From: Podarcis liolepis
Lineage: Eukaryota
Direction: 5' to 3' (one strand)
NCBI GenBank assembly: GCA_965112155.1
Contig: OZ218106.1
DNA: 64,000 bases
Shown here: in pieces, positions 1 through 64,000 of the stretch
Numbering within the stretch: position 1 is the stretch's first letter
Layout of the letters: each line of letters begins with the position of its first letter
Program-made: the position numbers and the translations under genes
Notes under the pieces: model-generated
What the model was told of the DNA's origin: nothing
Seen by the model: the letters and a program-made list of their open reading frames with translations, nothing else
Databases searched by the model: none

Positions 1-470
1 GATATGTTCAAACACATCCACCAGATCTTGATTATTCACTGGCAATTAAAGCTATTAAGTCAGCAGACAGACAGCAGGTTATTTCATTGTGATTTGACAA
101 AGCCAGCCGTCTTGCTCTCCCCTTCTATATGACAGCACTATAATTAGCAGTAATCAAATATGATTTGGACTAGGTGTTGCACGCCTGCTTTCTTAGCCAG
201 AAAGGTATCCTGCCGGTTGCATAATCTGGAAACACACAATTCTCTGGACAGAAAAGTAGCACAATGAAAACACGAAGACTCAGGGGGAGGAGAAAGCTGA
301 AGTTTTTTCCCTTCCTCGCTGCGAGTTTACCAGGCAGGTTGCATCTTGCATGTTAGACGATTCAGAATTAACCATAAGTTTAATTTCGGTAAGTTATATT
401 TAAGGAAAAACAATTAAGTTAAATTACAAAAGTCTGATCAAATAATATTGTGAAATGCGCTAATAAGTAT
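1..470. promoter_or_regulatory. Candidate conserved non-coding (enhancer-like) block
   Basis: No recognisable repeat. Several TAAT/ATTA homeodomain cores, and TGACAG (130-135) followed by TAATTAGCAGTAATC. Conservation cannot be seen from one sequence. Confidence 0.25.
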
Positions 471-884
471 AATTATTCTCCACACAGATATTCTCCGCTT
501 GAGAAGCGCCTGTAACCTCCATTAACATTAATGGGAGCTCTGCTCGTGCATCAGGCGCAGACTAGAACCTAATAGGGCATTACAGCTTCAAAGTGCTGTA
601 CAAACATTAACTAATTACTACTCATAACCATATTGGATGGTAGGTGAGGAAGGATTAATAAAACTTGATTCCAGGTGGTATTGGAAATGTACTCTTCAAG
701 AAAACCAGGGGTTCACTGTGTTACCACTGCAGCCAGAGCAAGATGTACTTTACAGGGTGAAAGTGAAAAACATCAAGGCAAGTTGAATGAAAATAATGGT
801 GTTCCTGCCCTGGCTAAGTGGGACCTTTCATGTCCCAAAGCAGAGCTTTCTGTCATTCTGAATGTTTAAAGCTAAATCCAGCAG

Positions 885-1205
885 AGGCTCATAGCTTAGT
901 GGTAGACTATCTGCTTTGCATGCAGGACGTCTCAGTTTCAAATCCCAGCATCCCCAGGTATATGGTGGTGAAGGTGTTTTTTGGGGTTGTTAGTGGTTAA
1001 GTTACTCAAAGGTCTCTGAGCAACTTGGATTAAAAACATCAACACAGATTCATAATACCTTTTTTTTTGTTGTTGTTGTTGTTAAAAGGGCAGGGTTGGA
1101 AAAGACTCCAGTCTGAAATCCTGGACAGTTGCTACCAGTCAGTGTAGACAGTACTAAGTTAAATGGACCAGGGACCTGACTCAGTGTAAGACAGTATCCT
1201 GTTTC
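885..1205 (+). mobile_element. Squam3-like tRNA-derived SINE, interrupted by about 125 bp of unrelated sequence (961-1087)
   Basis: A-box TAGCTTAGTGG, B-box-like TTTCAAATCC, body GAAATCCTGGACAGTTGCTACCAGTCAGTGTAGAC...GACTCAGTGTAAGACAG. Homologous to the copies at 6289, 23750, 43067 and 44170. Confidence 0.75.
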
Positions 1206-3549
1206 AGCAGAAACTACACAGTCCAACTCAAACCCAATGTATTCTGAGAAATTAGCTCAAGATTTCTCCCCCCCCTCTCTCTGTGTGTGTGTGTGTTGAC
1301 CAGAACCGTATTCAAAAGTTAAGAGCATAACATTTTCAAATGAAAACTAGACATCAAGTAGTATTAGCAAGTAGTATTAGGAAATAGCAGATTCATAACC
1401 TTCTGGTGCTAGTGACAAAATAATTCATTGGCTTCCAGTCTGTTTCTATATGCAATTTGAAATGCAATTATCACCTTTAAAATCGTAAATGACTTGGGTA
1501 GAATACACTTGTGTATTTGGATGATTATAGTGTTGCTATTGTTCCTAACAATGTTTACTTGGAAACAATAATCAATATTTTTTAAGATCCCCATGGCATG
1601 TGAGTGCAATTTTTATTCCCTATTATTATGCATATATGTTAATGCCCCCAAACCTGTGTGTTAAATGTAATTTATACATAGTGGCGTTAACTTAATGCTA
1701 TTTGTCTGAAATATTCAGGATATATTATGTCCTCCTCCTGGCAAAGATTTCTTCAAGTTCAAGATGTCTTAACACATTAAAGAGTGGTAGAAAAGCATTT
1801 CAATTAGTTGGCAACCTGATCTTTTTAGAGACGTACCTTATTGTCTCATGCCCTGATTTTTTTTTCTTCCCCCTCCCCCCATCATCCTAATACTTTAGTC
1901 TTAGAGCAGGCAGGCAAACACATTTGTGAAAACAAAACAGCCTGAACTCAAATCAAGAGTGAAATTAAATGCTGGCAACCTTAACTGCCAAGGTCTACTA
2001 AGGTGGCAACCTCAGGGAAGGATTGTCATCATTTATGATGTTCAAGTAGCCAACATACTCCATTCTAAGCACTTGTTTACCACAGCAAGTTTCATGATCA
2101 AGATCAAAATACCTATTATAGCAGGGTCTGATCCCTTGGTGTGAGGGATGAATTCAGACAACAGTTCCCCCCACCCCCACCAAGAAGCATTGATTTTGGC
2201 AGTAGTGAAAATGAAGGTGGCACTAGATTGCCTACAGGGGTTCAGTGAATGGAGGGCTTTGTAGCAATCAAGCATGCAGGGAGGAAAGCCGCACTAATTC
2301 ACCTTGTCAAAAAGTAGGCAGCCTTTACAAACGTTGACCAAGTTTGTCCTAGATCTCCTTTTCCCATCACTTTTACAGAAATCCAACACAACTACTTACA
2401 TACCATCCAGAACAATAATCAAAATGTAAGCTGTTAAATGGACAAGAATACAGCAGAGTAACCTGTGAGCCATGTGATCTTTCTGTTTAAAAAAACAACA
2501 ACCTGATGAGAAACACACAGAATGCATCTAAGGGAAAATGTGTAGCTTTCAAGCTGTTACTTGCCCACTCTGCTTTTTGTAAATATTATGTCATAATGTG
2601 ACAAGCAAAGACTTCAGATCTGGGAGCAAGGGTCTTTTGATTGTGCTGCACTAATACCGTGGTATTTCAGTTGACCTGTAAGACATAACGATCAACTTAA
2701 AACAGTCCACTGGTAGTAGTAAAAATTCCTGTTCGTTTTCTAATGGAAATAATTCCTGTCCTTTTTCTAGTGATGATGGGAATTTATCTGTTTCAGGTTA
2801 GGATGTTTTGGAGGAGAGACAGCTAAAGCTAAAACAGTGGTTCTTTTAACATTCACAAACCAAAGCTAATTTGATTCATGGAAGACTTCTGCAACGTTGC
2901 AAAGGGTTTGTCTGAAGAGTTTCCTGCAGACTGAGAAGGCTACTATTGTGTTTTTTTGTCACCATAAAGGCTAAGCAGTAATTAGCACAAACATGCTTAA
3001 GTGATTCATCCCATCACTATTTCTGCATCCAGCCTAGTTGTGCATAATTTAATGCAAAACTACTCTTATTTCACCCTAAATGAATGGAAGAGCACGAAGA
3101 GTCAGCATTTCCATGCCTGCATGCTTCCCTGAACAAAACCACCTAACTTCCACCCATCCTCACAATATTGCATCAAGGAATTAGAACTGCTGGAAGCATT
3201 TGAACTGTAGAAGCTCATCTCAGCAAGTACTGTATGTAGAGTCTTTCCATCTTCCAGCACAAAGCCTTTCAAAATTAGCCTGAATGAGACTTCCAGTCCC
3301 CAACAAACAGAGCCCCCTAAGAAAGCTGAATTGGCTGCCATCACTCAGTTGTGGCAAAGGACCAGCTACATATTGGCACATGCCTTCTCTTCAGATGCCC
3401 AATGGAATGCCACCTGGGAAGCAAAAAAAGACCCTCTTGCAACAGTAGGAAATATGTCTACCCACTACTCTTACTTAATCCAAATAGGGGGGTTGCCTCT
3501 ATTATACTGTCTGTTTGGTCCAGGCATTATGAAAAAAGTGAGCTAAGAG

Positions 3550-3723
3550 CATAGGAGCCAACTCCTAGGGGCTGAGGGGGCTGCCCCCAAACCTGATATT
3601 TGAGGGGGCTGCCCCCAAAGCTGATAAGCATTGCCATTCAGATGGTGTGCATGCATCATATGATCAATTATAAGTTTTGCAGCTTACCCCCCCCCCCATA
3701 TTTTATTCAAGTTGGCACCCCTG
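3550..3723. mobile_element. Non-autonomous hAT-type MITE
   Basis: Imperfect TIRs CATAGGAGCCAAC / GTTGGCACCCCTG. 8-bp TSD GCTAAGAG (3542-3549) / GCTGAGAG (3724-3731). Confidence 0.7.
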
Positions 3724-4388
3724 GCTGAGAGGAAATAGAGACTAACACCTACTCTTGGCTCTAGCTATGTCTGCTCGTGCACCTTCGAAATCTTGTCCCT
3801 GGCACATTTCTCTGAATAGTGCTAAATTAATGCAATATGCAACTTTTATCACCCCCTCATTCCTATTCTTTCCAAGGATGCTATGGAGATGAATTGAGAA
3901 AAGTACAAGGCAACAGAAAGCAAAAAATGTATTCGTGTGCGATTCTTAGCATATCCCATCAGGAAAAATGCCTAGGTGTTAGTAGCTGAGAGCTGAAATT
4001 GGGAGATGAACTTGGAGATCTCAGGCTGCATTAAAGAAGAGGGTGGATCTAAAATATTGTTTATAATTTGCAATATTTACAAATGATCACGTTTTAAAAT
4101 ACTGGTAGATACTCTCATAATTGAGCCCAGTACTGCCTAGCTCATATCAAAAAATATACTTCTGAATGAAAAGCCAGGGTAATTTCCTCTATCATAGATT
4201 ATGCTATGGAGCCATAAAATTGCATAGAAATTGTATCAGGGTATTTTTATTTGTGTGTTTTTTTAGTTAATGAAACTCTTAAACTACATACAAACAGAAA
4301 AAGCTCTGAGAGAGCACAATACTGACTCCAGAATACTACAAAAGCAAATATGCCCTCTTTCCAGGATCTGAAGTAGGGTGTTGTGGGA

Positions 4389-4406
4389 GTGCGCATGCGC
4401 GCGCGC

Positions 4407-4441
<35 letters not shown>
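4389..4441. repeat. (CG)n/(CA)n compound microsatellite
   Basis: Unbroken purine-pyrimidine alternation GTGCGCATGCGCGCGCGCACACGCACACA... Confidence 0.95.
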
Positions 4442-4444
<3 letters not shown>

Positions 4445-5215
4445 TTTCATATCCATAGTGTTGCAAACACACTGCTCCACAAGCAACTTCTCAGCTTATT
4501 TCAAGAACTGGAGATGCATGCAGAGCAGTGTTTTAAAAAATGAAACTCCTGCAAATGTTGAACAAAGCTGTTCAGAATAGAACTGTTCTTCAGTTAAAGA
4601 GTTGAATATGAGTTGATTTATAGAACAAAAATGGTTTTAAAAGTGTAATTGACCCTCAGGGTTTTTCAAGGAAAAGCAGTTTGAGAACTGCTGCCACAGA
4701 GCAACATGTCATCCTATCTGTGATTTGGCTTGTTCCATTTTGACCACTGGCACTGTTATGATTCAGACTTCTTATTTTGAGTTTTGAGGGAGTAAAGTAT
4801 CAGGTTCTCAGGTGTTTTCTAACAATCAGGATCAATCTGTTGGAATACATCTGTACCAAGCTTCCACTTTCCATCTACTGTGGAAGTACCTTAACAGTTT
4901 TGATATCAGTGTGTCAACTGGGAACTAAGCAGAGATAAAACAGAGATACAAATACAAATATTAACATCAAATTCCTTGGTGATTATGAAGGAGACGGAAA
5001 TAAACCAGTAATGCTAAAATGCTGCTATAGAAACAAAAGTATTCAAATTCCAAGAGGAAATTCATAGAACACCCTGGAGATGTGAAAGATGGATACTGCC
5101 GAAAGATGTTTTGCTCTTCCTTGAAATGAGAGAATATTGCAAAGGTGGGGCTTCCACTAGCTAGAAAACACGGGGCTTGGTTCCAGTACATTATTTAACT
5201 GTAACACAAATTCTT

Positions 5216-5631
5216 AGGGCCAGCCCAAGATATTTTGGCATCTGAGGTGAACCACAAAATGGTGTGTGTGTCCCTGCACTCCCCACCAGGGAAGAAGGGG
5301 TGAGTGAAGAGCCAAATCAACCTTACTCAGCAGCTGAAGTGGGAGTCAAAGGCTGCTGGGGGGGGGGGAAGGAGCCTGTTCTAAATCATGCTGGGCAGGT
5401 GCAGAACCCAGGACACCTGAGGGGGCAGCACCTGCCATTTCCTACCTAATGGTCAGAGAGCAGCATTATGCCTTCTATTCACCAAGAGGCCGTTGTAGAT
5501 GTGGCATGGCAGAGGGAGGGGGGCTGTTGAGGAGATGGCAGATGCGTCCAACAATGCTGGAAATATTGCCCATTTGAATCCTGCTGCCTGAGGCAGTCAC
5601 CTTGCCTTGCCTCATGGGAGTGCCTGCCCCA
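5216..5631. mobile_element. Degraded GC-rich DNA-transposon-derived repeat
   Basis: GC-rich block starting AGGGCCAGCCC and ending GCCTGCCCC, with an internal TGCTGCCTGAGGC motif typical of squamate hAT-like MITEs. No clean TSD. Confidence 0.4.
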
Positions 5632-6288
5632 TGAAAATTAGAGGTAATTTTGCTCTGAAAATGTGCTTAGGGAATGGGGAGGTGAGAAAGGAGAAGGGAA
5701 AGTGTAGTAAGAAATAGGATTTCTATTCCGGGGAAATCATGCACTTACGAACAGCTTTCCTTCCCCCACCACCTTAGTTAACTTAGCCAGCATAGTGCCA
5801 TTAAGGCCAGTTAGCAGATCTTTAGCAGTCACCACACCTGCTTATTACAGCACACTGAATGTGAGTGAGTCAGAGCTGGAAAACTTACAGCTCAAAGGGT
5901 AGGAGGTGGAGCAGTGTGTGAAATACGTCTGGCAAAGTAATGTGATCAGCCTGAGCAATGCCGCCTGCATCAAGACATTGCTAGTATCTTTTTGTCACTA
6001 ATATCAGCTAAAAACAATAAACCAAAGGACAAACAATGGCTTCTCCACCTCCCCAGGTCCTCTTCCACAAATTATAGCAATTGATTTAGTCAAAGCAGGG
6101 GTAGAAAGTTGGGATAGATTACTTTCAATACAGCTTGGCAAAATTGTACTCACCCACTCAATAAGTATATTCCACCACTAGCACAACTGCCACCCATGGA
6201 TGATCAGAGCTGTATCTCAACCACCCCCACAACCCACACCAATTGCAATGATTCGGATGCTTTTGTTAAAATGAGCAGGGCAATATGA

Positions 6289-6458
6289 GAACATAGGAAG
6301 GTGCCTTATAATGAGTCAGGCAATTGGTCCATCTAGCTTAATGCCGACTACAGTGAATAACAGTATCACTTCAGGGTTTCCCAGCCCTACCTGGAGATGT
6401 CAGGATTGAACCCATTACCTTCTATGTGCAAAGCATGTTCTCAACCACTCAGCTTCCC
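6289..6458 (-). mobile_element. Squam3-like SINE
   Basis: Reverse complement of the 44170 copy: GAACATAGGAAG...GAGTCAGG...GGTCCATCTAGCT...CCCTACCTGGAGATG...GGATTGAACC. Confidence 0.75.
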
Positions 6459-7330
6459 CTAATTTAGTGCATGATATGTATGATACATTTGGCTACAAAT
6501 CACTTGTCCCTTGGACAAGTCACTTCCCAACCCTGCAAACAAAAGTATTAATTTATGCAACAACTTTGCAAAACAGGGAAGAATACACAATGCAATGATC
6601 CTCTAGTCATTTCTGAAAGAACACAAGTGAAGGAAGCCAAGCTTTTATGCCTATTTTCCACAACATGAATTAACATCACCATCTTTAGGCAAAGGAAGCC
6701 TCAAAGTAACTAGAAATGTGTCTGGGAGGACACACCTTCTTGATATATTGCATTAGCCTAGCAACAAGAGCACAAGAACAAAATAATTCTGGGTGTCCAT
6801 CAAGCTGTGTTGGTAAATATGTGTGTTACTAAGGCAAAGCTGCTCCATCACTTTTGCCTTCGGTTGTGACCTACAAAACGAAAGAAGGCAAGAAGAAGGC
6901 CTGACCATTTTTCTCAATACTAAGGCAAGAATTTCAGACAGCTCTCAACTGAAAGCAACACCATGTTCACTGCTGAATCTGTGGCAGAGTGGAGGGTCGT
7001 CTGCATATAGAATGGAGCTGCATTTCCTTGGTAGGCCTACGGTAGGAGGACTGCTGAAGAGGGAATGCAGTTTGCTTGGCTGACTTTCAGTTGTCCTTGA
7101 AACAAGCATTTAGGTGCTGATTAAGTACTTTCCTACCTGCCTGCTATAGCTTACCCCATCTTATTATTTTGTTTGCATAACAATCTTATCATGGGAGGAT
7201 TCTTGTATGCATGTTTTGTGGTTGGGAGCACTGTGTTAGGCAATGAAGATATGTCAGCCTACCATCAATTAAATGGCTTTTCCCAGAAGTAGTGATCCAG
7301 ACATGGATCTTACAGTCCAGGAATTCTCCA

Positions 7331-7637
7331 GAGAGGGCCTTTTTGGAGATAGTGGCCTGATTATGGAACGCCATCCCCAAGGAAGGTCACCTGGCACCCA
7401 CATTTAAAAACTTTCAGTACCAATAGAATACATTTTTATTTACGTTGGGGGGTTTTTTGCCCTTGGAATGGGTTTTAACTGTTTCTATGCTGGTTGTAGT
7501 GGTTTTAAACCAGTCAAATGGTTTTTAACACTTTGATTCTTTTAAATTAATGGTTTAATTGTATATTGACCTCTACAGGAACTGTCCAGAGAACTGTGGT
7601 GATTGGGTGGTCAGCAAATGTTCTACATTTAAAAAAT
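7331..7637 (+). mobile_element. L2-type LINE 3' fragment
   Basis: AGGGCCTTTT...GGCC...TATGGAACGCCATCCCC (degenerate RAFSVVAPxLWNxLP ORF2 C-terminus), then a T-rich 3' UTR. Same motif as 55325-55470. Confidence 0.55.
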
Positions 7638-8079
7638 AGTTTGGGTTGTGATTGTTGTTTTTGGTCTTTCCCAAATATGGTTATAGCCCAACCAACTTGT
7701 GTCTGCCTTGTGCCCTCTCTTCAGCTGCCTTTTCCTACACAAACGTCTTTTTTGTTTTTACAGGGGCCAATCAGCTTTAACTGACCAGCACCTGGATCGT
7801 AAAATGTCTCTGAAGGAGTGTGGGGGGACGACTGAGGAGAAAAGGCAAAACAAGATGAAGTCAGAAAGCAACCCAAAACCAGAGGGACTTTTTGTTGGGA
7901 GACTGGTGGGGGAAGGGAAGAGACCATTCAAAACAGTGGTGTCTCCATGGCAATATCCTCAGGAGCTAAAGAATGCACACTAGGCCAAAGCCTCTCTTTG
8001 GCACAGAATCCACAAAGTGCATCTCCCAATAAACAGTACAAAGAAGAGGAGGGGAGAAGGCGAGCCCAGAGAGCTGCTG

Positions 8080-8302
8080 AAAAGAGGCTGAGCTGGAGAC
8101 CCGGGAGCTGAGTCAGCCACAGACAGCAGGCTCTGAGCTCTTTAGCTGAGTAAATGAGAGGCTGCGGGAGGGTTCTCCCTGGGCCCTGGCGTGATTGATT
8201 CCGCTAATGACAGGGCTTTGTGACTTTTCACTAGCTAGTAATAGCTGCCTGAATGGGCAGAGGAAGGAGCTTGCTGCGCAAATAAATGAGTAATGATCTG
8301 CA
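8080..8302. promoter_or_regulatory. Candidate enhancer with AP-1, Pbx/Hox and Meis sites
   Basis: TGAGTCA 8109-8115, TGATTGAT 8192-8199, TGACAG 8208-8213, forkhead-like AAATAAAT near 8280. Unique sequence with several CpGs. Confidence 0.45.
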
Positions 8303-8305
8303 AAG

Positions 8306-8336
8306 CCCTCTCCCCTCCCCCTCCCCCTCCCCCTCC
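8306..8336. repeat. (CTCCCC)n polypyrimidine repeat
   Basis: CCCTCTCCCCTCCCCCTCCCCCTCCCCCTCC read directly. Confidence 0.9.
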
Positions 8337-8402
8337 TTGATGCAGGACAATGTCAGCTCTGGTCTCCCTCTTTTTACACATCCATGTCATCATGATGAGT
8401 GG

Positions 8403-8462
8403 GAAGAAGAAGAAGAAGAAGAAGAAGAAGAAGAAGAAGAAGAAGAAGAAGAAGAAGAAGAA
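8403..8462. repeat. (GAA)20 perfect trinucleotide microsatellite
   Basis: 60 bp of uninterrupted GAA. It explains the poly-E and poly-L pseudo-ORFs. Confidence 0.98.
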
Positions 8463-9177
8463 AAAGCTGCGTGTTTAAAGACAGCCCTTTCCTGCAGGAA
8501 TAAACCTGCTCCCTCTGGTATCCATTAACCTGCTCAGTGCAAGAGAAGCACAACTGATAGAGGCCCCAAGTTGGCATTCGGTGACCCTTTCCAGGCATGG
8601 AGAATTTTGCCAAGCTTGGCAACCAATAAGTGGTCAAAAGTCTTTAGGTTTCTTGACTTTTTCTGCAGTCCAGAGTTGGGCGGATTGTTTTCATGGTCCT
8701 TCTAACTGTGTTGCCTCCACTTTTTATTTTATGTATATGCTTTGTGTCCTTAAAAGATTTGTGTGCTTTCCTGCTTACAAAGCACACAATATGCTCTTCC
8801 ATAAATTAATAACAATAAGCAAACAAACAAACCTCCATATTTCTTGCTAGATGTGCTTTTGGAAGTTGATCTGTAATAGTAAAGTTCTCCACATATACCG
8901 TTAGTGGCTGCAACTAACTGCCAGCTTCCCTAAACAGTGGATCTTATACCAGCACCTGTTAGCATAAACAGAAAATAAATGGCACTGCTGCCATGTGCTG
9001 CTGATGTGCTAAAGCTGCATATGATTGGACCACCACATAGGGAGAGTTCAAATGCAATTCTCTTTCTCACTGGATCATCACCAGCACTGGTAATGGCTTT
9101 TTGGTGGCAACCAAAGATTGGTGTATATTTAAGGTCATTCAGTCCCACAGCTACTCTCTGAAAGAAGCCTCCATGGT

Positions 9178-9242
9178 TCCTATTTTAAAGGTGGGGACTG
9201 AGGCCAAAGGGAAATCTGACTTGCCATCAGTTACTCAGTGTA
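9178..9242 (-). mobile_element. MIR/CORE-SINE remnant
   Basis: CCTATTTTAAAGGTGGGGACTGAGGC...TGACTTGCC resembles the MIR core CCCATTTTACAGATGAGGAAACTGAGGC...TGACTTGCC. Confidence 0.5.
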
Positions 9243-9439
9243 TTTAAATTATTTGAATTTAATCAGAAAACCCTGTTAGTCCACAAATCTCTTCGGAATA
9301 TATCAAACTCTCACATTGCAAGGGTACACAGGTTATCAAATTCTGATGGGTATGAATTCAACTCTTTTCAGAGCAAAGCTTTGGAAATATTGTCTACAGA
9401 AGATAAGTATTAGTTGATAAAGATAGTAGGGCTGTAGAG

Positions 9440-9531
9440 CAGAAATGGGGGATCTGCAGCTCTCCAGACACTGCTGACCACAACTTCCATCATTCTTGAC
9501 CATTTGAAGGACCACAACTTGCTCATTCCTG
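9440..9531. mobile_element. Short hAT-type MITE of the CAGATGTTGxTGGACTACAACTCCCATC family
   Basis: CAG...CTG ends. TSD CTGTAGAG (9432-9439) / CTCTAGAG (9532-9539). Related copies near 13615, 27770, 31574, 33486, 34850, 43035, 58441 and 59376. Confidence 0.65.
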
Positions 9532-11367
9532 CTCTAGAGATTAGGTTGGTGATTGTTAAATACTAAATTTCTAAGATGTTATATGAAACTGAAAACTATT
9601 TAAATAAGAATGATGATAAAACATTTTTATACCGTCCTTTCTCAAAATTGTTTTCAGGGTAGGTTATAGTGTTTAAAAAGCATACAAATACACAAAACTA
9701 CAAAACTCAGAACCTGTAATGAAGCTAGTTTAACAACTTTTTGTTCCATCTGTTTCCAATGGCAAGCGCTAGAGAGAAATAATACCAAAAAACAACCTTA
9801 CAAATTTGTAAATTAGAAAGGGTCAATCCACCATGCCCAGCTGATTTCTATAAAGTGCCACCCCTAATAAAAACACTGAGTAATGACTGCCACTTGGTTC
9901 TTCTTGTTTACAAATATAAATAAATAAGGATTAGAACAGAAAAATAAATTATGGCAAATACTGTTATCTGGGTGATAGCTATTTGTGTTAGTCACTCAAA
10001 AATTCTTTGTAGACCACTGCTGCAGGACTTTGTAGCAAAAAGGGGGAGAGTAACTGAGGTTCCCCCCTTAAGTTATTCAAATTAAATATAGATTCCCAAG
10101 TGCATGCAACGTTTGTTTATTGGATAAACTTTATCCCAAGGGAATTAAAAGGGAAACTGCAATGTCTGCTAAATATAGGCTAGTAAACTGATGTTAATTA
10201 CCTCAGATTTGGAGTAATTGGCCTTATAGCCAGATATTGATCCCAAACTGTCAAGCTTGTTCATGAGCAGTATAGTATAGCAGAAAGAAAATTCTCATGA
10301 CATACAAGACCAAGATCCATGTGAATACCAAGCTTGTGCCCAGTGTCAATGCTATAAAAATCCTTAATAACAAGGTTGCTCCCAAGGGAAATGGTTGAAG
10401 TGAGACAGGAGATGAGAAGTCTTACTTTGTGATCCTATAGAGATCATACAGGCAAGGTAGCAAATTAGAAACTATAGTAGGAGTTGTGCAGCTTGCTGCT
10501 ACAAAAAAAAATAGGTCCAAATCCTACACACACACACACTTTTATGTACCACCATTCTATGCAGTCAAAGGCTTTTTCTAGAGCTACCAAAACTATGGTT
10601 GATGTTTCAAGACCTTGACCATGTGGATTAGATTACAGTGTCTGTTAGTCATCACCCAGGCATAAAACTGGAGTTACTGACTGAATATAACTGCAAATTG
10701 TAACAATCTGTTGCTAGGCTAATATGGAGAAGCCTCTGGGAGGTAGAAGAAATCAATGTACCTTTTTAGAGGGCAAACACCTGATTGGGTGTGGAAATCC
10801 CAAATTAAAAATGAATACTGGTGTGAAGTTGTCTCCACACCCCTTCAGTCTCAGGTCACTTTCAGTTAAAAAGAAATTATATCACTGAAATGACATTTAT
10901 ACTGAACCAAAAAGTATGTGGAAAGAACCAAGTCCACTCTCACATTTAACTCTCCTTCTTCCTGCATTGCTATGTGGGCTTCAAAGCCAAAACCCTACCG
11001 ATTTTTTCAAACTTAGATCTTATTCTATTCTCCAAGCTTGAATAACCTTAACATACCTAAGATTTTGCAGGTACCTAGCATCTTGATCATAATAAAGCTG
11101 CATGGGATACCGCAATGGTTCTGGAATCCTGCATAGGCTATGTGATGCATGATCCATGGCACTGGGACACTGGCAAGTACATATATGGGACAGGCAGAAC
11201 ATATCCACATCTTTAAAGCATCCATATACGCATTAAGTTACCTGGTATAATCAATAAAGCCTCATTTAGTTTACTGTGGTTTTCCTCTCACAGATCTAAA
11301 ACTCCCAGCACCCTTAAACTACAGTTCCCAGGATTATTTGGGGAACTCATGTGCTTCCCCCAAAACA

Positions 11368-12877
11368 TGATACACCTGGAGTAGGAACCAGCAAGCCACT
11401 CCCCCATCCCTGCCAAGAAAACTCCATGGACAAAGACAACAGGCATATAAAAGTTATGACGCTGGAAGGTGAGCCCCTCAGGTCAGAAGGCATCCAACAT
11501 GCTACTGAGGAAGAGCGGAGGACAAGTACAAGTAGATTCAGAGCTGATGAAGCCGCTGGGCCAAAGCCAAAAGGTCGCTCAGTTGCGGATATGCCTGGAA
11601 GTGAAAGGAAAGTCCAATGCTGTAAAGAAAAATATTGCATAGGAACCTGGAATGTAAGAACCATGAACCTGGGTAAATTGGATGTGGTCAAAAATGAAAT
11701 GGCAAGAATAAATATTGACATCCTGGGCATCAGTGAACTAAAGTGGATGGGAATGGGCAAATTCAGTTCGAATGACCATCATACCTACTACTGCGGGCAA
11801 GAATCCCGTAAAAGAAATGGAGTGGCCCTCATAGTCAACAAAAGAGTGGCAAAAGCTGTACTGGGATGCAATCTCAAAAATGACAGAATGATCTCGATAC
11901 GAATCCAAGGCAGACCTTTTAACATCACAGTAATCCAAGTTTATGCACCAACTACCGGTGCTGAAGAAACTAAAATTGACCAATACTATGAAGACTTACA
12001 ACACCTTCTAGAAATGACACCAAAGAAGGATGTTCTTCTCATTATAGGGGATTGGAATGCTAAAGTAGGGAGTCAAGAGATAAAAGGAACAACTGGCAAG
12101 TTTGGCCTTGGAGTCCAAAATGAAGCAGGGCAAAAAGGCTAATAGAGTTCTGTCAAGAGAACAAGCTGGTCATCACAAACACTCTTTTCCAACAACACAA
12201 GAGATGACTCTACACATGGACATCACCAGATGGGCAGCATCGAAATCAGATTGATTATATTCTCTGCAGTCAAAGATGGAGAAGCTCTATACAGCCAGCA
12301 AAAACAAGACCTGGAGCTGACTGTGGCTCAGATCATCAGCTTTCTATAGTAAAATTCAAGCTTAAATTGCAGAGAGTAGGAAAAACCACTGGGCCAGTAG
12401 GATAAAATCTAAGTCAAATCCCTTATGAATACACAGTGGAAGCGAGATACAGGTTTAAGGATTTAGATTTGGTGGACAGAGTACCTAAAGAACTATGGAT
12501 GGAGGCTTATAACATTATACAGGAGGCAGCAACGAAAACCATCCCAATGAAAAGGAAATGCAAGAAAGCAAAGTGGCTGTCCAACGAGGCCTTACAAATA
12601 GTAGGGGAGAGAAGGCAAGCAAAATGTGAGGGAGATAGTGAAAGATACAGGAGATTGAATGTAGATTTAGCCTACATCCCAATCCCAAAGAAGGGCAGTG
12701 CCAAAGAATGCTCCAACTAACGCACAATTGCATTCATTTCACACGCTAGCAAGGTTATGCTTAAAATTCTACAAGGCAGGCTTAAGCAGTATGTGGACTG
12801 AGAACTCCCAAAAGTGCAAGCTGGATTTCAAAGGGACAGAGGAACCAGAGACCAAATTGCAAACATGTGCTGGATTA
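11368..12877 (+). mobile_element. BovB (RTE-clade) LINE, 5' part: APE endonuclease and start of RT region, defective
   Basis: ORF from ATG 11456 has GTWNVRTMN, DILGISELKW, IQVYAPT and IIGDWNAKVG, then after a +1 frameshift near 12135 YTWTSPDGQHRNQIDYIL and GADCGSDH. Closely matches the BovB ORF. Stops present, internal deletion near 12668, ends at GTRDQIAN. Confidence 0.97.
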
Positions 12878-14696
12878 AACACAAAGTGGCCATTTGCGAT
12901 CTGCCTAGTGAGATTAAATACCAACTAGCTGAAAGATAAAGAGAACAATAATATGCAACCTTGCTAAACTGTGTGCCACTTACTGTAAGCTCACCCTAAC
13001 TACTTTGCTATGCACAATAATCAATGGCTAGTAATGATACTGACCAAATGCACTTAACATTTCTGCCAGAGATTTGCAGCATGTATCAGAATGATGATGG
13101 GCCTTCCCAGCTTGCTTTATGGTGGCTTGTGGAGGTTGATCCAGCAGCTAAGGAATAAACTTGATCTCTGACTCATCCTCTTTAGTGACTAACTTTTATT
13201 TCGGAAAAGGTTGCAGCTGCTAAATCAGAGGAGGCCAGGATAGTTTGCTTCTTCTGCAATAAGCCACAACACTACTCTCTCTGTGTCTAAATGCTCAGTG
13301 CCAAATTGGAAAAAGTGCTGGATCCCAGTGGTATGCTGGAAAATAATGTGGGGTCTTTTTAAATAACTTGACCTCCCCAAGCTTCAGAGTATAGTACAAC
13401 GACCCCATGCTGCCAGTGAATATTGGCAGCATAGTCATGAGTCCTCATTCTACTTACATAAAGTTCAGAGTTAGGAAGAGGGAAGCTAGTGTCTACAGCA
13501 CCAAGGACTCTAAACAGGGCCCTCACTTCCATAAAAGACATTGGGAGTGTAAGTAAAACAAAGAAATCCAATCCAATCAGAAGATAAAGAAAGCTATTTC
13601 ACAGAAGCTGTACATCAGGTTTGGGGAACAATTTAGCCCTCCAGATGTTGTTGAACTCAACTCATATTAGCCCTAGCAAGCATGGCCAATGAATGGCCTT
13701 ACTAAATAGTCTCCACAGAGACATAATAATTTGGGCAGTGGAATTACTGACCTTGTTTCACCATTGTGTGGAAGTCTAAACTTACTGATACAGAATCAAG
13801 GCATGATTATAATGTCTAGAGTTGAACATGGTCTTCAGTTGGCACTTTGATCTCTTAAGTAAGTGCAAACTTTTAAAATTATGTTTTTAAAAAATCAAGG
13901 AAAGCAATTAGCCTACACTTGAAGACTGAAAACAGAACACTGGAAGCTACTTTTCCTACAAAATTAAGTGATAGCATATGCGCTGAGCAACTTGCTGTGC
14001 TTCCCAAGGGAGCTCTTCCCCATATGTTAGCTGGTTCTTTAGAGAACATGCTCAAAACACTGTTTGCTTCCAGAGAAACTTGCCACTGCTGCTACCTTAC
14101 AATTTGCTCTTGTTTTTCTTAGCTGCTCAAATTCTTGGGCTGTTTTGAGGCAAAGAATGATAACTATAGTGATTAATCTTTTTTAGTTGCAAAACTCTTA
14201 AATAAAGTGCAACGTGGCTGTTATTTTCATCACCCGCCTTCCCTTTTCTCCTGCCTACTCCATATTGCCCATCCACCAAACAACAGGCAAGTCCAGAAAT
14301 CTGATTAGCTGCTATAAACAGACATTCAAGCTCAGAGCTCCAGATTTGGTTATAGAAACAATAGAAGTGTTAACTCACAGTGGCATGCAACTGATTAACA
14401 AAGCCTTAGCTAAAGTTTTCAGCTAGAGATGGAGACAGAATTTACGGCTGCAAAAATATGTCGCTAGTTATTTCATGCTTATTAGCCATTTGTTTACATG
14501 GAATCTTTTCAAAATTTTGACTCACTGATTAGGATAAAATGTTCACCTACTGGAGATGTAAAGCTGCCAATTTAGAAAAGCCAAAGGACATAGTCCCTGG
14601 AATCCATCAAATGTAATTCTTAATAGTCTGAAAGCTTTCGAAATTGCATTAATTCAGTTACCACAATATTTTATACCTCGTCCGGCCCAGCCTTAC

Positions 14697-14792
14697 CTTG
14701 TCTTTGCAATTTCCTGATATTGCATGGAAAATAATTGTGGCCAAGAGTAAATTTTGACAAAGGAAATGCTTTAGGCTTTTGCTTGCTGAGTT
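14697..14792 (-). other. Candidate 96-nt internal exon, product unknown
   Basis: Acceptor ttccacaaacttttacag|AAC and strong donor AAG|gtaagg. Length is a multiple of 3 and two frames are stop-free. No recognised homology. Confidence 0.25.
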
Positions 14793-15830
14793 CTGTAAAA
14801 GTTTGTGGAATTGGATCTTTAGCTGTGAGCCCAGATACCAAGGTGTTGAAATGGTGTTTAAAGCCCCTTGTATATGATAATGTCTTTTCATTTCATTCAT
14901 GTTACCTTGAACGCTCTTTCGGGTGGATAATGCAAAAACAGTCAAGATGTTTGTAATAGTTTTGTTTATCGTACATTGCAAAATGAAATAGAAACATTTT
15001 TAAAAGACCCCTGTATATATATTTATATATTATGATCCTGACATTCATACTTGTTTCTTAGTTACAACTTAAACCACAACCACTGTGGTTTTGGACCCCA
15101 AAGAAACTCAACTCCAGTTTGTTTTTAAAAGCACAATTCTAATAATATGTTCAAATAACAATAAGCTTTTAGCTTCACTTATTTTCAAGCTATTTTATTC
15201 AGTGCTTTAGTCATAACTACCATTTAAAATTATTATAATAGAAAGAGATTAGGTAGCAATTTGTTTCACTCACTTTACTCTTTTGTTAGTGTGTATCTCT
15301 GAAAGAACAATGATAAGAAAATAAAAATTGAAGGACTACAAATTGCCTTTTAAAGGTTTATCTAGATATCACACTGAATATGAACACAACCATTAGAAGC
15401 ATCTCTTGCACAAGTTGCCAGGCTTAATATTAAAAGAAGAGCTCCTAGCCCTTAAATGTGCTTCTATAAACTCAGCTCCTGAGCGTGCAAAGTGTTAAGA
15501 AAATGCCTTCAAGCTTGCACAGAAGCTTCCCATTGCCAATGAGTAACCGCAAATCACCCATCTGGCTGTAGGGGGGAATATCTATATACCAGGACACAAA
15601 TGATGTCTTTGAAGCAAACATCAGTCCCCGTACTAGCACACATCACTGAAATCAATGGGAGTTTTGCAAAAGCCCTTACCATTTTAAGCAGGATAACTCC
15701 AAGAAATCAGTGTAAGTTGCTGCCAGCTGGCCAGAAGGCAGAGAAGTACCCTAGTAACTAGTTAATTACAGCAAGAAATTTCAGAGGCAACAACCTACTC
15801 CCTCTTTTCTTGATTGTTAATCCACTATGG

Positions 15831-16108
15831 CAGGGATGTCCAACAGGTCGATTGGGATCCACTAAGAGATTTAGGTAGATCGGGTAGATCATTGGCCCCT
15901 CGCCGTACCCTCCAAATCGCTATCATTAGCGATCTCTTGGTGAGCTCATTTTTCTATTTATTTGATCTTGATCTCTTAATTAACTGATATTTCCTCTCTT
16001 AAAAAAGCTCAAGCACTTTGACCTGAACCCTCCCAAAAAATGGGTAGAACACTGCCAGATTTTAATTGTGCAAGTAGGTCGCAGTCTATTGGAAGTTGGA
16101 TGTCCCTG
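15831..16108. mobile_element. hAT-type MITE nested in an older squamate repeat
   Basis: TIRs CAGGGATGTCCAAC / GTTGGATGTCCCTG. TSD CACTATGG / TGCTATGG. The flanks rejoin into the family seen at 33230-33400. Confidence 0.8.
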
Positions 16109-16274
16109 TGCTATGGGAACTGAAGCTCTGTAAGGGGAATAGGGGCATCCTAACAACTCTCAACACCCTTGTCAGACCACAGTTCCCAGGGCCATTGAAG
16201 TGGTATTAGAGTGCTTTAAAAGTAAGGTGCAGATGTGGCTATGATATATTACACACTTGCTCTTTCTTTCCTAA

Positions 16275-16792
16275 TGCTACAACTTTCCTGAACTGTAAAG
16301 CCCAATGGAGGTCTCGTGGGAGTGGTTGGATGCAGGGATACCAAAGAAGAACATCAAAAACCTTAGAACAGCCAGCTCTAGTGCTTTATTTATGAAGGTG
16401 TAGACTTACAGCACAGCAGCCTGCCAGGCCTCCTTGCCTTTGCAGACATGGGACGGACACCGCAGCAAGGAGATGGCTTGTCTGCCTCCAAGCAAATGTG
16501 CATATATTCTTTATATGCAAAGTAGCACACATCATTTCACCTGACTAGATGAGGGCATAGGTGGCAAATACCCAATCTTTACAGATAGCTCCCCTTTCTG
16601 GGCTCAGAGCCCAGCACCCCAAGCCCACAGATAAGAACAACATCAAAGCAAACCAATTAGCTTATATCAAAGCAAGTGGATATAAACATATATAAGCTCA
16701 TTGCTACAACATTACCAATTAATTGCGAGGTTATCTTGACTACCAAGATGGCGTTAGCAAAGCTTCCGGAGTAGTTCACCTTGGGTTCAACA
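16275..16792 (-). mobile_element. Candidate solo LTR
   Basis: TG...CA boundaries with near-TSD CCTAA / CCTAG. On the minus strand the order is YY1-like CGCCATCTTG, then TATA-like ATATAAA (about 16510), then AATAAA (about 16385). About 520 bp. Confidence 0.4.
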
Positions 16793-18332
16793 CCTAGGGT
16801 CTTTCTTTCGTTCTCCCCCACTTGCCACCCTCCTCATCCTCTTTCAATGGGCATACAAATATGGGGAAGTAAAATAATATATCAGATAGCTCTGGGGGCA
16901 ACATGAAATCAGGCTATGGGCAGCATGTGGCCCCCAAGGCCACAGACGGTTCCACACCTGCTTGACCATTTTCCGATTCCCCTCAGCCAAACCATATTCC
17001 TTCTGCAGCCTCTGTGAGGCATTGTGAGCTTTTGTGGCAGGGATGTCAATGTCCTTTGTCAATAATTCCTCTGGAAAGGAGGTCCTTGGCAAGCCCAGTT
17101 CTGAATATGCTTTGCGAGTGTCCAGTTCAAACTTAAGTAGCATAGAGCTGACTGTTTTTAAATGCTTGAGAATGGATTGAAAACAAATGAGTTTTGAAAG
17201 TTTGGGGGACTCTGCATGGTATCCCAAATCTAAAAATAGTACCTCGACACCAAATCAAAGAAAGGCAAAGGAAATATTAATTAATTAGTAGTGCATCTAC
17301 ACTTCTCTTCAGGCATTCAGTTTGACCATATGAAGGAACAAACATAAATGCTGCATGTGTGGGGCACACTTCTTTGCCAGCGCATGATCCATGTTCATAC
17401 GAAGGCCTTACTGCAGTCCCCTTCAGAATGATGTTGATCATGCATTAACTAAGGAGTGTGCTTGGCCTGTGCAATATCCCAAAGTAGAGGAACCTGCCCC
17501 ACGCATTTGCCCCTCTGTGCATTCAAACTGAATGCCTAAATGCAGCTAATGACTTGCTACAAATGCAACACAATTCTATTCATGGAAGTAAATTCCACTC
17601 ATTTCAACTGCACTTATTCCATGTAAGCACGCGTAGGACTGCAGCCTTAGCCACACAGTAATAATTGGTCTACTCAATATATAGATATTTCAGTCCCTCT
17701 AGCATGCCATAAAAATGTGGTGTTCTTCTTCTTCGCTATTTAATGTTCAGGATTCTGCATTAAGGCAACCAGCTCTCACTACACTTTGCCTTTGGAAATA
17801 TAATGGGAGCACAGAGGCAGACAATCTGTCCCAAACAGGAAATGCCTCAATGTTCTCTAGGCAAAAGGCATGTGGCAGGAGAAATGGCAAGCTCTAAGAA
17901 TATCCATCACTTCCTTTGCGTGGGCAGTGACAGAAGTCAGCACAGGAAGTTGCTTGGCTATAGGACAAATAACAAGATGAAGCAGGTGAAGCATTTATCT
18001 GCCTAAATTTCAAAACTGAGTTAAGTGCATCCCTTCTGATATCTTACATTGAAATAGAACTTTGACTCCCAACAGTCACTAGTGCATATGAATATTTTTG
18101 AACTCTTTGCAAGTGTTGGATTTTCCATTATCAGAGAATGCAAGCAAGTAAGCAGCAGGGACAGCGGCAGTTCCTCCTCCTCAATTATGGCAGCTCCGTG
18201 GAGTACCCTCCTGAAATGCTGTGTGCTTAGGCTTCAGCAGCTGGCCCAAAATATTGGTTCTCTAACCAGAGGGGTCCTAAAATTGTGGCTTGCTGTAAAA
18301 CAAAACAATTTACAGTCACATATTGTGAATGT

Positions 18333-18779
18333 TTTTGTCCATAGAGTTTTGTCCAGTGAGAGCCGGACCATAAAGAAGGCTGACCGCTGAAGAATGGATG
18401 CTTTTGAATTCTGGTGCTGGAGGAGACTCTTGAGAGTCCCATGGACTGCAAGAAGATCAAACCGATCCATTCTTAAGGAAATCAGCCCTGAGTGCTCACT
18501 GGAAAGACAGATCCTGAAGCTGAGGCTCCAATACTTTGGCCACCTCATGAGAAGAGAAGACTCCCTGGAAAAGACCCTGATGCTGGGAAAGATGGAGGGC
18601 ACAAGGAGAAGGGGACGACAGAGAATGAGATGGTAGGACAGTGTTCTCGAAGCTACGAACATGAATTTGACCAAACTGTGGAAGGCAGTGGAAGACAGGA
18701 GTGCCTGGCGTGCTCTGGTCCATGGGGTCACGAAGAGTCAGACACCACTAAACGACTAAACAACAACAACAACAACAAC
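18333..18779 (+). mobile_element. 5'-truncated BovB LINE, 3' end
   Basis: Encodes DAFEFWCWRRLLRVPWTARRSNRSILKEISPECSLE...KLRLQYFGHLMRREDSLEKTLMLGK. 3' UTR CATGGGGTCACGAAGAGTCAGACAC and a (CAA)n tail. 11-bp TSD ATTGTGAATGT at 18322-18332 and 18780-18790. Confidence 0.97.
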
Positions 18780-19180
18780 ATTGTGAATGTATACCTAAGG
18801 TTTCTTGAACTAGCGAACCAGACTATATACTTCACTCCTTCCCAGACACCCAACAGTTTCCCAGTTTCCCATAGAATGTCTGAGGTAACACCAGAAGAAA
18901 AGTAGTGTTTGCTTAAATAAGCATGCAAAGCAGCAAGAGAGATTCCTGTACCAACCTGCTTGTGGGCTTTGGTGCAATCCAGCCAATCAGGAATTGCTAG
19001 TTAATTGACAGAACTCACAGAATGGGGAGGAGGAGGGGCCAATTCTAAAATCAAAGGCCAATTCTAATAACAAGTAACGTGCTTCCTTCTGTGAAATCTC
19101 TTAGTTCTACAGTACCTTTTCAATTTACAAGGCAAACCCTTAAGGAGATGTGCATATTTTGATATCTCCACATCTTAGGG

Positions 19181-19432
19181 AAGGAGGTTGTTTAACTGGA
19201 CCACAAGCCGTCCCCGAACTGAGCCGCCCGCTTGGCGAGTTCCCGCGCGCTGCGCCAAACCGGCGCAGTGTGGTGCAGGGACTCGCTTTTGCAGCGCCAG
19301 AAATCATGTCTGAGCAGACACAGGCACCAGAAATCATGGGTGTGAGCGCTCATGCACACACCCGATCCGGCCCACTGAGGGATCTCCACTGGAGTGAACC
19401 GGCCCAGGAAAGGTAAACCTTGCCGACCCCTG
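19181..19432. mobile_element. CpG-rich hAT-type MITE
   Basis: Right TIR AAACCTTGCCGACCCCTG. Perfect 8-bp TSD TCTTAGGG at 19173-19180 and 19433-19440. Left TIR degraded. Confidence 0.8.
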
Positions 19433-22400
19433 TCTTAGGGGGTGCTTCCACCCATGGGAGCTTCCCCATCTTCAAGAAGTAGTTGGTGAGCCTCTACTTA
19501 AATTGCAGTTTCTGAGAGCTGTACATCTGGAGAGTACCATATTTCTTCTTACCAAGGTAGTTGCCCCAAAGCCCCAGATGACCTTTCAAAAATAAGGCTG
19601 TTTTTACTCAGGGGTGAAAGTATTTAGCATGGCAGATTTAAACAATCTTGCCGTGATTTTACAGTTCTGTCACTGTGTTTTAGATATGCAGATGTAGCTA
19701 CAATAATTGTTTTATACTGTTTTGTAGCTGATTCTGTTATTTATTTGCATTTTATACTTGAAATGTTTTGTTGTTGGTAACTTGAAATGGTACAAGCTTG
19801 GAAAAGTATGTTATTATACTTTGAAAACCCAGATTGTTGGCTTCAGAGATGGGTCAGTCCTGATTTATAGGAGTACCACTGTTGGGTGTATATCTTTCAG
19901 TGAACTAAAGGGAATGGATCTTCCTTCAAAATTATATGAAACGGATGCAGGGAAAAGATTTTGCATTCTCAATAGGCATGGTTTGGCACAGTCAGCAGAA
20001 GAAGCTTTGGGAAGTAAGGGGTTTTTACTTCCACCCCTGGCCTTGTTAGCTTGCTGAATATCTTGCAACTATGAACATACATTCCAGCAACTTTGAGTTT
20101 TACTACATAGAAATGTTGTCTTTTGATCTTATAGCAGAAGTTGATTCAGCTACTGAAATTACATTTTTAATTGAGTCCCATTCATTCCAGAAATAGTTTT
20201 AACAGGACACAGTTGTTTCTTATCCAGCTCTACATACATTTCCTACTCTGTCTATCCTTTGATTGTTCAGTTCTTGTTTCACTTAGAAATCGGGAGTAAG
20301 GTTTGTCACAGATGGCCACAGCATAACAAACACCTGAGGGCAAAATCTCAAACCTATGTGGTCAGAGAGTGCAGCAGATTCAGCATCTTTCTTGTTAAAA
20401 GCCATCTTTCGCAAACAATGTGAACTATGTGGTATTTTTGAAATATCTACTGCTTCCAGACAGATGCTGAGACATTCGGGCTTGGCCTGCAAACCCCTGC
20501 AGGAGGGCTGGAGAATTTCTGGTGGCAAGCCAGGCCTAATATACCTTGCTATAGCTACAATTCTGCCTGTGACCCAGACTTAACATTATAGGGAGACATG
20601 TGGCAAGTACCAACCCCAACTCCCTAGTACATCTTTGTGTCATGATGGCATTACTTCACCCCTTGATCTGCTTCATTGGCTGTCACTTGTGGGAAGTGTG
20701 GAATGTTAAGGAGCAAACTATCACTTCAGACATCTGGCCCATCTACTCAGAACAGCAATGACTCTCCAGAGTCCCAGGGTACAGGTTTCTGTCATCACTG
20801 GCTACCTGTTTGTTTTAGCTGGAATGCCCATGATCCAATCCTGAGTCTTCTGTGTGCAAAACATAAGCTCTAGTAGTGAGTTGCAGTGGCATGCAGTCTA
20901 TGGATTAGGGGGACTAGGCTAGGAAGCTTCTGCCCAGGATAGGGAGGGACGTGTGATGCTCCGACGGGTCCAAGAGCCCTCCCACTACCTCCCCCAAATC
21001 CACCTGGCTTTGGGAAGGAGGCAAGAGGACTCAGAGTCCTGTCAGAGGCCTGGCGCCCAAAGCCCAGGAAGCTTCTGCCCAGCTTGGGGAGGAAGGCACG
21101 ATGCTCACAAGTGCGACATCTCCATCGCCCTCGCAAGCTGGTGGGTCTCGCCCTATCTGTTCTGCTACAAAAATTTCACTGCACGCCACTGGCGAGTTGT
21201 AGCCCCTCACCACACAATGCCATTGCAACATTTATGGTCTTCAGCATAAAGAGATAGGGAGAAAAACACAGGCCAGCAGCATCCATAGGTCTGCCTGTAA
21301 TAGAGTGTTTGGGTCTCAGACTTCCATCCTGATCCTAAACGTACTTACTAAGCAGTCTCATGACTTCAACAGGACTCAGTTCTACATATGCCTGCTTAGG
21401 TCTGCAGCATTGTACCTTCGCTCAGGCTCTTGTGGGCTGCACAGTATTTAAAATAATTTCACAATTGTTCCAATGTTTCTGAAGATATATTTACATACAA
21501 GATTTCTGTAGATAAAATTTTGCACCCTGCAGTGTAGTTTCTCATAGCTCAGTGTTGAGCAAATGACAAAAAACAAGTCACTTCAGTGGCATCTGTTGTC
21601 TGGCATCTGTTGTCATTTAACGAATTTTGGAAACCTTAACTTTCTGCCTACCACCTACGACACACACACACTCTTGTGCATTTAGATACCACAAACCTGT
21701 GTGTTTCGCAGTATGCCATACAAATTTAGCTTCCATATGTTCAGAGTTCCCAAGCACACTATAATCTACCAAGAGTTACACCAGTAGCAGAAAAAGCCAG
21801 CATTCTACCAACCAAAATAAAAAGTATTCAGGTACAAATTTTAGATAAACATCAATAAAGCACACTGTAAGATAATAGTTATGTTGTATGTTAGATCAGG
21901 ATGGATCAACTTTTCATACCTAGAGTGCTGCAAGACTACTTCAGCACAGAACTCATGGGCAGCACACTGCCTTGTTGTGGGGGTGGGGGCAAGGGGAAGG
22001 CACTGGGTTTTGGGAAGGAAGTGCAAGGCTCTAGCAAGGTCCTAAAGCCCTCCCACCTGCTTCCCAAAACCTAGCCCCTCACTTACCTAGCTCTGGTGAG
22101 GCAGCACAAAGGAAGGGCATCAAATGTTTTTGAAGGACCACCATAAAAGGCCTTGAGGTCTGCACCTCGGGCCATGTGTTGGACTACGCTGTGTAAGATC
22201 ACAAGAGAATGTAACCTCTCTCAACAGTCCTTGGGTCTATCAGCACAGCCCTACACTGATTTTTGCTCACTATGGTAATCAAAGCAAGCTCGGTTTCATT
22301 TAGGTCTATGCTCCAAGATGAAAATAAGAAATGACTCAAAGACACTCTAGATATGAAATGGGTTCCTGTTTGAATACTTACAAATAGATTGAATAAGATT

Positions 22401-23749
22401 CATTGACAAAAAGCGTGTAGAGCCCCAGTTCTGGTGATTTCTTTTCTCTAATCCCCTGGTGATTGTATACATAAATAGCATGCTACTAAACCCAGGTCAC
22501 TTTAAAAAGATGAAGAAAGCTCCCCACCCAAAAGAAGAACTCTTTATTGCACTGGCTGGTTGTTCCTGGAGTTCCTCTAGATAAGACCACCTGCCTGTCC
22601 TTCCAGCCGTCCTCTACGCTGCTTTCATCTGTGTTGAAAGGAAACTTGCAAGACACACCTGTTCTGTGCCTGGGGGGAAGCACCCAAGCAGCTTTGCATT
22701 TTGATAGAGCCTCTTCCTATATCAATTCTCTCTACCTTTGCAAGAGAAGAATCCTGCCACAGCTTGAGAAACCTGACACCACACCAATTTTAGAGTAACT
22801 TTTCTACCGGCTTTGAAGTTCCATATAATTTTGCAGACATGTGACAATCACATCGCACTTCTGATTTTATCATAGGTCCCCATTTGTTATGATGTCTACA
22901 TCCCATATGGCAAATTCACTCCAAATATGGTGGTTGCCAGCTTCACTAGTCAACAAAGATCTCACCAACAAGAAAAGAGATTTCACCAACCAGAAAAGCT
23001 GAAAGACTAACAGTACAAGCCTAACTATGTCTACTCATCAGAGGAACATACAGGAGAGCCTCTCTGAACAATCTCAGCTCAGGGGCAGGGAGACGCCTCT
23101 TTGGAGACAGACCCTTTTGCAATACTTGTGCATATTATCTAAAAAGGTGGAGTAGGAAGGGGTATATTTGCTTTCCTTTAGCACAACTGGTGGTTTTTCA
23201 ATATGCAAATGTGTGCAATCTAATCAACTGGTTAATCAGTTCATTGACAAGATCATGTGATTCACAAGCTAAAGTTTCTTTAATCAGATTCCTTTTAATC
23301 AGGTGACAATGATGGGAAAAGGGTTGCTTCACAATATTCCCTAGGTAGTCAGGCACATGTTAAAAGGCAAAGGAGAAAGACCAGTTAAAAAGAAGATGGT
23401 GACCTTCATGAAAACCCTAAGAAAACATGGTTAGGATGTAAACAGAGGTGCAATGCAAAGGGTTTTACTTCCAACCAAAGTTGCCACCTTTTTCTTTTTA
23501 CATGTCAAAAATGCACAAGAGACATGCATTCTCTGCCTTGGGCACTGGGCCACCAACACATATGCTTGTTTGCTGAAATTCAGTCCTTAGCTATTCTCCC
23601 CACCTGGGTATTTGAACCTGGGAGCCCATGCACCCAATTTGAAAATTATACCCCAGACTGCAATCCAGGTACCATGATGACAAGAGGTCCCAGGTTCAAA
23701 GCCCCAGACTAGTTCTGTCTAGGTGGGGAAAACTGGCCATACCATTTGT

Positions 23750-23960
23750 GGGGGGAAACAGCTCAATAGAAGAAGGCATGCTTTGCAACCAGAACTTTCC
23801 AGGTTCAGCCCCTGTCATCTCCAGGAAGAAGGATCAAAGGGCAAGAGATACAACTGATCTCTCTCTACCAAGAGTCTAGGGAGCCATTTCTAGCCAGAGC
23901 AGACAATAGTCTAGCCTAGATAGAAAAATAGCCTGGGCTGTCACACGGTAGCTTCTTATG
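23750..23960 (+). mobile_element. Squam3-like SINE (diverged)
   Basis: AGCTCAATAG...CCAGGTTCAGCCCCTGTCATCTCCAGG...AGAGCAGACAATAG...GGTAGCTTCTTATG. Confidence 0.6.
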
Positions 23961-26900
23961 GCTTATGCACAGGCGCAAAGACGTAGCTTATGGCCCGTGT
24001 GTATAATCACTGCCTTGATATTTTATAGGAGTTGGCGGTATATAAATACTTTTATAAATAAATAAAAATAAATCATGAGCTTTCTTTTCATCTCCCATCT
24101 AACCTGTATCAGTTCAACAGGAAAGTAAAAGCAAGCCTTTCTGTTTTCAGATATAGCTTCGTTTATCCATCATTTCCCCCCTAATTTCTTCCCTTATTGC
24201 TAGGTGATTTCAAGACACTTAACCCAGTTCCACACACCCCAGCCCTCCACACACACCCCCTCAAGACTTTGCTTACAGCAGGCAGAATGTGCATTTGCCT
24301 GGCAGAATGACATAAATATCCAACCAACCAGCAAATAAACACTGGCACACTCCTAGCTACAATTTCCCCATGCATAGCTTTTGAACAAACAAAGCAAGAG
24401 CTGGCCACAAGACAAAGGAAGAATTTGTTCTATTCAGTGAATTTTCTGCTCTGTAATATGGAAGCTGATAGGAAGCAACCGGCTTTTCACTTCAGCGTCT
24501 TGTTCTTGCCCCCGCCCCCATTATGATTATCATTATTGTTTTACTGGATCCTTGTCCAGCAAAATGTAATGCCTGCTCCCAGGTGCTTCTTTGCTGACTG
24601 TGATTAATGAGCACAACCCCACAGCCAGCAAAAAAATAAAAACAAAAACATTAAAAAGCAGTACACTCTTCTTAGCAGAAAACAGAAACAAAGCAAAACT
24701 TATTCAAATGGGCAAAGGCAAGCTTTGTGATCACAGGAGTTCTCAGCAGGTTCCAAGATCCACCAAAGCTACCGGACATCTGGCACCATATGCAGAGCAA
24801 ACCTGGGTTTGCCAAGCATACACTCAACAGGAAACTTTGGTCAGAGGTGCAAGTCTAGCTACAAAGCTCTCCCTGGTAGAACAGCAGGCATCAGCACCAA
24901 CTTCCCGGCACTGATGGAAGTGTGTAGCAAAACCACCCACAATTTTAGATTTGCCGGGGTGCCCTGATATAGCATTGTGGGAAATTCAATATGGCAATGC
25001 CTCACAGCTGCCCAATGCAAAGCAGAACCAGGGGGACGGGCAGGTGGGCAAATTGACTCTTAATCCAGCATACGCCCCAGCACCCATGGGCTCAAAAGAT
25101 GCTGGATGCCAACACTGAACCTACAGCCCCGGTCTCCAGTGAGCTTACCTCATCTGCATGGCACGTTTTCATTGCAGCGACTTGTTGCATTTGTACTTTA
25201 ATATGCTATGTGCAAACCAGCCACTACTCAAAATCGGAAGCATCTCCACTTAGCACTTCAATTCCCCACAAATATATCTACTGGCTCAGTAATGTTGAGA
25301 GTTCTTCCCTTCAAATGCAACAATCAGACATGGAATTGCACACCCTAAAAATTCCAATTGGGGGTAGTTGTTCTATATTTGGGGTTGTCCCACACTGTTC
25401 AGATTGGCTCCTGACAACTGCAAGATGTCTATGACAAAAATGTCTCTCACCAAACGTAAACAAACTGTGAAAAATACTATGAATTGAAAGAGGAGACAAT
25501 AGATGTACCGTTCCCTGTTTATCAGGCTTGAAAATGAAGGCGGTCTGTGTGCCCTCCAAATACTATGGAGATACATCCTGGGATATTGTCCAAGGTCTGA
25601 TTTCTGCAACCCTGCTTAAGAATGTTTCAAGAACTCCAATCAATACAACAAACAGTGTCAGAGTTATTTAGTTGGCATGTGCAACTTCTACACGAACACA
25701 CCCTTTAATTAAAAAGTTTAAATAATGTTGAAAATCACAGACCTCATGTGTGCTCTTACATTCCCCTTAGGGCAAGGAAGATTTTTTTAAAAGGAAGCAA
25801 GGCACATTATTTTGTTGCTAGGTTATAGAACATCTCACATAAAACATCCAAATGATGCAGCAAGATAAAATCTGGCATGCAACAAACTTGCTCATCTTAA
25901 CATCTATATCTTGGCTTCTTCAACAATAGGGATGATTGATATCTGCTTTTTACTGATAGTGTAACTAACTTCTTGTCATTTGTGCATGGGGTCTGAATAT
26001 GACTGGGGGAAAGGAGATGTGAACCCATTGCCTCCTTTAACTCTTTTCTCATGGGCCTCAACTGTCTCCAGCTGTCTCCCGCCTTCCAAGTGCACTGAAC
26101 ACCCAAGGCACAGAGCCATTTGAAAGGGAGAGGAAGGTGATAGATTGCATTTCTTTGTACTTCTTCCCCACCCAAAAAAGGTGCATAATTGGGATAGGAG
26201 CACCATCAGTGTTTATTGTTCTTGAACCCTCAATGAACTGAAAAGGATTAACTGATAAGAACTGAAATGAGAATGGCACCCAGTCTCAGCCAAAAGGAGT
26301 CCCCCTTATTAGACCACACCCACCCAATATGGCCAGCATTTGAGCACCCCAATGTATGTACACATTTAATAAGAGTCTCCAGCCACAAGGCAGCCAACTA
26401 GGCCAAATGACAAAACAGCATTTTTGACTCCAACAATGTTATACTTTGTGCAGGTTCAACTGTTTCATGCATCAAAGTTCAACCAATAGTATATTAAAAC
26501 AGGTCCTATTTCAAAGCCCAACCCTCGCCTAACTTAAGAAATGTTAAGCTCCATCCTGGGAATTGATGCGCATGTCTGTCATGATTCTTAACTAGGCTGT
26601 CATGACTTTTCAGTGTCAGAGCTGAAATTCCATAGAAAAGCTGTGGCAGAATCTTTTCCTAGCTGTAGTATGACTCCTGGCTGTATTGACCTATATAGTA
26701 TCTGATACGGATGCAGGAAGGGGGAGAGGGTGCTGGGCCATTTGAACCAAAAATGTGGAATTATTTATAGCTTGTTTTCATTATTATGTTCCAAGACGGT
26801 GCAAAATGCATTAGAAATACATCACTTGCTGTTATTCTTTCCACCAAAATCAAACAAATGGCTTTCCTGCACTCACTGACCTCTATGAAGGGGGTCAGGA

Positions 26901-29459
26901 TATTAAAATGTAAATATTGATAATGACAGGGTAATATTTGTAATTGCAAGGATTCAACCCTTTGGTTTGGCAGCAGCTACTCTTTGGAACTCCCTGCCCC
27001 TTTTTATTAGGCAGGCACTCTTGCTTTAATGTTTCTGGCTCCTGCTCAATTTTCTTTCGAGCAAGCCTACCCAGACATGCAATTTTTAACATGCATTTTT
27101 ATTGCATATACTTATTTTAAAACTGCTGGCGTTATTTATATTTTGATGCGAACATGTTTTTCACGTTTGCTTTCATCTGTGTTTTTTAATGTATATTTTA
27201 GATTATTCTGTGTAAACCCCTTGGAGGCTCTTGTCATCAATTAAGCAGTATATAAAATGTGTGTAATAAATTGTAATTAAAGTTCAAAATCTGTACATCT
27301 CATTACTCCAAAAAATCACTTCTGTCTTTGGCAGGGCTGCATTCTGGAATTGTCAAAAGATTCCAACAGGCATCACTACATCGATTTATCTTTTTAAAAA
27401 CAGGAAGACTAAAATGAATGAGAAATTGATTTTTAAAATATAATAAAAATTGATACACAGAACAGCGTCCATGGTGGTAGAGTGGAAGTGAGCTTAAATC
27501 TCTTTCACCACTGTAAATTGTTAATTTATATCCACCCAGATAATTTGTTTAATTTAATGCCATAACACCTGGAAAGGCTGCTCATAGCTTTGGTCAAAAT
27601 GAACACCAGCTTTGCATGGCAGGAGTTCTCATGTTGAAACCACCAGTACATCTCTAGGTTAAAAGATCTCTGGTTTCAAGGCTCAGAACAGATCTTTGCC
27701 TGAGATTTCAGTGGGTCATTTGCAGCTGCACCAGACCCTAATAAGCCCAGTGGAACAATGGCCTAAGTCAGCTAGCTTCCCCCAACCTGGTGCCCTCCAA
27801 ATGTTTTGGACCACCAGATCCCATTATCCCTGACCACTGGTCACGCTGGCTTGCCTGAGGCTGATAGGACTTGAATTCCAAAGCCTCTGGAGAGCATTGG
27901 GTAGTCTAAGCCAAATTATATGTACTACAGTAAAAATCCCAAGGCAAGATGAATTTTATGGTGGTACCCTGAGTAAATGCTGATATTGTGGCTTCTAAGT
28001 TTGTCCACAACTGTTCTCTGCCATCTACCTTTGACTATTAGGCCTCCAGTTAACGAGGCATTTCCAAACCTAAAATTCTAGTTACTCCTGCCTGTTTGTT
28101 TGTTTCAAACCCTGCCCCCCCTCCACCAGAGCACTTGCAAATTGCTGGCAGTCTCAGTTGACCACTTAATAAAAAAACCTATTCTACAAATCAAAGCTTA
28201 TTAAAATAGAAGGCTTTCTTTAGCACCGGCATCATTTTGAAAATCAGTGCCACATTATGAAAATCACAGGCTGTTGGATAGGCTTTAAAGACAGGTGCTT
28301 TTAACTGATCCTTTTTTGGGTGGGGGGAGGATTAGTAGACTGCTCCTGTGCCATATTATGAAATCACAGGCCTTCGACTAGGGTCTTGATAGCCTGCTTA
28401 GCAATCTGGTCCCGGACAAAACAGCTTTGATCTCCATCGTGAGGTGGAGAAATACAACCATGGATATTTTTGACTGTTCAGCGAACTTTGGTGGGAACCA
28501 TTTGAATGGAGCTAGCAAACCACCAGTGGTCTAAGGACCAGAACCTCTGGTTTAAGAAGTGTCCATGTAGGAGAGGTTTTCATTTGCTTGTTGGTTAACT
28601 TTGGCACATCAGTGCATTTGGATGTAGGTAAGAACAAGGACTGCCTTGTTTATTCAGTGTTAAGTATTAACAGGGCCCACACCATTTCATCCACAACAGG
28701 ATTTTATCTTGCAAGAAGTATGTACATGAGTGGTCTTATGCTAACAAAGGTTCTGCATTTGATAAAAGAAACTCACTGAAGTTTGGTTATCTTAAAAAAA
28801 AACATGTGTTCCAGGCTGTTGTTTTTAAAAGGCCACATTTCGAAACAAAGTATTACTGTCTATGCACCAAAAATTCAGCCATTGCAAGATGTCTATGTAA
28901 AATATAGGTGAAAGTATTTTCTTTTACACAGATGACTACCAGATTTGTCATAAATAAAGGCTTTTTGATAAGCAAATGAAACCATCCTCTTTGAGATCCA
29001 TTCTTTGGTGTGTATTTTTCCTCCAGTTTCTTATATAGCATAGAAATGTAAATTTTGTTATCTCTAGATGTAGAGAGAGAGAAAGCTGCTGAAAGTTTAT
29101 TAGAGTGCATTGCCCGGATTTTAAGCAAACCATATCTTATACACACAGTAATGAGTTTTGTTTTAACTGCTTTTGGCAATTCAATTTCAGTGTCCAGTAA
29201 AGCAATTACCAGCTATTCCAACAGAATGAGAAAGCATAACATGACACAGTAAGTATCTTTGTCATTATGTTTTAGAAAGGCTTGCTCTTAAAACCAGGTG
29301 ATCGAAAACAAGTGTGGCTGCATATTTGAGGATACAACTGAATATCCTGACTGCTACATATCTGAGGATAGGACCGAGGGCAGGAGCAGCTATAATGTTT
29401 TGCATTGCACTCATGCACTCATCTCACTCAGTAGCTTATAAAGTTGCCCCAAACTGAAA

Positions 29460-29860
29460 TCTCATGTGTGTTAACACCAAAACACTTCATTAATAAATCA
29501 GTTTAATTGCTTCAAAATGCAACTGACAAAAGGTGCCCCCAATTAATCAGTAACATATTTTACAGTAATAATAATACTTATTTTAGAATAAGTACTTACA
29601 CTAACAACTGAAAATCATAAGTGCTATATTAGCATTTCCTCTTGTGTGAGAGTGAAAGGGGGGGGGGAGCCCGTAAGGACGCATGCATGCATCATCTTAA
29701 AAATACAGAGAACCTGTTTCTCACTACAAAACCGCTGTTTTCAGCAATATGCTAATTTATGCAAATATATTTATTAACACACTGGTTGATTGATCAGCTA
29801 AAACTTGTATGAGTAATTGACAGATTTCTTTAATCATATGGCAGCCCCCTGTGTTGTTTT
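29460..29860. promoter_or_regulatory. Candidate conserved developmental enhancer with POU, Pbx/Hox, Meis and E-box sites
   Basis: ATGCTAAT 29749-29756, ATGCAAAT 29759-29766, TGATTGAT 29787-29794, TAATTGACAG ending 29823, CATATG 29835-29840. AT-rich unique sequence. Confidence 0.5.
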
Positions 29861-31381
29861 TTATGCAACTTTTCATAGTTGGGATTGTTGGATTTGAAAC
29901 TTTTATGGGGAGGGGAATGTTTTTAGCTCTCATGGTTGCAGAGGAGGGTTTGACAATACCTTGGCATTAGGTGTCCAAAGCTCAGAAAATGGGGCAAAAG
30001 AAAGGGGGAAAGCACCGGCTGTCATCACTGCTCTAAAGAAGTCCATGCATTCTGCTGCCTTGCCATACAAGAGGTGGCAGAAAGAGTGTGCAGAGGGAGG
30101 AATGGCTGTATGTGGCACATGGAAAGAGCTGCAAAAACTTGAGGGCAATGTGCACAGCTGCAGAGGACTCCATGGCACTGACCTGAGTCATCAGGTCACC
30201 TTAGTCACTGCAATTACTGTAGGTAGGATGCCACTTTAGTGCTTGTGGTCACAACACCTAAACCTAAATAATACTGCTAGCTCAGTATTCCTGCTACTTG
30301 TTCTTGACAGCACTTGCAAGGCTTACAGTGCCCATGCCAGAAGAGCAAGCATAAATCAGAAATATAGGAGAGCCTCACAGTATCTTAGCAGATAGTTACA
30401 GATACAGTGGTGTTTGGGCAAAGGGGTTGGACAGTGAAACTAAAACATGTACCAAAAGGAACTGTAAATTGGAAGAGGAAGAACACCCATTATTAGATTA
30501 GTTATCCTAAACCATTTACAAACACTGCAACTATCTATCACTTCAATTATGTTTGTAAACAAGACTGGAAGCAAGATACCCATAATTATAACCGAAATGT
30601 TTTTTGTTTTTGGTATTTTTATTTTTTTAACATTAGCCAAGCAACTGTGTGCATTTAGCTTTGTGAAATGCAATAAGCAACCTGGCAATTTATTATTTTC
30701 TGTAAATTGAAGGCAGATTAATCAATCTAGCTACTTTCTTTTGTCACCGATTGCATTTTTAACCCAGAATCTCTGTTTATTTTGATAACACAAAATGATA
30801 CAAGGCCCTGAATTAATTTCTGTCTGCTCACTTGTAATATCCAATCTTCGACAATAGACAGGTTAAGGGAAGAAAAGCACAGCTAAAATCTTAAAGAATG
30901 CCTCTGATTCCTGATTGTTAGTTTATTTTTATATATTTATACACTGGTTTTCTATTCACTTCCATTCATATTTATTTGCGATTTCTGTTCAAAGTGGTCA
31001 ACCACTACATCAGAAAAGTATATGGATCCTTTATCAAATCAGTAAGAATCATAATTTTAAAATGTAGAAAACTAGCACAACAACACGTTTGTAAGTAACA
31101 CCAATATATTGGCTAAAAGATCCAGTTCCTTAGTCATCAGAAGTCCAAAGGCCAATTGAAACAGATGGGTCTTAAACACCTGCTAAATACCAGAAGACCC
31201 TGGTGGCTACTCCCAGGAAGAGTGTACAAAAACACAGATATTGTTACAGAAGGTGCTCTTATCTCCTTTGCAAGCAATAAAATAAAATAAAATGCTAGAA
31301 TCATAATAGCTAGTATCGCAGGAAAGGCAACAATCCTGAACCAGATGTACTTAGAAACAAATCTTAAAATCAATGCCTTAC

Positions 31382-31426
31382 CTCTGAGTAAACATCGCTA
31401 AGGCCAGGTTGCAAACAGACGCTTGC
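31382..31426 (-). other. Candidate 45-nt exon
   Basis: Acceptor gttgacactgtcttcag|GCA and donor GAG|gtaagg. Phase-0 reading ASVCLQPGLSDVYSE. No recognised homology. Confidence 0.2.
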
Positions 31427-32044
31427 CTGAAGACAGTGTCAACACTTTTAAATATTCTGACAGTGTATGAAACTGCAGCGATCACTCTGCTTCCTGTGCC
31501 CTTCAGTACCAGTTCCCCTAATCTACACTGTCCCATCCCACACAGATTTTAATACACTCGACATTTCTCAAAACAGGGGTGGGTAACCAATTACTATCCA
31601 GTTGTTGCTGGACTACAATTCCCATCGTCCCTAACAAATAGCATGCTGGCTGGGCTGATGGGAGTTGTAGTTCAATTGGCATGGGAAGGGTAATAAGTTT
31701 CACACCCTTGCTTTACACCCCATGTGCATACTGTATCTGCCAACTGCATATGATGAAGTAGGCGATAGTCTACAGAAACCAACACCACAAGATACAACAA
31801 CACCATTCCTCCTGGTACTTGTAGACTTCTGATTTCACCCCACTGCATTTGGGCTAAAGGAGCTGCACGGTGAGAGGCACATTAGCTTCTGCTAAGCTCA
31901 ATTTTTTGGTGCATTTAAAGCTGTTAACACCGTATTTGCATTAGGAACATGAAAGCCCTTTAGAACTTGAATGGAGAACCTCAGGCCTGGAGCCTGAATG
32001 CAGCCCTCCAGGCCACTCTGTCTGGTCCTTTGGATTCTTTTCAG

Positions 32045-32345
32045 ATCATAGAATTGTAGAGTTGAAAGGTACCCTGAGGATCTAGTCCAGGGATACCCAA
32101 ACTTTTTTCAAAGATGGCCAGATTTGATGAAGTGAACATGCGTGAGGAACGACCAAAGTTCATGAGCTTTTTTTAAGGCTTTACCCCAGGACATATACTG
32201 CCGGATTAGGCCCCCGGAACGCACTTTGGACATGCCTGATCTACTCCAATCCCCTGCAGGAATATGCAGCTTTTCCTAAGTGGGGATTGAACCTGCAACC
32301 TAGGCGTTATCAGCACCACACTCTAACCAACTGAGCTATCCAGGC
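32045..32345 (-). mobile_element. tRNA-Ile-derived SINE with CR1-like 3' tail, split by a MITE
   Basis: Minus-strand head GCCTGGATAGCTCAGTTGGTTAGAGTGTGGTGCTGATAACGCCTAGGTTGCAGGTTCAATCCCC. Tail GACTAGAT...CCTTTCAACTCTACAATTCTATGAT. Confidence 0.8.
32088..32238. mobile_element. hAT-type MITE inserted into the SINE tail
   Basis: TIRs CAGGGATACCCAAA / TTTGGACATGCCTG. TSD ATCTAGTC (32080-32087) / ATCTACTC (32239-32246). Confidence 0.8.
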
Positions 32346-33485
32346 TCTCTTCCCTTTCCCTGGCTCTGCTCCACACCCTTCTCAAGTGGAAAATGTCCTT
32401 GTACAATGAAACTGTTGTTTGCTTGCCTGGATGGAGGATGGAGAGGCTTTGAGCCCTCTGACTTTTGAAGAGTCACATCCACTACTCCACTCACTTTTGC
32501 CTCTGGCCCTGCCCAACCTTTGCAAACACTGGAAGGTTGTGCAGAAGTGTATGGAGCCCTCTGATTGAAAAAGTTCCCCTGTACCTGTATTGGAAGAAGC
32601 TAGAGAGACAACAATGCTGGGCGAGGCAATTAAGTTAACTAGATGGGGATTTTTTTGTAGATACATAATTATTACAAGCTAACATCCATATGGTGTAGCA
32701 AATTTTGTCGAGTATCTTGCAGAATTTTTTTTTTGGGGGGTGCATGTGTGAAAAAATTAATAAAATAGTTACAGGATAGAATTTTAGCATTGTACCCACA
32801 GTTTCCATCCCAGCAAAATTATGATACTGCAGATAATATCTTTTAATAAAATGGCCTCTGCAAAAGACAGGCCATGACTGGGGAATGCAAGGAAAATGTT
32901 TTCATTAAAATGATAATGGAACTGTGAAGTTTAGCACCACACATTTTCCCACTGAAGTAGAAAGGCAAAAGCCTTGGTGCAGCTCCTTTCACAACAACCT
33001 CTGAGAAACAGGGCAATTATCAGAAAATGAACTGAACTGAACTTAGAAGCACAAAACAAAACCCAATTGTGCAAAGGGATGAGACCTGCTGCTTTTCTTT
33101 GTAGCAATGTAATGATATGACAATTTGGTGCTCTTGGTACCACAAGCTTTATACACTACTGTGGTCTGCTTTGAACTCTGGGAAAACAACAAAGGCCCAA
33201 AACTTAGGCTCCAGCAGTATCATGCCACTTTAAACAGTCATGGCTTCTGCCAAAGAATCCTGGGAACTGTAGTTTATTAAGGGTGCTGAGAGTTCCTGGG
33301 AGACCCCATTCCCCTTACAGAGATACAATTCCCAGAGTGGTTTAACAACCAATCCCTCATCACAAGAAATTGTAGCTCTTTGAGGAGAATAAGGGGGCAA
33401 ATGATATTTGAGAGAGGAGGAAGAGAAAATGCTCTTGTCGTTTTCCCACAGGCTTCCCTTCTAGTGAGTATACTTGTGTTTAGAG

Positions 33486-33624
33486 CAGGTGTTGTGAGCC
33501 TTTGGCCTTCCAGATGTTGCTGAACTACAGCTTCCATCATCCACAGCCATTGGCCATTCTTGCTGGGACTGATGGGAGTTGCAGTTCGGCAACTTCCAGA
33601 GGGCCAAAAGTGTCCCCACATCTA
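33486..33624. mobile_element. Palindromic hAT-type MITE
   Basis: TTTGGCCTTCCAGATGTTGCTGAACTACAGCTTCCATC...GATGGGAGTTGCAGTTCGGCAACTTCCAGAGGGCCAAA forms a long inverted repeat. Confidence 0.75.
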
Positions 33625-33631
33625 GTTTAGG

Positions 33632-33931
33632 CACGGCCGGATTTAGGTTTGACGAGGCCCTAAACTACTGGCAGTGATGGGGCACTTTATATGTCCAGCT
33701 GTCCTTTGTCAACAACAAATTGTCGCTGGTTTTTGTGTTAAATATATGCTGTGGTAATTTATGGATCTAATAGGTATCTAAAGCCATTTGCCACTGTTGC
33801 TGTATGTAGGTTTTATTTTATTTTAATTTTTATCTTATATTTTTGAAATTTACATCCAGTTGTTTTCTTCCTTTAATTCCTTGGGGCCCTAAAGCTATAG
33901 CTTGTTTAGCTTGTATGTAAATTCAGCACTG
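33632..33931. mobile_element. hAT-type MITE
   Basis: Imperfect TIRs CACGGCCGGATTTA / TAAATTCAGCACTG. Perfect 8-bp TSD AGTTTAGG at 33624-33631 and 33932-33939. Confidence 0.85.
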
Positions 33932-35239
33932 AGTTTAGGGGAAATGTAATGTGGCAAACAGCCATTGGGGGGTTCAGATGTCAGGTGCTAGACCCTGGCT
34001 CCAGGTTTTGGGAGACCTTTGGGCAAGATGCTTTAGGTGCCCCCACCCCCAGTGGGTCCTCCTAATCCCACCTGATATCACCACCCATTCATTTACTCTC
34101 TCCACTAGGGCCTCCTTTCACACCATTGCCCCCAAGGACAGAACACAAGACAAGGCACCTTCTCCTTCCTCCTGTTCCTGAATGCCTGCTCAGAGAGGGC
34201 AGATGAACAAGCAGCAACAGGAAGGACAAGATGCCTCCTTACTCCCTCAGCGGCATCAACAGGGGCTACAGAAATCAGGGACTTGTGTGATGCTACTTCT
34301 TCCTATCAGTATTCATAGCAAGGTCACAACTCAGACACTGGGAATCCCTGAGCCTTGTCCATTTATAGGCCTATTATCACCACCAATAAGACATTCAGAA
34401 TTGTCAGTTTCAACCCCCTGCCGATATCTAAGCTTGCCTAGGGCTGCATGCAGATAGGCAGAACTGGAAAGTCCTCCATTTATTTTACTTGCAGTTTTAT
34501 GAATGCACACTAACTAAAAAATCTTGCAGCTGACTGATTTTGCAATATGCAAGTGTTGTGACAAGCGTACCACACCCAGACAAGCCAGCCAGGCAAGAAA
34601 GCTGGGATTAAGATAATTTGTGCCATACGGGTTGTGCTGCCCACTCTCTGGCACAATTCAACAGTTTACTGGGAGAGCCACAGTTGAAGTTGGAAGGTAT
34701 GAACCATTCAAAATACTGTCTCTACTTGGGGGGGGGGGTGCGATTTGCAACCATTATTCCGGATGTGCTTGACATGATTGCATCTGTATTTGTCTTTATG
34801 GGGCATTTCAGGTTTTCTTCCTAAATCTAGTCTCTAATTTTCAAACACCCATCTTGACTACAACTTCCATCATCCCTGACCAATGTGTGACTGGGGCTGA
34901 TGGAAGTTGCAGTCCAAAACATCTATAGGACACCAGGTTGCGGGAAGCAGATACACTAGCTACAAACAAACCATCACAGAGTAATGTATAAAACATTATT
35001 AAAAAATTACTACATATAGAATCTTAATAGTGCCGTCCACTACAATTTGGGTAGCAGTATTTTTAGGGAGACCAGAATATTTAGGATCTGCTCCACCTAG
35101 TGAGATTCAGGCAATGCCAGGCTATGTTTTTCAGACAATTCTCTCACAGCTTAGCAAAATCTCAGCTGGCACTGTCACTGGATATAATTTAATAAGGATC
35201 CTTTGTCTCTGCCTGCAGTCTCCGGGTATATAGCACACT

Positions 35240-35460
35240 TTGCTGTGATAATTGGTTTGGCTGTCCATTCCACCCATCAGGTGATAGAAAACTATCAATC
35301 AGGCTAAATGCAATGTGAGAGAAGTCTCTTTAGCCAATTAGCTGGTAATGAGAACATTAGCCACAATATCTTCAGCAGAGGGCACCTTAGCAATTGTTCT
35401 ATCTAGGTGATTAATAGTGATCATATGATACTACAGGAATTTTATGCTGTTATATTAAAA
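35240..35460. promoter_or_regulatory. Candidate regulatory block with CTCF-like and Pbx motifs
   Basis: TCAGCAGAGGGCACC 35372-35386 is close to the CTCF core CCASYAGRKGGCRS. ATCAATCA 35294-35301. Several TAAT/ATTA cores. Confidence 0.35.
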
Positions 35461-38400
35461 AAAATCCAAAAAGAATTATCCACTTCACACTCTTAAATAT
35501 TTTAAAAGCCACTGATGATCTTATGTTCGTCCCTGCTTATTTCTGTGTCTTGGAGATTAGAACTCTTTGTACCAAAACAGCATTCCAATTATATTAGAAT
35601 TTTCCTAGATGAGAGGAGTTACATAATATCAACTCATGTCCCATAATTTTAAGGAATTATGTGATTTTTCTAAGAAAAGCAATGGTAGTAGAGGCCAAAT
35701 CAGTAACACAAAAACAGAGGCAACATTGCTATTTGAATGCAACCACACAGAGGCAGCTTCATGTGCCAAGCTCTTTATGTAAAGTGGCTCCGTGCATAAT
35801 TTTTCACCCAGCAAATAATGCAGTGCTTGGAATGAAATAGTTTGGTTTACCAAAGTTCACTGAATTAGTACAACAATCTCTGAATTACACCTGAAAGTAA
35901 GTCCCCATAGTTGCCGAGTGAGCTGAATGTGCATTAAGTTCATTTTGGGGTTGTGTTGTTGTTGTTGTTTTTACTCTTTGGACACTTCAGGCCTTTAGGC
36001 TTAAAGATCATAATTGTTGGGGAAATCATAGACTCACAGAACCGTAGAGCTGAAAGGGACCCAAAGGGCCATATATTCCCATACCCTGCACTACAGGAAT
36101 GTCAGCTTCAGCTGCCTAAAGCCTGGAGGGTCCAGGCAGCTGGCATGAACAGTACTGGGCAATTCACATTCCATCGTGCGTGTATGTTTTGATATTTTAT
36201 TACTCTTAAGTATATTCTGTACTTGTAACATTCTGAATGCTGAAAACAAAATTCTGAGGATCATTTGGGTGAACTGGAATTAACTGCGAACTTCAACGTG
36301 AACCAAACTAGTTCTGCAAATGAATGAATGTGAAGTGAAATTAGTTTATTTCTGGAAATGTTGAACTTGAACTAAATGAGCTTTCTGAGCTGTAACATTA
36401 TCCCAAGAGAAAACAAAAAAAATGAGTGCATAAGTGTGTCAATGTGAGGAAAAATCAACAGAAACATGGAAGGAATCATTTCCCCACACTGAGTTAAGTC
36501 TCTTCTTCCACAACCATCACAGAAACACAGTGGGCCTGTGTTGTGGAAACAGATTGCTCCATCCTTTTCCACCAGCCCACTTCTTAGATAGCAATTTATT
36601 TATTACTAAGCTCTTAAGAGGCCTGCATTTTCATGGTGGCTGCAAAGGAGGTGGCAAGTATGGGAATGCAGGCCAGTGGACTTTTGTGCGTGTTAGAGCG
36701 GTGGCTTTTCACAGCAGAAAATGCCTCTTGCCTTGCACACATATTTAATGAGCAAGCAGGTGCCACTGATTTAGTCCCAGGTAATTTCTGCTGTATTCAT
36801 GGGGACTTACACCTGAGTAAATATGCTCTGAATTGGGTTGCGAAGTGCCTTGCTTCTACCCAAAGTCAATGTCATATTCCTGAGTGAAATTTTAGCCTCC
36901 GAAAACTGAACCCTAAATGCTATGAAGCATGACAGCTTGGAGCTTCTTCCTGTCCTGTGCTTGGTTACATTTTGCCTCCCACAACAGGTCTGTGTGGGTG
37001 TTATGTGCATGTGCATAAGCAACCTGCAGGATTTAGCAGTACAGATCACAGAAGCACACTTTCGGAAGAGGAAATGCAAAGTAGATAATTGCCAGAGTGA
37101 TTGATACAAAGATACATATTTTACTGTCTTTAATTTTTTGTACTTTTAGGGTAAAATGTATCGAACGCACACACACAAAATTTCAGGTGCTATCAGGAGC
37201 TTTCAATTAATGATCGGAATGTGTCAGGGATTCTGCTGGCATACCTGCCACCCTACTACCCATCCGTCTCCCTGCCTGACCTGGTCTCAGGTGTGGTGTT
37301 AGTGAATGCTTAGGCAATAAAGCAATAGGCCCTGCCAGCAATTCATTTTTCTGTGTGGCAAGGATCTTCTCTGGCTGCAAGAGCGAAGCTCTCAACAGCT
37401 CTCAACTGCAAGCGTGTGGAGAGGGGTGAGGGTCAGGTAACCACTTCAAGTGCAATCTGGCCATCTCTGCCTATAGGGAATGTGAAGACGGGGGAGTTTC
37501 TTCCCTCCTTCAGATTCCAAACAGACAAAGGGAGGCCAGCTATAATATGCACTGATGCACTCTGTATATCCCCACTCACCACTAATTGCAGAGGTGTAAT
37601 TAGTAATAATATAGTAACTCCAAGTGTTCATGACAAAACTGATTCTGCCATGGGTCAGCATGCCCGGTCTACTGCTGAATGGACCTTAGAGAGGAAAGGC
37701 AGAGAACTACGGAGGGCTCAGCTTTCTTCACCTGCAAGTCCCTTCTGCAGTAAACAAATCGGACCATCCCGTCGTATACTGGGACCAGATGAATAAACAA
37801 ACATGGTTGCCACAATTACGGAGTTGCACAAGGCCTCATCTGAACCAGGAATGTCTCTTAGGAGATATCCAAGCTTCCTGAATCATCTTGTGCTCCCTGA
37901 AACAGGGAGCTTTACCTGAAATTCAGATGAGCACCATTTTAGCCCTAGTTTGGAATTCCTATCATTTCCCTGTAACACCTTAAGATACCTTAATTGAATT
38001 ACATACGGTCCAATTTTCTTAATACAGAGACAGGCTCTGAGTGATCTGTGCTAGAGGAGAGAGGTGAGGCAAAAGAGATTAGTGAGTGGAGTGATGATTG
38101 GAAGTGGCAGGGTAATCAATAGGCCCCAGTTCAGAGGGTGAACTGACAAAATTCAGCTGCACTCTGAATGCTATACATTCACTGGCATAAACTCTCCAAG
38201 TGAGATTGGGATGTAGGAGGAATGCTACCAAGTCAGATGATTAAAACCCATTTTTCTTCTCTAACTGTCCTTTAAAAATATTATTCCATTTCTCCACCCC
38301 ACCTCTTATTCAGCCCCTCTTATATTTGAAACATGCAATGAATTTCAGATGAAATGTATTAAAAAGCGCTTAGATGCCATGGTGATAGGCACATTATAAA

Positions 38401-39955
38401 TACCATAGAATAGAGGAGATGAGATAGACAGATTTAAGCACACAGTGAATTCCACATGAAAGATATTAAAATAAAGCTAAAAGGTAAAAAAAAAAAATCA
38501 AATCCATTAATAGGAATATTCTGCAATATACTCAGCCATTCAGTTAAAGGCATTGGTTCCAGAGAGATCAGTGAAAGCTCCTGCCAGTGGCTTCAACTTA
38601 ACATCTCTGGACAGCTTCTGCAGTCACTCCCCATACAACATTTCTAGTGCATTTGCTGGAGTCTAGCAAAGAAAGCAGTGGCTCAAAGATCCGAATGTTA
38701 ACGGGAAAGTTTCATATTATTTAATGCAAGGGGGAAAGCTCATAGTCTTCCAAAGCAAACAGGAAATTTTCTCTCTCTCATATCTCTCACCCACTGGTAT
38801 TAATATGAGAGGCAGACGTGCCACTATCGTCATGGTAGCAAATGTTGAGGGTGACATCAGGTTGGGAAAGTTTTATCAGGGGCAGGGGGCGGAAATGGGT
38901 GGGTATGACATAGACATATACTAGATTTAAATATACAATTGATTCCTCTAGTAATAATTGGTGGAAAGGAGCTAGTCAAGGACCTGCATAGTACTAAGTA
39001 TTTGACATACAGCTCAGAAATCCTTTATTTAGATATGTGCTCGCTGGAAAGGTTCAGCAGGTCAGTTTCTTTCTCTCTGCTTGGGCCTTGTTCCTCATTT
39101 GTAACAATGAGACCCACCAAACTGCAGGAGCTAAGTATATGGCACTGACTCTCTGGCAAGCGTGTTTAGGACTGCAGGTGGGCAAAACAATCCTAGCAAG
39201 AGGGTGCAGAAGGTGAAGAGTACATCACTTACGTTGTGATGTGTGGTCTGTGGCTTGGCTTGCTTTCTTGCAATATATGCACTGTACTTGGTGGTGTCCT
39301 GCTTTTTGACTGTGACACAGCTGTAATCTGGGTTGTATTGGGTCAGTGATGGCTTGGCATCATGGGTGCATAGTATTGCTTGGTGGCAGGCAACTTGCAA
39401 ACACATGCAACAGGGGAACACGTCAGACTGGTAGTGTTTTCTGTGGTCTCCTGTGCGCACTAGACGCACCAGGCTCTACCACTTGGCCTGCCAGGTTCCA
39501 CTGGCACAAGCAGCTTGCCTTGGGGGGATGGGCAGACCCTGCTTTTTTGGAAGCATAAGATGGTCAACAGTGTAGTGTTCCAACATCTGCCACACAGGAC
39601 AATATTACTAAAATGGTTACAGTTCTCTACTCGGCCCTTTATTTACAACAGGAGAAAACACAATGGTGACATCGTGCTGCGCTAAGCACATTTTTTTGTT
39701 TACCAACACAAGACCAGTTTGCTTGAAAAGGACAGCGTTGTGTCCCTGACACAGAAGCAGCTGTGAAACATCTAAACAAGATGACATGAAAGAGTCTATG
39801 TTGCCCAAACTGCAGGCTGAATCTGTTGAGGTCCAGAGAAACACTTATTAAGTGATCATGTATGACCTTTCATGAAGTCATCATGTCATGTTGACCAGCT
39901 GCTCAAATTTCAGAGTTCAGTGCTGAAGTCCACCCCTCCTTTTGTTTTTGTAATA

Positions 39956-40215
39956 AAGTGGTACCTTGGGATGCGAACGGGATCCGTTCCAGAGCGCCGC
40001 TCGCATCCTGAATAGAACGTAAGTCGCAACTGCACGTCTTCACATGAGTGGGTCGCATTTCGCCGCTTCTGCGCATGTGCATGACATCATTTTGACCGTC
40101 TGAGCATGCCCGAGCGGCAAAACCCGGAAGTAACGTGCTCCGTTACTTCCAGGTCGCCGTGGAGCGCAACCCGAAAATACTTATCCTGAAGCATATTTAT
40201 CTTGAGGTATGACTG
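39956..40215. mobile_element. Tc1/mariner (Tigger-like) MITE
   Basis: TA|AAGTGGTACCTTGG...TTGAGGTATGACTG|TA, so a TA TSD. CpG-rich interior shares AACGGATCC and GCGGCAAAxCCCGGAAGTA motifs with the 53713 element. Confidence 0.8.
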
Positions 40216-43066
40216 TACTAGAAAGTTGTGTGGTTGTTGTTTTTCTCCCACAGTAGCACAAATGAACACTGTGGCAAGTGAGTGAGGAAATGCAGGTGAA
40301 GACTTGACACTCTGCTCTCCTGACTCTCTCTTTTTTCCTGTTTCTGCTGGATTGACCTAAACAGAAATAGATTCAAAACAGTATCACTATATGGATTTTA
40401 TATCAAAGGATTGTACCATATAGTACATTTTTTCATATATGAAATCAACACCGCACACCCATGTGTGGTGCATGATATTCTCATGTTTGAGCTCTTAAAT
40501 GTTATAGCTATTAACTATAGTGTAGCCAGTTATCTTTATATATTTGAGTGAAAAGCTGAAGAAGATGCAGATTGAGCTTGGGAGACCTAATTATCTTTTG
40601 TTTTCTAAACGTGAACTGTTTAGTTTCTAAATCCTGTCTGTATGTATTGGTGTCTGACTATTGTTTGTACATTACATTTAATATGGGGAAGAGAAAGTGG
40701 AAATAATACAATTCTTTTACTAGAAGGGGCATGGATCTAGTGTGAAGTATGAACTCAAGTCATAACATTTAACTTATGTGATTGGTATAGTTTTCTGGAA
40801 TCACCATAAGGTGGTATTTTAAGATTTCAGAGGTTTATATACTACTTTGTGTGACATATACATAAGGCCTCTGGATAGAAATTCAACTTTTGCAGCTAGG
40901 ACATCAAGGGGAACATCTGATTGTAAGAAGTGGACAGAACTGTCCGCTTTGTTTTGCTGGTGTGGAGACTGTCAAGGGAGCATGACAAGGTGCTATGTTT
41001 TGGAAGGTAAGATTTATTTTTGTTCATAGAAAGGCTGAAGTTTAAAGGCCTTTGTTGCCTTATTTTATCTCTGTTTCTATTTATTAATCTCTACGTGGTG
41101 TTAAAAGGAACTTTTATAGGAATATGAAGCTTGGAACACCTGCCAAAGAGTTCTAATATAGCCCACACATGAGCAGCTTTTTACTGTATGTTAGTGCCAC
41201 ACTTTATAAAGCAGCATTTGATTTTTACATTACACACTGTAATGAAAAGTTTACCAAACCTTATTTTTAACTACCTCATAACCCTGGCTGTTTCTAAACA
41301 TGTTGCAGTAAGATAGCTAATTCTTACACCCTGAAAAAAAGAAAATTCCGTACAGATTTTTGTAATTCACGAATTGTGGTGCCGACATTTACCCTTCACA
41401 ATGAACTGTGTGTGGGGAGGGGATATGAATAATCAAGAACATACACACATGCACTAAATATATACACTGGGGTGGGTAGTGGCAGGGAAATGCAGGGAAC
41501 ACATCAAGTGCTTATCTCAAGTGCTTATCTGGTCAAGAAGGGTCCCTAAACCCAGCTTATAACAATGGCAAAGCAAAGAAACAATATGACAGTCTTAATC
41601 AGAACACTGAATTTAGAGCACATGGGAGAAGTAATGTCTCTATTCTGTACATGCAAAGCAGCAGTATATCCACCCTTCTTCACATGGGAAAAGGCTGTCT
41701 ATTTCCAAAGAATCAATGGCTATTAGGAGTTCCCGCACCCATCTTCTCTCTCCTGCCTAACCAACCTCCCTCAAAAAGGATGGGGGGGAGAGAACAGACA
41801 GCTCCTCTTTCTTCAGCTTTTAACAGCTTTGGGAGGTCAGGATGCTATTGGTTCAGCTTTGTGTGCGATATGGAGCTGTTCACTTAGCAACAGCAAGCAG
41901 AAGAAGCAGACAGCCACACCACCTGGTTCAGTGAGCGTCTGAGTGGTTTAAAAGATTTGCTCTTCTACCGCACAGAAACAACTTGGCTCCGAGAAACATT
42001 CAGCATCTCCTGGGGCATCAGGGAGGGATGTGGTGTCCAGCACCTTGAGTTAACATGCCCAGAGAAAGGAGCCTTGACACAGCACAATTCACTGTTAATA
42101 ACAGGAGGCCTTAAAGCTGACGGAAAGTAACTTGGTAGAGCACATTTTAACGTAGCATGCAAAAGCACAATCTCTTGGCCCAGAAAAAGAAAATCAAGAG
42201 GAACAGATGTTAAGAGAAAAAGATGTGGACAAAATTATTACTAACGGTTTTCATAAACCACTAGCAGTTTGTTTCAATGTTCCTTGTCCAAAGCAGCTTC
42301 TCTCCAGGAAACAACATGGAAAGTTCATCAGTCTTCAAATTTTACATTCCAACCCATATCTCTTATCACATTATATTTTACTCCCTTGTTTTCTGGATTG
42401 TTTTGTTTTATCAGAGAAAGGCGAACTCTGAAATGCACTAGGAAAAAATAACCCAATCACAAAGAGATTCTCTCATCTAAACCTAACTTTCAAAATGACA
42501 CCATCATCCTCATCTACACATCAGTTCTCATAAACGAATAATCTCATTACCTAACAGTTAACCCCACACAGTCCAATACATGGGGTGACTTAGAATCTGT
42601 TTGCACCTGCTGTTCTTCAACATGCTGCAGCTTATCATGATCCTCTCCCTTGTGAAAAAAGGCACTAACTTTTCCACAATATTCCTTCAGATGTCTATAC
42701 AGGTGTAGCAGAAATGTACACCCTCATCCTTTATGGTAAATCTATTTTTTTTTTAAAAAAAGTGACAGGAGGCGGCATTTTAGGAAGAGAGATTATATAT
42801 GGACAGCAAAACAAAACAACAAAGAAGTTGAACAAGGATACAGTGGTAGTCTGGTCCAGACCTACCCACAGCCAGATCTACACTAGTCTTTGTCAGCGGA
42901 CTGGCAGAAGCCACCTTATCATGTGCAGTCCCAGTGACTGGCTCCCTAAGGGATGCCTTTTATAAACCATGTTAACATGGATACTTGAAGGGTCCCTTCT
43001 AGTATCCAGGTCCTAACCTGCCAAGGGCTTTAAATTAGGGGCAGTGACACTCCAGATGTTGTTAGA

Positions 43067-43264
43067 GGAAGGGTTGGAGCTCATCAGCAGAGAACCTGCT
43101 TTTTGTGCAGAAGGGTCCCGGTTCAATCCCCAGCACCTCCAGGTATGGCTGAAAGACGGCCCCGCCTGAAATTATTGAGAGTCGCTGCAAGTCAACGTAG
43201 ATAACATTGTGCTAGATGGACCAACGGGCTGACTCAGGATAAGGCAGCTTTCTATCACCCTATG
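43067..43264 (+). mobile_element. Squam3-like SINE nested in a palindromic MITE (about 43035-43362)
   Basis: GGTCCCGGTTCAATCCCCAGCACCTCCAGGTA...GACTCAGGATAAGGCAGCTTTCTAT. The MITE halves CAGATGTTGTTAGA and TTCCCATCAG...GATGGGAGCTGTAATCC rejoin across it. Confidence 0.75.
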
Positions 43265-44169
43265 CTAGATTCCCATCAGCCTCAAACAGCATGGTCAATG
43301 GTCAGGGATGATGGGAGCTGTAATCCAGGAACATCTGAAGGACCACAAGTTCCTCATCCTTGCCTTAAAGGCTAAACAAACCAGTAGCCTGGGCTATTTC
43401 TGGTTCAGCTTATACTATACATGTAAGCAATTGCTCGTGTAAGCAGTAAGTCCTCTTTATTAACTCTCATTTGACCACAATTAAATATGTTGATGATATC
43501 ATGCTACAAATGTTTCTACCATTTTCAGTATGTTTGCTAAAGCAAGAAGACTCCGCTTGGCTATTAGTAACCTGGAAGTCCTCCTCCACCCACTCCAAGT
43601 AAGAATCCACCAACGGTGTGTTATTTTATCCTTTTAACCCTCCTTGAGAAAGTATTTTGTTAGATTTTCCTCACATTCAAAAATACAATAGACATACTAT
43701 GAAGGAGAGGAAACAGTACTTCCTCAGATAAATCATATGCAATTATATATTCAGTAGGAAAAGTAAACCCTGTAATTTTCTAAAGACAGAGAGATGTGGT
43801 GCTTGCTGAAACTCCTTTATTGAGGCTCAGCACTGCCTTCCACAATAGGCACAGTGTTTGAATTATAAGAAAGCTGTAAAGACTTCCTCCAAGGGTTAAC
43901 TCACTTAGGAGGCCACACTTACATGGGGCCAAAGCCATGTGGTCTGTAGTATGTGGGAGCCCAAGAAGTAAGTGTGTGGTTTGTGGTAGCTCAGAAAATG
44001 TGGACACAAGTATGCAATAACCACTTGGCCTGAACAAGAGGTCTCCACCTGCACCCATTCTTGCTTTCCAGAGAAGACCTTGCCCCACCTCTCACTAGAC
44101 AGGATCCAAGGAGTGTGAGACAACAGCATCTTATAGCAAATACCATAAAGGAGAATGTGTGTGATGCAT

Positions 44170-44347
44170 GTATGACAAGCATCTGCCTGGTCCCTGGCTC
44201 AATCCCTGGCATCTCCAGGTAAGGCTGGAGATGTGGAAATACTTCTGCCCAAAACCTTGTAGAACCACTGCCAGTCAGTGTAAACAACGTTGAGCTAGAT
44301 GGGCCAATGGTCTGATTCAGAATGAAGCAGCTCTCTATGTTCCTATG
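44170..44347 (+). mobile_element. Squam3-like SINE
   Basis: GGTCCCTGGCTCAATCCCTGGCATCTCCAGGTAAGGCTGG...CTGCCAGTCAGTGTAAAC...GAGCTAGATGGGCCAATGGTCTGATTCAG...CTATGTTCCTATG tail. Confidence 0.8.
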
Positions 44348-44590
44348 AACACTGTAGCCAGCTGGCTAGTTTTAGCATCATCTAGACTAGTTGGAGTCTT
44401 GCCTTCATTTAGAAGCCTGCAGTCATTGCTACCCAATGGGGAAACGTTAAATTTGGATAAGCAGTTCCAGCCCATCTCTCTGCAAAAGAAGAGCTGGCAA
44501 GTGAAGATAAAGTAATGACTCAGGAAAATTGAGAGTTCTCTTCTTCTTTTATCTTTAAGTCAAGGCAAGACAACATTGTATTCTGCTCAC

Positions 44591-44679
44591 CAAGGTCTTT
44601 TCCCAGAAAGAAAAGCTTCTTTTAAAAAGCCAGCCTGCAAATGAGCTGCCTTGTGGAAGCAGCCTGGCCAGGCATCCAT
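44591..44679 (-). other. Candidate coding part of an alternative first exon
   Basis: ATG at 44679 gives MDAWPGCFHKAAHLQAGFLKEAFLSGKRP plus 2 nt, ending at donor TTG|gtgagc. Unique sequence, no recognised homology. Confidence 0.2.
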
Positions 44680-47600
44680 GAAGCTTCTGGCCAAGCTGCA
44701 AAATGCTTCCAGTGCTCTGGCAAGCAAGATACCTGGCAGCACACAGACTGCTGCTCTGCAAAACCCCCATTCCCACATTTTTAAGTAGGTAAGAAATAGC
44801 AGGAATTCTTTTGAAGCAGCAAGAGACCCCCACTGTTTCTTCTCTGTATCTTGCCCAAATGAGGTATGACCCTGAGTCTCTCCCAAGCCTCCTGTGCATA
44901 ACAGAGAGGATGCAAGCGAGCAGACTGGTGATGACCACAAATGATGGCTGACTAGGAACATGAGCCAGCATTCATGGATCCCGCAGCATGGTGATGTTGT
45001 GGATGATCACAGGCTGCATGCCTTGCTCCCCGTTATGCCTGCATAAGTCATTGTCTTGGGTATATGAGGGTGCCAAAACAGCATTTTTTTTAAAAAAGGA
45101 AAAGGTGAATTCTTATAACCAAATAATGCCTTTTGCCCTTCGATGTGACACCTAGCTCACAGGTTTTAAAAAACAAAGCGTCACAAAGTGTTGAATTGGA
45201 AATTATACTGGGACATTTTCTTGCATTATCTGGAACACTGTACAGTACATTCATGAGAAACAAAAATGTAACCTTTTTTATTGGTGGCACCATTTGGCAG
45301 GCAGAGACGCAGTTGTTTCCCAAGTGGGATGAGATTGCGTTAAGCTATCAAGAAGAAAAGTAGAAGGTAACGTTGCCAGCTTTAAAAGAGAGAGAGAGAG
45401 AAGACATATATATTTCACCTTGGTTCTCTCCCATCCCTGAAGCTATGTATCTTTGGTTTTTTACTTCAACAACAACCGGGCAACACATCTAGCAGCAGGA
45501 TGTTGTACTAAAAACAAGATAAGTCTCTGCTTTTTTCCCTGCCATTCTTTACAGATGACAGCTCAGTACATGCCCCTGCAATGTTAGTAATATGACACTC
45601 CCATCTGCATAAGCTCAACAAGCCAACCAGCCCCAGGCTACATCTTTTTCTGCAGCAGCACAATTTCACACCCTTGCTCAGAAGCTCCAAAGAAAAGGAG
45701 TTAAGTGGATCCTCCCATCATAAATAACCAGAGTTCTAAGCAACTGCTGCTCCTTCTCAGTACATACAGCTAGGATTTAAAAAAACAAGAAATCATGGTA
45801 AAAAAGCAGCCACGTGTTTTTTCCTACCTTTAAAATGGGGTTCTTTTTGGCACCAATCCACAAAGCAATCATCTGCTATCAGGCATATATTTGTAAACAA
45901 AGCACCGTAATGCAACTTTGTCATTTTACAATTTGTCAGAAATAAAATAGCTTGCTATGCACTCCTATTTGGAAAAAGGAACAAGTGATGAGTAACTATT
46001 TGGGAAAACTGAAGCAGAGATGTGTTTTGCTTAGTACTAAAAGAGCTGCAAAGTAAAAAGTTACAAGGTTGATTCAAAACCGTCCTGTCTGAAAGCTGCC
46101 CCACCCTTTAATCCACCAGGAGATCTTTGAAAATATAATATTTTAAATACAAATACTGCAAATGGCAAGCTGCATTTTAAAAGGGCAATTCCAGCCTTTG
46201 AGTGAGAGAAGAGGAACTGGATATCATTGTTAACGACACTGGACTGGAGGTAGTGCAAAAGTATCACTTAGAAGAACATGTTTTCTTAGCATATGGTGCC
46301 GGGGGGGAGGGGAGCATGGGGATGTAATTATATGGACACTTACCTGGAAGAAAGCCCCCACTGAACACAGTGGGATTTACTTCAGAGTAAGCATGCATAG
46401 GCATGTGCTGTAAGAATCACTATCGCAATCTATTAAAAGCTGCTAGAAAGCATTTGGTGTAATAGCTGTTTCATGTCACACCAGTGGTAACAGAACAGAA
46501 GCTGAGAAAGCGTGACTGCTAGTGTCAAGCGGGCGGGAAACACAGAGAACCCAAATGCTTCAGTTTCTTTTTTAAAGCTTCAACAGCATGATCGTGCTTA
46601 TCACCTTGGCAATAGAATCCCACAAGGTAGAAGAAGAATGGCAAAAGGCTCCAGGAGTGGCAGAGTGAATCCAGTCCTGCAGATAGGCCCATTAAGACAC
46701 ACCAGTTGGAAGTTATCAAATCAGATCAACACAATTGTGGAATGCCATTCAAGGCTTTATAAATCAGCATGAAGAGATTACAGCTGATGCCCTCCTAAAC
46801 AAATAATATTGAGGCTTCACCTGTTCCACACAGATTCTTACAGCTTTATGTTTTCTTGAATTTGCTCATGCACAAAAAAACGGAAAGGAATTAATAATAA
46901 TAAAAAGCCAGCATAGCACCCAAAAACAGTGACTCAAGATCTGTTGCGTATTGTTTGGAGAACTGTTTAATGGAAAAGCTGAAGGCCAACGAAGTAGCTG
47001 CCTCTTAAGTGTCCAGGCTTTTGCTCTCCCTCAGTGGACTTTGCAGGTTACAGACCGCTACGTGGCCTTCCTTTCTCACAGTTACATTGAACTGTTTGGC
47101 TCTGGACCTAGGACAGGAACAAGCACTGCCAGCTGGGCCATCTGTCTCGTATTGCTTAGCTGCACCTTCAGGACTCAAACAATATTTTCAGGCAGCTCAT
47201 GATGACAAAGGCTGGGAACTCCTGTGAGTGAGTTCTGATAGCATCTGCCATAATGTTCTCCTTCTCTATAAACAAAGTTATGTTAGCACATAACTTTAAA
47301 GCAGCACATGCATATACACAGGTATATGTGTGTAAACTCTAGTGCACAAACAAAACAATCAGAATGGTGTGTTGGCTAGAACTGGAGGTTTCAGTGTGGA
47401 AGGAACAGAGGTAAGGTACTTTTACAAACCACTATTCCCAAACTAAATTACTTTACAGAGGTGTTGTAAGGCTGTCCTAGACACTGCTCTGAGCTTTATG
47501 GAATACATATATAATAAGAAAATAAGTAACTGGAAGATAAATGCATATTCACATACTATATATCTGCATGCCTCCATGTCTTTTAATTAAGATAAGGGTA

Positions 47601-50600
47601 AGGCAAAACAGCCCTTCCCATGATTTCACAGCCCTCTTTGTTGAGCACAAAAAGGAAATTCCACTTTTGGTTACTTGAAGGTTTTGCAAACAGTGGCTAA
47701 TATGTCTAGAAATGGGGTGGCAGAGGGGGAAGTACAGAACTATGGAACTACCTACATCAACTGATCAGCTGCAATAGCAGATGCAGTTCATTTTGTCCCT
47801 CAGTATGCATTCAAGCACGGACTGCGCACGCCATCGGCCACTCTACAGCTAGGAGGAGGCAGGGGCCATCTTGTCACCCCCCCCAGAGTGGCACCTGGGG
47901 TGGCCCGCCCCCTCCGCCCCCCACTTTGTACACCCCTGCCCAGGAGTTGCAGTTCATGGCCAAAGTCCAATATGTTCTAGAGTGACTGACTACATAAAAC
48001 TCTAAGGCCCCCCCAAGCATTATGGAACAGGCAGATGCACAAGCTACAGACCTCAAATAAGCTGCCACTGTTAATGTTCCAGGCAAAAGCAGCCATTAAA
48101 TAGCCTCCAATCTCAGGATGATTCAAATTATTTTCCTGCAGCCATATCTGATAGTCTATTTTTGCCTTATGCCATTTATCTAATGATAATGTGGGGAAAA
48201 GCAATTCTTATGTTAATGCATGATTCGGGGAGTCTGAATCCTCTTAACAAGATGCAGCAACCAAGCCAGACATGTCCCAAGGAATGTCTTTGCTTGGTCC
48301 TTTACACTTCACTTGAAATCAGGATACGGCACTGAGACTTGGCAAGATGTAGAAAGAATAAGCTTCCAGTGCGATTGCTGCATGGAAGAGCCCAGAAGCA
48401 TTGTAGCTTGACGTTATTTATCCAACCTGACTTGCTATGAAAATGCAGCTGAATCAAGCAGTTGACATAAAGGACACTGTTATTTATAATAACCTGTGTA
48501 GAAGAAAGTTAGTAAGAAAATCATGCAAGACTTAAGGGGAGAATATAATGTCGGGTGAGCAAAAGCAGGGCCACCGAATGATAAAGCTTTAAAGGGTGAC
48601 GTATGAAACCTGCCCCATGTAACAGATCCCTTCAACAGCATGTAAGTGAATCATTAGAGATACCCATCTGAATGCACTAATCACTGAGGGTCAAGAAACA
48701 AAGACAGCTTAACCACAAATCTGAGATGATGAAGGAAAAGAAGTGAGAACCAGGAAGAAAATTTGAACCAAGAGCAAGAGGGCAATAAATGACCAAAATT
48801 AAAAGAAGATTGATGGCGTCACAAGAAACCGTAATGTGTTCTCGAGAATTATGGCGAACTATGTGCCAAATGGAACAATTTAAGGAACAGAGAGACATAA
48901 CTGAAGTGCTACTGTCGTGCCTCGAAAGTCAAAATTTATGGGCAGCCCAAACATCAGGGAAAGATGCTCTGGTTATTATAAATCACTGCCTCTGGGCCAG
49001 CAAAGAATTGTGGATTTCAGTGAACTAAGACATGCTTAGGGTTACACCCTGAGCAAGAGCGAGCCAGTGCGATTCCACTGATGAAGCTTTACTGACTGTT
49101 TATGGTATCTTTATACTTGAGCTTTAGTATTGACACACAAAATACATTTTGCATCACTTAGTAAAGACGCATGCTTCTGTGATCTCAAAGAAAATGGGAG
49201 CCACAAGCACTCCACAGAAGGACTTGATAAACTTGTTGTATTCAAGGCAGGTTGAACAGAACAAACATAATCCAAAATAATGAATGAGTCCTAGTAAAAT
49301 GTATTTTTTGTAGGGTAGCCCACTGATACCTCTATGCACACAGAGAAGGTGTTGACATCTCAATATGTATGTAACAAAAGTCTGTAAACCAGGCTCAACC
49401 AGGTCTTGATTGTGCAAGGTTCTATTAGCAACTTGGCCACTGAAAAAACCATTCACACCTGTTTGAGAACTTTGTGCTTTCTAACCCAAAAAGGCTGGAC
49501 ACTTGAGAGCTGAATATTTCACATATTTTGCAGAGGCAAGCCCAGTTTAGACACTAACAGCACAATCCTGCACATGCCTACTCAGTAGTAAATCCCACTG
49601 GGTAATGAGGCCTATTCTCAGGTAAATAGTATTGAAAGACTTACCTGGCAGAAAGTCCCATTGAACAAAGTGTGGCTTACTCCTAAGTACACATGCCCAG
49701 GATTGTCTACTATAATCAGGAAGATACAGACAATCAGGGCTGGCTGATCATACCCATATGATAAACTTTTTCACAAAATCATGTTTGATGTATTAATATT
49801 TTACATTTTTAAGTACACACTATGATTAAAGCATCCCAGGTGGACATCTAAAAATGTAGTTCAAAGAGAATGGGGCAGAGTGCAGACACAATCTGTAGAG
49901 CAGGAGAGATGATGTCATCTGTACTTGTTGCTTGCAGGGTGAGGGGCTTTTAAGTTTATTGTTATTACCTGCTCAAATTCAAAAAGTGTGGAGACAGAGG
50001 AAGAAAAAGTCAAGCCGGAACTCAGCATAGGACAATGCATGTCTGGTTATCTTATCTATACAAATCAAGGAGAGCAAGCAGAGATTCCAGCTTAACAACA
50101 AGGCTTGGGGAAAATGAGAGTAGAGCTCTTTCCGTCTGGAACCATTTTTGCAGACACAATTATAACATTTAACAGCAAGTACAAAAAAAGACATAGAAAT
50201 AAAATAATCTCTAGAGGGAAACAAGAAAGTGAGGAAAACAAACAAACAAATCCCATATTTGCTTTTCCAGACCCTACCAGCAGAGTTTTCAGTAACTCAG
50301 CTTGGGAAAAACTGCATCTGAGATGTATGACACTTCCACAAAGCAGTTTACTGCGGACTTGGTACTGTTCATGCATAGAAGTTTTGCAGAGAGTCCACCT
50401 GCTGTCCTTTTCACAATGTCATCCCCTACTACTCTCTCATTTAATATGGAGTTACTGTTTTCACAGAAAGTCTGTTAAATAGAAAATAAGCCCATGCACC
50501 CTCCCACCCTCCCCACAGAGGCTGCGTACAAGCATAACTTTAAAGCACATTCGAATCACATCCCCCCACCCAAGAATTCTTGGCACTGTAGTTGCTAGGG

Positions 50601-50842
50601 TTGCTAAGGGTTGCTAGGAACTTGAGGGGGAAACTACAAACTACAATGCCCAGAATTCCTTGAGGGTAAGAATGTGCTTCAAATAGGTGCAGTGTGTACA
50701 CAGCTCCACCCCCCCCCCAAACACACTCATGCACAGACAGATGCATACACACAATTACACACACCAGAGAAAGAAAAGAATATGACATCATTGTAACTAC
50801 TACCTTTGCAGTTCAGATTTGACTATCTTTATGTGAAAGGTA

Positions 50843-51072
50843 GGGACGTGGGTGGCGCTGTGGGTTAAACGACAGAAAGCATGTCAAAGTGCAAGTAGAT
50901 AAATAGGTACCACTCCAGCAGGAAGGTAAACAGCGTTTCCGTGTGCTGCTCTGGTTTGCCAGAAGCGGCTTAGTCATGCTGGCCACATGACCCGGAAGCT
51001 GTACGCCGGCTCCCTTGGCCAATAAAGCGAGATGAGCGCCGCAACCCCAGAGTCGGTCCCTTTACCTTTACC
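50843..51072 (+). mobile_element. Sauria SINE (lacertid POM/Squam1 type) with two internal deletions
   Basis: Head GGGACGTGGGTGGCGCTGTGGGTTAAAC, body AAGTGCAAGTAGATAAATAGGTACC...CATGCTGGCCACATGACCCGGAAG, tail (CCTTTA)n. 13-bp TSD TATGTGAAAGGTA at 50830-50842 and 51073-51085. Confidence 0.93.
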
Positions 51073-51452
51073 TATGTGAAAGGTAAGTCCCAAAGAAACA
51101 CATTTAGGCCACCAGCTTTGTGGGGGGGGGGTTGGAGGGTAAGAATGTATTTATGGGGATGATGACTGTGGGGGCATCAGGCCCCTGCAGAGCTTGTTTG
51201 GGGCTGGAGTTGGGAGTCTGATTACATATAAATTCGAACAAAAAGGCAGCTGGTCCCTGGTGGGGCCCCACAACCAGCTTAACCCTTCAAGGCCTGGGGC
51301 AAGAGTACCTGTCTAACCTCTCTACTCTGCACAGGCTGGGGGGTGGGTGGCTGTTTTAAGTGGTTCTTTTAGAAGTAATAAAATAAAATGTTGATACTCA
51401 TATCTTGATAAAAGTCCAATGAGTGAAAGTACACAATGAATGCCATTGGCAG

Positions 51453-51512
51453 GGAAGGAAGGAAGGAAGGAAGGAAGGAAGGAAGGAAGGAAGGAAGGAA
51501 GGAAGGAAGGAA
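51453..51512. repeat. (GGAA)15 microsatellite
   Basis: Read directly. Confidence 0.97.
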
Positions 51513-52775
51513 GGAGTCCCTTCTGGTGAGTTCCGCTCACCATCATGAGAAACTCGCACACTTCAAAATTTACCCCGGCACCAATGAAAGAAGTAACATG
51601 AGCATTGGCACCCCCAACGTCCTGTAGGAATCTAGTTCAACCGTGTCAGGCTATCACTTCAAAATAGTTTTCAGTATCATGTTTATCTTTTGAATTATGT
51701 AAGCATTCATTCTGCACTGTGCTTGTTTCTGGGCAATACCTCTCTCGACCTGCTCTGACTGTAATACTTCTATAGAGTATATAGGGTTTGTTACTGAATA
51801 TTATTGATACTGGATATAGTTTGATTGTACAGTTTAATTAAAAAACTGATTCCCTTTCTAGAATGTGATTTCCCCCCTCCACCTCTTGTTCACAAAGGTA
51901 AGCTTTCAATAACTCACCTTTGAACTGAAGAATGAGGGCAGCCCACATAGGAATCACTTGCACAATTAAAAGCAAAGATTGCTGATGGAAATGCATTGTG
52001 TTCTAAGTAAGATGCTATTCAGCACAAGGCTCAAGGTCTTCCATTTACAGTAGTAAGTGTTTATTTAGAAGGTGATATTTTATTTTATTTTATTTATTTT
52101 GCCTCACACTTCTGGAACTTCGTATCTGGCCAATTTCCCATCACTGTTATTCTCTAACCATTTGTTTATCCTTGATCCATCACATGGAGATTACAGAACT
52201 CAACAGCCTTAGGTCCCTCTTGTGTATTAAAATGTGCAGGCTACAAATGCTGTTTTTTAAATAAAAATATATATTTATATTTGTTATTTATTTGATTTAT
52301 ATATTGCCTTTCATCTAAAGACCCCAGGGCAGCTTGCTAGAGATAAATTACTTTTTAAAGGATCTTAAATCCAGCACAGAAACGGGAATCCCAATGTTAT
52401 TCACCAATCAAATTATTTATCAAAACAATTATTTCACTTGCCATTCCTTTTCTGCTTAACAAAGCATATTTGGGTGATGGTCTGACTCAATAATGTGTTC
52501 TTTAGTTCTATTTGGTTTTTTAAAAGTGGTATCATGTGTTGTTGAATTATCATTTTTATTTACTGTATTTATGTTTTAGCTTGCAGTTTTTAAGTTCTGA
52601 ATTTTGTACTATTTTTGATGTGTTTGTTTTGATTGTATAGGGATAAATCAGGAAGAAAAGAGGTAGATGCAAGGAAGGGGAGCAAATGACAGATGTGATT
52701 AAATGAAGTTCTGCACATGACAGACCCCTCACTTCAGCTGAGGGTCAAGAGGACTAAAGGTTTAAAATGTGTGTT

Positions 52776-52913
52776 TAGAATCACAGAGTTGGAAGGGACC
52801 CCGAGGGTCATCTAGTCCAACCCCCTGCAATGAAGGAATCTTTTGCCCAATGTGGGGCTTGAACCCACAAACTAGAGATTAAGAGACTCATGCTCTACTG
52901 ACCGAGCTATCCC
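52776..52913 (-). mobile_element. tRNA-Lys(CTT)-derived SINE with CR1-like 3' tail
   Basis: Minus-strand head GGGATAGCTCGGTCAGTAGAGCATGAGTCTCTTAATCTC...GTGGGTTCAAGCCCCACATTGGGC. Tail GGGTTGGACTAGATGACCCTCGGGGTCCCTTCCAACTCTGTGATTCTA. Confidence 0.85.
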
Positions 52914-53712
52914 AAAAGGATAAGGAAGGAAGGAAGGAAGGAAGGAGGATCTATCACCATAAAATGTGTTTTGCAGTCACATTCTATCCACAAGGAGCAG
53001 CAAGAGAGAATGGTTTGATTCACTGAAGGCTAAACTTTGGCTAAACTTTTCCAGTCCAATTTAACTCTTACTCAAAACAACCATTTTTGAAAATGCTAAC
53101 AAATAAATGGATGCCATGATATATACTTGTAGCAGATGCAAAGTTATGCATAACTATTTTTTTTGCATTCTGCACTGCAGACGGGAGTCAAAAACTGTAA
53201 CCACTTCTATAGCAAACTTACACCAACATAAAACTGGGAACAACACTCAGGTCTTGAATATGTGCATCCACAGACAGATTTATAGTTAAGCATTTATAAG
53301 TACCTTGCCAGTTGACAATTATATACAAACATGCCTTCATATGCATACATTTATAAAAAAGATTTATCTGTTTATATAGCCACCGAACTGGGGATGCAAT
53401 CAGAGAACTGTAAATAGTCTTTGCCAAGCCGGAGATGATCAACACACACAGGAACTGTTAACTCCTCTGAATGTGATGATTGTGAACTTTAAGCTCCCTG
53501 GCATCCGAGATGCCTTTTGTCTGAATTACTAGCACAGCTCTGTCTTACCTAGCCATGCTGCAGTCTTAACCATACTTCAGGAGTTTTGTTTGGGTTAATA
53601 ACATCTGCAGCGTTGCTCTATCAGAACGCCTCACATACCATTGGTGGCTAATCAAAGGCTACCATCAGACCAATATAAATCTCAGAGAACAAATTCTTCA
53701 CCCTTTTGCATA

Positions 53713-53894
53713 CAGCCGTACCTCCGATTACATATCCCTCTGAGTATGTAAACTTCGGGGTACATAAGCGGCAAACCCGGAAGTATATTTCCAAGATTTT
53801 GCTGCACGCGCATGCACAGAAGCGGTCTCTCCGGTTGCGAAAACATCGGCCAGACCTCCAGAACGGATCCTGTCCGCAACCGGAGGTACCACTC
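53713..53894. mobile_element. Tc1/mariner (Tigger-like) MITE
   Basis: TA|CAGCCGTACCTCCG...CGGAGGTACCACTC|TA, so a TA TSD. Confidence 0.8.
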
Positions 53895-55324
53895 TATTTT
53901 GTGTTACAATAGATTGAAAAGCTACAAAACTAAGGCAAAGGGTTTAACAAAGGGGCTTGGTGAAAGCAAACCTTGGAGCATTTGTGCTAGCATAAGAGGT
54001 CCAGTTCTCTTATGTTTTCTTATTGCAAAAGAGCCTGTGCAGGAGAGATCCAACTGAACGCTGAAATTTTAATAAAGCAAAGGAAAGCAACACCCCCTCT
54101 TGTTAAACAGCACCAAGTGACACAACCTGGTTCCCCTTGCATAATTCAGAGCACAATATTTAGCTCTGGAAAATTCAATCACTGGAATGACTGGTGGCAC
54201 TTAGAGGACCTAAAAAAATAACCAGGGCACCTTGGAAAAAAGATCAGAAATGTTTGCAAAATGCAAACAGAAACGCCATCTCTGTTTTCTCTCCCTGGTT
54301 TGAGCCAAGGAAAGGGAGAAGAAAACACAGATATGAGGATCTTGGGCTAGGCTGGGAATGCGAGGTAGACCTTGAGAAGTTGGAAGGGAGCCATGTGACT
54401 CCTGCAGCAAAATACTGCTGTGAAAGTGATAGGGAAGTGTGGGTTCCCCCACAACAGGAGTGCTATCTTGAGTCTGCACAATAGCACAGTTGTCAAAACG
54501 GTGCAGATGTTGCAGAGAAACACTGTGTATCAAGGCTTTTTCAAAGACTTTCCAAGGTAGCTTCCAGTTAAAAACCATCGCAGTATGGCACTGCAAAAGC
54601 ATTCTGGACAAGAGGCATATGTCTCTCCCCCTCCAACATCCCCTGTACTGTTTTGTCTGAGGGCAAAAGGCACACAAGCAAGGCCCTTCTGCAGTCATAA
54701 GCACAGGACTTGGCTTACACCGGCTGGATACCTGCACAATTGAGAGCGAGAGACTCGTGCGCCTCTTCCACAACACTGTCTGTCTATCTATGTAAGATTT
54801 ATTACATGTCCTTCACTACAAGGTTCCAGGGCAGGTTATACCAATATAATAAGATACATGCAGGTCCCATTTGCAAAATGCTGCTTGTGCGAAAATTCAC
54901 TTATCTTAACATAGTACCCAAACCTCGATACACACACTGCAGATTCTGAACAACTTGCATTTGCCCACTTCCTTACTTCTTTATGCTTTGCTGGCTGGTG
55001 GTGGCCATTTGGGGGCAGAAACCATGCAGGGAGAGAAATCAGACAAGTCAGGTTGTTTTTTTTTGCTGGTTGGCTGCAGCCACTATGGAGGAAGTGGGAG
55101 GAGATTGGACAAATCACATTCTCATAGGAAATAATGGAAATTGTCAGCTTCTTATGCGACCACTTGCCTAATGAACAAATTCCAGGGAATGCATCGTGTT
55201 CAAAAAGCGGAGCTGTGTGTGCAATTATAAAAACAAGTAAAATTGTTCCAAACGAAACAGAACAGTACAGAGTGAAACAAAAGAAGTTGGGTCCCACAAA
55301 ATACCTTAGCTGTTAAGTCACGGT

Positions 55325-55470
55325 AAAGACTTGCATCTTCAGTGCACTGTGGAAACACCTGTGTTGGAAGGAAGTTCCACAACCTAGGGGCCACCACAGA
55401 GAAAGCCCTTTTCTGGGCCACCATACCCTGCACAGCCAAGGATAGTGGAATTACCAAGAGGCTCACTCTG
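55325..55470 (-). mobile_element. L2-type LINE ORF2 C-terminal fragment
   Basis: Minus-strand translation KRAFSVVAPRLWNFLP (ORF 55200..55517). Confidence 0.7.
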
Positions 55471-56639
55471 CCAACCTGAGAGGGTTGGAGTGTCACCTCA
55501 ACTAAGCACACGAACAAGTTAGTTGGTGGAGTCGCTTATGCAAGTCCCCCTTCATACCTGACATAATGGGAACAACAGAGAGTTGTTATTTGGAGGACAA
55601 AGACTGTAAATCTATACAGCAGCATGTACAAAGTGCTAAATAACAATGCTACAGGTTTATGTGGCACAACAGTAATCAAGTCAATAAAGACAATTATATG
55701 TTGGCCTGTCATCCAGAGTAAAACGCTTTTGGCATGTAGTTCTTGAATTCTCTCCCCCCCCCCCCCTTGTGTCCTCTCATTGGAGAAATGTCACTCTCAG
55801 ATCTCGGTTACAAGAATGCATCTGTTTCCTTTAAAAGAAGGAAATGGAAAGAAACAAGAAAAAACAAAAACAGAACAGATCTCAATTCCTCAAATAGCTA
55901 GAAACCCCACAATTGCACCTGCATTTTTCCATAAAAAAATTTAACTGTAAAAATCACACTGTTCCCCCCCCCCTAAAAAACCTCGGCTATAGTATTTAAA
56001 AACAACTACAGCAAAGCAGCTCTCATATGCCAATCCCTTGCATTCAAAATGTCTTTTCTAAGTGATTATGTGCAGCAAAGCCATCCATATTTCTGCTAGA
56101 ACAAAATAAAAATAAAAATCTGCATGACCTGCCAGTTAGGCCAATTGGTGACAAGGTGTCTGGTTTTTAAATCCAAAGCTATTTTGACATTGTCAGAGCT
56201 TCCAAGACAACAGAGAAAGTCCCACAGTTCAGTGAGTTAACCTGATCAAAGGCACACACCCCACCAAGCGCTGCTAAAGTGAGTGCAACCTCTTTTCCTT
56301 TCAGTAGGGCCCATGTCAGTACTCTGCACAGCCCAACTTGGAAGGTATGGGTGTTGCACAACTATGATACTTCATGGAGTGTACCCTCCAGGCGCAATTT
56401 CAAGCACAAGCCAAATTAGATGTTTTAGTTAGCACAGAAGTCATGATTGTGCAGAAAGATTACCCTGCTTTGGCATGCCCTGCTTGGCCGGCAAAGTATT
56501 TTTCACCAAGAGCAAGCTAACACGTGGGCAACTTAATGCTAATCAGGCCTTCAGCTATTGCAGTACAAGCCTCTGCTCTGAAACATACTAGAGAAGCATG
56601 CTATGGGAGGCAAAGGAGACAGCTCTACATGCGTACATG

Positions 56640-56641
<2 letters not shown>

Positions 56642-56682
<41 letters not shown>
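56642..56682. repeat. (TG)20 microsatellite
   Basis: Read directly. Confidence 0.97.
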
Positions 56683-56685
<3 letters not shown>

Positions 56686-57642
56686 CGTTTACCCACCCAC
56701 TTGCCTTCTTGAGACCCTTAAACTCACTTCTACAGCTTGCTCCCACTTAATCCCATCTTCACCCGACAAAGCCTCTAATACAGTGCTCTTATGCCACTAT
56801 AGGACCATTTCTCCAATGAAGCAGCACCAACGGCAGCTTCCTTTAAATAGGTAGGGAAGAGATGAAATGAGGCAGCTACCATCCAGCACTGCAATAATAG
56901 AATTAAGTGCATTCTTTTCCCCAGGAAGTCTGCACTCAAGCCTACACTCTGTTACCAATGCAGGGCCAAAATGAAGACCTAGCTCTTAGGGACAGTGCTG
57001 ACAGCACTTGCTACCTAAAATATCTAGGCTAGTCCAAGGGAAAATTAGACATTTAAAATGGTACAACATCTTTAGTTTGCATTTTTATATGCTAACTTTT
57101 CAGTGCATGGCAGACTCTTCCCTGGGATTTAGAGTAACCTAACCAAGTTGGCAGATCCCACTCTAAGCCCTGTTCATGTAACAATAAACATGTCAGAACC
57201 AGCTAAGAACTTGAGCTAAGGCAATGTAAGCCATTTTCCATATTTCCTAATGTCTGGATCTTTCTTGGTTCATTTTCATTATCTTCTCAAGAGGGAGGGA
57301 TATATAGAATAATGGGAAGCAAGACACAGGACAAGACGGCGGAAATACTACCTAAAGATTTCCAGGGAGATGTATACTGAAGCTTAGGAGCTGCTCCAAA
57401 ATCTTATCCTGAGACAGATGGCTTGGAGTGTCATAGACAAGTACCAGAAGAGGGAGGAGTTTCTAATTCAATGAATGAAAATAATAAGAAAAGGATCCAA
57501 TGATATCTTAACTTAGGAATGAAAGAGGATTTCCCGTAAGAGGCACATTCGTGAATGCAAGAGAGCCCCCAAGGCCCCATAATGATGAGCTAGTGAAGCA
57601 AAACACCACAGTAGTAACCTCAAATTGGAGGAGAAGGTTTCA

Positions 57643-57723
57643 TTCTTCTATGGTCATGTAAACAGCATGCTATTGGTGACTACCTTCTTCTATGGTCATG
57701 TAAACAGCAAGGCAGTGACTACC
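57643..57723. repeat. Local tandem duplication, 42-bp period
   Basis: TTCTTCTATGGTCATGTAAACAGCA is exact at 57643 and 57685, each followed by a variable linker and GTGACTACC. Confidence 0.9.
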
Positions 57724-58387
57724 AGCAAAACGTAGCAGGACATCTCTACAAGCATGAGAGAGAATCAACAGTTGTGGAGAAGCAAATGAGAAGCTTTGAT
57801 ACAATTAAGGTCCTTGTTGCTCACAGTCGTGATTATTTAGATGTGGTGGTAGTATGTGGAGTGATGTACAGTTTAGATAGCAGCTGTCTTGCACAAAACC
57901 AGAAGGATAGGGAGCCAGTGCCAGCCCTGCCATTAGGCAGCGTGAGGCAGCTGCCTCAGACAGGAAATGCTGGCAGTAGGGAGTAGGGGTGAGGTGTTCA
58001 GAGGACAGAACTGTGTGTGCCACATGGCCTGCCCTAAGCCATTTAAATGAGCCTGCTGTCATTCCGTGTGATGGAGGACGCTGCCCTATTGCCAGCATTG
58101 AAGTAAAATTCAGTTGCTATTTTGCTTGGCTCCCTTATAAAGCAATTGGGAGGGGGAGTCAACTTGTATTTAATAAAACGTCTGATAAAAACCAACCCCT
58201 TTTCAATAATGCAGTTCCAGCTGTGTAAGTGACACCAAAAGTCAGAATGTGGGTGAACAGGGACAGGCAGGGAACCAGTGCAAAATGGAGTAACTTGTTA
58301 ATAAGCACAACAGAGTCATATTTCCACCTTCGAAAGTGTTGTGTTGATGGAACCTTGCCCATCATCTGATGATTAGGATATACTGAT

Positions 58388-58715
58388 ATGCAGCCTTATG
58401 TCAAACTACTGGTCCAGCTAAGCCCAAGTACTATGTACACCAGGGATTCCCAGTCTACTGCCCTCCAGTTATTGCTAGACTGTAATTCCCATTACCTGAT
58501 CATAGGCCAGTTGTAGTTCAACAACTTCTGGAAGGCACCACATAGGCTGCCCTTAGACTACAACTTTGCTGACAGGAGTGGTAATCCAAAAGGGCACCAA
58601 GTTGGAGAAGGACTACTTTGGTATATCCGCATCTCTCCAGGGTTCCAGGAAAGGGGCCCTTCTATGCCCATGATCTAGAATCCTTTAATTGCAGGTGCCA
58701 GAAACAGAACCTGGC
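58388..58715 (-). mobile_element. Diverged Squam3-like SINE interrupted by palindromic MITE sequence (about 58441-58612)
   Basis: GCAGCCTTAT...TGGTCCAGCTAAGCCC on the left and CTCTCCAGGGTTCCAGG...GAACCTGG on the right flank MITE-family sequence. Confidence 0.5.
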
Positions 58716-59151
58716 ATTTATTTGAATGCAATTTTGACAAACCTTCTCTATTGTTCAAAACTGTGGATATTATGCATCCATAATTTTATTATGATGTTTA
58801 ACAGCACACACGTATATCACTACGTTTTTGTCGCCAAATGAGGACTTCTGAATATGATTTTTTTATTTGTCTCAGTCTTTCCTTGTATGCAGTGCAGGAA
58901 GCAATATGTGCATATTTTCAAAACGTTATTTAACTGTAGAACAGAAAGCAAAGCACTTAAGCTTCACATTTAAAAAGAAAACCCTGATGTTTAAAAGTGG
59001 ACTGTCATCAGGGCACTTAACGCTGACCTTCCTGTGTCCACACCTACTGCACTCACTGTTTTCAAGAGATCACTTATCCAAGCTACTGTTCACTGTAGCA
59101 ATCTGGACTTTTGGGAAAGTATTCAAGCATCAACCTAATGCAATCCTCCTG

Positions 59152-59154
<3 letters not shown>

Positions 59155-59187
<33 letters not shown>
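59155..59187. repeat. (GT)n microsatellite
   Basis: Read directly. Confidence 0.95.
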
Positions 59188-59190
<3 letters not shown>

Positions 59191-59225
59191 TAAAACTTCG
59201 TATCTACAAATAAACTACTCATTTT

Positions 59226-60105
59226 CACTTTTTTTTATCTAAAGAGTATTTATTTTATTCTTCATTGCTTCCAAGAAATAACACTGGGGGGAAACCCAGA
59301 GAGGGGTACATACAGCGACTGTGGTAAAGCAGAAGTGAATACCGTGAATGAGGAACAAAAGTAGAACTGTCTAAGGTCCCCAGATGTTGTTGGACTACAA
59401 CTCCCATCATCCCTGAGCTCTGGCCTTGCTACCTAGAGGTGATGGGAGTTGTAGTCCAACAACATCTGGGGACCCACAGGTTGAGAAAGGCTGGTCTAAG
59501 CAACGACAATTAAACTAAAATACCAGCAGAAGGCATATCCTTACTTCTTTGAGTTTTAAACTGAGAAATCCCCTTGGAATTCTAACAGATTTTGTCTCAA
59601 ATACAGACTAACAAGAATGAAGAGGAAGACTACAATACAACAACTTTCACTACAGAACGCTGTACACACCTTCCCTCAAAACCCCCTTAAACCATGGTGT
59701 CTTATTTGCTTGCTTGCTGAGCTTGCCTATGGAGAGGGACATAAGATATTTTCCTTTATCCAGTCTCTATTGTATGTCTGGTATGTCTAAGTATCAGCAC
59801 AATAAACAAGGCAGCTGAGGTGAGCCAAGTCATCAATGAAATCAAATTACTGGCTAATATATGTAATAATTGAAGGCTTGTTAGGATTCATTCTCTTCAG
59901 GTGCTCTTCATATATTTTACAGGCACCTTCCATGCATTCATTCACAGACTCATAATCAGCCTAAGTCCTGCCTTCTGGTCGTTTGGTAGTTGAACAAGCA
60001 AAATTGTGTGAGACACGGCGACTCGTTCCGTTCAGCTCAGGAGCGAAGCACAAAATTCAACGACTTCTCTACCACAATTCACCGCGACCATCAGAAAGCA
60101 CTACT
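59226..60105 (-). pseudogene. ERH: Processed (retro)pseudogene of enhancer of rudimentary homolog; CDS remnant 60016 to 59702
   Basis: Manual minus-strand translation: (V)[99 protein letters not shown], matching the 104-aa ERH protein end to end. ATG changed to GTG, 2 frameshifts, 3 internal stops, no introns. 3' UTR has GGTGTGTACAGCGTTCTGTAGTG, AATAAA (59249-59254) and an A8 tail (59229-59236). 16-bp TSD at 59210-59225 and 60106-60121. Confidence 0.97.
59376..59493. mobile_element. Palindromic hAT-type MITE inserted in the ERH retrocopy 3' UTR
   Basis: Perfect 31-bp arms GTCCCCAGATGTTGTTGGACTACAACTCCCATC / GATGGGAGTTGTAGTCCAACAACATCTGGGGAC. Right TIR GGTTGAGAAAGGCTG. Flanking duplication GTCTAAG at 59369-59375 and 59494-59500. 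Left TIR lost. Confidence 0.85.
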
Positions 60106-63062
60106 ATAAACGACTCATTTTAAAGCAATGCTAGTTGAAACTGAAGTATGTTGATTCTCTGACCTCACTGAACAAGTTTGTTATGAGGTTTAAAGCACCA
60201 CAGAAGAACCTGTAATCACACAGCATTCTTGTCCTCACTCAGGGTTTCTCCTGCTACAAGCACCTAGGGTAGAACAACCTGAAGTCAAACAAGAGGATGA
60301 TGGGCAAAACCAAACACCTGATGAAGTACTTTCATCAGGCCCTCTGACTGGACCACTTGAGCATCCTTATGTATATCAACTTGACAATCACTTCCTAATT
60401 CTTCTGATTAAGAGGGCTTTTTAAAAAAATCATCACTCATATAGCATTTTTAATGTGCTACGGGCTTTAGCATCCTTGTTTCATTCATCCCACAACCACA
60501 GTGGGAGAAGAATGATGCTCAGTAAGCAAGGGAACCAGCTATAGAGGGAAGAATGGGCTTCAACCCTCTCAATATTTCAAGGCAGGGTGTTGAGACCCCA
60601 CCCAATATTGAGGGAACTCCCATCCCCCGCTGCCCCCGGGCAAACACCAGCACACCAGGCAGAAGGGCTGGGAAAGCAATTTTCACCCTCCACACCCCAT
60701 GCCACAATCGCCAGTGTGTCTCGAAAGCTGCCCACACATCCTGGCAGGTGTGGCCCAATAAGGGGTGGGGCGCCACATGTGTGCTGCTATGCACACAGGA
60801 CAGCCCCCCGGTGTTGTGCCCCACTCTGTGTGCCTGCCTCAAGTCAGTGTCGGAGGTGCAATTTGGATTCAGCTTTCCCAGATCACAGATGTGTGTCCAT
60901 CAGTTCACTTGTGGTTTCAAGGAAGCAACAACAACAACAATCTGTAGGGCAATGTATCTTCCCCACAATGCTTTCCACCCTATAAATACAGTTTGCTCTT
61001 CAGGACTAAACATAGATGGTGGCGACATCAGCAAAACAAGATGGCACCATAACCTGTTGCTCTTTTAACGTTTGGAAATAAGGCACATTGTTAATGTCTA
61101 AACACAACACGGCACTTGAATTTCTGCTGCCCCAGATAATTTGCAATGCGCAAGACACTTTCCAGCTTCCTCACTTATTTCAGTGGAGAAGCTGCACAGC
61201 TCTAGGAACGCAAAGCTGCAACACAGAAGCTCCACAGAAGTGGAGCTCTGTTTCACTGCAAATGTGTTTATAACTGTAGTTTAACTCAAATATATGCCAG
61301 TAAGACTCTAGATGTACAATGTATCTATGAATTACCTATTTCATTCCCTGCAGTTAACGCAATTGTTTCTCCTTCATTGTTTTTGTTGTCCTACCTTTGC
61401 CATGTAATTGGTAAGGAATAACAGTATTACAGGTCACCCCGACGTCTGCCGAGTGGGAACAAGATTCCAGGGTCTTTGCTCTCCACCAGGGTTTGTGCTC
61501 CTTTGGAATGAGGCATGGCAGAGACTGGAGTGTCTTTAATATGGTTTGTTTACACATATTTACACCTGAGTTTAGGTGGAGGAAGTGTAGACCACAGGGG
61601 CATAGTATGGGGGGCTGTGGCCCTGAGCGTGAACCAGACACCCCAGCACAGCATGGCCCGGGGCTTCCCTCTGCTCACTGAGAGCCATGTCAGCTGGTGG
61701 GGTCCCCCCTGTGTAGGCAGGCAGGGGGCTCAGCTTAGGCCCACGTGGCTCTGGTGGGGTCGTTCTAGCGTCAGTGGCTAGGCTGTCACCCCACCCCACC
61801 CCCCACCTAGCACATGGCTGCCCCAGGCACCAGCAACCGATGCTATGCAACTGGTAGAACATTATATCCCAATAGTGTCTTCTGTTGCTCTCTTCATAGC
61901 TTCAGCCCGCTTGAGTCCAATCTCTCAGTGCTGCCTCTCCCAACCAGCCCCACATGATGTCCTGCCCCTCCCTTCTTCTCAAAAACCCTTGCTCCAAAAG
62001 CAACTCAAGCCTGGTGTAAAAGGGCATCTTTTTTCCTGTGGTGACATCATGCCCCTCTGTAACCCTGGCAACTTTCCCCTCCCAACTCTGCTATTGTCTT
62101 TTGCTAACTAACACACAGCTAGGGGAGGAACTCCACCCTGCTCCTTGTCTGACACTGAATGTGCCACCTTTTCTCAGGGTAATGACTGCCATCAGCCGTC
62201 TTTGTTCTTTCATGGCATCTGTCAGCTGATCTCTTGAACAGGAGAACAGTGTATTCTTACACTGCACATGTTCCCTTAATACTCCAATACTCCCTTAAAA
62301 CTCCAGATATTAATTACATCCTACCATTTGCTAAATCAAGAATTTTGAGGCATCTGGGCCCTCTCTCATACATTCATAATAATAATTTCATCTTCCTGGG
62401 GGCTTATATCAAAGTAACTCCAGTAGCAGACACTAGGGTCACTATAAAAAGTCTTTATTTTCATACGCAACCTTTTCAGGATTCCTTGACTCTATCCACC
62501 TGATAGTGACAGAGTACACATGACTCTGTATTTTATTTATTTAGGCAGAAATTGCATTTTCATTTCCCTTCCTTTCAATCTTTTAATTAAATCTTTCAGG
62601 AAACAAAAACAAAAAGTTGTGGATGTCTGCATTTCCACCCTCGAACGAGCATCTTAGGTTCCAGGACACAGAGTGCATTGCACATTCTGATCAGGCCATT
62701 TCCATTGTACTTAGGAGTGGGGAGTTTAAAATTCATGAATGTTGCAAGGGAACGGACAGCGTGTCCACATTGTACAGCCTTTAACATGTGCAGAACTCTG
62801 TGATCATAGCAGCATGTGAGGTGGTAGTTTAATGATCTGCAGCTATAGCATTTATTCAAAGCTTTATGGGGGAGGCATAATTATGTAATAAAAATCCTGT
62901 TTCCCTAGTATTCTCCCTCTTCCAAATGAATAATATATTCTGCTGCAGTGGGGCTTTTTAGGATTGCCAGTGGCTAACCCCCTTTGCATTATGCTTGCTG
63001 TCAACTTCCTTCAGCAGGAGAAAGCCACAGATCACACCTCATGTGCAAGCAGCTGTTTAACC

Positions 63063-63094
<32 letters not shown>

Positions 63095-63107
63095 CACACA
63101 CACACAC
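63063..63107. repeat. (TG)13-CGCG-(CA)7 self-complementary microsatellite
   Basis: Read directly. Confidence 0.95.
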
Positions 63108-64000
63108 CTTTAACACTGATTTTGTTTTTGATATACAAGTTTTCTGATATACCAGATTTGCACAAAAGAGGCACACACAGGCACACACATGTGTGTGATT
63201 CCAGTCCAAGAAGCCTGTGGTCAGTAGCATTTATGCACAGTGACTGTTTTGAAGATACTGCAGCAGGTAGATAAAGGAGCAAGCCCCCTACCATCAAAAT
63301 AAATAAATACTTAATAATTATAATACACATCATGCACAACCTAAATTAAAGTACACATGTAGTTAGCTTTAACGCCGTAGATCCAGCTAGTACAAGACTG
63401 AAGGAGGGAGTTAAACGGGTCTGCCCAGGGCAGTTCAATGTTTAGCACAGCAATTATGTTAACTTGGGAAAATTTTGTGAAATCAGGATCTTTATGGGAA
63501 GGACATGCAGGGGGAAATAAAATGCTGAGAGAAGGTAATGCAACACACAGTGGACAAAAATGGGGGAAACACTTCATGCTAAGAAATAGAAAATTAGAAA
63601 GCTGAAGCTTATGAATGGCCCCCCACCCCGCGCCACTCTGGCCGCATGCTTTAAGGTTGCATGGAGCCAAAGGAATGTATCTCTAGGAAGACAAGGAGGA
63701 AAACTGGATAGAACAAGTTTTGGGCAGTGTTGCAGCTTGTGGAGGGTGAGGAGCAGCAGTTTCAGTTACAAATTCAAGCAGCAGCAAACCCATTGCTTTT
63801 ACTCTGTGTGGCAAAAAGGCTCAGTGTGGAGGAGTTAACTAGAGGCTGAGGGCTACTGAGGAAACCACAACAGCAAGCAATATTTTTAGTTTCTCAGCAG
63901 ATGCATCGAAGGATTGTACATTCATGTTTACACAGAACAGGATAACTTGCCAAACTTTTGGCATGGCCAAAAGAGGCTGACATGGAAGGCAGATCAAGCT

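Follow-up and report, generated by a model that had tools for sequence, protein, structure and literature searches.

A processed pseudogene of ERH with an L1-type target site and a nested hAT-like MITE

Introduction

Human ERH is a single four-exon gene with a 315-nt coding sequence (CDS) and has two pseudogenes, ERHP1 (7q34) and ERHP2 (6p12.1) (PMC10605862). The role of ERH in the Microprocessor, described in the literature, is background here and has no bearing on a dead copy. Retrocopies are reported to be scarcer outside mammals, with 404 in Anolis against thousands in primates (PMC5470649), and 45-90% of vertebrate retrocopies are without intact open reading frames (ORFs; PMC13320880). 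The hallmarks of L1 are A-tail remnants and target-site duplications (TSDs; PMC5470649), and its target is TT/AAAA; the signature described for Bov-B in squamates is a TTT that precedes the TSD by about 10 nt (PMC13295347). Squamate genomes, for their part, are described as richer in CR1, BovB and L2 (PMC6050309). Among the papers listed for ERH pseudogenes and for squamate retrocopies, supplementary retrocopy tables apart, none was seen to name the locus described below.

This locus lies in a window of 64,000 nt, the whole stretch of DNA that was analysed. We read it, with a probability of about 0.93, as a processed pseudogene of ERH mRNA. It was likely produced in the germline, through target-primed reverse transcription of the L1 type, and has likely had no function from then on.

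Anatomy of the copy and its parent gene

A first-pass annotation of the window had proposed an intronless ERH copy with 5' UTR, CDS, 3' UTR and AATAAA between 59210 and 60121. The ERH match was indeed found, as a hit to the Pfam family ER (PF01133) at 59742-59990 on the minus strand (E=1.1e-26) with three stops within it, and alignment to the spliced exons of the parent gene recovered each of the proposed parts. The copy itself spans 60105-59226 on the minus strand, the limits of the annotation being the outer edges of a 16-bp TSD. Along the minus strand, the order is TTT, TSD, 5' UTR, CDS remnant, 3' UTR, two overlapping AATAAA motifs, A8, three bases and the second TSD:

60106..60121, minus strand: 5' copy of the 16-bp TSD, with TTT directly before it (TTT/AAAA site)
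60017..60104, minus strand: ERH 5' UTR, from parent exon 1, starting at L007:2964; base 60105 left unassigned
59701..60016, minus strand: disabled ERH CDS, from alignment to the parent's spliced exons
59502..59700, minus strand: proximal part of the ERH 3' UTR, with a 14-nt deletion near 59668
59494..59501, minus strand: left copy of the 8-bp MITE target site, which the 3' UTR of the parent has once
59376..59493, minus strand: palindromic hAT-like MITE of 118 bp (family length 138 bp, 40-nt arms)
59369..59375, minus strand: right target-site copy of the MITE, of which 7 of 8 nt remain
59237..59368, minus strand: distal part of the ERH 3' UTR, with two overlapping AATAAA at 59259-59249
59226..59236, minus strand: A8, a putative tail remnant (59236-59229), followed by GTG
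59210..59225, minus strand: 3' copy of the 16-bp TSD

A six-frame PF01133 search of the same genome gave six matches among seven scored candidates, which fall into four loci, with one match each in the window (contig C9) and on C21 and two pieces each on C3 and C1; searched at the DNA level, the window copy returned the same four. The parent is the ERH gene on C1 of assembly G000, with an intact open frame of 104 aa in four exons (L007 2964-3055, 4393-4480, 4867-4987 and 8866-about 9330). Its introns of 1337, 386 and 3878 nt, all three GT-AG, lie after Met1, in Gly31 and in Val71, the same positions and phases as in human ERH (PMC10605862). The gene thus has the marks of the ERH family, a 104-aa protein with the Pfam ER domain and the expected intron positions, and compared with the ERH chain 1w9g of the PDB it is identical at 39/39 residues in exon 3 and 32/33 in exon 4. 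The parental gene carries introns, as the annotation had stated for the vertebrate gene, and lies elsewhere, being neither intronless nor syntenic with the window. Beside it, head-to-head and with start codons about 940 nt apart, a ZIP zinc-transporter gene on the minus strand runs from about L007:2109 upstream to L011:113, which we take to be SLC39A9.

All three exon junctions are precisely fused in the copy, at 60014/60013, 59927/59926 and 59806/59805, with 23/24, 22/24 and 22/24 nt identical to the parent. Overall identity to the parent is 91.3% (K2P 0.093 over 608 gap-masked columns), and the homology ends at the transcript ends. Between 57 and 63 kb no homology to parent introns or flanks surrounds the copy, apart from the MITE family, and for the first ~400 nt of the upstream flank the 40 candidates scored included no further match. 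Segmental duplication was considered and rejected on these two grounds, the lack of parent intron or flank at the locus and the uniqueness of the upstream flank.

At the 5' end the copy agrees with RNA read ends. The 1458 parent RNA reads concerned run a median of 48 nt past 60055, a figure that adapters could inflate, to about L007:2966; the copy begins at L007:2964, within about 2 nt of them if the reads are free of adapter. Full length at the 5' end is thereby supported. The 3' end is more complex. A poly(A) tail had been annotated, and a run of eight A is present; three of these are, however, encoded in the genomic sequence of the parent as well, and the GTG that follows corresponds to the parent's next bases but one and is possibly templated, so that the expansion of a templated run may account for part of this 'tail'. 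The ERH retrocopy on C3, in which a tail remnant stands at the same position, supports a true poly(A) site at this point. The annotation had further regarded the locus as a record, in a lizard, of the ends of the ERH transcript; a lizard is plausible as the source, and for the 5' end such a record is supported. The 3' end is one transcript end, the proximal poly(A) site in common with the C3 copy, and not the sole one, since a parent RNA contig of run X15 continues 926 nt beyond it. Another parent ERH contig of this run has 893 nt ahead of exon 2, and the two contigs hint at a longer 3' UTR and at a retained intron 1 or an alternative 5' end.

A Pfam scan took in 144 of the window's 192 ORFs that measure at least 70 aa from stop to stop; it revealed no host gene, and its sole match was an ORF of LINE type. 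Short exons would escape such a scan, and the copy may lie within an intron. This ORF, at 11318-12142 on the plus strand, is a 274-aa LINE 5' fragment with an endonuclease/exonuclease/phosphatase domain (E=6e-11), presumably Bov-B/RTE-like. A (GT)16 microsatellite lies at 59155-59187, 23 nt beyond the 3' TSD, and about 60520-60810 the window holds an old dispersed repeat with 68-84% identity to 40 other places.

Coding lesions and decay

The loss of the start codon, two frameshifts and three stops that had been annotated were each located. The start is changed from ATG to GTG at 60016; the frame is shifted by -1 nt in codon 10 (about 59988) and by +1 nt at codon 92 (about 59744); and in-frame stops interrupt codons 19 (TAG, 59963-61), 57 (TAA, 59849-47) and 77 (TAG, 59789-87). 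The stop codon carries an extra nucleotide (+1), and codons 50-53 show a +3/-3 change that is in frame on balance. The longest ORF with an ATG within the copy has 51 aa, and the longest in the ERH frame 28 aa.

Substitutions in the copy comprise 14 non-synonymous changes at 202 sites and 6 synonymous changes at 62 sites, a pN/pS of 0.72 that does not differ from neutrality (p=0.44), with low power at 20 changes, and the decay looks neutral from these counts; the parent branch holds only three changes, all at third positions. A ratio below 1 could point to a once-functional retrogene that died later, but 0.72 is not different from 1, and this history, like that of a DNA-level duplicate of another retrocopy discussed below, is highly improbable. 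The copy shows none of the features by which functional retrogenes are recognised, neither an intact ORF nor expression nor purifying selection.

Target site and mechanism of retroposition

The two copies of the TSD are identical at 15 of 16 positions, whereas only 38 of 2,000,000 random local pairs of 16-mers match at 15 or more. The insertion site is an exact TTT/AAAA and thus of the L1 type, TT/AAAA. Before the TSD, TTT occurs only at -1 to -3 and at -17 to -19; the Bov-B Tn-TA signature, a TTT about 10 nt ahead of the TSD, is absent from the site.

The copy arose by retroposition; that an element of the L1 clade carried it out is what we infer from the sequence of one target site. The same processed pseudogene could instead be the work of a different LINE, whether Bov-B/RTE, L2 or CR1, as the dominance of CR1, BovB and L2 in squamate genomes would lead one to consider (PMC6050309). 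Bov-B TSDs likewise begin with A after T (PMC13295347), the ERH retrocopy on C21 has a TTT 8-10 nt ahead of its TSD, and the window contains the endonuclease ORF at 11318-12142. Pfam searches of this genome for L1 ORF1 (PF02994, PF17490) gave no match, although the control genomes gave none either. The exact TTT/AAAA without a T-run at about -10 nevertheless argues against these elements, as does the combination of a TSD with a putative poly(A) remnant, which is typical of L1, while CR1 appears to recognise its own RNA only (PMC5470649). A non-L1 LINE is therefore an unlikely source, albeit one that deserves consideration.

Under the preferred reading, that of L1-type retroposition, a LINE ORF2 protein would have bound, in trans, an ERH mRNA that was already spliced and polyadenylated, nicked the DNA at TT/AAAA and, with the tail as the site of priming, reverse-transcribed the message as far as its 5' end. 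The promoterless copy would have been inserted and left to neutral decay, and later a hAT-like MITE would have entered its 3' UTR and afterwards lost its right end.

Expression

The raw RNA runs X23 and X21 come from an unspecified tissue of organism C, a relative, and about 12% of one and 6% of the other were read. Four diagnostic sites, 59748, 59777, 59801 and 59802, were used, at which the copy of organism C retains the base of the window. In run X23 the parent base was found in 83/83, 101/101, 100/100 and 100/100 reads at these sites, and in run X21 in 384/385, 502/502, 683/683 and 681/683. With the parent base in 99.7-100% of reads, the read cover of the copy consists of cross-mapped parent reads, and no read depth was seen in the unique flanks of the copy in either run.

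Run X15 yielded one contig of 210 nt (depth 3.9, 1 mismatch) with the copy's own alleles at 59946-60124, so that its end lies 3 nt beyond the 5' TSD, and a further contig of depth 2.3 in the flank; parent contigs have depths of 191-216. Carry-over of DNA would explain both low-depth contigs, and trace transcription of the copy remains compatible with them. The locus might on this account be dead as a protein gene yet give rise to small amounts of a non-coding RNA that acts, for instance, as a decoy or hairpin source. The contig that reaches past the TSD with pseudogene alleles would fit such a role, as would the 8 CpGs that the copied exon 1 has against 10 in the parent, and the MITE hairpin with its 40-bp arms. 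Against this stand the two raw-read runs, where at most 0.3% of reads lack the parent base at the diagnostic sites, the flank contig, whose depth fits DNA carry-over, an Rfam search of 57-62 kb with 0 matches, and the private divergence of the copy, which at 4.8% is as high as that of the other two retrocopies (4.4% and 3.0%). A non-coding role is accordingly very unlikely. A more elaborate version, in which the CpG-rich 5' end of the copy would start its transcription in some tissue and the MITE hairpin would serve as a small-RNA source or decoy feeding back on ERH, a Microprocessor cofactor, draws at most on the one depth-3.9 contig and must be considered more doubtful still.

Other ERH retrocopies in the genome

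Besides the window copy on C9, the genome contains ERH retrocopies on C3 and C21, three in all. The C3 copy (L008:3810-4812; G000 C3:~120586809-120587811, plus strand) is 5'-truncated at codon 2 and about 6.5% from the parent; its Pfam match is without stops, and at codon 44/45 it carries an insert of ~319 nt that begins with TG, ends with CA and has a short duplication, resembling a solo LTR. The C21 copy (L009:~2570-3280; G000 C21, minus strand) lies about 9.4% from the parent; it retains part of the 5' UTR and is broken by stops and frameshifts, its poly(A) point comes about 10 nt sooner, and the TTT before its TSD of about 11 bp is Bov-B-like. From codon 91 to position +6 of the 3' UTR, the C3 and C21 copies have in common a non-CpG I91T and, next to it, a change of two bases in the 3' UTR, both absent from the parent and the window copy.

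The window copy in turn agrees with the C21 copy against the parent and the C3 copy at six sites, three of them non-CpG. This agreement is what would speak for a DNA-level duplicate; however, a parent that changes over time would also leave shared sites in older copies, and the window copy has its own TSD, unique flanks and a 5' end longer than those of the C3 and C21 copies. Ancestral haplotypes, gene conversion or mere chance may lie behind the conflict among the shared sites.

Orthologues and age

Orthologous contigs span the 5' junction of the insertion in all five organisms examined (A-E); none has an empty site, all five having been picked as carriers of the sequence. The codon-10 frameshift is present in 5/5, and the codon-19 stop in the four for which that codon could be read (A, B, D and E); the codon-77 stop is absent in C, which indicates that the lesions were gathered stepwise. 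The contigs of A and B have an additional 5-nt deletion at 59741-59745 that the window lacks, so that the locus is still decaying. The orthologous contigs differ from the window by 0.4-1.3%, and the insertion should thus be several times older than the splits among the five organisms.

Divergence was counted in a gap-masked projection of 500 columns, which leaves out every site that lies 4 nt or less from a gap, together with the 5' UTR parts missing in the C3 or C21 copy; a count of 42 private changes from a four-way MAFFT alignment was rejected as inflated by misaligned gap regions. The private substitutions in these columns number 24 in the window copy, 22 in C21, 15 in C3 and 13 in the parent, the divergence of the window copy having a 95% interval of 3.1-7.1%. 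Dating by divergence, as the first-pass annotation had proposed, places the insertion at an estimated 24 My (16-36), as calculated from the 4.8% and a rate of 1.98e-9 per site per year borrowed from Podarcis muralis (PMC8760935), the taxon being assumed.

The nested MITE

The insert at 59376-59493 is missing from the parent, the C3 and C21 copies and parent RNA. Its 40-nt arms are 95% complementary, forming a palindrome, and its right terminal repeat has gone through a 21-nt deletion. In a genome search, all 40 scored places out of 790 candidates, its own copy included, were 97-100% identical. Eleven other copies measure about 138 bp between terminal repeats, and in nine of these the 8-bp TSDs match at 7-8 of 8 positions. 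The ends are short terminal inverted repeats starting with CAG and ending with CTG. With these repeats, an 8-bp TSD, a high copy number and no ORF, the element has the characters of a hAT MITE, the pattern of TSD and terminal repeats being one that we take to be hAT.

The nested MITE differs from other copies at 1-3 of 118 sites, and its insertion is therefore younger than the retrocopy. It is likely common to organisms D and E, whose contigs extend 22-23 nt from the UTR into the MITE, under the 31-letter matching threshold. Five older relatives of the family, 72-80% identical, lie in the window at 13641-13688, 31598-31675, 33510-33596, 34856-34940 and 43271-43337.

Meaning and comparison with known systems

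The 118-bp MITE, the 16-bp TSD and the two further retrocopies on C3 and C21 were absent from the first-pass annotation. The locus is of interest as a clean, well-preserved retroposition of an mRNA at a target site of L1 type, outside the mammals and in a genome said to be dominated by other LINEs, and as a presence/absence marker that carries a younger marker, the MITE, nested within it. Together with the C3 and C21 copies it preserves an older state of 13 sites of the ERH mRNA and the proximal poly(A) site. In exon 2 its identity to the parent reaches 97%, which can mislead the mapping of reads or the design of primers. Nothing new on the function of ERH follows from the copy.

The nested element resembles the MITEs of the hAT superfamily in its CAG...CTG terminal inverted repeats and 8-bp TSDs, and differs from them in that this copy has lost its right terminus. 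ERHP1 and ERHP2 in humans are likewise copies of a four-exon ERH gene, but of independent lineage. As in the vertebrate L1 processed pseudogenes described so far in the cited sources, fused exons, a putative A-tail remnant, a TSD under 20 bp and a TT/AAAA site occur together with the lack of an intact ORF (PMC5470649, PMC13295347, PMC13320880), and the window copy is a further case of a well-known kind, a textbook processed pseudogene.
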